Shown: in pieces, positions 1 through 25,755 of the stretch | Layout: each line of letters starts with the position of its first letter | Numbering within the stretch: position 1 is the first letter of the stretch | Assembly (NCBI GenBank): GCA_041736305.1 | Contig: JBGSTX010000365.1 | Location: forward strand, 1 to 25,755 | Source: Oligoflexus sp. | GTDB lineage: Bacteria; Bdellovibrionota_B; Oligoflexia; Oligoflexales; Oligoflexaceae | DNA: 25,755 bases | Reading direction: 5' to 3' | Made by a program: the position numbers and the translations under genes | Notes under the pieces: generated by a model | Database searches by the model: none | Told to the model about the DNA's origin: nothing | What the model saw: the letters and a program-made list of their open reading frames with translations, nothing else

Positions 1-114
1 TGGCATTGAGGCACTGCGTCGTGCCCCTGGTTAGGGAGGGAGGAGAAGCTCAGCTGTCCGAGCTTTGATCGCCAAGTGTCCGTCATGGATAGATTTAGCG
101 ATGTTCTACGGGAC

Positions 115-161
115 GGTTCGAACCCTCGACCTCAACGTTGAGAAGGCAATGGTCTAGCCAA
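115..161 (-). pseudogene. Degenerate tRNA-Gly remnant (anticodon loop, 3' anticodon stem, variable loop, T-arm); probable left att junction
   Basis: Minus strand reads TTGGCTAGA-CCATTGCC-TTCTCAA-CGTTG-AGGTC-GAGGG-TTCGAAC-C. AGGTCGAGGGTTCGA is identical to the intact tRNA at 2266-2341. TTGGCTAGA..TTCTCAA aligns without gaps to the 5' half-tRNA at 3455-3493. There is no acceptor 3' strand or CCA. Confidence 0.7.
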
Positions 162-202
162 AAAGAAAGAGCCGCAATCAGGTAAGTACCCGACACGGCT
201 CT
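160..202 (-). terminator. Intrinsic terminator
   Basis: Minus strand AGAGCCG-TG-TCGGGT-ACTT-ACCTGA-TTG-CGGCTCT followed by TTCTTTTT, downstream of the Pol A remnant. Confidence 0.65.
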
Positions 203-237
203 GTAAAATTGTAGGTGTTAGTGACTTCCGGGGTTAC

Positions 238-1140
238 TTACGGGGGTGGCTTACGTCTTGGACTTGACCTTCCTGTACTTGATGAACAACTGCCGTCACC
301 GTCAGTGTCAGCACAGGCACTATCTTTATTATGCTGCCAGCCTTCACCACCCATCAGCTGCATGACGTCGCGTTTGGCCGTTGTAGCCATACCGATGAAC
401 TTGCCACTCTCTTCCCCTGAGCCAGCATCAAGACCTTGTGGAAGGCTCGGACCTTCTTAAGCTTGGCCTTGACCACTTCAGGATCCTTCAGCCACTGCTC
501 AGCGAACGTCAGGCCGTCCCAATCAGCCTCGAAAGCGTCTCGGATAGCTTTGCTTCCCAGTAGGTGCTACCGAAGCACCAGCCAGGTAGATATCATCTAT
601 CTGCAGGACGCCTTGCTGGTCATAGTACGGAGCTTTCCCCACCATACCGAAGCAAGCCGCATAGTAGTTCTTATCCTTTGAGAAGTGCGAGGTAACCGAA
701 GGCTCCCCTGCACCTAAGTCCACCGACACGAAGCTGAAGCCCTCCTCTGGAAGGACGTAACTTAGTAGGCCCTGCTCCTTACGCGCCAAGCCCTGAACGT
801 TCAACCCACCCCCACCAGCATATCTACCAGTCTTAGTCCCGCAGGCCTTAAAATCCTGGTGCCAGAGGCCGTCTAGTTTAGACAGCTCCGACAGCGTCCT
901 GTTCTGAGTAAGGACCAGGCCACGCTTCTTAACGTTGACCAGCATAGAGCCGCCGTCCCCATAACTATGGAGGTGGGCAGCTTTAAAGCTTGGGCTAGGT
1001 ATGAAGGGTGGTAGGTCCGGGTTCTGTTGGCGCTTCTTCTTAGATGCCTTACCTTCCTTAGTCCAGAACGTAGGCGCTATACCAAGCTTCCCGATGAACA
1101 GCTCGCCCAGCTGAGAGGTACTCTGAGGGTTGAACCGCAG
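238..1140 (-). pseudogene. Phage-type family A DNA polymerase fragment (frameshifted, truncated at both ends)
   Basis: The frame of ORF 523-945 is open upstream to FNPQSTSQLGELFIGKLG (~1080-1134, Pol A thumb motif). It contains TKTGRYAGGGGLNVQ (TGRLSS..NLQ-like) and VSVDLGAGE (motif A-like). After a frameshift near 550 it continues AIRDAFE...KKVRAFHKVLMLA (motif B-like RxxxK). Similarity is lost near 420; there is no motif C. Confidence 0.8.
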
Positions 1141-1159
1141 ATTGTCAGGGAAGGTAAAA

Positions 1160-1381
1160 ATGAACGACGAGATCGAAGAGCATGGTCTCTACATTCACGA
1201 CTTGAAGCGTATTGAGCTGAACCCTAATAGCAAGGAACCTGTTGAGACGCTGCTACATGAGTGCATACACGCGGCTTTAGCTGTGTCGGGGTTGGGTGAG
1301 GTACTGGGGGATAAGATTGAGGAGGCTGTTTGCAGAGCTGTTGAGACGGTAGCACCGAACATCTACTTTAAAGTTAAATAA
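1160..1381 (+). CDS. Small phage HEXXH (zincin/ImmA-IrrE-like) metallopeptidase-domain protein, possibly 5'-truncated
   Basis: HGLY...IELNP...ETLLHECIHA...IEE pattern. ATG at 1160 is preceded by GGAAGG, and a terminator follows. Confidence 0.6.
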   Translation: MNDEIEEHGLYIHDLKRIELNPNSKEPVETLLHECIHAALAVSGLGEVLGDKIEEAVCRAVETVAPNIYFKVK

Positions 1382-1383
1382 AT

Positions 1384-1416
1384 AAAGCCGCCTAGGGAGA
1401 CTTAGAGCGGCTTTTT
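1384..1416. terminator. Intrinsic terminator, probably bidirectional
   Basis: AAAGCCGC-CTAGG-GAGA-CTTAG-A-GCGGCTTT-TT hairpin immediately after the 1381 stop. Confidence 0.8.
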
Positions 1417-1420
1417 CTAA

Positions 1421-1449
1421 TTGACATAGGTGCGCAACGCCGGTAAAAC
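1421..1449 (+). promoter_or_regulatory. Sigma70-type promoter for the 1480 ORF
   Basis: TTGACA (1421-1426), 17 nt spacer, TAAAAC (1444-1449); GGGAG RBS before ATG 1480. Confidence 0.65.
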
Positions 1450-1479
1450 CCAAACACATCAACACTTTGGGAGCTATTC

Positions 1480-2034
1480 ATGAAAGTAATTCTCTTGACC
1501 ATGCTTGCGTTATCTTCGACGCATCTTTCAGGAGCTGAGTTTTTGAACCAAGAAGAAGCCATTGAAGCACATGAAGTTGAAGGCACCACAATTATCAATC
1601 GTGATGAGTTTGAAGCACAGTCAAATCAAGAAGCTATTGTTGTCGATGTTCAGCCACTGGTAAACGGTGAGGAGATTGTTACCGTTGAAAGAAATGGACG
1701 TACGGCGTTACTTGTGCCTAGCAGTCTCTTCGATAGGACTGTGGCTGTGACGATGGCCGAAAGTTGCGTATCTGAGTGTAGTGCAAGCGCCGTAGCCGGA
1801 GTGCTGGCCGGAGCTCTGGGGGGAGCAGCGTCGGGCGCTCAGGTAGGCGGCGCCCTTGGTGGCCCGCAAGGCGCGGCTGGCGGTGTGGTAGTAGGTGGCG
1901 CTATTGGGGGTGTCGCGGGCGGAATTACCGGCTGGGAGGTTTGCCGCATCGGAACCAGCTGTGGTGTTCCTATCATTCCTAACCCCGGTAGCATTGACCT
2001 TGAAAGACCCCCAATGATGTTAAAGGCGGACTAA
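1480..2034 (+). CDS. Secreted glycine-zipper protein with Cys-flanked core (bacteriocin/microcin-like architecture)
   Basis: Signal peptide MKVILLTMLALSSTHLSGA, an acidic middle region, then SCVSEC-(GxxxG repeats GVLAGALGGAASGAQVGGALGGPQGAAGGVVVGGAIGGVAGGITG)-VCRIGTSCG and a Pro-rich tail. Confidence 0.8.
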   Translation: MKVILLTMLALSSTHLSGAEFLNQEEAIEAHEVEGTTIINRDEFEAQSNQEAIVVDVQPLVNGEEIVTVERNGRTALLVPSSLFDRTVAVTMAESCVSECSASAVAGVLAGALGGAASGAQVGGALGGPQGAAGGVVVGGAIGGVAGGITGWEVCRIGTSCGVPIIPNPGSIDLERPPMMLKAD

Positions 2035-2181
2035 ATGGGAACCGTATTTGGAATAATGCTTACGTGGAATCTGCAGAGTGTGACCTGGCTTTTTGTTGGT
2101 GCCGCATTCGACGTAATTCTCCATAGGAAAGCTCTTAAGATGGGGCTTGTAGAGTTGCGAAGAATGGCGCTTTCCAGATAG
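2035..2181 (+). CDS. Unlisted 48-aa hydrophobic/cationic small ORF
   Basis: ATG directly abuts the TAA of 1480-2034. It translates MGTVFGIMLTWNLQSVTWLFVGAAFDVILHRKALKMGLVELRRMALSR* and lies before the 2227 terminator. Confidence 0.4.
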   Translation: MGTVFGIMLTWNLQSVTWLFVGAAFDVILHRKALKMGLVELRRMALSR

Positions 2182-2226
2182 TTGACGACGGCGGGCTCGA
2201 AGCCAGTATCAAGCCCGAAAATAACT

Positions 2227-2260
2227 AAAGCCGCCTTAGGTTTCCCTGGGCGGCTTTTTT
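2227..2260. terminator. Bidirectional terminator between the moron (+) and the tRNA (-)
   Basis: AAAGCCGCCTTAGG-TTTC-CCTGGGCGGCTTT-TTT hairpin. Confidence 0.85.
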
Positions 2261-2265
2261 GCGTT

Positions 2266-2341
2266 TGGAGCGGGTGAAGGGTCTCGAACCCTCGACCTTC
2301 AGGATGGGAACCTGACACTCTACCAACTGAGCTACACCCGC
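2266..2341 (-). tRNA. tRNA-Gly (anticodon CCC), intact, 76 nt, CCA encoded
   Basis: GCGGGTG TA GCTC AGTTGGTA GAGT G TCAGG TTCCCAT CCTGA AGGTC GAGGG TTCGAGA CCCTT CACCCGC T CCA. All four stems pair and the discriminator is U73. Confidence 0.97.
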
Positions 2342-3382
2342 TTAGGCGTCTAGATCTAACATAGCGCCTCCAACCTCGTCAAATGCCTCCTCAGGTCTCC
2401 TCACGTAAAGAGGCGTAGTGCTAGGCTGACTGTGCCGCGCATGGTTCTTAAGGTCCACAAAGTTGAGTTCACTATAGTGCCCTAGCCAATACAGTGACGC
2501 ACGGCGTAAGTCCTTTAAGGTGATCTTATTAATACCTGCCTTCTTCCACATTTTAGACCAGTGAGCACGCGACAATACCCCCCTTCTTACGGCTAGAGGG
2601 CTCATACACTGTCCCATCAGCGCTACGGCACTGGCGTATGTTGATCACAAGCTTACCGTATAAGCCGTGCTTCTCCATTACCTTAGCAGCCTCGAATATA
2701 GCCGCCCTTTTACCAGCTATAAAGTCCTGTTTGCGTAGACCGAACACTTCGTCAGTCCTCAGCGAGAAGAAGTAGCCTAGTAAAACCATCAGGCTAACTT
2801 CAGCAGTCGCGGCGTCACCTAGGAAAGCGAATATCTGGTCGGGTCTAAGGGTGTAGGTCAGCAGCGTCGATCTACTCCGTTCTGGTCGGTTCTATAACAT
2901 GAGATCGTGCCTGTGCTGGACGTAGCCTTGCTCCTGCATCCACCTATAGAATGCTCTAAAGGACACGTTACACCGATTGTGATGGTTAGCCGTCCAGGCG
3001 TTCTTGCTAAGCTGCTCGTACAGCTGACCGACTACAGGTACCAGTCGTTATAGTTCGGCTTATCTTAAAAGTAGGGTAGGACTTCGCAGAGCCGGTCTTT
3101 GTAAACTTGGATAGTGCTAGGATGCTTGCCCTGACTCATTAGGCATGTCAGGAAGCGTGTTAACAGGTCCTCTAAGTCGGCTAAGTCCACCTTAAAGGGC
3201 ATGCGATGCTCAATACTATTGACAGCAGCGTACCACCGCATCCAATCGTCGACTTCCCAGTCAGCCTTGGTGTCTAGGTGCTTAGTTAGTACTCGTGGTA
3301 AGGTTTTGGTCTCGCCGTTCGAATGGTGATAAACGAAAACACGTGTAGAGTTGTTGCGGCCTGGCTTTCTTTGGAAATACAT
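2342..3382 (-). pseudogene. Tyrosine recombinase/integrase pseudogene
   Basis: The pieces join into a core-binding domain (PSTIQVYKDRL; NRCNVSFRAFYRWMQEQG), box I SLRTDEVFGLRKQD, box II KDLRRA and ARHSQPSTTPLY. It is disrupted by TAA 3065-3067, a frameshift near 3030, TAG 2892-2894 and a frameshift near 2565. Confidence 0.9.
2353..2389 (-). promoter_or_regulatory. Putative tRNA promoter embedded in the integrase 3' end
   Basis: GAGGCATTTGACG-13 nt-TATGTTAGATC boxes. Both are identical to those upstream of the half-tRNA (3505-3541), while the spacer between them diverges. Confidence 0.65.
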
Positions 3383-3414
3383 GGGTCTAGCTCTCTACTT
3401 GGTTTGCCGAATAT

Positions 3415-3441
3415 ATATCGGATAACTATTGAGAACCTTTA
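3415..3441 (-). promoter_or_regulatory. Sigma28 (FliA)-like promoter upstream of the integrase
   Basis: TAAA-N15-TCCGATAT (TAAAGGTT-N11-TCCGATAT) versus the consensus TAAAGTTT-N11-GCCGATAA, 32 nt upstream of the ATG. Confidence 0.5.
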
Positions 3442-3454
3442 GACCACATTATAC

Positions 3455-3493
3455 TTGGGAACGTAGCGCTCTAGCCAACTGAGCTACACCCGC
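3455..3493 (-). pseudogene. 5' half of the host tRNA-Gly(CCC), broken right after the anticodon loop; probable right att junction
   Basis: GCGGGTGTAGCTCAGTTGGCTAGAGCGCTACG-TTCCCAA followed by non-tRNA sequence (GTATAATGTGG). Confidence 0.9.
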
Positions 3494-3504
3494 TTATGCG
3501 GCTC

Positions 3505-3541
3505 GATCTAACATACTATCGTTAAACCCGTCAAATGCCTC
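3505..3541 (-). promoter_or_regulatory. Putative native promoter of the disrupted tRNA-Gly
   Basis: GAGGCATTTGACG-13 nt-TATGTTAGATC, ending 11 nt upstream of tRNA +1, the same geometry as at 2353-2389. Confidence 0.65.
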
Positions 3542-3571
3542 TTCCGGGAGATGAAGGTACTAAAGCAAGAC

Positions 3572-4153
3572 TCAAGCAAGTCGACGCATCCGCTGCACCG
3601 CTTCGGAGGGCTCGTTGTCTTTGAGCAAAACCGCGGGGATTCCCACTGCGATTTTGAAAGCTGGAACGTCATCAACGACTACAGCGTTGGCCCCTAGAAA
3701 ACAGTTTTCGCCGACCTCGATGGGACCCAATATGCGCGCTCCTGCACCAATAACTGTATAAGCTCCAATCCTCGGGCTGCCTCTGAAGCGTGCGGCGCCT
3801 ATGGTATTCGATCCGAAAAAGACGCAGCCTTCGCCTATCTGTGCATCGCCGCCGACCACGGTTCCCACACTGTGCACAAAATAAACGCCATGCCCGAGTT
3901 TAATATCTGAGCCTAGTTCGATTGCATAAAGCATGGTTTGCAGAAAGCGGAGCGTGCGGTTGAGAAAGGGTATATGCCACTTCCTTGCCCACATGCGAAG
4001 TCGAAATGTGGCTAAGATCATATAAGCGTCGCAGGCGAAAATGGCCCACATGCAATTCCGAAAATTGATCGGCTTCTCCTCATACGCGAGGATTAAAGAC
4101 AAATCTCGATACAAATCATGGAAGAGCGAAAGCTCTGGTGTCTTAGGCTGCAT
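3572..4153 (-). CDS. Hexapeptide-repeat O-acetyltransferase (CysE/WcaB-like)
   Basis: Left-handed beta-helix repeats IGAYTVIGAGARILGPIEVGENCFLGANAVVVDDVP...VGIPA; last gene of the EPS operon. Confidence 0.88.
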   Translation of the reverse strand: MQPKTPELSLFHDLYRDLSLILAYEEKPINFRNCMWAIFACDAYMILATFRLRMWARKWHIPFLNRTLRFLQTMLYAIELGSDIKLGHGVYFVHSVGTVVGGDAQIGEGCVFFGSNTIGAARFRGSPRIGAYTVIGAGARILGPIEVGENCFLGANAVVVDDVPAFKIAVGIPAVLLKDNEPSEAVQRMRRLA

Positions 4154-5141
4154 AGGCTTTATCCTTCTCTTCAGGCCTTTTTACGGCATTTTCCAGCCAG
4201 TAGCCGCGCACGTAGTTGAGCGTATAGATAGCGCTGCAAAGCAAGGTGGCCAGTTTCAGCAGGCCAATTCCATTGAAAGCTTTAGCTAGCAGCACTAAAG
4301 GGCCATTCAACAAGAGGGGCAGACTGGGTAGCCACCAGGTAGCATGAGCGAGCAGGCGCTTGATAGAATTCGGCGAGCGCAGTACCATGCGCGGATGGAG
4401 ATCGAAGCGCTCTGGGTAAACCAATGACATCTTGAACTCATACTCACCATAGAGCTGGGCGCGCTTGATAAAAGAGCGAAAACGACCTGTCTGCGAGTGA
4501 TGAAAAGCCGAAGCAGCCTCTAGGAAATGGAAACGAGCATCAGATTTTTGTTCGATGCGAAGGCCAAGTTCGCGATCTTCGGCGTGCCGATACTGGCTTG
4601 AAAATCCGCCCACGGCTAGAAAGAGCTTTCGGGAAAGCGAGACATTCGCACTATAAAAGTGCTGTCCCGCCGGTTGGATCTTCCCGCTCGTGAATCCTTC
4701 GTACATTTTTCGAATCGAAAGCTCGTAGAAGTATTCAAAAGCTGGTCGCTTTGCAAGACTGAGCGGGGGAAGGATGGCGCCGAAAGCTACCGACTTCAGA
4801 TTGGTTTGCACGTGAAATAGGCGATGAATTTCCAGGAAATCTAGCGATGTGGGCTCCATATCATCGTCGAGAAAGAGTAGGATCTGCCCTAAGCTCGCGT
4901 CAACCCCCTTCTGCCGCGCGACCGCTTGCCCCTGGTTGTCCTGGCGGAGAGGGCGAAGCCAAGAATCTTGAGCAGCTCGTCGGGTAAGCACATCCCAAGT
5001 GGAATCTGTGGATCCATCGTCGACCACGATGAGTTCCGATGTGCTGCGGTCAACGCGCTGCTGAAAGAGCCAGTTGAGTAGAAGCTCCAGCCGGTCTGCA
5101 CGCTGATAAGTGGGGACGATAATGCTAAGAAAGCTGGTCAT
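4143..5141 (-). CDS. Glycosyltransferase family 2
   Basis: LSIIVPTYQR, ELIVVDDGSTD, LFLDDD (DxD) and AEDRELGLR motifs. Confidence 0.95.
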   Translation of the reverse strand: MTSFLSIIVPTYQRADRLELLLNWLFQQRVDRSTSELIVVDDGSTDSTWDVLTRRAAQDSWLRPLRQDNQGQAVARQKGVDASLGQILLFLDDDMEPTSLDFLEIHRLFHVQTNLKSVAFGAILPPLSLAKRPAFEYFYELSIRKMYEGFTSGKIQPAGQHFYSANVSLSRKLFLAVGGFSSQYRHAEDRELGLRIEQKSDARFHFLEAASAFHHSQTGRFRSFIKRAQLYGEYEFKMSLVYPERFDLHPRMVLRSPNSIKRLLAHATWWLPSLPLLLNGPLVLLAKAFNGIGLLKLATLLCSAIYTLNYVRGYWLENAVKRPEEKDKAYAA

Positions 5142-5153
5142 CGCTCGCGAGCC

Positions 5154-6434
5154 TCAAGTGTCAAAGAAAAATTTTCGGATAAAGTCTCGGGGATGGCGCA
5201 GGTAGCGTGCCCCGTTAAAAAGCATATCGAAATAGTAGGGCCAGGGATCCTGAGCATCATAAACTGCATCGGTATAGTGATGAGCGCGCCTCCAGCGGCC
5301 CCAGCCCTTCACCTCTGCCCAGCTATGCTTCCTTCCTAAAAAGCCTGCCCAAAGCGATAGCTTCAGGAGCCAACGCGTGCTGTAAACGTGAGTTTGGAGG
5401 GGCACCGCGCGCTCAGCCTGATCGAGTTGCTCTCTCAAATCGTCGGGGTGACAAGCTGCGTTTAAAGCGAGCAGAGGGAGATTCAGACCGCGTGCAATCT
5501 CAAAACCCATCTGGCCGTAATAGCGAGGATTGAAATCTATTAGGAGCTTCTTACCTGCAGCCGAATCCTCAATAAATTCAGCTTCAAAGACTCCGAAGTA
5601 GCCGAGCTTTTGGCAAAGCCTCTGCAATTGTGCGAGCAATTCTTGATCGACAGTTATCGATTCGAAGCAAAGACCAATACCGAGCTTCCTGGGCCTCTGC
5701 AGAACTTTGCGCGATGAACGCGCGACGATGCGTCCATCAGCTCCCACGAAACCCGCTATGCTGACAATAGACTGAGCTGCAACGGCAAAGTACTCCTGAA
5801 TCATGGGCCAGCCGACGACGGGGTCTGACGCAAGAAGTTGCTTCTGATATTGGAGCTGTTCTTTGAATGATAGATATGTCTGCCGAAAATCTTCGCCAGC
5901 GTTGACGATGCGCCCTTTGTGGCCAACTTTAAGGCCTATCTGGGTACGAGGCTTGAGGAGAAAAGGCGCCTTCTGCTTCGCCAAGACAGCCGCCAGCTCA
6001 GCCTCTGATTCTGGAAAAAAAGTGGGGGGCGAAGCGATGCCGACTGCTTCTCAAGCTTCCGACAGCATTTTTTTATTGAGGAGACTGTAGATGACGTGAA
6101 CTGCTGGCTGCCAGAGATGGAAATTAGCTTCTAGGCGTTTGCTATGGGCGGCATAAAGCCAGGCTGTATCATCGCTGGTCGGATAGAGGAAGAGCCCCGG
6201 ATTCGACTCGCCAAGTTTTACCAACCAATCGATATAGTTTTCCCACTGCTGCAAAGGCGGACAGCTGAGCCTTTTGGTGAGAAAACGGGAAAAGCCCGCC
6301 GTAGTCCATTTGCGCCACTCGCCTAGCAGGACTGGAGTTCCAGTTCGTCCGCTAGAGCGCATGGCAGCGAGGGTTCCACCGTAATCGCCCATGGTGAGAA
6401 AAATACCTCTTAACTTAGGCAGCGGAGGATTCAT
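5154..6434 (-). pseudogene. ATP-grasp carboxylate-amine ligase (D-aspartate-ligase-like) interrupted by one in-frame TGA at 6051-6053
   Basis: ORFs 6051-6482 and 5154-5984 share a frame and read LNKKMLSEA*EAVGIASPPTFFP. Motifs are LYPTSDD, FLLKP, MIQEYF, GYFGVFEAEF and LIDFNPR. ATG 6434 overlaps the flippase stop (ATGA). Confidence 0.8.
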
Positions 6435-7906
6435 CCTAAAACTCCTTGTTTCCGCCGAAACATGACCAGAAAACTTTTGCATTCTTGAATTGTAACGACT
6501 CGCGTAAGCAGGGCATAGACTGGTACGGCCAGCGCCAGCAGCAGCCGATAACCCAAGGGAAGCGCGATAAGCCTATCGTAGTAGGCCATGCCGAGCCAAC
6601 AAGGGAGAAAGTTGACAAAGACCCCGTAAACTATTTTTCGCTGGAATACCTTGCCCGGAAAAAGAAAGGCCATAGCCACGAAACTGTAGAATTCGCAGAG
6701 GAAAGTGGCGAAACTCACGGCTAAGGCCGCTCCGCCCTCGGGAGACCAGCTTTTGCCGATAGGAATAAAGAGGTAGTCGAGGCCGATGTTCAACACAATG
6801 CCGACGACAAATATGAGGGCCATCTTCCGTCCCGAGCTGCTGAGATTCAAACAGATAGCCATATAGGTGTTTAAATACATCATCGTGAGTACAGGCGAGA
6901 GAAAGCCGAGCACCTTAAAGCTCGGGGTGAAGGACTCACCGTAAAGAAGCCGAGCGATGTGATCGCCAAATATAATGAGTCCCATGCTGAGGGGGAGGGA
7001 GGCGACTAGTAGAAAACGGAGGAGTTGCTGGGCTAGGTCTTGGAAGGACCCGTCCTGGGCTGCAAAAGCCCGGGACAGAGCCGGCGTCAAGGCGTTATGC
7101 ATGACCGGTATCAGCAGGAGAAAGACCCCGATCAACTTATAAGCAGCCCCGAAATACCCAACCTCCTTCACATCGGCAAAGTGCGCGAGCATCGTTGTAT
7201 CAATTTCTGAGTAAACACCGTTGAGAACACCCGCCAAGTAAAAGGGCAGGCTGACTTTGAGTATGGACTTAAGCTGCATGAAGCTCGGCCGACCTTCGAA
7301 GTAACCGCGCTGACGCGATTTCCAGATAAGGTAGCCGAGCCCACAGACTTCCGAGGCTAGATACATGAGGGCAATGAAGGTGAGCGAGGGAAAGAACCAG
7401 AGGACGAGGAGGCAGCTGCATACCAGAATCAGTTTGACCACAACGTTGAGCCGAGAAATGAGTCTTACTTCATCGTGAGCCATGAATATGGTATGAAAAA
7501 TGCTTTTCTGAAAAATTAGAATGGCTGCAAAAGCACCCATGATCAAGGTCACCTTCGTCGTTTCCGCGTCTCTCCCGCTCCAGCTAAGAGTGCCCCAGAG
7601 GAGGAGTCCTAAGACTAGAGCCGCTACGCCCTGCAGTCCGAATATGGTGTTGAGAATATCCTTCGTATGGGTGGGCTGAGCTGGAATGGTTCGATTGATA
7701 TAGGTAGTGATGCCGAGTGGTAGAAAGGTGAAAAAGAGACTGGAGAAAGACTCAGCAAAATAGAAAATGCCCATCTTTTCGGGGCCAAATACTCGCGGCA
7801 AAGCCATGCGCAAAGCCAGCGAGATCAGCATTGTGATCCCGACTGAGATACCCATGATAGACACGTTGTGCGCCAAACGACTATGCAGGGAGGAAGCTTG
7901 ACTCAT
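6431..7906 (-). CDS. wzx: Oligosaccharide flippase (Wzx, MOP superfamily)
   Basis: 491 aa, many TM helices, LPRVFGPEKMGIF, SLPF...YSEIDTTML..EVGYFGAAYKL. Confidence 0.92.
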   Translation of the reverse strand: MSQASSLHSRLAHNVSIMGISVGITMLISLALRMALPRVFGPEKMGIFYFAESFSSLFFTFLPLGITTYINRTIPAQPTHTKDILNTIFGLQGVAALVLGLLLWGTLSWSGRDAETTKVTLIMGAFAAILIFQKSIFHTIFMAHDEVRLISRLNVVVKLILVCSCLLVLWFFPSLTFIALMYLASEVCGLGYLIWKSRQRGYFEGRPSFMQLKSILKVSLPFYLAGVLNGVYSEIDTTMLAHFADVKEVGYFGAAYKLIGVFLLLIPVMHNALTPALSRAFAAQDGSFQDLAQQLLRFLLVASLPLSMGLIIFGDHIARLLYGESFTPSFKVLGFLSPVLTMMYLNTYMAICLNLSSSGRKMALIFVVGIVLNIGLDYLFIPIGKSWSPEGGAALAVSFATFLCEFYSFVAMAFLFPGKVFQRKIVYGVFVNFLPCWLGMAYYDRLIALPLGYRLLLALAVPVYALLTRVVTIQECKSFLVMFRRKQGVLG

Positions 7907-8157
7907 AGACGCTCCGCTTCCTTTCGCTCAAAAGCTGCGAACTTTTTTGGGACTATCCAATAATATGCCTTTTTTTATCATGAGGGAACGCCGAGCTCGA
8001 CCTGGTATTTTGATCGAAGTGAAACTTAGTTCAGCTGCTGCCGTAAGATCACTGGTTTGCCCCAGCGAAAGTGCTGCCTGTCAAAACTTTTTCTTCAGAG
8101 AATGATTTCCCTTGCCGAAGGGCTTAGAAGATTACCCCTCGGTAAAGGTGGGACTCC

Positions 8158-10182
8158 ATGAAAGACCAAAGCGAACAACTTGAAGAAGAACTAATAGGGA
8201 ACTGGGATACGAGCAAACCTCTGCCCGACCAGATCTACTTTATCAAAGTGTTCAAGCGCAACATCTGGCGCCTTATCCTAGGCATAGTCCTAACGCTTCT
8301 AGCTGCCTGGCAGCTTCCCAAATTTGCTAAGAACAGCTATCGCTCCAGCGTTTTCGCGATATTCGATCACGTTGATGTGTCCGGTTCGGGCATGGGTACC
8401 AGTCCTCAGGTTGGCTACAATACCGTCGCCCGCCTTTTTAAGGCTCGCTTCCAGTCACAAGAATTTCTCAATGAAATCGTCCGTAAGATGGGCGGCAAAG
8501 ATGTTTTCCTAGAAGTCAGCGATTTCGATAAAGCGCTGCTCAATTTGAAGGGAAAACTCAAAATCAGCCCTTCTAAAGCTGATGCCGATGACGAAAAGAT
8601 ACAATTGGCTTCCATGCTCGGTAAAATGCTGGATCCCTATCCTGAGCCGGAGTCTGGCGTCCTCGCTCTCAACGCCTACACCGATTCTCCGAAAATGTCG
8701 CAGGATCTGGCGAATCAGGGCATGGAGCTTTTCATCAGGAAGGAGCTTGAGGAACAGATCAATAGCCTCGACATCAAACTCAATTTTCTACAGAAAAATA
8801 CGGTCAAGGTCGCCCCCGTTGTCAGGCGAGTTGTGCCGAGGCCCAAAATCAATAAAGCCGCGCGGGTAGCTTCCCTCAAGACGGAAGATAGGGTTCGGGA
8901 ACTCGAGGATCGGCTCCGTGCTCTCAATATCCAGTACGATAATAATCGCATCGAAAAGGACCAGGCGTTGACCGACATTCAGCGCGAACTGGTGCGTCTG
9001 CAGACCAATCTGCAGCCCAATCATCCACAAGTACTAGAGAAGCGCAAAGAAATTGAACTTATCAGAAATCAGTACGATGGCAACGACGGCAAGTTGAGCT
9101 CTGAAATCGACCTCGTCCGTCGTCAGCTCTCCGCACAGCGTTCTTCGCAAACTCTTCTCACTGAAGAGCTTCCCCCCGAAGTAGAGGAACCGGTCCAAGA
9201 AGCCTATCAGGGCAACTTCAACGTAGCGGTCAACGATCGCATCAAAGATATCGAACTGGAAAAGAAAAACTTGCAGCGGCAGGTTGAAGACCCTTCTTTG
9301 CGGACTCGGATCCGGATTATTTTTCCAGCGACTTATGAACCTTTGCCCTACACCAACCAACGCCGCAACTTCCGCTATGCAACATTGCTTTTGGGGCTGG
9401 GTCTGACATTCTTCTTAATTTGCTTCGGCGAGTTCCGCAATAAAAAGGCCCGCGACGCCTGGCGGATCGAGCGCAGTACAGGCAAAACACTGATCGCGCA
9501 GATCTCGCAAAAAAGTGCTACCGAGTTCGCCAACATTTCGCCTCGACTGGCGGATCAGCTGCGTACGCATCTTTCAAAAATCAATAAGGTCGACGAGCCG
9601 GCTCGTACCTTGCTCTCTTACCGGCGCCTCGAATTGGCTATGATTAAGAACTGCAAAGGACGCTGCATTTTCCTCGTCAATGCCGGGCCCTTCGATGAAA
9701 CGAGCCAGGTGGTTAAGAACTTTCTCAATATTTATGCGACCGATCACCAGGACGACTTTCTCCTCATCGACTGTAATCTGCAGGATCCGGTCTATAAGCA
9801 CATCAGCCGTGGCGGACCCGACTTAGTCGACTTTCTGGAAGGACGCGCACCTTTTGAAGATGTAGTGCTCGAAAGAAAGAAACTGGACGGATTTGCCTTC
9901 GACGTCCTGCCCCCGATGAACAAGTTCAGTGGTAAAAAAACCCGATCTTTCCGCGAAGAAACTATCCAAAAAGTACTGGAGAAGATTCCTAGCAACTACA
10001 AGCAAATCTTCATCCGCTCGATGCCTGAAATGCACTTTATCGAAAACATGGCTCTGCTCAATGCATCGAGCGATGCCTTTATCTTCATTGATGCCAATCG
10101 CACCCATTACTTCGACCTGCATCGGACTCTGAATCATCTCGAGTCCGAAAAGATTCGCGGCCTTGTCGCTATAGGGACCTGA
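8158..10182 (+). CDS. wzc: Polysaccharide co-polymerase (Wzc/GumC-like) with a degenerate C-terminal BY-kinase-like domain
   Basis: Two TM segments flank a coiled-coil periplasmic region with PNHPQV; the C-terminal domain has FLLIDCNL and IRGLV kinase-fold remnants. Confidence 0.8.
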   Translation: MKDQSEQLEEELIGNWDTSKPLPDQIYFIKVFKRNIWRLILGIVLTLLAAWQLPKFAKNSYRSSVFAIFDHVDVSGSGMGTSPQVGYNTVARLFKARFQSQEFLNEIVRKMGGKDVFLEVSDFDKALLNLKGKLKISPSKADADDEKIQLASMLGKMLDPYPEPESGVLALNAYTDSPKMSQDLANQGMELFIRKELEEQINSLDIKLNFLQKNTVKVAPVVRRVVPRPKINKAARVASLKTEDRVRELEDRLRALNIQYDNNRIEKDQALTDIQRELVRLQTNLQPNHPQVLEKRKEIELIRNQYDGNDGKLSSEIDLVRRQLSAQRSSQTLLTEELPPEVEEPVQEAYQGNFNVAVNDRIKDIELEKKNLQRQVEDPSLRTRIRIIFPATYEPLPYTNQRRNFRYATLLLGLGLTFFLICFGEFRNKKARDAWRIERSTGKTLIAQISQKSATEFANISPRLADQLRTHLSKINKVDEPARTLLSYRRLELAMIKNCKGRCIFLVNAGPFDETSQVVKNFLNIYATDHQDDFLLIDCNLQDPVYKHISRGGPDLVDFLEGRAPFEDVVLERKKLDGFAFDVLPPMNKFSGKKTRSFREETIQKVLEKIPSNYKQIFIRSMPEMHFIENMALLNASSDAFIFIDANRTHYFDLHRTLNHLESEKIRGLVAIGT

Positions 10183-10185
10183 AAA

Positions 10186-11628
10186 ATGGCAAAGGCGCTA
10201 TCCAGATACGATACCTTGCTCTGCTGCTTTTTCGGAGCCGCGGTATTTCTGGATATTCCTGCCGCCAAGGCCTACAACGCGCATACGGCGTGGACGGAGA
10301 TCGCCGGACGCTATCTCTTTCACGGAGTGAAAGAGCTGCTAGGTGTCCCTGTGCCTTTGACTCCTTTCGAAGTCGGTAGCTACTTGAGTCTGCTTATGCT
10401 CCTTGCTGCCTATGGCTGGCAGCGGGCCCGGGTCTGGGTCAGTCTCATCTTTTTAGCTCTGCTCTTGCCCTTAGCGACCGGATTTGCCACCATAAGCGGC
10501 ATCATGCGCGGGAACTCCTTGAGCCTAGCGATGACCCAGCTTCACTTCATCCCCCTTTTGAGCGCCTGGCTGGCTATCGGTTATTTCGTAGGTACGCGGC
10601 CTACCCTCTTAGGGCGCCTGCTTCGCATCCTCTATTGGGTCTGTCTCTGGCGTGCCGTCTATGCCCTCTACGTCTACGCTTTTATCTACAAATTTTCGAT
10701 GGGCGACAACGAGTATCTCATCGATCACACGGTGTCAATTTTCTTCGCTTGCGGCATGGTCTATGCGCTTCTTCAGGCCTGGTTTCATCGTTCCGATAAG
10801 CAGATAGTCCTAGCCTACACTGCTAGCGCGCTGCTCCAATTTCTCCCCTTTATGCTCAACGATAGACGAGCCTCTTACGCAGGACTCACGGCTGCTGTCC
10901 TGATGCTGCCTTGGATACTCTCGCGACGCATGCGTCGCGCGCTGCTACGCCCCTACAAATATGCTCTTGTGCTGGGCGTTGGCATGATCGCTTTTTTCTC
11001 GCTCCGGACCACCGATCAGTACAGTTTTGTCGGTGCCTTCAAAACTGAAACCTTAGGCGCAAAAGAGCTGACCTATCGTCATATTGAAAACTACAATCTA
11101 CTGGTCGGCATGATCAAGCAGCCAGTCTTAGGAATGGGCTTCGGTACTCGCTTTCCCAAAGCTATCGAGCTACCCGATATTTCTTTTGCCTTCGAACTCT
11201 TTGATGCGATCCCCCACAACAGCGTCTATTTTCTCTGGGGTTTTGGGGGGCCTATAGGGCTAGCTAGTCTCATGACGCTGAGCTGCGGCCTCCTCTGTGT
11301 CGTCACGCGAGTCGGTCGGCAGGCTCAGAGTAAGTCGCAGATTCTCTTGGCCCTGACAGGTCTGGTTGTGCTGAGCCAGTGGCTCATGTACTGTCTTTTT
11401 GATATGGGTCTCTTGGAGAGCCGTAGCCTTATGCTCGTAGGGATTTTCACAGGCGGGCTGTTTCCCGTCTATGCGCGCAATATATGGGAGCTGTCTTATG
11501 AAAAGTTGGGAAAGAAAAAGCAGCAAGAAACTGATGCAGAATCAGCAGCAGGCGAAGAGCCGCAGCCTCTCTCTCGGCCTGGCCCTCTCATTCCTCCTCC
11601 TCCCGAGTTCGTGCAGCAGTCGCCTTAA
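10186..11628 (+). CDS. wzy: Wzy-like polymerase / O-antigen ligase family membrane protein
   Basis: Multi-TM; NDRRASY, YRHIENYN, PVLGMGFG and PHNSV..W..GGPIG (Wzy_C-like). Confidence 0.8.
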   Translation: MAKALSRYDTLLCCFFGAAVFLDIPAAKAYNAHTAWTEIAGRYLFHGVKELLGVPVPLTPFEVGSYLSLLMLLAAYGWQRARVWVSLIFLALLLPLATGFATISGIMRGNSLSLAMTQLHFIPLLSAWLAIGYFVGTRPTLLGRLLRILYWVCLWRAVYALYVYAFIYKFSMGDNEYLIDHTVSIFFACGMVYALLQAWFHRSDKQIVLAYTASALLQFLPFMLNDRRASYAGLTAAVLMLPWILSRRMRRALLRPYKYALVLGVGMIAFFSLRTTDQYSFVGAFKTETLGAKELTYRHIENYNLLVGMIKQPVLGMGFGTRFPKAIELPDISFAFELFDAIPHNSVYFLWGFGGPIGLASLMTLSCGLLCVVTRVGRQAQSKSQILLALTGLVVLSQWLMYCLFDMGLLESRSLMLVGIFTGGLFPVYARNIWELSYEKLGKKKQQETDAESAAGEEPQPLSRPGPLIPPPPEFVQQSP

Positions 11629-12160
11629 CGGCCTGGATCTCAAGCTTGCACCCCGGGGTCGCACTTTCAATGCCCAGGGTGAATACATTATTGGCCTCAA
11701 CGATAAGCTGAATATACGCGTGATCGGTAACAACGATATTGCCGGAGATTTTACGGTCACTCAGAACGGGACGATCAGCATGCCCCTTATCGGTGCTGAA
11801 CGTGCGGCGGGTCTAAGCGAAAAGGATTTTGCTAGGAGTCTGACCGAACGCTACAAGACTTACTTCAAGAACCCCCAGGTCTCAGTCGGCGTCACGGGTT
11901 ACGAGAGTTACCGCGTGTTCATTACGGGCGAAGTGAGGAAGCCAGGAGTTTACACCTTTCAAGAGAAAACCACTTTGCTCCAAGGTATAGCGGCTTCTGG
12001 CGGCCTCGGCGACTTTGCAAAGGGCAAGATCATCCTTCACCGGGTTGGCAAGTCAGGGGCTGTGGAAAAATATGTTTCCGACTATGAGCAGATACTGGCC
12101 GGGGAAAACAGGCTCGATTCTCTGCTGCTCGAACGTGGCGACGTCATTCACATCTACTGA
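11498..12160 (+). CDS. wza: Short OPX/Wza-family polysaccharide export lipoprotein
   Basis: Hydrophobic signal with Cys (LLPSSC), YIIGLNDKLNIRV..GTISMPLIG (Poly_export), VFITGEVRKPGVY (SLBB), ending LERGDVIHIY. GGGAG RBS precedes ATG 11498; a later ATG is possible. Confidence 0.9.
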   Translation: MKSWERKSSKKLMQNQQQAKSRSLSLGLALSFLLLPSSCSSRLNGLDLKLAPRGRTFNAQGEYIIGLNDKLNIRVIGNNDIAGDFTVTQNGTISMPLIGAERAAGLSEKDFARSLTERYKTYFKNPQVSVGVTGYESYRVFITGEVRKPGVYTFQEKTTLLQGIAASGGLGDFAKGKIILHRVGKSGAVEKYVSDYEQILAGENRLDSLLLERGDVIHIY

Positions 12161-12172
12161 AAGGTCCGCCCC

Positions 12173-12370
12173 ATGTTTGCCAGTCTCTTGATGCTTTTCA
12201 TGATCGCGGCGATGCTAGTACCTGGACTTGTAATGGGTAACGGGAAGACAGCGCTCCGTCCTAAAGTCCTGCTGCAGATTTTTGTCCTGCAGGCGGGGTT
12301 CTTCCTTGCCCTCAGTGTCCTCTGCAAGGCTTTTCCCTGGCTTATCGATCCCCGTATCAATCTATTCTAG
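12173..12370 (+). CDS. Small two-TM hypothetical protein
   Basis: 65 aa with two hydrophobic segments, 12 nt after the wza stop, AAGG RBS. Confidence 0.6.
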   Translation: MFASLLMLFMIAAMLVPGLVMGNGKTALRPKVLLQIFVLQAGFFLALSVLCKAFPWLIDPRINLF

Positions 12371-13590
12371 AAAACCAGGCCGTAGATCATTGTATAGACC
12401 TGGCGCTCGTATTCGCGTTCGCCATCTTGCGTGGCTTGAGCACGCCCTTCTATACCCCACACGCCCCCCATCGGTTGCCGGTCTGAACCGACCTCATGAT
12501 TCCACCGATAGCTTAGATCGATGCTGTCTTCGTGCAGGCGTCCGCCGATCGACTCGACATCATCTTTCGACTTCGTTTGCTGCAGACCAAGTTGGAGACC
12601 GTGATTTTGATTTAGGGAGAGGCCCCAGCTGGCGAAGATCTGATCCGCGACAAAAATAGGATCGCCCGCACGGCGCTGATCGCTTGCGCGACTCATGCCT
12701 AACCTGAAAACGCTGACTCCGCGTAGGCCGCGATTGTCCTTGATATCGGCTCGTTCTTGCTTCTTTTTGGCCTTGAAGGGGTTTTGTTCGGACTGCTCAT
12801 CTTCGGAGCGGTGTTCGGTATTATAGGAAAGCGCGGCGAGATAGAGCAGTCCACTACCTTTCTGCTCGCCTTGACGCCTGATTCCGTATCCTACACTGCC
12901 ATCGAAGCCTAGAGTAGGACTGAGGGCGAGCAGCTGATCGATTGCCAGCTGGGTCTGATGATAGGGTTCCGTATCCTCACCCTGCTGCTCGCTTTGTCGC
13001 AGTCGCAGCTTGCTGGTACTCAGACGACTCGCATTATAGATGTAGGCGAATTCTGCGTCTTGCGTCTGCAGCTCGAAGTCCCCCTGCAGATTGTGGCTAA
13101 GTCCGATTTCGATACCGATGGCGTGTCGGGGATTGAAATTATGCTGGCTCGTGAATCCCAGCTGAATACTGGTAAATGGGGCGGGATCATCGCTCGCGAG
13201 GACCAATTCCACGGGCTGGTTGATAGGGTCATTGCCGCGGGTATGGTCGATACCAAAGGTCAGCGTCTGCGTACTGGAGGGAGCTGGCATCGACAAAGTG
13301 CTGCGGGCGTTCAAAATCTGATAATTTGTACGGGTTTTGAGGCTCTTGCCGAGATTGACTCCGAGATTGTGCTGCCACTGGCTGGCGATGCCTTCGGCCG
13401 TCAGCTTATAGCGACCCTCGAGGCCGGCGACAGGTTCCTCACGCTTGAAATCCTGGTCTATGGATAAGAGCCGGAGATGCTGGTAGCGCATTTCCATACT
13501 TCGCTCGCTTTTCCAAGGAGCAGCCTGGCTAAGAATAGGAGTCAGCAAGCTGAGCAATAGCGAGCCTGCGCGGGGGATTCGCAAGTGCAT
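12367..13590 (-). CDS. Outer-membrane beta-barrel protein (candidate polysaccharide secretion porin)
   Basis: Signal peptide (..LSQA), alternating amphipathic strands and a C-terminal beta-signal YTMIYGLVF. Confidence 0.75.
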   Translation of the reverse strand: MHLRIPRAGSLLLSLLTPILSQAAPWKSERSMEMRYQHLRLLSIDQDFKREEPVAGLEGRYKLTAEGIASQWQHNLGVNLGKSLKTRTNYQILNARSTLSMPAPSSTQTLTFGIDHTRGNDPINQPVELVLASDDPAPFTSIQLGFTSQHNFNPRHAIGIEIGLSHNLQGDFELQTQDAEFAYIYNASRLSTSKLRLRQSEQQGEDTEPYHQTQLAIDQLLALSPTLGFDGSVGYGIRRQGEQKGSGLLYLAALSYNTEHRSEDEQSEQNPFKAKKKQERADIKDNRGLRGVSVFRLGMSRASDQRRAGDPIFVADQIFASWGLSLNQNHGLQLGLQQTKSKDDVESIGGRLHEDSIDLSYRWNHEVGSDRQPMGGVWGIEGRAQATQDGEREYERQVYTMIYGLVF

Positions 13591-13666
13591 GTCACGTCCC
13601 TGTGCATGAACCTTGAACTGAAGATCAGAAGCCGATTTTAGTCTCTATCCGGCGTCGACCTAGCAA

Positions 13667-14440
13667 TCAGGTACCGTCTGGTCTAATGAAAACGACTTTG
13701 AATGTTTGTACCATGATTTTGAGGTCAAACCACAGAGTTCTTTGACGGATATAGCGAATATCGAGGCGAACCCACTCATCGAAATTAATGCGATTGCGGC
13801 CGCTGACCTGCCAGAGGCCAGTCATACCCGGTTTGACCGTCAAACGTTGGAGTTGCCAACGCTTGTAGTTCTTTACTTCTTTGGGTAAGGGCGGACGCGG
13901 CCCGACGAGGCTCATTTCGCCGCGGAGAACGTTGATGAACTGAGGCACTTCGTCGAGACTGAATTTTCTCAAGATACGCCCGACCTTGGTGATGCGGGGA
14001 TCATGCTTGATTTTGAAAACAGGGCCATCCATCTCGTTGCTTTTCAGCAAGGCAGCTTGCATTTTCTCAGCCTTGGTCACCATGGTGCGAAGCTTGTACA
14101 TACGGAAGAGACGTCCGCCTTTACCGACGCGTATCTGGACGTAGAAGATGGGACCGCTACTAGTAAGTTTAATGGCAAGCATGCTGAAAATCAGAATAGG
14201 TCCAAACAGCAAAAGACCGACCACCGCTCCGACGATATCGACAGCGCGGGAAGAGACTTCCACTTCAGGAAGTCTTTTACTGATAGGTATAAGTCCAGGA
14301 GTAAAGCGCTGGACGGTTTCTGTTTCGCCCTTGTTGCGCAGCTCGCGGCGTCTGTCATCTAGCTCGGCCGTGATATAGGTAGGCAGAGGATGAGCCATTA
14401 AGTTGGAGACTCCCTGCTGCTGTCTTGCGTTAGCTTGCAT
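13667..14440 (-). CDS. Priming phosphoglycosyl transferase (Bac_transf, monotopic PglC/WbaP-C type)
   Basis: GPIFYVQIRVG, YKLRTM, DPRITKVGRILRKFSLDEVPQ, GEMSLVGPRP and KPGMTGLWQV. Confidence 0.95.
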   Translation of the reverse strand: MQANARQQQGVSNLMAHPLPTYITAELDDRRRELRNKGETETVQRFTPGLIPISKRLPEVEVSSRAVDIVGAVVGLLLFGPILIFSMLAIKLTSSGPIFYVQIRVGKGGRLFRMYKLRTMVTKAEKMQAALLKSNEMDGPVFKIKHDPRITKVGRILRKFSLDEVPQFINVLRGEMSLVGPRPPLPKEVKNYKRWQLQRLTVKPGMTGLWQVSGRNRINFDEWVRLDIRYIRQRTLWFDLKIMVQTFKVVFIRPDGT

Positions 14441-14505
14441 ACCCCTACCCCTTATCGTGAATGCATTGCATGGTTCAGTGTCGCAGTTTGGTTTCTATAG
14501 AACTC

Positions 14506-14521
14506 TGCAAGTACTGGGCCG
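14506..14521 (-). promoter_or_regulatory. Sigma54-like -24/-12 promoter for the priming transferase and beta-barrel
   Basis: Minus strand CGGCCCAGTACTTGCA (GG-N10-GC with TTGCA), 65 nt upstream of ATG 14440. Confidence 0.5.
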
Positions 14522-14804
14522 CAAGGTTTTTAAGCTTTAATACGAGTCTAGTGAGCGGAAAAGACTAAATTTGCTGGGAGGTCTAGACCCGGGGGATGCG
14601 TCTAAAGCTTGGGCAGTGACTGTCAGGCATTCACTCCAGTGGGTTTGCAAAGTGCTTTATTTACGCTTTGGTATTAGGTGCTTAATGACGACGCTTAACG
14701 GAAGAAAGAATCTGCGCAGGCTACAGTTGGACTTTTCAGGGGCCTTAAGTTTCACTACAATTAGATTCTTACAAAATGCACCTAAGCATATCGGGGATAA
14801 TTCT

Positions 14805-15254
14805 ATGAAAATTACGGCTGTCGTCAGTCTCCTCTTTGTTTTCATCGGCATTTACGCCTGTAAGTCTCAGTCGCGTCAGACGTCGATTGCGGATGCAGTA
14901 AGCCCTGCCTTAAACGATGGAGGAGCAAAACCTTCGGCTGGAGGCTCAGCGGCTTCGCCAAGTTCCGCTGAGCTTCAAACCATTGCGCCAGCTCCGGTAG
15001 ACACCTACGAGCCCCGTTGTAGCTATAAAGGAATCGAAGCCGGTGGCTTCAAAATGGCTTTTGCGGGAGCTAAGGGAAGCAAAGGCTATATGCGTCGGAT
15101 TGCGGGCACCGGCTTCTCTTGTAAGCTAAATCCGGATTCAGATGGTGACAATGCATTGCCGACTTGTAGTGCCGCGTGCCCTGAACAGAAGAGTCCGATG
15201 GAAGGGGAATGGGGTTGGTGTGAAGGAAGTCTCGGATTTGTCTGTTTGAATTAA
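14805..15254 (+). CDS. Lipoprotein with low-complexity linker and C-terminal 6-Cys domain (paralog 1)
   Basis: MKITAVVSLLFVFIGIYAC lipobox, GGGGA RBS, and a C-terminal domain that aligns with 15335-15928. Confidence 0.8.
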   Translation: MKITAVVSLLFVFIGIYACKSQSRQTSIADAVSPALNDGGAKPSAGGSAASPSSAELQTIAPAPVDTYEPRCSYKGIEAGGFKMAFAGAKGSKGYMRRIAGTGFSCKLNPDSDGDNALPTCSAACPEQKSPMEGEWGWCEGSLGFVCLN

Positions 15255-15334
15255 ATTACAAGTTCTATCCGTGTTATATTGGCAAAGGTGCTCTTGGCGA
15301 GCCTTGACAAAAATACTTCCGATAGGTGGTTCGT

Positions 15335-15928
15335 ATGCGTTCAAACTGTTACCGAGGGACTCTCTTAATTTTTGCAAGTCTTGCCCTCCAACTTTCCTGC
15401 CGAACCAACCACCGTAAACCCGATTTAGGCCAGATTCCAAACAAGGAAAATAAACAGTCGACAGGAAATCCTGGTGACACCGCAAAGGATGGCGGCTCCG
15501 GTAACGGTGACAAGACCACTAACGGCGGCAAGAATAATAATAACAATGGCAACAGCGGTAGTAGTCGAAATGGAAACAGCGGCAACAGCGGTAACAACAA
15601 CAGCGGGAATAGCGCCGGCGAGGACGGGAAATCTGATGTTAATTTTCAGCCGGAATTAGGTAGCGAGGATACGGACGGCTACATGCCGACCTGCAAGCCT
15701 GATGGTTTGAAAACCAGCAGCTTCGAACTGAAGTACGTAGCAGGTAGCGGTTCGCAGGGTAGCATGGTCATCTCAACGGGGAGTGGTTTTAGCTGTAAGA
15801 AGACCGTAGCTGTGGGAAATGACAAGTTCTACCCTCTCTGCAGCGTCGCCTGTCCCTCCCAAACCAGCCAACTCGCTTCGGATTGGGGCTGGTGTAAAGG
15901 TGAGCTGAGCTTTACCTGCAAGAAATGA
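15335..15928 (+). CDS. Lipoprotein with Asn/Gly/Ser linker and C-terminal 6-Cys domain (paralog 2)
   Basis: MRSNCYRGTLLIFASLALQLSC lipobox, AGGTGG RBS, shared GSxG, GxGFSCK, PxCSxACP, WGWCxGxLxFxC. Confidence 0.8.
   Translation: MRSNCYRGTLLIFASLALQLSCRTNHRKPDLGQIPNKENKQSTGNPGDTAKDGGSGNGDKTTNGGKNNNNNGNSGSSRNGNSGNSGNNNSGNSAGEDGKSDVNFQPELGSEDTDGYMPTCKPDGLKTSSFELKYVAGSGSQGSMVISTGSGFSCKKTVAVGNDKFYPLCSVACPSQTSQLASDWGWCKGELSFTCKK
15551..15606 (+). repeat. Coding microrepeat (AACAGCGG x4) giving an NSG-rich linker
   Basis: AACAGCGG at 15551, 15575, 15584 and 15599. Confidence 0.7.
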
Positions 15929-15955
15929 AGAATCTGAGCGCGTATGTTAGTATGG

Positions 15956-15980
15956 GAAGGAGGCCTCGCCGCCTTTTTTT
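15956..15980 (+). terminator. Possible intrinsic terminator
   Basis: AAGG-A-GGC-CTC-GCC-G-CCTT followed by a T run; weak stem with a 3-nt loop. Confidence 0.35.
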
Positions 15981-16007
15981 CGATACCAGACCTAGAGAGG
16001 ACGCGCT

Positions 16008-17735
16008 ATGTCTGATTCCAAATCATACCCCTCACAAGACCCTTTATGGACCAAATCCGAGAAGGGATTGCTAGAACTCAGAATAGTCGAACTCACAGGT
16101 GTAGCCGAACACCTGGCGCAGACGATTTCAAACGCTCAGCTGCAGATCGAACGCCTCGAACCGGAGCTCGAAGATCTTAAGCGCCAAAGGCAGCTCGCCA
16201 TCGCCGACTTCAAAACACAAGAAGGATTCAATGCCCAGAAGCGCCAAGAACTCTTTGGCCTCAGCCAAGAGCTCAAGCGCTACGAAAGCCAAATCATCAC
16301 CCAAGAAGAGCGGCTCCGCTCCTTAAGGGAAGATGTGGAAATTGCTGAAAAAAACAGCAAAAGTGCGGTTGATGTGATGCGGCAGGAAAGCCATGATAAA
16401 ATGAAGGCCATAAAGCATGAGTTTGCCTCAGAGCGGGAAGCCTTGCAAATAGAGCTTGAAGTGCAGACGCGAGAATCTGAATTCGCCATACGGCAGCTAC
16501 ATGAAGACTTGGCTGAATCTCGTAAAAAGCAGCAGAGGGCTTTGGAAATCGAAGGCTTCGAGCTCAAAAAGAAAGCGGAAGACTTGGCCACCCGCATTTT
16601 GCAAGACGGGAAGACCAAAAACGAAGCCCTCATCAAAGCCACTGAAGCGACGGCCATCGAAGTGCGTCGCGAATCTGAAGTGGCAGCGAAGCGCCTCCTC
16701 CACGAAGCTAACCAGAAGGCTGCTGAAATCGTCCGAGCCTCCCAGAACGAAGCCGACGAGATCCGGAGGCGTACCCACAATGAAGAAATTACCTTCCTTA
16801 AAGAAAAAAATAGCGGTCTAGCTGAACTCAAGCTCATGGTGAGCAATGCTCGAGACGAAGCCGAAAAAATCGTTTTGGCAGCTGGCGAAGAGGCCAGGCT
16901 CTTACAGCAGAGGAGCGAAGCCGAAAACGATGCAAGAATTCACGCCTGCAATCAGAAAATCAAGCATGCGCGCCAGACCGCTGAGAAAGAAACCCAGGAT
17001 TTTATCCAAAAGTCTCGCGCCGAACTAGCACAAGAGGCGAGGGATCAAGAAGCTTATCTGGCCCGCGTGAAAAATGAACAAGAGAGAGAGCTCCAGAGCG
17101 ATGTGCAGCGCGCGAACGAAGAAGCCCGTAGAATCTTGGCCCAGGCGCGCGAGCGGGCCCAGGCGATTGTCGAAACAGCGGCTCAAGAAAAGAATTACAA
17201 GATCGAGGAAATCAAAGCGACCGAAGCTACGATCTACGAATCGGCCCGCCAGTCAGCAGCATCGATCGCTGCTGACGCCGATAAAATGGCTTTAACCCTC
17301 TTGGAAGAGGCGCGTGCCCGCGCCGCTCATGTTGAGAAAAATATTGAATCCTTGATGGCCGAGGCTTATGTAGAAGCCGAGAAAATCAAGTCAAAGGCCG
17401 ACGCCTATTTTGAGAAAATCAAACGAGAGCTGCCCGATCCCGCCGTCTGGGAACAGGAGCTAGGCAAACTGAGGCAAGAGGAGCAGGGGAGGCTGCAGGG
17501 CCTGATTGAACCTGTCGTCAAAAATTATCTTTCGGCCATCGACCGAGCTATAAATGAAGCATTCCTGAGTCTACCTCAAAAATATCAAAACCACGCTGCC
17601 ATTCAGGAATTTACCGAAGCTATTGCGCAAATCCAGCGCAAAAAGGATCAGATAAATTTTGCGGATGTAGTCTTGCGTTCGACGAATCGGCCTACGAGTC
17701 AGGTTCCTCATAAGCCGATCAAAGGTGCATCCTGA
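16008..17735 (+). CDS. Long cytoplasmic coiled-coil protein (A/E/K/R-rich, DivIVA/Scy/FliH-like repeats)
   Basis: 575 aa with no TM or signal. Recurring AxxxAxxIxxxA units such as EANQKAAEIVRAS, ARDEAEKIVLAA and ANEEARRILAQARERAQAIVETA. GAGG RBS. Confidence 0.85.
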   Translation: MSDSKSYPSQDPLWTKSEKGLLELRIVELTGVAEHLAQTISNAQLQIERLEPELEDLKRQRQLAIADFKTQEGFNAQKRQELFGLSQELKRYESQIITQEERLRSLREDVEIAEKNSKSAVDVMRQESHDKMKAIKHEFASEREALQIELEVQTRESEFAIRQLHEDLAESRKKQQRALEIEGFELKKKAEDLATRILQDGKTKNEALIKATEATAIEVRRESEVAAKRLLHEANQKAAEIVRASQNEADEIRRRTHNEEITFLKEKNSGLAELKLMVSNARDEAEKIVLAAGEEARLLQQRSEAENDARIHACNQKIKHARQTAEKETQDFIQKSRAELAQEARDQEAYLARVKNEQERELQSDVQRANEEARRILAQARERAQAIVETAAQEKNYKIEEIKATEATIYESARQSAASIAADADKMALTLLEEARARAAHVEKNIESLMAEAYVEAEKIKSKADAYFEKIKRELPDPAVWEQELGKLRQEEQGRLQGLIEPVVKNYLSAIDRAINEAFLSLPQKYQNHAAIQEFTEAIAQIQRKKDQINFADVVLRSTNRPTSQVPHKPIKGAS

Positions 17736-17742
17736 AAGACTC

Positions 17743-19911
17743 TTAGTTAACTTTGCTCACTAGTGATAAATTGCGCGTCTCATTGCCTGGATTGGATTCT
17801 TCCAGAGGACGCATGACGATGACGACCCAGCCCTTGCCCTTATAGCTGTTATAGCCGGGGGTTCGCGCATAGCCGATAGCGAACTCCTTGCCATCAGGAT
17901 CCAGTTTTTCCATGAGGAATCCCGAGGTCGAATTATCGATCGACTTAAAAGCTCTGAGCGACGCGAAGCTGCGATCCAGCAGGCCTTCGCCATCTGTGTT
18001 GCCGATCAGCTGACCTTTCGAACTGAGCAGCATGACATTGCTCTCTCTGCCCACGATGGCATCCTTCAGAATCCCATAAATAAACTGGCAGTTGAAACGG
18101 GCTGTGATCACACCGACGATCTCGCCATTTGCGGCTCGCAGGGGAGCGGCAAAGCTGACTGTATAGGTATTGATGGTTTTGGAAAAATAGAGATCAGTTA
18201 CGACCATCTGGCCTCGAGAGCATTCCCTGAACCAGTCGCGATCGGCCTGGGATTGTCCCACCAGATCGCTACGGACGGCGGCCGCCAGAACAGTGCCCTT
18301 CTGATCGAGGAGAATGATATCGTGATAGACCTCGTAGATAGAATGAATTTTCTGAAGAAGATCCTGTGCCAAAAGATCGGTCTTGCCTGATTGAGCGCAG
18401 TTGATAAAGCGCTCGAAACTAGCAAAGGCCTGTATATCGCAGTAACGTTCGAAGAGATTGCGATCGATCTTGTCTATCATATCGAAGGCGGCGTCAGCTA
18501 GTCGTGCCGCTACAGTATCTTGAACGCAAGCGCCGAGAGATTCTGTCAGCGAGTTGACGATGAGCACGAATTCCTCTGACTGCTTTGCGAGCCGACCGAT
18601 TTCAGAAGCGATGACCGAGAAAGATTCACCATCGGCTCCGGCAACACCGGCTTGGATCGAGGCGTTGACGGCCAGCATGTTGGTTTCATTATTGATCTGG
18701 TTGATCGCTTTGACAAGCTCACGGATATGCGATGAGACTTTGACAAGATCGCGGTTAGCCAGTTCCGATGCGAAAAGATGCGACTCGCCATCGCGCTTGA
18801 TGGGATCGAGGAAAAACTCGGCGTCTTTGAGTTCAACCGGATGACAGACGATAGCTGACCACGCCTTGCCCGGATAGGCAGCAAAACCCCTCGTATGGCA
18901 GAATCCCCAAGCAGTGGGACGGCCGTTGCGAGCACATTCGATGGAAAAGCCTGAGCCACCGCCGGTAGCAGACTCTCCCGCCATCAGCCAAGAAAGGTCA
19001 TCGCGGAGGACTCCTCTTTGGGCCGTCGACGCGAGTACGGTACCTTCAAGGTTTATGATGTAGGCACGGCAGTCTTTATCGAGAGGCATTTTGTCGATCA
19101 TTTCTTGCACGAAATGCCAGTTGAAGCGGGTCGAGATTGCGCCGATGAAGATGCCTGCATCGTCGAAAATAGGGGCTGTATAGGCAACGTTGTGCCCGTT
19201 GATGAGCGGTGAATGATGCATATCGGTAACGAAGGGCTTGCCGCTCGATTTCGTCTGGCGGAAATAATCCTGCCGCGACTGATCATGGCCGATCAGCTTG
19301 GTTCTCTTACCGGCAGAGACAATAATGCCTTCCTGATTGAGTAGGAATACATCCTCGTACACCATGTAAGTATTCATGAGCATCTTCAACTGCTCCGAGC
19401 AGGCACGCATAGCTACTGCAAATTCAGATTCAGTTTGTGTCTCAGCGCTCGATATTTGGGCTGCACTCAAACCTTTGGTCGCTCGTGCGCAGCTCTGCAC
19501 ACGGTCGAAGGTCGCCCAGGCCTGGCAGTCGCAGTTGCGCTCGAAGAGATTGCGATCGATTTTATCTATCAAATCTGAGGCGATATCTGCGTAACGGACA
19601 GCCGTTGCACGGAGAGCGCAGCGCTGGAGGTTTCTAATTTCTTGCTGAAGCTTTTCCGCCAGCTCTTCCGTCCGGTGAGCCTGACGGCTGACTTGATCGG
19701 CGACGAGCGCGAAATTTTCGCGCTGGCTCTGGCTGCGAGCTGCTTCAATCGCGGCATTGAGCGCGATGAAGTTTGCCTTGAGATTGATGTTCTCCAGCAT
19801 AGAAAGCGCGGCGTCCATTTTGCTGGTGGCACCTAGAAGAGTCGCGGCTTCCTGCGCAGGTTTCTCGGTCTTGACGGTTTGATAGTTGGAGTGTTTGGTT
19901 GAAGCACTCAT
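17743..19911 (-). CDS. Soluble chemoreceptor-like protein with two tandem [MCP signalling hairpin + dCache-like] units
   Basis: NFIALNAAIEAAR..FALVADQV and TNMLAVNASIQAG..GESFSVIASEIGRLA. Each is followed by IDKIDRNLFER and a Cache-like region (YEDVFLL/YHDIILL, SRQDYF/ADRDWF, VTD, API/APL, GVITARFN). No TM. ATG 19911 overlaps the cheA stop (ATGA). Confidence 0.85.
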   Translation of the reverse strand: MSASTKHSNYQTVKTEKPAQEAATLLGATSKMDAALSMLENINLKANFIALNAAIEAARSQSQRENFALVADQVSRQAHRTEELAEKLQQEIRNLQRCALRATAVRYADIASDLIDKIDRNLFERNCDCQAWATFDRVQSCARATKGLSAAQISSAETQTESEFAVAMRACSEQLKMLMNTYMVYEDVFLLNQEGIIVSAGKRTKLIGHDQSRQDYFRQTKSSGKPFVTDMHHSPLINGHNVAYTAPIFDDAGIFIGAISTRFNWHFVQEMIDKMPLDKDCRAYIINLEGTVLASTAQRGVLRDDLSWLMAGESATGGGSGFSIECARNGRPTAWGFCHTRGFAAYPGKAWSAIVCHPVELKDAEFFLDPIKRDGESHLFASELANRDLVKVSSHIRELVKAINQINNETNMLAVNASIQAGVAGADGESFSVIASEIGRLAKQSEEFVLIVNSLTESLGACVQDTVAARLADAAFDMIDKIDRNLFERYCDIQAFASFERFINCAQSGKTDLLAQDLLQKIHSIYEVYHDIILLDQKGTVLAAAVRSDLVGQSQADRDWFRECSRGQMVVTDLYFSKTINTYTVSFAAPLRAANGEIVGVITARFNCQFIYGILKDAIVGRESNVMLLSSKGQLIGNTDGEGLLDRSFASLRAFKSIDNSTSGFLMEKLDPDGKEFAIGYARTPGYNSYKGKGWVVIVMRPLEESNPGNETRNLSLVSKVN
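18449..19560. repeat. 20-nt direct repeat marking the internal duplication
   Basis: tcgaagagattgcgatcgat at 18449-18468 and 19541-19560 (offset 1092 nt = 364 codons). Confidence 0.85.
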
Positions 19912-22900
19912 GCAGCAGACTCCTCGCGTAGGGTGACCTGACCTGGCTGTTGGCACATCTTGGCAAGTGCCGCTGGGTCAATTAAAGTGATAAGTTTCTG
20001 ATCTTTCTGATAGACACCACTGATATACTGCGCCTGATGCGCCTCTCGCTCACTGGCTTTGCTGAGGCCTTCGCCGGCTATCAACTGCGTGAGCAGCAGT
20101 ACTTCGCCAATAGCATCGAAGCGAAACGCGAAGAAAGTTCCTTCGTAATCGACGATGGCCTGCTGATGGCCCTGGCCCGAGGGATGCTGAAGCAGAAGCC
20201 CAAGGTCGATGACGGGCACCATCTTGCCTCGAAAGGCTGTGATGCTGTTCATCCAAGGCTCATAATCGGGTACCGAAACGCTAGGTGTCAGACGCGATAC
20301 TTCCTTCAACACATCCATCGGCATGGCAAAAGTGTCTTCACCCAGTTTGAAGGTAACGATGCGCTTACTGACGGTTTTTTGATCTTCAAAAAACTTTGCA
20401 TTGCCATCCACTTTGTCGAGTCCGGACTCAATCCGTTTGAGTTCTTGGAGGACTTGGTGATGGGCCATCTTGGGGATAAAGGCCGTCGCTCCCGCTGACA
20501 TCGCGAGGCGAATAACCTCTTTATTGGTCAGCGAGGTGATGATGAGACAAGGCAAGTGCTTGGTATGTTCGGTACCCTTGACCCAACGCGTGAGGCTTAG
20601 ACCATCCATGCGAGGCATCTCCACGTCCGACAGAATGCCATCGATGCCTTTGGCGTTCTGGGGATCCAGGAGGAACTCTTTCAGCGCTAGACCGTCTGGA
20701 AAGGAGCTTACTTCGAAATCGCGCGCCTTGAGAAAGGCGATGAGCTGCTCGCGGAAGAAAGGGTCATCTTCTGCCAGAGCGATGCGCCGGATTTTTATCG
20801 TCTGCTTCTCGTGCGCTTTGAATTCCGAGCCAAAGGCTTCAGATGTAAGCCCAAAGAGATCCACCAAGAGGCAAGTCATGCTTTCGATGACCGTACTTCC
20901 AGTGATCATTTTCGAACGCAAAGCATTATCATACTGCACAGGCATGCGAATAATGCCGGAAAAATGGTCCATAGGCATTCCGAAGGAACGTTCCTCAATC
21001 TGATAGATGAGGACCGCGTACTGCTGTCTCACGATGCGCGGTTTGTTCAGGAGAGTTTCTTCGATCCAGACGAGGGGTATCGTTGTACCGTCGAGTGTAA
21101 TGAAAGATCGCGGGCCAATATCGTGTATATCTTCGGCCGCAATGGAGACAATTTGCTTGATGCTATGTACCGGTATGCAAAAGCTCTCGTAGTTCTTAAA
21201 GACAGCAATCTTTTGCTGGAGGCGCCGAAGGTCGGAATCCGTGATCGTAGTCCCTCCGTGCATTTTCGCTCCGGATGAGCTGCGGGTCTCAGTTTTTGCA
21301 TGGAGCTTCTGAGCAAGGCGTCCGAGGTCGACTTGAAACATGAGGGAGCCATCGCCGCGGCGAGTGAGTCCCGAAAAAGGGGCGTCGACAGCAAAAATCG
21401 GCGGCAGAGCCTGGCATACCATGCTACAGGGTCCGACGATAGCTCCGACTTTGAGGACGAAGCGCAGGTTGCCGTTGCGCACCTGTATCATATGCTGCTC
21501 AGATTCAGTCTCGTCAGCTTCTAAATCGAAAACGCTAGCCAGATCCAAAACGGGTAGGGGAGTATCGCGCAGAACCAGAACGCGGCTTCCGTCATTGATC
21601 TCGCGCAGATTGTTGCGTATTAGCGGCGACTCTGACGAAAAAACTTCTTCGATCGAAAGCTGGGGAATGGCGTAGCTGCGCGGACCAACTCGGAATTCCA
21701 GACATTCGGAAATCGCCATGCTCAGCGGCAGACGCAGAGTTATGGTGGTACCCGAGCCGAGATTAGACATCAATTCTAGATTGCCGCCGAGAGACGTGAC
21801 CACCTGCTTCACGACGTCCATCCCCACCCCGCGTCCAGACACGTTGGTGACGACTTCTGCACCTGAAAAGCCCGGTAGAAAGATCAGTTGCATAGCATCG
21901 TTGTCCATCATCCGCTGGGCATCTGCTTCGGTGATGAAACCTTTGTTCACGGCCTTTTGCTTGATGCGAGACGGGTCGATACCACGCCCATCATCGTTAA
22001 CTTGTATGACGACTTCACCAGCTTTATGGAAGGCTGAAAGGCTTACCTGACCTTCAGCCGCTTTGCCGGCTTGGATGCGGACGTCAGGCATCTCAAGCCC
22101 ATGGTCGACTGCGTTACGCAGCATGTGCATGATAGGGTCAGCAATCACGTCGAGGATGGAGCGGTCGACCAGAGTCTCCGTGCCTTGCAGCTCGAAGGCT
22201 ACCTTCTTACCGAGTTCCTGCGAAGTCGAGCGGACGACGCGATGCATAGATGAGAACACCGGTTTGATGGGACTGAGGCGCATCCGCAGGACGGTGTTTT
22301 GAAGCTTATTTGAGAAATGTGCCAGCTGCTGACAGTTTTCGATAAAGCTCCAGTCAGAGCTGTATTTGGCTTTGAGGAATTGGAAGCTGCTCTCGACCAG
22401 CATAAAATCGCCCACGACCAGCATCAGCTGTTCGACTAGGGTTCGAGAGATCTTGATGAATTCGTCTTCTTCGTGCTGTTTTTTGGCGGCAGCTGGTTCG
22501 CTTTTTGCGATATCAGCATGTTGGTCATGGTGCTGGCCTTCGGAGGCGACGACTTCGAGTTGAGCGAGAAGTCCAAAATAGCGCTTTTGCCCTTCTTTAC
22601 CACTCGATTTCAGATGTTCTCTGAGGTCGCGCATGGCATTGAAAACTTCGAGCAGAAGGGTGATGAGCGGGTTGGTAATAGTGAGACGCCCCGAACGTAC
22701 ATGGTCAAACACGGATTCCGCGTAATGCATGAGTTCGGGGAGTATCTTCAGTCCGACCATGGTCGAACTACCTTTGAGGTTGTGAAAAGAGCGAAAGACG
22801 GCGTTTATAAGGTCGCCTTTGCTAGGATCGTGCTCGAGGTCGATCAGCTTCTGTTCCAAATCGGCGATGGTCTCTTCCAACTCCTGGATAAAACTTCCAA

Positions 22901-22961
22901 GCAGGTTGGGGGCCATATCATCGGAGTTTTGATCAGACTCGTTTTCGCCGAAAATTTCCAT
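19908..22961 (-). CDS. cheA: Hybrid CheA kinase: Hpt - dimerisation - HATPase - CheW - CheW - REC - CheW
   Basis: FRSFHNLKG, HMLRNAVDHG, DDGRGID and SGRGVGMDVV. CheW starts are LEFRVGPRSYAIP, IAVFKNYESFCIP and IVTFKLGEDTFAMP. REC motifs are LAEDD, SDVEMPRMDG, IITS and FIPK. Confidence 0.95.
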   Translation of the reverse strand: MEIFGENESDQNSDDMAPNLLGSFIQELEETIADLEQKLIDLEHDPSKGDLINAVFRSFHNLKGSSTMVGLKILPELMHYAESVFDHVRSGRLTITNPLITLLLEVFNAMRDLREHLKSSGKEGQKRYFGLLAQLEVVASEGQHHDQHADIAKSEPAAAKKQHEEDEFIKISRTLVEQLMLVVGDFMLVESSFQFLKAKYSSDWSFIENCQQLAHFSNKLQNTVLRMRLSPIKPVFSSMHRVVRSTSQELGKKVAFELQGTETLVDRSILDVIADPIMHMLRNAVDHGLEMPDVRIQAGKAAEGQVSLSAFHKAGEVVIQVNDDGRGIDPSRIKQKAVNKGFITEADAQRMMDNDAMQLIFLPGFSGAEVVTNVSGRGVGMDVVKQVVTSLGGNLELMSNLGSGTTITLRLPLSMAISECLEFRVGPRSYAIPQLSIEEVFSSESPLIRNNLREINDGSRVLVLRDTPLPVLDLASVFDLEADETESEQHMIQVRNGNLRFVLKVGAIVGPCSMVCQALPPIFAVDAPFSGLTRRGDGSLMFQVDLGRLAQKLHAKTETRSSSGAKMHGGTTITDSDLRRLQQKIAVFKNYESFCIPVHSIKQIVSIAAEDIHDIGPRSFITLDGTTIPLVWIEETLLNKPRIVRQQYAVLIYQIEERSFGMPMDHFSGIIRMPVQYDNALRSKMITGSTVIESMTCLLVDLFGLTSEAFGSEFKAHEKQTIKIRRIALAEDDPFFREQLIAFLKARDFEVSSFPDGLALKEFLLDPQNAKGIDGILSDVEMPRMDGLSLTRWVKGTEHTKHLPCLIITSLTNKEVIRLAMSAGATAFIPKMAHHQVLQELKRIESGLDKVDGNAKFFEDQKTVSKRIVTFKLGEDTFAMPMDVLKEVSRLTPSVSVPDYEPWMNSITAFRGKMVPVIDLGLLLQHPSGQGHQQAIVDYEGTFFAFRFDAIGEVLLLTQLIAGEGLSKASEREAHQAQYISGVYQKDQKLITLIDPAALAKMCQQPGQVTLREESAA

Positions 22962-22986
22962 AACTGACGCCTCGAATCAGGGTAAC

Positions 22987-24354
22987 TTATGCAGCGCGTT
23001 CTTTGTTCTTCTGGATCTTGACTGGGCCTGGAGCTTCGACTTGGAAGTTGCTGTTGATGACTTCCGCGTGTTGGCTACTATCGAGGCCAGCGTCTTCGTC
23101 TTGTGCAGAAATGCGCACTGTAGTGAAGAACGAGAGGACCTTGATGATAGCGAAGGTGCCTACTACAGAGAAGCCGATCACAGCTCCTGTAGCTATAAGG
23201 TTAGCCTTCATAACCGCGAAGCTTCCATAGATGATACCGTCGGCTCCTGCTTCGTTCACTGCCTTCGAAGCAAATACGGGAACCAGAAGGCTGCCGATGG
23301 TTCCGCCTACGCCGTGGCAAGCGAATACATCGAGAGAGTCGTCGAGTTTGAATCTTTCTTTGATAGCCAGAGCGACGAAATTGCAAACGCCGCCGGCGAT
23401 GAGACCAATCACGAGCGCGGAGCTAGTGCTGACGAAGCCTGAACCGGGAGTGATCGCAATAAGGCCGACGACAGCTCCGATGGAAGCGCCGATAGCGCTC
23501 GGCTTGCCTTTGAGGAAAGTATCAACGAGTACCCAAGAAAGAGATGCACCGACAGCGCCTAAGAAAGTACAGACGAAGGCTTGGGCTGCTAGGCCATTGG
23601 CACCTAGTGCTGATCCAGCGTTGAAACCGAACCATCCGAACCAGAGCAAAGCAGTACCAAGCAGTACCATTCCTGTGTCATAAGCAGGCAGGCTTTTGCC
23701 GAAATCTTTGCGCTTACCGAGCATGATGGCAGCGACGATAGCCGAGTAACCCGCTGTCATATGGACAACAAAACCACCTGCGAAATCGAGGGCGCCGAGG
23801 TTTCTGATCCAGCCGCCAACACCCCAAACCCAGTGGGCTACAGGTGCATAGACCAGCAGCGACCAGAGAGAGGCGAAGCCTAACCAGGCTTTGAAGGACA
23901 TACGTTCAGCGACTGCACCGCTGATGAGGGCAGGGGCAATGATTGCAAACATGCACTGAAAAATCATGAAAGCTAAGTGAGGGATGGTGGCGGCATAGTC
24001 AGCGTTGGGAGCTTGGCCGACACCATTGAGCATGACCCAGTTGAATCCACCGATCAGACCGGCTTGCGTTGGTCCGAAGGCAAGGGTATAGCCTACTACC
24101 GTCCATAGGACACCAATAAGGGAAAGCGTAGCAAAGTTTTGAAAGAGAGTAGAAACTACGTTCTTAGTACGAACCATGCCGCCGTAGAAGAAAGCCAGGC
24201 CTGGGGTCATCAGAAGGACAAAAGCGGCACTGGCGAGAACCCAGGCGGTGTCGCCTGCATTGATCGTAGGGCTGGTGGTGTCGGCATAGGCAGCGGCGCT
24301 GCTCAGCCAAGCGCCAATGGAAGCGAGACTCAGCTTCATCAGGGGTTTTCTCAT
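22987..24354 (-). CDS. amtB: Ammonium transporter
   Basis: LMTPGLAFFYGGMVR, FQCMFA, HWVW, DFAGGFVVH, LWFGWFGFNAGS and DDSLDVFACHG (twin His intact). GAGGA RBS before ATG 24354; signal peptide. Confidence 0.97.
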   Translation of the reverse strand: MRKPLMKLSLASIGAWLSSAAAYADTTSPTINAGDTAWVLASAAFVLLMTPGLAFFYGGMVRTKNVVSTLFQNFATLSLIGVLWTVVGYTLAFGPTQAGLIGGFNWVMLNGVGQAPNADYAATIPHLAFMIFQCMFAIIAPALISGAVAERMSFKAWLGFASLWSLLVYAPVAHWVWGVGGWIRNLGALDFAGGFVVHMTAGYSAIVAAIMLGKRKDFGKSLPAYDTGMVLLGTALLWFGWFGFNAGSALGANGLAAQAFVCTFLGAVGASLSWVLVDTFLKGKPSAIGASIGAVVGLIAITPGSGFVSTSSALVIGLIAGGVCNFVALAIKERFKLDDSLDVFACHGVGGTIGSLLVPVFASKAVNEAGADGIIYGSFAVMKANLIATGAVIGFSVVGTFAIIKVLSFFTTVRISAQDEDAGLDSSQHAEVINSNFQVEAPGPVKIQKNKERAA

Positions 24355-24449
24355 ACATTCCTCTTTTACAGTCGTGATAGGGGCTTCGTTAACAGTCGCA
24401 AACTCATACGCTAAAGGCAGAGGCATCTCCGCCCTGATAACTGGCATCT

Positions 24450-24476
24450 AATTCGGACAAGCAAAGAAAATGTTTA
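24450..24476 (-). promoter_or_regulatory. Sigma28 (FliA)-like promoter upstream of amtB
   Basis: TAAA (24476-24473), exactly 15 nt, then TCCGAATT (24457-24450). Confidence 0.5.
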
Positions 24477-24755
24477 GTCGGGGTTCGTCAGCTCTCTTAA
24501 TTTTGACAGTGCACTGCCCTTAAATGGCTCGTATGTATACAGGGTTTGAATGGAGTGTAAAGCTGAAAAACCCTATTAAAGCTCGAAGTTCTCGGCATCT
24601 AAGAAATTGGAACGAACAGGGACAAGCCTCCCCGTTTTGACTTTGTGAATTATTCGGCAGGATTGTCAAAGTCGCGCTGTCTGAGCGCTAGCTGCTTCCA
24701 ACGATGAAGGCAGCAGCGATTTGAGGGAGACCTGGGAGGCGAATGGGGAGCAGTC

Positions 24756-25622
24756 TCAGGAAGAGAAGATGTGGACGAGCTGCTTGAGAAGCAGTCCGCT
24801 ACTCGTGACAATGACGACGATTCTCACTAGCTTCTGACCTCTCTTCAAAACGAGACCCGATCCTAAGTAGCTGCCGCAGAGGTAGAATGCTGCCGTAGCG
24901 ATCCCAAGGCTCCAGATCAAGCGCCCTTGACTGCCAAACCAGATCAGAGCCCCTATGTTAGAAGCAAGGTTGAAAATTTTGGTCATAGCATTGGCGGTGA
25001 TAGTCCGCAGGCCGAGCCGCTCAAAGAGACTGAGAAAAAAGGTCCCCGTACCGGGCCCTAAAATACCGTCGTAAGCGGCTATCGATAACAGCCCGCCAAG
25101 GGCCAGAGGATGAAATAAACGCTGCTGTATTTTAGCTTCACTGTCGAAATCATGCATGTTTTTCGGCAAGAGTCGCCGCTGCTTCGCTTCGTCCAAGAAC
25201 CAGCGCTTGATCATGAAGGCAATGACGAAAAACAGCAGACAGGGGATCAAAATTGGTAGATTTTCTAGGACCCAGGGGTTTTGCGAGCAGCGGGCACCTA
25301 TAGCGGCTACAGCGGCGGCAGTTATGAACAGGAAAACCCATACGCCGCCATGCAGTTGGGGCAGAAGACCAGCCCGTGCATAGCGGACGACCGCGGGCAG
25401 CGAACCGATGGTCGCCAAGCACTTATTAGTGCCTAATATAAGGTGAACCGGAATACCAATGTTGAGAAGGGCCGGAACGGTAATTAGCCCGCCTCCTCCT
25501 CCAATCGAATCGACGAGTCCGGCGATGGCTGCAGCTAAGAAAAGAGGCCAAGCTTCGGCACTTAAGCCATCGAAGATTTGTGCATTAGTTTGTAGATCGA
25601 AGCTTTGCCAATTGACGCTCAC
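24756..25622 (-). CDS. TSUP (TauE/SafE, YfcA-like) family transporter
   Basis: AGLVDSIGGGGGLITVPALL, LGTNK, YDGILGPGTGTF and KIFNLASN. Confidence 0.92.
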   Translation of the reverse strand: MSVNWQSFDLQTNAQIFDGLSAEAWPLFLAAAIAGLVDSIGGGGGLITVPALLNIGIPVHLILGTNKCLATIGSLPAVVRYARAGLLPQLHGGVWVFLFITAAAVAAIGARCSQNPWVLENLPILIPCLLFFVIAFMIKRWFLDEAKQRRLLPKNMHDFDSEAKIQQRLFHPLALGGLLSIAAYDGILGPGTGTFFLSLFERLGLRTITANAMTKIFNLASNIGALIWFGSQGRLIWSLGIATAAFYLCGSYLGSGLVLKRGQKLVRIVVIVTSSGLLLKQLVHIFSS

Positions 25623-25755
25623 GAAGCTACCGTTTTTTTAGGTCCAAGGAGAGAGATCATTACGCAGCGGCTGACCAAGACTTCCGCTGAATCGAAAATT
25701 TCAACCGTGATTTCGTAGCTTTCTTTTTTGCTGTTCTTAGGGATGGGGCAGTTGC

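Follow-up and report, generated by a model that had tools for sequence, protein, structure and literature searches.

A tRNA-Gly(CCC) gene of Oligoflexus sp. was found broken into two pieces, on either side of a 3,310-base element (positions 145 to 3454) that encodes a complete tRNA-Gly(CCC) of its own. The arrangement is most probably the outcome of tRNA-dependent lysogeny, a temperate phage, now eroded, having split the host gene and supplied its replacement. This kind of lysogeny is already known; new here are its occurrence in the Bdellovibrionota (an Oligoflexus-like member) and its preservation as a fossil, with the replacement tRNA alone still intact. The window, i.e., the whole stretch of 25,755 nucleotides analyzed, and the features of the element and its flanks are described in Table 1 and below. 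Besides the tRNA, the element contains an integrase pseudogene, part of a gene for a family A DNA polymerase, and three small ORFs. The polymerase fragment is the sole phage-type gene remaining, and no structural genes are left.

Table 1. Coordinates of the split tRNA gene, the element, and the flanking features in the window
Positions	Strand	Feature	Basis
1-116		End of a dispersed repeat, inside which the contig starts and by which the tRNA 3' piece is truncated	Copies on other contigs
117-144	-	tRNA 3' piece: loop copy TTCTCAA, CGTTG (3' side of the anticodon stem), variable loop, 5' side of the T stem, and T loop as far as TTCGAA	Direct reading
145-176	-	Element-side arm beside the loop copy, holding TTGGCTAGA in register with the D loop of the target tRNA	Shuffle tests
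408-1152	-	Family A DNA polymerase fragment, residues 292 to 543 of a ~693-aa protein	Identity to P0001
1130-1381	+	83-aa ORF with an HExxH motif	Weak metallopeptidase-like matches
1480-2181	+	Cargo ORFs of 184 aa (1480-2034) and 48 aa, hydrophobic (2035-2181)	ORF list
2219-2260		GC-rich, terminator-like hairpin flanked by T runs, between the replacement tRNA and the convergent plus-strand ORFs	Terminator scan
2266-2341	-	Complete replacement tRNA-Gly(CCC), 76 nt, with encoded CCA	ARAGORN, Rfam, fold
2342-3382	-	Tyrosine integrase pseudogene	Frames, tblastn, profiles
3455-3493	-	Orphan tRNA-Gly(CCC) 5' half: acceptor 5' strand, D arm, stem strand CTACG, and loop TTCCCAA	Direct reading
3494-3548	-	P1, upstream of the orphan half, with promoter-like blocks	Local alignment to P2 (2342-2396)
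3572-4153	-	Host hexapeptide-repeat acetyltransferase, first gene of a polysaccharide cluster; flank marker	Pfam PF00132, E = 1.5e-11

Both pieces of the split gene were read directly from the minus strand. The 5' half (3493 to 3455) has the sequence GCGGGTG TA GCTC AGTTGGCTA GAGC G CTACG TTCCCAA. Its last base is the last base of the anticodon loop, non-tRNA sequence follows, and the junction attL is at 3454/3455. The 3' piece (144 to 117) reads TTCTCAA CGTTG AGGTC GAGGG TTCGAA and starts with the first base of the loop, with attR at 144/145; it is truncated at 116/117 and is missing two 3' strands, those of the T stem and the acceptor stem. Because the acceptor strand is missing, the complementarity of the two halves could be checked in the anticodon stem only. 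There, CTACG and CGTTG pair at 4 of 5 positions, with one T-T mismatch, and CGTTG suits CTACG far better than it does the anticodon stems of the replacement tRNA or of the tRNA-Gly(CCC) in G009, a genome of the same genus. Sixteen bases of the 3' piece match Gly-type variable and T arms exactly, and in a repeat search, the piece was 81% alike to the replacement tRNA over 27 nt (family D4). The loop copies at the two junctions match at 6 of 7 bases, and this 7-base loop is the sole stretch common to both. The common core is short, and no functional tRNA is restored at either junction: ARAGORN called none at attL or attR. Below position 3454, the sequence at attL did not significantly resemble the 3' half of a tRNA, the score being attained by 531 and 776 of 2,000 shuffles. 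An attP-derived 3' part that restores the gene at attL, as in the classical case, was thus not found there. On the element side of attR, the arm at 145 to 176 includes an in-register run of 9 matches, which was attained by 11 of 200,000 shuffles; its total of in-register matches was no more than 14 of 32 (attained by 268 of 20,000 shuffles). The preliminary description of this DNA had recognized three tRNA-Gly pieces on one strand (the 5' half, the 3' piece, and an intact internal gene) and had stated that neither junction rebuilds a tRNA. Direct reading and ARAGORN confirmed this, as well as the start of the 3' remnant at a copy of the anticodon loop, the remnant itself extending from 144 to 117 and not to 115.

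The orthologous site is intact in G009, in which an uninterrupted 77-nt tRNA-Gly(CCC) lies beside the orthologous acetyltransferase gene, at a distance of 72 nt versus 78 nt here. The first 27 nt of the orphan 5' half are identical to those of this tRNA. Such an identity, next to an orthologous acetyltransferase gene, makes the split tRNA more than a matter of chance. With the 5' half and the 3' piece of a Gly(CCC) gene on the two sides of the element, attB lies within a host tRNA gene. An intact tRNA by the acetyltransferase gene had been predicted for relatives lacking the element; G009 has one, with the same 27 nt. No relative with both host flanks joined was found, and the far host flank, beyond base 1, is outside the contig.

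The element encodes a tRNA in its own right. In the whole window, the single tRNA called by ARAGORN was Gly(CCC), at 2341 to 2266 on the minus strand. It had an Rfam tRNA score of 67.4 bits, its minimum-energy fold was a cloverleaf (-29.4 kcal/mol), and its base 1 follows the integrase stop codon without a gap. The D loop is one base shorter than in the 77-nt type. As the preliminary description had it, the anticodon stem differs between the two genes, being TCAGG/CCTGA (loop TTCCCAT) in the intact gene and CTACG/CGTTG, with the T-T mismatch, in the split one. Among the tRNAs of 94 other genomes in the order, none exceeded 90% identity to it. The earlier question of whether other Gly(CCC) genes exist could be answered for the assembly, where this one stands alone among 36 tRNAs; since the assembly is 92.7% complete, a second such gene could be absent from it. 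A tRNA-Gly(UCC) gene is also present in the assembly, and its product may read GGG, so the host need not depend on the replacement tRNA. GGG makes up 15% of the glycine codons in long open frames. A consensus promoter scan called no promoter upstream of the replacement tRNA. The idea that the host keeps the core of the element because it needs the tRNA is in keeping, circumstantially and not as proof, with a tRNA that survives whole beside broken integrase and polymerase genes and that has no Gly(CCC) counterpart in the assembly.

The integrase gene is dead in this window. Its homology to four intact homologs in tblastn fell into three blocks in two frames (3379 to 3044, 3014 to 2565, and 2554 to 2345), with at least 2 frameshifts and with in-frame stops at 3067 to 3065 and at about 2894 to 2892. 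The C terminus could be aligned to the last residue of the homologs, which are ~375 to 400 aa long when intact, and the stop codon TAA is at 2344 to 2342. It belongs to the tyrosine family: a match to the phrog_216 integrase was obtained (E = 7.2e-5), the family profile matched an XerC-like recombinase in the PDB (E = 3.6e-9), and Pfam PF00589 was matched by 6 of 13 family members.

The 55 bases of P1, just upstream of the orphan half, are homologous to the last ~18 integrase codons (P2), and in both, TAA directly precedes base 1 of a tRNA. The local alignment of P1 with P2 had a z value of 13.1, attained by none of 500 shuffles, and the region around them was 81% alike over 73 nt (repeat family D1). 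Judging from this likeness, P1 could be what is left of the 3' end of an earlier integrase. Two blocks of P1 and P2, of 13 and 11 bases, are identical throughout, whereas the spacer agrees at 4 of 13, the chance level. This pattern suggests that the last integrase codons could double as a promoter of the replacement tRNA and be selectively kept after deletion of the integrase, although the consensus promoter scan called no promoter in P1. Because a putative 55-base relic of an integrase 3' end, with TAA against tRNA base 1, precedes the broken gene, we tentatively consider a further reading, possible but doubtful, in which the Gly(CCC) gene turns over by serial phage insertion and the broken gene was an earlier replacement from the same phage lineage. 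If so, every insertion would tie the host to yet another foreign tRNA. This would also account for the Gly(CCC) genes, which differ much among species of the genus, whereas the Gly(GCC) genes are identical.

To place the locus among its relatives, 20 loci of the integrase family in other genomes of the order were surveyed. Half of them (10 of 20) have the classical arrangement, with an intact tRNA 13 to 216 nt upstream of the integrase. In two others, G084 and G060, the integrase is preceded by a tRNA-Arg(CCT) 5' fragment and followed by a complete tRNA-Arg(CCT), 37 nt and 7 nt, respectively, after the integrase stop. G060 retains the two halves of the host gene, which are complementary to each other, with the 3' half 9.6 kb downstream. 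The acceptor strand of this 3' half, CGCGACC, pairs with GGTTGCG of the orphan and not with GGTCCCA of the replacement, and a 9-nt core, CTTTCCTAA, is common to both junctions. The anticodon arm of the G060 replacement is that of the split host gene (GGGCT TTCCTAA AGCTC). The proposal made earlier that a rewritten anticodon arm could confer immunity to re-integration is not supported, given this arm; should the P1 relic point to serial insertion, a replacement copy has itself been hit. No Pfam family was found in 11 of the 12 ORFs of the G060 element (9.6 kb). Integrase homologs with an adjacent full tRNA exist, then, for tRNA-Arg(CCT); in the closest integrase clade, no tRNA was found downstream of the integrase in 9 genome, 17 metagenome, and 1 viral loci. 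No intact relative of this phage with an integrase-tRNA pair was recovered.

Integrative elements that target tRNA genes, with crossover in the anticodon loop, are reportedly a class in the classification of Williams from 2002. In classical elements, an attP identity block runs to the tRNA 3' end and restores the gene. The element described here resembles these in the apparent crossover within the 7-base anticodon loop, in the position of the integrase beside attL, and in belonging to a family in which 10 of 20 loci are classical; it differs from them in that the identity block to the tRNA 3' end is absent. The whole-tRNA replacement, put forward earlier as a departure from known systems, had been described in 2024 by Guerrero-Bustamante and Hatfull in mBio as tRNA-dependent lysogeny, in mycobacterial phages first (PMC10865867). 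The strategy was shown experimentally for actinobacteriophages, i.e., Fionnbharth (K4), Cluster L, Gaia (X), and Gordonia phages (CQ2/DL). As in those phages, a tyrosine integrase, an attB in a tRNA gene, and an element tRNA with the same anticodon are found here, and close relatives within the same integrase family rebuild the tRNA classically (PMC10865867). The common core is 8 to 17 bp in actinobacteriophages, 7 bp with 6 matching here, and 9 bp in G060; in all three cases, the core is short, and so no tRNA is rebuilt. The tRNA of Gaia is downstream of the integrase, as it is here, where it starts at the base after the stop codon. The hosts are Actinobacteria in the one case and Bdellovibrionota in the other, and in the paper, Gly-CCC appears only among the rebuilt sites. 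The actinobacteriophages are inducible, whereas the present element is a 3.3-kb fossil. In tRNA-dependent lysogeny, the lysogen needs the element tRNA to survive (PMC10865867), a need that is putative for the present element. For prophage Lj965 of Lactobacillus johnsonii, the same source reports that no tRNA is rebuilt at the junction and that a cognate tRNA is encoded; the likeness is one of description alone, not of sequence or layout.

We propose that positions 145 to 3454 are the worn remnant of a temperate phage, whose tyrosine integrase would have brought about recombination between the 7-base anticodon loop of the host tRNA-Gly(CCC) and a short core in attP. With no tRNA 3' half in attP, the host gene would have ended up as two dead pieces, 3493 to 3455 and 144 to 117. 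The phage's own complete tRNA-Gly(CCC), directly after the integrase stop, would then have taken over the function, being probably transcribed from signals within the last integrase codons. Later, the integrase and the polymerase would have decayed, most of the phage would have been deleted, and the 3' piece would have been interrupted in its T loop by a dispersed repeat. The tRNA of the phage, possibly kept by selection, would have stayed intact as the present tRNA-Gly(CCC) of the genome. The structure of the locus supports the earlier view of an integrase-bearing element within the anticodon loop of the host gene that restores this gene at neither junction and brings a whole tRNA-Gly(CCC) with it.

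An integration of the classical type is improbable. It would require that attP rebuilt the gene at attL, that the rebuilt 3' half was later deleted, and that the internal tRNA is ordinary cargo sharing the anticodon. The classical arrangement of 10 of the 20 family loci and the deletions that the element clearly underwent would agree with this, but the deletion must begin exactly at the last loop base, the cargo tRNA must match the target anticodon and sit at the integrase stop, and the same coincidences are needed again at tRNA-Arg(CCT) in G060 and G084. It is also unlikely that the piece at 144 to 117 is debris of another tRNA or element, with the true right end elsewhere or lost. Its loop TTCTCAA is not a CCC anticodon, its stem has a mismatch, its acceptor strand is missing, and the repeat and the contig end come directly after it, all of which would suit debris. 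Against such an origin stand its start exactly at the loop, its 16 Gly-type bases, and the fit of CGTTG to CTACG, and the complete arrangement is displayed at the G060 locus.

The order of a 5' fragment, an integrase, and a whole tRNA would fit a mirror-image integration as well, in which attP brought the promoter and 5' part of a tRNA gene, so that the gene following the integrase would join an element 5' half to a host 3' half, and the element would consist of the ~1.2-kb integrase segment alone; the homologous upstream regions of the two copies would agree with it. This is hardly credible, since the anticodon stem of the replacement tRNA is changed on both strands with the pairs kept, which leaves no loop hybrid, and since the whole tRNA of G060 has its own complementary acceptor pair, with the host 3' half 9.6 kb away. 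A misjoining of phage and host DNA at tRNA-like repeats in a metagenome bin contig should be considered too, because the assembly is a draft of 392 contigs, the window begins in a repeat, and tRNA-like words are common to many organisms in the same runs. However, overlapping Logan contigs from run X1 cover the window, and both junctions are spanned with no differing letter (3425 to 3575 across 3454/3455 and 88 to 1159 across 144/145). X1 may be the source sample of the window, in which case Logan is a second assembler and not a second sample; even so, an artifact is very unlikely. We therefore retain tRNA-dependent lysogeny as the preferred explanation.

The polymerase fragment has 88% identity to P0001 over residues 292 to 500 and 70% over residues 490 to 543, the latter in another frame, with one frameshift near 557 to 547, and both gene ends are gone. 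P0001, a family A polymerase of 693 aa, is encoded on a metagenome contig of 27.9 kb, and the 88% identity to it speaks for a phage origin of the element; the full-length relatives, which match Pfam PF00476, sit on metagenome contigs of 27.9 to 39.5 kb. The fragment ends 260 nt short of the tRNA 3' piece, and deletions have therefore reshaped that end. The 83-aa ORF matched the SprT-like (E = 0.0066) and DUF6782 (E = 0.0078) families of Pfam, both under the gathering scores. The 184-aa ORF has a signal-peptide-like start and a Gly/Ala-rich region, and no Pfam family was found for the cargo ORFs at 1480 to 2181. A cargo paralog with 72.6% nucleotide identity over 281 nt is located on contig C185, where it adjoins a tmRNA gene and an integrase. 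The hairpin at 2219 to 2260, which includes a terminator-like site on the plus strand (2235 to 2250), is repeated as a hairpin at 1376 to 1416 (repeat families D2 and I1). The repeat at 1 to 116 had no match to an Rfam family. Its copies on contigs C234 (91.7% over 108 nt), C83, and C330 hold short ORFs only and all end at the same ...GGACGG, and in a Logan contig with a different flank, the match to the window stops at 116.

The preliminary description had recognized an intact tRNA-Gly(CCC) enclosed by two halves of another, and this structural interpretation was correct: the host gene was split, the complete copy, termed tRNA(x), was found inside the element, and a relative carried the uninterrupted gene. 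Between the two halves lay 3,310 bases (145-3454), bounded by attL at 3454/3455 and attR at 144/145. The layout of the three tRNA pieces was as described earlier, except that the 3' piece ended at 117 rather than 115 and was incomplete. The orphan 5' half stopped exactly at the last base of the anticodon loop. On the other side, base 116 was the end of a repeat abutting the 3' piece, and contig C101, which the window covers over its full 25,755 bases, starts within this repeat; therefore, the 3' strand of the T stem and the acceptor strand were absent from the piece. The repeat was dispersed in the genome, about 80 to 116 nt long, with at least four copies (window 1-116, C234:11-126, C83:~12760-12842, and C330:2691-2768) that all terminated identically at ...CTAYRGGACGG. 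It contained hairpins and only short ORFs, matched no Rfam family, and formed the start of two contigs.

Features of the element and of the split tRNA-Gly(CCC)
Feature	Coordinates	Strand	Description
tRNA 5' half (orphan half)	3493-3455	-	direct reading: GCGGGTG TA GCTC AGTTGGCTA GAGC G CTACG TTCCCAA
tRNA 3' part	144-117	-	loop copy first; direct reading: TTCTCAA CGTTG AGGTC GAGGG TTCGAA
Tyrosine integrase pseudogene	3382-2342	-	three blocks of homology with intact relatives, in two frames; at least two frameshifts, two in-frame stops
tRNA(x), complete tRNA-Gly(CCC)	2341-2266	-	the one tRNA found in the window by ARAGORN
Hairpin	within the element, after tRNA(x)		
Three ORFs	within the element	+	no assigned function; one with a paralog in the C185 island beside the tmRNA gene
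Family A DNA polymerase fragment	within the element		residues 292-543 of 693; 88% identity to a protein on a 27.9-kb metagenome contig

An intact tRNA beside the acetyltransferase gene had been expected in a relative. It was found in G009, a genome of the same genus, where the acetyltransferase and the glycosyltransferase both have orthologs (65 to 68% nucleotide identity) and an uninterrupted 77-nt tRNA-Gly(CCC) lies 72 nt past the former; the spacing in the window is 78 nt. The first 27 nt of the orphan half were identical to those of this tRNA, and by this comparison the broken tRNA-Gly(CCC) is the host's gene. The anticodon stem variant of the orphan half (a 21-mer, allowing up to 2 mismatches) did not occur in the other genomes of the order. 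In the host flank (3572-7906), a polysaccharide gene cluster, the hexapeptide acetyltransferase is joined by genes for a GT2 glycosyltransferase and a Polysacc_synt flippase, as well as by an ATP-grasp-like ORF whose Pfam match stays under the cut-off. Since the genome is a draft (392 contigs, 5.02 Mb, 92.7% completeness, 2.7% contamination), an assembly artefact was considered. It was rejected because Logan contigs of sequencing run X1, possibly the source sample, covered the window piecewise at a depth of about 3 to 8.5 and crossed both junctions without differences. One contig in X1 and another in a second run, X2, connected bases 137 and 3456 through a single intervening letter (likeness 85); its shorter side has just 21 letters, so this joint does not discriminate between an empty site and the conserved tRNA-Gly(GCC) genes of this organism and its relatives.

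This arrangement corresponds to tRNA-dependent lysogeny, a mechanism known since 2024 (PMC10865867), all of whose sequence-level features were found in the window. According to that report, the integrase recombines attP with attB within a tRNA gene, the common core of 8 to 17 bp is too short for the tRNA to be rebuilt, and the loss is complemented by a cognate tRNA carried by the phage; phage Gaia has this tRNA on the downstream side of its integrase, and tRNA-dependent phages have close relatives that restore the tRNA in the classical way (PMC10865867). Compared with the actinobacteriophage systems, the window differs in its host, an Oligoflexus-like member of the Bdellovibrionota, in its target, Gly(CCC), and in its state, with a dead integrase and polymerase, most of the phage gone, and the tRNA intact. 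The mechanism, hitherto shown in actinobacteriophages, would thereby reach this Oligoflexus-like bacterium of the Bdellovibrionota and take in Gly(CCC) and Arg(CCT) as anticodons. The phage attP would be expected to read ...TTGGCTAGACCATTGCC TTCTCAA GTATAATGTGG..., without a tRNA 3' half. The element-side arm at attL had no significant likeness to a tRNA 3' half. At attR, TTGGCTAGA in the element-side arm (145-176, minus strand) lined up exactly, in register, with the target tRNA's D loop, and a run of this length arose in 11 of 200,000 shuffles; from this register match, attP may be descended from, or mimic, a tRNA 5' half. The arm of another element of this kind, in genome G060 (see below), gave 10 of 31 matches in register, which was not significant. 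On contig C380, the attR arm had a 16-base match, which was taken as chance because it lies in an apparent coding frame and its surroundings show no further likeness.

The integrase pseudogene, tRNA(x), the ORFs, and the polymerase fragment together are probably a phage stump. Among tyrosine recombinases, the integrase family forms a divergent branch (a XerC-like PDB match at E = 3.6e-9, PF00589 in 6 of 13 members, phrog_216), and the C terminus of the integrase, ...LY.RRP...LDLDA*, is conserved up to the last residue. Its N-terminal fragment had no match among longer proteins in a set of 5.8 billion, and the DNA of the element matched GenBank phages in tRNA genes only. The polymerase ORF had no match among GenBank phage proteins. 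For the 693-aa metagenome polymerase to which it is related, the sole GenBank phage match was a Vibrio phage polymerase (22.7% identity), relatives in viral contigs had only 28 to 30% identity, and the order's 94 other genomes yielded nothing at E <= 1e-30. The segment 1480-2181 encodes a 184-aa protein that starts like a signal peptide and includes a Gly/Ala-rich stretch; a small hydrophobic ORF comes next. A paralog of this pair is located at C185:8511-9202 of the same genome, in an island beside the tmRNA gene with an intact-looking integrase. No family was found for the pair, which could be toxin or bacteriocin-like.

The first base of tRNA(x) directly follows the integrase stop codon TAA. 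The gene is 76 nt long, scored 67.4 bits with Rfam, and folds into a cloverleaf; with its D loop AGTTGGTA, anticodon stem TCAGG/CCTGA, and T loop TTCGAGA, it is of a type unlike the broken gene. Across the order's 94 other genomes, no tRNA exceeded 90% identity to it, and none of the nearest ones shared its upstream region. The possibility that tRNA(x) is the sole Gly(CCC) gene was borne out among the 36 tRNAs of the 92.7%-complete assembly, in which Gly(UCC) and Gly(GCC) genes are present on other contigs. In long open frames, GGG accounts for 15% of glycine codons. An intact tRNA(x) among dead phage genes fits, without proving, retention by selection. A possible long-term outcome is that the phage decays and its tRNA persists as the putative working gene of the host; a core translation gene would therefore have been replaced by a foreign one. 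Annotators normally assume that an intact tRNA beside a dead integrase is the target; in the window, it is cargo.

Across other genomes of the order, we inspected 20 loci belonging to this integrase family. Half of them (10 of 20) had the classical layout, with an intact tRNA (Pro, Met, Arg-CCG, Ser, Leu, Asp, or Ile) 13 to 216 nt upstream; two more had a tRNA 3' end just upstream, as judged by eye, and in six a tRNA was absent from the retrieved stretch. In the remaining two, G084 and G060, the integrase was preceded by a 5' fragment of tRNA-Arg(CCT) and followed by a complete gene for the same tRNA, 37 nt and 7 nt past the integrase stop, respectively. The contig of G084 runs out ahead of any 3' half. 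Locus L066 of G060 shows the complete arrangement: the host 3' half lies 9.6 kb onward, its acceptor strand CGCGACC pairs with GGTTGCG of the orphan, the replacement has its own acceptor pair, GGTCCCA/TGGGACC, and a 9-base core, CTTTCCTAA, is common to both junctions. This arrangement excludes a mirror model with a hybrid tRNA. In G060, the anticodon arm of the replacement is identical to that of the split host gene, so recoding of the arm is not general to these elements, and the earlier proposal that it could confer immunity to re-integration is unsupported. The 9.6-kb G060 element (contig C76; L066, 8694-19000) has an open integrase of 389 to 404 aa, and 10 ORFs of 90 to 542 aa plus the integrase ORF had no Pfam family at E <= 0.001. 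In the closest integrase clade, a tRNA followed the integrase at none of the 9 genome-contig, 1 viral-contig, and 17 metagenome-contig loci; all 9 genome-contig loci were also recovered in the search of the order's genomes. The junction pattern GGCATTTGACG-N13-TATGTTAGAT had 0 matches in viral contigs.

P1, the 55-base region preceding the orphan half (3494-3548), was homologous to the integrase 3' end before tRNA(x) (P2, 2342-2396), with a local alignment z of 13.1 equalled by 0 of 500 shuffles, and both end in a TAA abutting the first base of a tRNA. The corresponding upstream regions in G009, G013, and G006 were less like P1 or P2 than these are like each other. The ...LDLDA* ending recurs in relatives without a downstream tRNA, which shows P2 to be genuine integrase coding sequence; P1 therefore has the appearance of an integrase-tail relic. 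A tentative reading, which we favor, is that an earlier phage from the same lineage had itself brought in the gene that was later split. If so, single-copy tRNA genes, together with their promoters, would be turned over repeatedly by phages of this kind. However, the acetyltransferase spacing of 78 nt, close to the 72 nt in G009, would then have to be a coincidence. A profile of 24 integrase tails, run in three frames against 91 tRNA upstream regions, recovered the three true integrase-tRNA junctions and did not place P1 among its 40 best matches, the best other match being the region upstream of Gly(CCC) in G007 (E = 0.68); the DNA likeness of P1 and P2 is therefore the sole basis for the relic reading. 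This likeness is concentrated in two blocks (13/13 and 11/11 identical, spacer 4/13) that hold TTGACG and TTAGAT, 17 nt apart, a pattern which suggests promoter signals selectively kept in both copies. A consensus promoter scan speaks against such signals, as it called no promoter upstream of either tRNA copy.

Delivery of the split gene by an earlier phage would entail tRNA turnover, and the Gly(CCC) genes of the genus are in line with such turnover at the sequence level. They fell into three unlike types, of 74 nt (G002, G006, and G007), 77 nt (G009 and G013), and 76 nt (the window), whereas tandem Gly(GCC) genes were identical across the genomes where they were seen (G002, G006, and G008); the comparison covered loci L003, L012, L002, L116, and L117 for Gly(CCC) and L041, L042, and L045 for Gly(GCC). 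In other species of the genus, the 60 nt upstream of Gly(CCC) gave integrase-tail-like peptides when translated in one frame (L116 in G007, L117 in G002, L121/L013 in G006, and L120 in G009), which may reflect nothing beyond the shared TTGACG/TTAGAT promoter words. The peptide in G007, for example, ends in ...PQEEFDDAFMNDLDLET*, and the stops in these loci are located 2 to 7 nt ahead of the tRNA.
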